DNA of 5,459 nt, taken from positions 1-5,459 of the IMG/VR virus record IMGVR_UViG_3300045988_008911; one strand, 5' to 3'. Below, piece by piece: positions 1-5,459 of this stretch. The position numbers were made by a program, and so were the translations under genes. The notes beneath the pieces are model-generated. The model saw only the letters and a program-made list of their open reading frames with translations, was not told where the DNA came from and searched no databases. Origin of the DNA: a virus. Each line of letters begins with the position of its first letter. The stretch's first letter is position 1.

Positions 1-55
1 ACCTGAGCTTGACGATTGGCAGCTTTAGCAGAATTACCAGCAGCAGTAGCAGACA
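1..55. repeat. Terminal direct repeat, copy 1 (circularisation overlap)
   Basis: acctgagcttgacgattggcagctttagcagaattaccagcagcagtagcagaca at 1-55 is identical base for base to 5405-5459. The VP2 reading frame runs continuously across the implied junction. Confidence 0.96.
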
Positions 56-335
56 TGCCGGAAGTAACGCCTTCTCCGAGATTATAATTTGCAGAGAGGG
101 CAGAAGCTCCATTAACAGAACCACCAATACCTTGCGTAGCAGCTAACATAGGGTTAAGACCTGCTTTTTGCATATCTTCCATAGCCCATTGATAACGGTG
201 CTGATAATTATAGATATTTCGCTGGTTAGCTACCGTTGCAGCATGGTGAGAAGCAGAGTTAGACAAAGCACCGCCAATGATAGATGAAACACCACCAGCA
301 ACAGCTCCAAGAGCAGATCTGACATAGAAAATCAC
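1..335 (-). CDS. VP2: VP2 DNA pilot / minor capsid protein, N-terminal part. It continues across the circular junction into 5404..4939. The start codon is uncertain.
   Basis: My translation of the - strand frame is open from the VP1 stop (344-342) down to base 1. It reads KGVIFYVRSALGAVAGGVSSIIGGALSNSASHHAATVANQRNIYNYQHRYQWAMEDMQKAGLNPMLAATQGIGGSVNGASALSANYNLGEGVTSGMSATAAGNSAKAANRQAQV and joins in frame to AEKMSDEQIK of the 4939..5394 ORF. The Gly-rich N-terminus and the MxxAGLNPML motif are typical of gokushovirus VP2. The joined length from GTG 335-333 is 801 nt (266 aa). There is no in-frame ATG before codon 52 counted from the GTG (182-180). Confidence 0.8.
   Translation of the reverse strand, partial: MIFYVRSALGAVAGGVSSIIGGALSNSASHHAATVANQRNIYNYQHRYQWAMEDMQKAGLNPMLAATQGIGGSVNGASALSANYNLGEGVTSGMSATAAGNSAKAANRQAQ
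230..325 (-). CDS. Candidate 31-aa hydrophobic ORF overlapping the VP2 5' end in another frame, or alternatively the true VP2 start displaced by a frameshift
   Basis: AAGGAG (340-335), a 9-nt spacer, then ATG (325-323). This is the same SD hexamer and spacing class used by VP1, VP3 and the J-like ORF. Translation is MSDLLLELLLVVFHLSLAVLCLTLLLTMLQR, ending at TAG (232-230). Confidence 0.3.
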   Translation of the reverse strand: MSDLLLELLLVVFHLSLAVLCLTLLLTMLQR

Positions 336-341
336 TCCTTT

Positions 342-2006
342 TTAAAAATGTCCCATCATGCCAGGAATACCATACATCGGCATAGGTCTGATACACTTTA
401 AGTTAAATTTAACATCTAAGAGGAAATGAGGATAAGACGGAACAGCAACGACACGGCTAATAGGCGGATGATCCTGTATAAATTCATCCGACAAAGTAGG
501 CAGCGAAGCAAATTTTTGAGAAAGATGCCAAATGTCCAAAGGCTCCTTGTAAGTGCTGCGGAACTGACCGGTAATCAAAGAAGGCTTATAGCGATATTCC
601 GCATAACGCTCTTGATAGCCAAATACTTTTTTATCAGCATCATTTCCTTGGCAATAAATTTCAATATTTTCAATAGTCTGTTCTCCTAAATGAGCAAAGG
701 ACGGCCAATAGAAATCAAGCACATCCGAGCGCAGCCACATTCTATTTACGCCTTGCTGGTAAGTCAAGTCAGCACGCACATTAATCAGACCGATAACATA
801 ACCAAATTCGCTAAAGGACTTAGTAAAAGCATGGTAACGCTGGGCATTTAAGCCATATGCAGCCAAGTTACCTTGAGGAGTTGTTGAATCGGTAGAACTT
901 GTCTGTGTAACAGGGTTGATATTCATCATAGAACTATGCGAACCGAGGAACTCCGGACGTTGAAGACGGGCATCGGGGTTGGTAACTCCAAAATGAGCTT
1001 GAAGTTTTTCCGTGTAACGAGTACCGCCACGGGCATCAATTTCGTAATACCTCTGAAGCATAAATGCTTGACGAAGGGAGTTAATAGTAACAGCACTAGC
1101 GGAAGTTAAATCAACAGAAAGACCACTCAAAGAAGCAGCCTTAATAGTACCTTTAGAATCATCGTATGGAGTGGAGCGAACATAGGAATCATTAGCTAAA
1201 CCACTAGCAGGAGAAGAAGCGATAATAGGGTAAACGCTATTACGAGAAGTATCATAAATAGTACCGAGGGGAAGATTAGAAATATCTACATTAGAAGAAA
1301 CAACATTAGCAGATCCACCTAAAGCCAAATCAACAGCCGGGCCTTTTTGCGGCCAAGGCAGCGCACCGGTAAAATAATCGTATCTCTTGCCACGGGGAGC
1401 CGGATCATACCAATTTATTACACCGGACGGAAGGCCATAATTAGGATTAGCGGTAGATTGTCCCATTGGTTCAAGAACAGTATTTGTTTCACCTTTAGAA
1501 ATCTTTACAGACTTCTGTAAGTTTTCATCTCTAAACCATTCATTCCAAATGAGCCAATAAGAACGGAACGGCAAGCAGTTGACAGAAACATTATTAAAAG
1601 TACCAGAAGCACAAGCTATACCCATATAATCGGGCAGCTTATTAGTCATATCGCCGGTAAGGGATACAGTAGGGACTAAATAATCAGTAGAATCTTCAGG
1701 GTTTTCCTGTTCTCCGCATAAATTAACCCATTTGTCATATACGAGCCTTGAAGGAACGAAGAAGAAAAAAGACTCAATATAGATATTGTCCATAAACGGC
1801 ACAACCGGAGTAGCCAAACGGCAGAACTCTACAGGATTTAAAGTAAAAGTATCGCCTGGAATAACTTCATCGACGAAATAAGGAATCAGCTGGCCTTCAT
1901 TGAAGGTTGTCTTATAAACATGACTTCTATCGAAGACGGAGCGACGAATATTAGCTTGTGGTATCATCGCAAAGTGCGATTGATTTACACGAATGTTACG
2001 AGCCAT
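342..2006 (-). CDS. VP1: Major capsid protein VP1 (F-like jelly-roll capsid protein), 554 aa
   Basis: The N-terminus IRRSVFDRSHVYKTTFNEGQLIPYFVDEVIPGDTF and the internal YDYFTGALPWPQKG and INSLRQAFMLQRYYEIDARGGTRY blocks are hallmark gokushovirus VP1 motifs. AAGGAG (2020-2015) lies 8 nt before the ATG at 2006. Confidence 0.97.
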   Translation of the reverse strand: MARNIRVNQSHFAMIPQANIRRSVFDRSHVYKTTFNEGQLIPYFVDEVIPGDTFTLNPVEFCRLATPVVPFMDNIYIESFFFFVPSRLVYDKWVNLCGEQENPEDSTDYLVPTVSLTGDMTNKLPDYMGIACASGTFNNVSVNCLPFRSYWLIWNEWFRDENLQKSVKISKGETNTVLEPMGQSTANPNYGLPSGVINWYDPAPRGKRYDYFTGALPWPQKGPAVDLALGGSANVVSSNVDISNLPLGTIYDTSRNSVYPIIASSPASGLANDSYVRSTPYDDSKGTIKAASLSGLSVDLTSASAVTINSLRQAFMLQRYYEIDARGGTRYTEKLQAHFGVTNPDARLQRPEFLGSHSSMMNINPVTQTSSTDSTTPQGNLAAYGLNAQRYHAFTKSFSEFGYVIGLINVRADLTYQQGVNRMWLRSDVLDFYWPSFAHLGEQTIENIEIYCQGNDADKKVFGYQERYAEYRYKPSLITGQFRSTYKEPLDIWHLSQKFASLPTLSDEFIQDHPPISRVVAVPSYPHFLLDVKFNLKCIRPMPMYGIPGMMGHF

Positions 2007-2127
2007 AGTATAAACTCCTTAATTTTATTAAACAGCCGAAAAGCACGAGAACGGCATTTTCGTTATCAAATACGAAGGTAATTAAAAATAAATAAAAGGC
2101 TTATTTTTGAAGGTTTTTCGTATTTTG

Positions 2128-2175
2128 TGTCACCTTGACCAGTTACTATCAAGTAGGTAACTGGTCAAGGTGACA
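2128..2175. repeat. Perfect 19-bp inverted repeat (hairpin/cruciform) with a 10-nt loop in the VP3-VP1 intergenic region; candidate replication origin element
   Basis: 2128-2146 TGTCACCTTGACCAGTTAC is the exact reverse complement of 2157-2175 GTAACTGGTCAAGGTGACA. The loop at 2147-2156 is tatcaagtag, which reads CTACTTGATA on the coding-sense strand. Confidence 0.9.
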
Positions 2176-2213
2176 GGGTTATTATTCTACATAAGTGAAT
2201 ATTAGCATATAAG

Positions 2214-2657
2214 TTATTTTTTCTCTGAATTACTCTCTACTGCTACAGGAGGTTCAGGTACTACGGGACTATCTACATTAGCTTTAGGTTTTAAACCTAA
2301 CTCCTCAAGCCTGTTTGTAACATTAGGATCAGTAGACGTTAGAGCATCAAGCAACTGACGAGGATCATTACCAAATTCAGCACGGACGCTGGAAGGCAAA
2401 TCCGCAAACTCAGCGTTAACATTTGCAACAAGGTTGCAAGCGGTTTCATAATCCGGCAATAAGGTAGTATCACCATATTGAAGAGTAGACGGATCATGTG
2501 CACCAACAGAATCTACAATACCGGTAGTGTTGAAATTAGCAATAATATGATGAATGTCGCATTCATCAGCATAAGTTTGATCAGCGAGTGAAGGCTGCGT
2601 AATCTCGACGTGCGGTTTTGGCGGTTGCTCGTCATAAAGCGTAAAAAACTTAGCCAT
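2214..2657 (-). CDS. VP3: Internal scaffolding protein VP3, 147 aa
   Basis: ADECDIHHIIANFNTTG, QYGD, PDYETACNLV, FADLPSSVRAEFGNDPRQLL and EELGL match the conserved pattern of gokushovirus/Chlamydia-phage VP3 scaffold proteins, as I recall that family. AAGGAG (2673-2668) lies 10 nt before the ATG. Confidence 0.88.
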   Translation of the reverse strand: MAKFFTLYDEQPPKPHVEITQPSLADQTYADECDIHHIIANFNTTGIVDSVGAHDPSTLQYGDTTLLPDYETACNLVANVNAEFADLPSSVRAEFGNDPRQLLDALTSTDPNVTNRLEELGLKPKANVDSPVVPEPPVAVESNSEKK

Positions 2658-2784
2658 GCATAAAAATCTCCTTTCTTAACCTAACAAGGCGCGCAGGTTA
2701 GTTTTGCGTAAGGCTCAATTCTCGTCCGCGATTGTTACGAAGCAATAAGCGATTATTCCAGCTGGCGAACAGCAAAGCGCAATC

Positions 2785-2803
2785 ATACCGGCATAGCCGG
2801 TAT
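2785..2803. repeat. Short GC-rich hairpin (8-bp stem, 3-nt loop) in the VP5-like/VP3 intergenic region
   Basis: ATACCGGC ata GCCGGTAT is a perfect palindromic stem. On the sense strand a T-run precedes it (GTCTTTTTTGTATTTAT) rather than following it, so it is not a canonical terminator. Confidence 0.7.
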
Positions 2804-2816
2804 ATAAATACAAAAA

Positions 2817-2846
2817 AGACGCCTAACATAACGCTAGACGCCTTAA
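2817..2846. repeat. Direct repeat agacgcct(t)aa x2, start-to-start spacing 19 nt; the second copy overlaps the VP5-like stop codon
   Basis: agacgcctaa at 2817-2826 and agacgccttaa at 2836-2846 share an exact 8-nt core, agacgcct. Confidence 0.6.
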
Positions 2847-3202
2847 TTGTGTTGTGGTATTATAACTTGCCTTGTGTTAATTATACCACAAAATGAGAAA
2901 GCGGGCAAGCGTACCTTACAATTACATTTTAGCACTCTCCGGAGGGGGGTCAACAGTTCTGTGGCAGTAGATAACAATAAAGTGGGATTTTGTGGGGAAA
3001 ATTCACATGTCTTGTCATTAAACTCACCCAAATACATCAGAACAAAATCCTCGTGATAGTCATGGATAATGTTAGAACGCTCCGGAGTGGAAGGCTGATT
3101 AACCATGATTTGGAATTGACGGATAGCCATAGCATTATTTTGTTGAGTAAAAGGCGGGTTCATCAGCTCACCCTTGCGATCATAAATACAATAAAGTTTC
3201 AT
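2843..3202 (-). CDS. VP5: VP5-like small nonstructural protein, 119 aa, with an unusually long C-terminal tail
   Basis: The N-terminal ~70 aa (MKLYCIYDRKGELMNPPFTQQNNAMAIRQF...HEDFVLMYLGEFNDKTCEF) fit the pattern I associate with gokushovirus VP5/nonstructural proteins (MKxxxIYDxK..PF, A.R.F, EDFxLxxxGxFD). The position between VP4 and VP3 also fits. GAGGTG (3213-3208) precedes the ATG at 3202, which overlaps the upstream stop as TAATG. Confidence 0.6.
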   Translation of the reverse strand: MKLYCIYDRKGELMNPPFTQQNNAMAIRQFQIMVNQPSTPERSNIIHDYHEDFVLMYLGEFNDKTCEFSPQNPTLLLSTATELLTPLRRVLKCNCKVRLPAFSFCGIINTRQVIIPQHN

Positions 3203-3462
3203 TATTTCACCTCATTATTTAAAGAATCAGCTTTTAAAATACATAAAAGCTTATTTCTGCACTCTTCGCTAACTTCAAAATAAAAACAACACCAACGGAA
3301 AATTTTACCAGCAGACTGCGCACGCTTCATATAACCACGGCAACGGCCATAGGTAGGAAAACATGCTTGGCTGGAAAGAATTTCCTCAACAGCTTTAATA
3401 GTAGAAGGCTTAAGAGTGGACTTGGTACCAACAAAAGTAGAAAAATAGTAATCTTTTAACAT
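3202..3462 (-). CDS. Hypothetical Cys-rich protein, 86 aa (ORF86), the first gene after the consensus promoter
   Basis: The ATG at 3462-3460 lies 8 nt after GAGG (3474-3471) and just downstream of the predicted transcription start. The protein MLKDYYFSTFVGTK...CFPTYGRCRGY...WCCFYFEVSEECRNKLLC has 6 Cys. The ORF track's 105-aa version starts at a TTG (3519) upstream of the -35 box, which I consider less likely. I recognise no family. Confidence 0.6.
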   Translation of the reverse strand: MLKDYYFSTFVGTKSTLKPSTIKAVEEILSSQACFPTYGRCRGYMKRAQSAGKIFRWCCFYFEVSEECRNKLLCILKADSLNNEVK

Positions 3463-3487
3463 ATCGCTAACCTCACTTTCTGATATT

Positions 3488-3516
3488 ATTATACCATGTG
3501 AAATAGCAACTGTCAA
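3488..3516 (-). promoter_or_regulatory. Consensus sigma70/sigmaA promoter: TTGACA, 17-nt spacer, TGnTATAAT
   Basis: - strand: TTGACA (3516-3511), spacer GTTGCTATTTCACATGG (17 nt), TATAAT (3493-3488), with an extended -10 TG at 3496-3495. The predicted start is near A3481, about 19 nt before the ORF86 ATG. Confidence 0.75.
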
Positions 3517-3540
3517 CAACTTTTTGCAACTTTTTGCAAC
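3501..3540 (-). repeat. Four consecutive 10-nt units each starting GTTG; the first two are exact GTTGCAAAAA copies. They are helically phased and run into the -35 box.
   Basis: - strand 3540-3501: GTTGCAAAAA GTTGCAAAAA GTTGTTGACA GTTGCTATTT. The block sits directly after the VP4 stop (3545-3543). Confidence 0.8.
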
Positions 3541-3542
3541 AT

Positions 3543-4487
3543 TTACAAACCTAAATTATCAAAATCACGTTCAAATTGTTCCTGCCGGTGCTTCATAATC
3601 TTCTCCCTAGCTTCTAACCTTTTACAATCTATAATAGCAGCCTTTGTATTTTCCTGTTTATTATGCTTGTATAAACTATACCATACCGGATTAGAGCGTT
3701 CAAAAAGTGTTTGATAATACCTAGGTATTTTATATTTAGCTCCGTTCATCGTAACAAAACCAAGCTTAAAAATATCCTCTGAATATTTATAAAAATAATC
3801 TGCTCCTATACCGGGCTTTAAAGAGCTGCCAACAAATTCCGGAGTAATGCCTAAAGCATCATACATACAGGCATTTTTTCCGGTCTGCTTCTTAAGACTA
3901 TATTTAGCTACATACCTAGCCGATTCAAATGTGACTGCACCTACAACATTAAAACCATACGGCCATAGCTTCTCAATAGTCGGAGAGCGAAAGAGGTTAT
4001 AACCAGCGGTCAACGCCGATACTTTGCGAACATCCGAAGGAAACCAACCAAAGCAAAGAATATGATAATGCGGCCTGCGGTTAAGATCGCCATACTCACC
4101 GCAGCATAAAAAACGTATCTTAGAATTATCATGATAATCTAAATAGCGACGCAACCTCTTAAAAAATAATTGTAAATGGTTGCGATGCAAAGAGCCATCA
4201 ACTGGAAGGCAATCATCATTATAGGTCAATGTAATAAAGCAGTTATGAAGATGTAATTTAGCTTCATGGACACAACGAATAGCCCAATCATTAGCCTTGT
4301 CAAGACGGCAACCAAGGCATTGACCACAGGGAACGACAACTGCATAATTATTAGCTAACTCACTTTTAGCTATTTCCAGAGATTTTCCGGACAGGTCGCG
4401 ATAAGACACGAAATCAGATAGCTCAAATTTGCCGTTAACATTGGGAACAGCAGAGCGTTTAGCAAACAACGGATTAAGGCAAGTCAT
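3543..4487 (-). CDS. VP4: Replication initiation protein VP4 (HUH-superfamily rolling-circle endonuclease, phiX gpA-like)
   Basis: RCR motif 1 is CFITLTY. Motif 2 is the HUH block RPHYHILCF (H-Y-H at 4070-4062). Motif 3 is the two-tyrosine block ARYVAKYSLKK (Tyr codons at 3914-3912 and 3902-3900). An N-terminal Cys cluster PCGQCLGCRLD is also present. I prefer the ATG at 4487 (MTCLNPLF...). The ORF track starts at an in-frame GTG at 4496. Neither start has a strong SD, so translation may be coupled to the J-like ORF, which ends at 4503. Confidence 0.95.
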   Translation of the reverse strand: MTCLNPLFAKRSAVPNVNGKFELSDFVSYRDLSGKSLEIAKSELANNYAVVVPCGQCLGCRLDKANDWAIRCVHEAKLHLHNCFITLTYNDDCLPVDGSLHRNHLQLFFKRLRRYLDYHDNSKIRFLCCGEYGDLNRRPHYHILCFGWFPSDVRKVSALTAGYNLFRSPTIEKLWPYGFNVVGAVTFESARYVAKYSLKKQTGKNACMYDALGITPEFVGSSLKPGIGADYFYKYSEDIFKLGFVTMNGAKYKIPRYYQTLFERSNPVWYSLYKHNKQENTKAAIIDCKRLEAREKIMKHRQEQFERDFDNLGL

Positions 4488-4502
4488 AATACACACAGCT
4501 TT

Positions 4503-4616
4503 CTACATGCGAATACCGCCGCGCATGTTGCGAGATTTAAGATTTTTAAGCCGCGGAAAAGCATGATTGCGAAAATTACGACGCGAAGCTCCACGGGATA
4601 TTCTATTTCTTTTCAT
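4503..4616 (-). CDS. VP8: Small arginine-rich DNA-binding/packaging protein (phiX J-like, gokushovirus ORF8/VP8-like), 37 aa
   Basis: My translation is MKRNRISRGASRRNFRNHAFPRLKNLKSRNMRGGIRM, ending at TAG (4505-4503). AAGGAG (4630-4625) lies 8 nt before the ATG at 4616. The protein is about one third Arg/Lys, and the C-terminal MRGGIR motif is as I recall it for gokushovirus small basic proteins. It is too short to appear in the supplied ORF track. Confidence 0.8.
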   Translation of the reverse strand: MKRNRISRGASRRNFRNHAFPRLKNLKSRNMRGGIRM

Positions 4617-4654
4617 GGCGTTTACTCCTTAAATAAATACCAAGGGTTAAAAGG

Positions 4655-4924
4655 TTAATTATTTTTTCCCAAAAAGCGGGAGTAGCTTTTTTCTTCCTGC
4701 GCTGCTGCTGCCGCGTGGCGAAAGCCGTTTACATCGTCAGTACCTCTTTTCTGCATATTAACCAAATCGTCCTGCATAGCAGCAGAAATAGCTTTAAGGC
4801 TTGCAGAGCCTTCGCGATCATAGGTACCATGACGAAACATATCAATAAAATCAACAACATCTTGGATAAACGGAATAACAGTTGATACGAGGAAAGTCAG
4901 GATAGCAGTAGTCTTGTTTGACAT
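4655..4924 (-). CDS. Hypothetical membrane-anchored protein, 89 aa (ORF89): N-terminal transmembrane segment plus a charged C-terminal domain
   Basis: GAGGTG (4937-4932) lies 7 nt before the ATG at 4924. After the N-terminal MSNK comes the hydrophobic stretch TTAILTFLVSTVIPFI, then an acidic/charged tail. The ORF fills the VP2-to-VP8 junction exactly. I recognise no family. Confidence 0.7.
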   Translation of the reverse strand: MSNKTTAILTFLVSTVIPFIQDVVDFIDMFRHGTYDREGSASLKAISAAMQDDLVNMQKRGTDDVNGFRHAAAAAQEEKSYSRFLGKNN

Positions 4925-4938
4925 AATTAATCACCTCA

Positions 4939-5459
4939 TTATTTAGAAAAATAATTAGCAATGCCGGAAAACAAACGATTAGCAGCACGGCCAAAAGTGT
5001 TCCATGGCAAGCCGTCATCAGAAAGACCAAGATTTTTATAGTCGGCATTACGAGAAGTTTTATAATCATAATCAGCTTTAGCGACATTAGATAACTGAGC
5101 ATTATAAGAGGCAGAACTATTAGCAGCATTACCCTGTGCATACATCATAGCAGCTTGAGCTGGCATAACAACATTCATCATATATTGTTGACTGAGCTTT
5201 TGAGCATCGATATATTCACCTTGCTTAACAGCATTAGCTAAATTTTGTTTTACCAAAGCCAAATTATCATTATAGGATTCAGCGGCTAATTTATTAGCAA
5301 CAGAAATGCCGTAAGTTTCAGCATCATATTTTTTAGCAGAGCTACCAGCCAAAATTGTTTGAGCGGCTAAATTTTTTATTTGTTCATCACTCATTTTTTC
5401 GGCAACCTGAGCTTGACGATTGGCAGCTTTAGCAGAATTACCAGCAGCAGTAGCAGACA
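4939..5459 (-). CDS. VP2: VP2 DNA pilot / minor capsid protein, C-terminal part. The frame is open to the right window edge, and 5405-5459 duplicates 1-55.
   Basis: Upstream of the track's ATG at 5394 the frame stays open to the window edge (..SATAAGNSAKAANRQAQVAEK-MSDEQIK..) and there is no SD before that ATG. The 151-aa call is therefore a linearisation artefact. The stop is TAA at 4941-4939. Confidence 0.85.
   Translation of the reverse strand, partial: SATAAGNSAKAANRQAQVAEKMSDEQIKNLAAQTILAGSSAKKYDAETYGISVANKLAAESYNDNLALVKQNLANAVKQGEYIDAQKLSQQYMMNVVMPAQAAMMYAQGNAANSSASYNAQLSNVAKADYDYKTSRNADYKNLGLSDDGLPWNTFGRAANRLFSGIANYFSK
5405..5459. repeat. Terminal direct repeat, copy 2 (circularisation overlap)
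   Basis: Exact copy of 1-55. A 55-nt overlap is what a de Bruijn assembler with k=55 leaves on a circular contig (inference). Confidence 0.96.

Follow-up and report, generated by a model that had tools for sequence, protein, structure and literature searches.

A conserved hairpin of gokushovirus genomes as the probable viral-strand origin of rolling-circle replication

A perfect hairpin in the gap between the VP3 and VP1 genes of an uncultivated gokushovirus, whose loop carries the sequence cut by the phiX174 initiator protein, is read here as the viral-strand (+) origin, that is, as the double-strand origin for rolling-circle replication. We put the probability of this assignment at roughly three in four; no cleavage has been shown. 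From the comparison of related genomes, we propose that the hairpin is one member of an element common to essentially the whole gokushovirus subfamily. Gokushoviruses are among the most abundant ssDNA phages of gut and environmental viromes. No description of a gokushovirus origin was found in the searchable full-text literature, which did not cover the original papers on Chp1, SpV4, Chp2 and phiMH2K, and for that reason an older mention cannot be ruled out.

Genome context and candidate initiator

The window, by which we mean the whole stretch of 5,459 nt that was analysed (IMG/VR record IMGVR_UViG_3300045988_008911), represents a gokushovirus genome that is circular and complete; its assembly contains a terminal overlap of 55 nt, and the true length is therefore 5404 nt. 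Megablast of the whole genome against GenBank phages returned seven short matches, with almost no nucleotide identity. The minus strand carries all genes recognisable by ORF and Pfam analysis, namely those for VP4, the Rep (4496..3543; 317 aa), VP5 (3202..2843; Pfam Phage_ORF5), the VP3 scaffold (2657..2214; Pfam Chlamy_scaf), the VP1 capsid protein (2006..342; Pfam Phage_F) and VP2, which runs across the window ends, together with an unnamed ORF without a family match (3519..3202). VP3 and VP1 are separated by a non-coding gap of 207 nt (2213..2007), to which the preliminary description of this DNA had correctly assigned the hairpin. The element is intergenic, lying 38 nt after VP3 and 121 nt before VP1.

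The only domain detected in VP4 was REP_ORF2-G2P (Pfam PF23343, E = 2.4e-23). The protein contains an HYH motif at aa 143-145 (4070..4062, minus strand) and a two-tyrosine YVAKY motif at aa 195-199 (3914..3900, minus strand); the latter had been noted before as a feature shared with phiX174 gpA, in which we located it at residues 343-347. BLASTP aligned VP4 with phiX gpA across the motif 1-2 region with E = 1e-5. The genome encodes, in other words, an HUH Rep with catalytic tyrosines, as is expected of a replicon with a rolling-circle double-strand origin, and VP4 is presumed to be the Rep that acts on the hairpin element.

The hairpin, its loop and the adjacent box

The hairpin occupies 2128..2175 and is described here on the minus strand, with a 5' arm at 2175..2157 (TGTCACCTTGACCAGTTAC), a loop at 2156..2147 (CTACTTGATA) and a 3' arm at 2146..2128 (GTAACTGGTCAAGGTGACA). 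The two 19-nt arms are 100% complementary around the 10-nt loop, as originally described, and the minus strand from 2156 down to 2142 does read CTACTTGATAGTAAC. The hairpin had also been called the longest inverted repeat of the genome, and it ranked first in the window. In 100 dinucleotide-preserving shuffles of the window, with loops of 3-20 nt allowed, the longest perfect inverted repeat measured 7-13 nt, mostly 8, against the 19 observed. Folded as DNA, the 207-nt gap reached -39.3 kcal/mol (z = -8.8), a value not attained by any of 200 shuffles. The loop core TACTTGAT (2155..2148, minus strand), identified as conserved in the comparison given below, occurs once in the window as an exact 8-mer. 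At the base of the 3' arm, and extending one base beyond it, lies the box GGTGACAC (2127..2134), which has a single minus-strand occurrence and is a candidate Rep binding ('key') sequence, its binding role being inferred. An AT-rich stretch follows the 3' arm and the box.

A covariance model of the element (R1, see below) matched the window over its full length (2123..2175, minus strand; model positions 1-53 of 53; 58.6 bits, E about 8e-11). This was the only strong match, the other being a weak plus-strand mirror of the same palindrome (22.6 bits), and neither the model nor the exact 8-mer pointed to a better nick motif elsewhere in the window; such a motif would have spoken against the initial proposal. 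A scan of the window with Rfam 15 gave nothing relevant, only a chance-level hit to mir-582 (22.8 bits against a gathering score of 84). The promoter and terminator scan of the gap called no minus-strand promoter or terminator, and its sole call was the hairpin itself on the plus (antisense) strand. The minus-strand bases directly after the hairpin are CAAAATACGAAAAACC, without the T-run whose absence had already been pointed out, and the sense strand continues CAAAATACG, without the U-run that an intrinsic terminator would need. The TTGACC in the stem was considered as a promoter sequence and rejected because it is not kept in other clades.

Conservation across gokushoviruses

Sensitive blastn with the 207-nt gap as query matched about 38 Microviridae records, in the hairpin part only. 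Six of these relatives were inspected and had the same loop, (C/T)TACTTGAT, in stems of different sequence that still paired, and GGTGACAC was kept just 3' of the hairpin, even where it lay outside the stem.

Two samples of genomes were selected without reference to the motif. The first comprised 81 IMG/VR genomes picked by VP4 similarity (36-92% identity), of which 64 contained CTTGAT-N(6-26)-GTGACAC, always on the VP4 strand; in a further 13, hairpin and loop were the same and the box was a variant, for example ACTGACAC or CTGACAG. With a covariance model constructed from 47 diverse copies, 77 of the 81 genomes proved to have a single site each, on the VP4 strand in all 77, and the four genomes without a match were contigs shorter than their relatives. 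The second sample consisted of 73 genomes around phiMH2K, picked by VP1 similarity. About 44 of them matched the model and 49 passed a hairpin-loop scan; their CTTG(A/T)T core was constant, preceded by TA, CA, TT, TC or AA.

The pattern TACTTGAT-N(8-22)-GGTGACAC was present in at least 120 IMG/VR contigs, and about 90% of the matches listed were of microvirus size (4-6 kb). Eight pattern-matching contigs without VP1 or VP4 similarity were set aside as probable coding sequence of something else; they include the class with a spacing of 22, GGTGTACTTGATAG...GGTGACAC. Throughout the homologous hairpins the loop core is CTTGAT, with CTTGTT or CTTGG in a few variants. The box is kept as (G/C)TGACAC(C), 13-14 nt past CTTGAT, whether or not it falls inside the stem. 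Among the matches listed, 166 unique copies were available, and the distance from CTTGAT to the box was 13 nt in 103 of them and 14 nt in 48, so that the bipartite arrangement CTTGAT-N13/14-GTGACAC, to which a binding function is attributed by inference, was found in 151 of 166.

The element could also be recognised in cultivated gokushoviruses and in prophages. Chp2 has CTAGCGTATAACAG-TCTACTTGAT-CTGTTATACGCTAG-GTGATAGC after VP3 (model E = 1e-5), and the E. coli prophages in NZ_CP010122 and NZ_CP015229 carry the element in the VP3-VP1 gap, as in the window (E = 1e-11 and 3e-7, respectively). The model gave no significant match in phiMH2K, SpV4 and Chp1, whose copies were recognised by pattern and by position after VP3 or VP5: a hairpin with a TACTTGTT loop after Vp5 in phiMH2K, a hairpin with the same loop at about nt 510-550 in SpV4, and GGGCTATAT-CCTCTTGGCT-ATATAGCCC-GAGCGACAC, with a CTCTTGG loop, directly after VP3 in Chp1. 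In both of the common gene orders (ori-VP4-VP5-VP1-VP2-VP3 and ori-VP1-VP2-VP4-VP5-VP3) the element comes just after VP3. Rarer gene orders exist, and in one genome (L003) the element lies between VP2 and VP4.

Covariation of the stem

Plain MAFFT alignment left the 5' arms out of structural register, with one register common to only 25 of 47 rows, and for this reason the covariance model was built and the copies (99, of which 93 distinct) were realigned to it before base pairs were counted over the 13 modelled pairs. Because a model-based alignment leans towards structure, we relied on a control in which the pairing partners were slid by 1-3 columns. Standard pairs made up 73.7% of cells, compared with 31-42% for slid partners; double-change cells numbered 163, compared with 31-80; and the covariation score was 0.333, compared with at most 0.112. 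The observed values were not attained in any of 500 column shuffles, and double changes affected 11 of the 13 pairs. Examples of compensated stems are GTAAC/GTTAC, AGGTAC/GTACCT, GGGAAC/GTTCCC and CTCTATTG/CAATAGAG. Among the closest relatives of the window, GACCAG/CTGGTC is replaced by GATCAG/CTGATC or GAACAG/CTGTTC, again with compensated changes.

A conserved loop in a covarying stem had been named in advance as the feature to look for in relatives, and both were found, the loop core CTTGAT being kept in very divergent gokushoviruses and the stems carrying compensatory substitutions. Judged from the aligned copies, the structure of the stem and the sequence of the unpaired loop core and box are both under selection. 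Two further hairpins in the gap (2125..2068 and 2062..2037) showed compensatory changes among 16 close relatives. They are available for other roles, so the main hairpin need not be a priming site or a terminator.

Relation to the phiX174 nick site and predicted initiation

The loop CTACTTGATA shares ACTTGATA with the phiX174 origin, CAACTTG^ATA..., in which ACTTGAT corresponds to origin positions 3-9 (ACTTGAT(A) to 3-10) and spans G4305/A4306. The phiX sequence given in the preliminary description agrees with NC_001422, which reads CAACTTGATATTAATAACACTATAGACCAC and has its rep_origin annotated at A4306. The identity of 12 in 15 positions derived from it, including the unbroken ACTTGATA, is likewise accurate and places the homologous nick between 2150 (G) and 2149 (A). 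Most of the 12/15 match is due to the 8-mer ACTTGATA, and resemblance beyond it is weak. We take CTTG^ATA to be the nick site of plasmid pC194 as well. By a rough estimate, the chance that a random conserved 8-mer would share seven contiguous bases across the phiX cut is about 1e-3. The best match of the covariance model in phiX was the nick site itself, at a value that is not significant (E = 3.5). The preprint bioRxiv 10.64898/2026.07.25.740675 states that phiX DNA is cleaved at G4305/A4306 and sets out the part played by Tyr343 and Tyr347.

The spacing CTTGAT-N15-GAC occurs both in phiX, where it leads into GACCAC, and in the commoner gokushovirus class, and is N16 in the window. The match of this distal block, GACCAC in phiX against GACAC here, involves 3-5 bases and, as evidence of a homologous binding sequence, can be regarded as only suggestive. 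A box at a fixed distance from the loop core brings to mind the layout of phiX, with its nick and binding parts. A bipartite layout, with one part nicked and one part bound, has been described for rolling-circle origins (PMC5714925).

Since the loop core equals the phiX cut sequence ACTTG^AT, the hairpin is read as the viral-strand origin, with the VP4 nick predicted by homology within TACTTG^ATA, at G2150/A2149 on the minus strand. An asymmetric and invariant loop, a stem that keeps pairing, a box at a fixed place, a single copy per genome and a preferred strand are together what a double-strand origin of a rolling-circle replicon would display. The preliminary description had put the hairpin forward as a candidate (+) strand origin, and the comparison supports that proposal, with cleavage by VP4 inferred and not shown.

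In the mechanism that we envisage, the inverted repeat would extrude in the supercoiled replicative form, or fold on ssDNA, and expose the loop CTACTTGATA as a single strand. VP4, an HUH endonuclease with the same YVAKY tyrosine pair as phiX174 gpA, would dock on the stem and the adjacent GGTGACAC box, cut the coding strand at TACTTG^ATA (2150/2149) and remain linked to the 5' A. The host polymerase would start from the 3' G and proceed across the 3' arm and the box into the AT-rich region. One round later the second tyrosine would cut the regenerated site, and the displaced strand would be circularised and packaged. Cleavage by VP4 at this place, the bond concerned, the extrusion of a cruciform and the function of the box in binding are all inferred. 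There is no biochemical or in vivo evidence of cleavage, of a 5' end or of sufficiency, and the similarity to phiX is weak outside ACTTGATA; these points stand against the assignment.

Orientation of the element

In the clade of the window, and in most others, the element is on the coding strand as a single copy. Among the matches listed, about 136 of 165 distinct motif-bearing contigs of microvirus size had the element on the gene strand, and about 21 of the 165 (about 13%) had the complete, oriented element opposite all genes. These inverted carriers are a group of 5.5-5.9 kb genomes encoding an M15 peptidase and several genomes of 4.4-4.6 kb. In one of them (L093) VP1, VP4, the M15 peptidase and VP3 share a strand and the motif lies opposite them, directly adjoining the VP4 stop, and GenBank MG945781 has the motif opposite the genes in the same manner. 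In another (L163) the element occupies its usual place before VP4 in a flipped orientation.

If the element is the viral-strand origin, viruses with an inverted copy should package the antisense strand, and the inverted copies are compatible with an origin only on that condition. To our knowledge, packaging of the antisense strand has not been reported for Microviridae. The inverted copies neither support nor refute the assignment made here; they turn it into a sharp prediction. The combined proposition that the element, with its CTTG^AT loop and 3' TGACAC Rep box, is the origin of essentially all Gokushovirinae and that the inverted clades package the antisense strand is tentative, and we rate its prospects as worse than even. 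If it were true, negative-sense microviruses would exist, with virions holding the non-coding strand.

Alternative functions

Complementary-strand priming is the most serious alternative. The hairpin, present on the incoming viral ssDNA, would prime conversion to the duplex through host primase, RNA polymerase or PriA, as complementary-strand (-) origins do. The phiX174 F-G hairpin, the G4 origin and plasmid sso elements are priming signals of this kind, and conserved loop sequences are also known in complementary-strand origins, the CS-6 loop of plasmid ssoA being an example. A stable, covarying hairpin in a non-coding gap, on what is presumed to be the viral strand, would suit such a role, and Olo Ndela et al. 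proposed priming for the conserved-loop hairpins that very small microviruses have between their capsid and Rep genes (PMC9865509). However, phages that infect Chlamydia, Bdellovibrio, Spiroplasma and E. coli, along with many environmental lineages, have kept the same loop core, which argues against a signal read by the host, since such a signal should track the host. The conserved core is, moreover, the cleavage site of the homologous phiX Rep, a coincidence estimated at about 1e-3, and the two other conserved hairpins in the gap are free to serve in priming. On balance we regard priming as the sole function to be improbable; a dual role, with priming added to a viral-strand origin, is not excluded.

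The element might instead be a palindromic site read in duplex DNA and never cut, serving as an operator for VP4 autoregulation, as a site for VP5 or a host protein, or as a packaging signal. This possibility, to which we attach slightly less weight than to priming, would account for a perfect palindrome adjoining a conserved box and would tolerate the inverted copies of some clades. It does not account for the freedom of the stem sequence to vary as long as pairing is kept, which points to a folded single strand or a cruciform and not to sequence-specific recognition of both half-sites in the duplex, nor for the asymmetry of the loop, which is the part that is conserved. As phiX couples its packaging to the origin, a role in packaging would belong to origin function and be no true rival to it.

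A signal acting at the RNA level at the end of VP3, as a terminator, an attenuator or a hairpin stabilising the 3' end of an mRNA, appears less probable again. Weak terminators follow the phiX genes J, F, G and H, the element lies downstream of VP3 in both common gene orders, and a very stable RNA hairpin would form. Nevertheless, the sense strand lacks a U-run and no minus-strand terminator was called by the scan of the gap; the invariance, across the subfamily, of the loop and of an unpaired 3' box would remain unexplained, and the inverted clades retain the motif on the antisense strand. Hardly credible, finally, is a dif-like site for XerC/XerD recombination in lysogeny, possibly with a folded ssDNA substrate as in the CTX phage: some gokushoviruses do integrate at dif through XerCD, but the element lacks the 11-6-11 architecture of a dif site, occurs almost universally in gokushoviruses, in which dif motifs are rare (PMC7062461), and is excluded as such a site by its internal VP3-VP1 position in the E. 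coli prophages, where the phage dif motif is at the prophage junction.

Implications

As a viral-strand origin, the element of about 53 nt would allow thousands of metagenomic genomes to be numbered from a natural zero coordinate and assigned a strand, and its sequence model would assist the recognition of gokushovirus DNA and prophages. It would also be the minimal cis-element for gokushovirus phagemids and for the biochemistry of VP4. E. coli K-12 offers a setting in which to test the hypothesis, since enterogokushovirus prophages, a group that includes the revived phage EC6098, carry the element; relatives of EC6098 have it at 3382-3433 (numbering of L285). In evolutionary terms, the element would connect the unstructured phiX origin to the hairpin-loop type known from plasmids and eukaryotic ssDNA viruses.

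Comparison with known origins

The 'reekeekee' and 'roodoodoo' hairpins between capsid and Rep genes (Olo Ndela et al. 2022, PMC9865509) resemble the present element in being intergenic, with a conserved loop and compensatory stem changes. They differ in belonging to other clades and in having been tentatively related to complementary-strand priming, with no link to a Rep nick site (PMC9865509).

The origins of circoviruses, geminiviruses and nanoviruses (CRESS-DNA viruses) and those of plasmids of the pT181/pMV158 type share with the element a nick in the loop of a conserved hairpin, the nick being inferred in our case, as well as a covarying stem around an invariant loop, Rep binding elements beside the stem and an orientation relative to the genes that can differ between lineages. 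The CRESS-type loop nonanucleotide is NANTATTAC, in contrast to TACTTGAT here, and CRESS-type Reps combine a single catalytic Tyr with a fused SF3 helicase, VP4 being of the two-Tyr phiX type. The hairpin is not a CRESS-type origin because both the loop motif and the type of Rep differ.

Plasmid origins of the pC194/pUB110 family are alike in containing CTTGATA at the origin, as in pC194 (PMC7072734), and in using an HUH initiator; the Rep family (Pfam Rep_1), the type of replicon and the flanks are different, and neither the hairpin arrangement nor the TGACAC box is shared.

A further parallel is the 30-nt origin of phiX174 and other Bullavirinae (CAACTTG^ATATTAATAACACTATAGACCAC, cut by gpA). 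Common to both are the nick core ACTTGAT(A), a single copy on the coding strand, a homologous Rep with the YVAKY two-tyrosine motif and a second conserved block ending in GAC(C)AC about 15-16 nt past CTTGAT. The 30-bp phiX origin was reportedly shown to be sufficient by the conversion, on infection, of a plasmid bearing it into packaged ssDNA circles. Unlike the phiX site, which lies inside gene A with an AT-rich spacer and no hairpin, the gokushovirus site is in the loop of an intergenic, covarying hairpin whose 3' arm forms the spacer, and only about 8-12 of the 30 positions match, namely the ACTTGATA core and the distal GAC..AC. As the phiX family of 30-nt origins is defined, the hairpin does not belong to it, being outside the Rep gene and structured and not conserving the 30 nt. 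The suggestion made at the outset, that a phiX-type nick sequence presented in a hairpin loop would combine two styles of origin, describes well what the comparison reveals. A rolling-circle origin is in itself of a known kind; what would be new, as far as sequence comparison allows us to say, is the display in a hairpin loop of the phiX/pC194 nick sequence together with a two-tyrosine Rep of the phiX type.

Gene organization around the element

The arrangement of genes around the element (the putative viral-strand origin, comprising hairpin, loop and 3′ box) was surveyed in loci L008-L205, L numbers designating the loci and contigs compared with the window. The VP4-VP5 and VP1-VP2 blocks occurred either way round, their order differing between gokushovirus lineages, and the element lay directly downstream of VP3 in both common gene orders, its constant position 3′ of VP3 indicating that the VP3-origin junction survives this block rearrangement. 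Rarer orders were also present, such as that of L003, with the element between VP2 and VP4. The first 55 bases of the window (1-55) are identical to the last 55 (5405-5459). The window is thus a 5404-nt circular genome carrying an assembly overlap, and VP2, whose reading frame begins near position 335 on the - strand, extends across the junction.

A separate class of contigs (L089, L091, L153, L190, L197, L141 and L128) fits the search pattern at 22-nt spacing (GGTGTACTTGATAGYTCTCTTTGGCATAAACGTGGTGACAC). VP1 or VP4 similarity was absent from all four microvirus-size members screened (L089, L091, L153 and L190; L197, L141 and L128 were left out of this screen), and the class was set aside. The pattern match probably reflects coding sequence conserved in some unrelated virus rather than another copy of the element.

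Additional hairpins in the VP3-VP1 gap

Directly 3′ of the origin hairpin lies a second, AT-rich hairpin (window 2068-2125, - strand), whose outer stem comprises 9 bp (AAATACGAA/TTCGTATTT) and in which two pairs are compensated in 8 of the 16 close relatives compared (ACG/CGT vs CAG/CTG). Its function is unknown, a complementary-strand origin or an unwinding element being candidates. At the 3′ foot of this hairpin, the sequence TATTTGATAAC (window 2062-2072, - strand) was unchanged in 16/16 close relatives and is similar to the loop and arm sequence of the origin hairpin, TACTTGATAGTAAC, a likeness that may be coincidental or may reflect a secondary Rep-related site. A third small hairpin, CGAAAATGC...GCTTTTCG (window 2037-2062, - strand), is located 30-55 nt upstream of the VP1 start codon and also has two compensated pairs among the close relatives, with G-C replaced by A-T in 8/16 and by C-G in 2/16. 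It may act in the RNA as a signal for expression of VP1, or may be a priming site.

Inverted copies and E. coli prophages

In L093 all genes lie on one strand and the full oriented element (3218-3269, - strand), complete with hairpin, TACTTGAT loop and GGTGACAC box, on the other. The same layout was found in L094, L099, L111, L113, L116, L117, L137, L149, L159, L165, L171, L178, L200 and MG945781 (L210:895-938), with further cases in L115, L145, L155/L272, L163, L164, L269, L276 and L283. The carriers are a 5.5-5.9 kb gokushovirus clade encoding an M15 peptidase and a number of genomes of 4.4-4.6 kb. Should the element prove to be the viral-strand origin, packaging of the antisense strand would be expected in these viruses, a situation with no report for Microviridae.

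The element is also found between VP3 and VP1 in the gokushovirus prophages of the E. coli chromosomes NZ_CP010122 (L285:3382-3433) and NZ_CP015229 (L286:3107-3158), both prophages adjoining hipBA at the dif region. The element loop of one of the two reads CCCTCTTGAT rather than CCCTACTTGAT. These prophages represent a cultivable system in which the origin reading can be tested.
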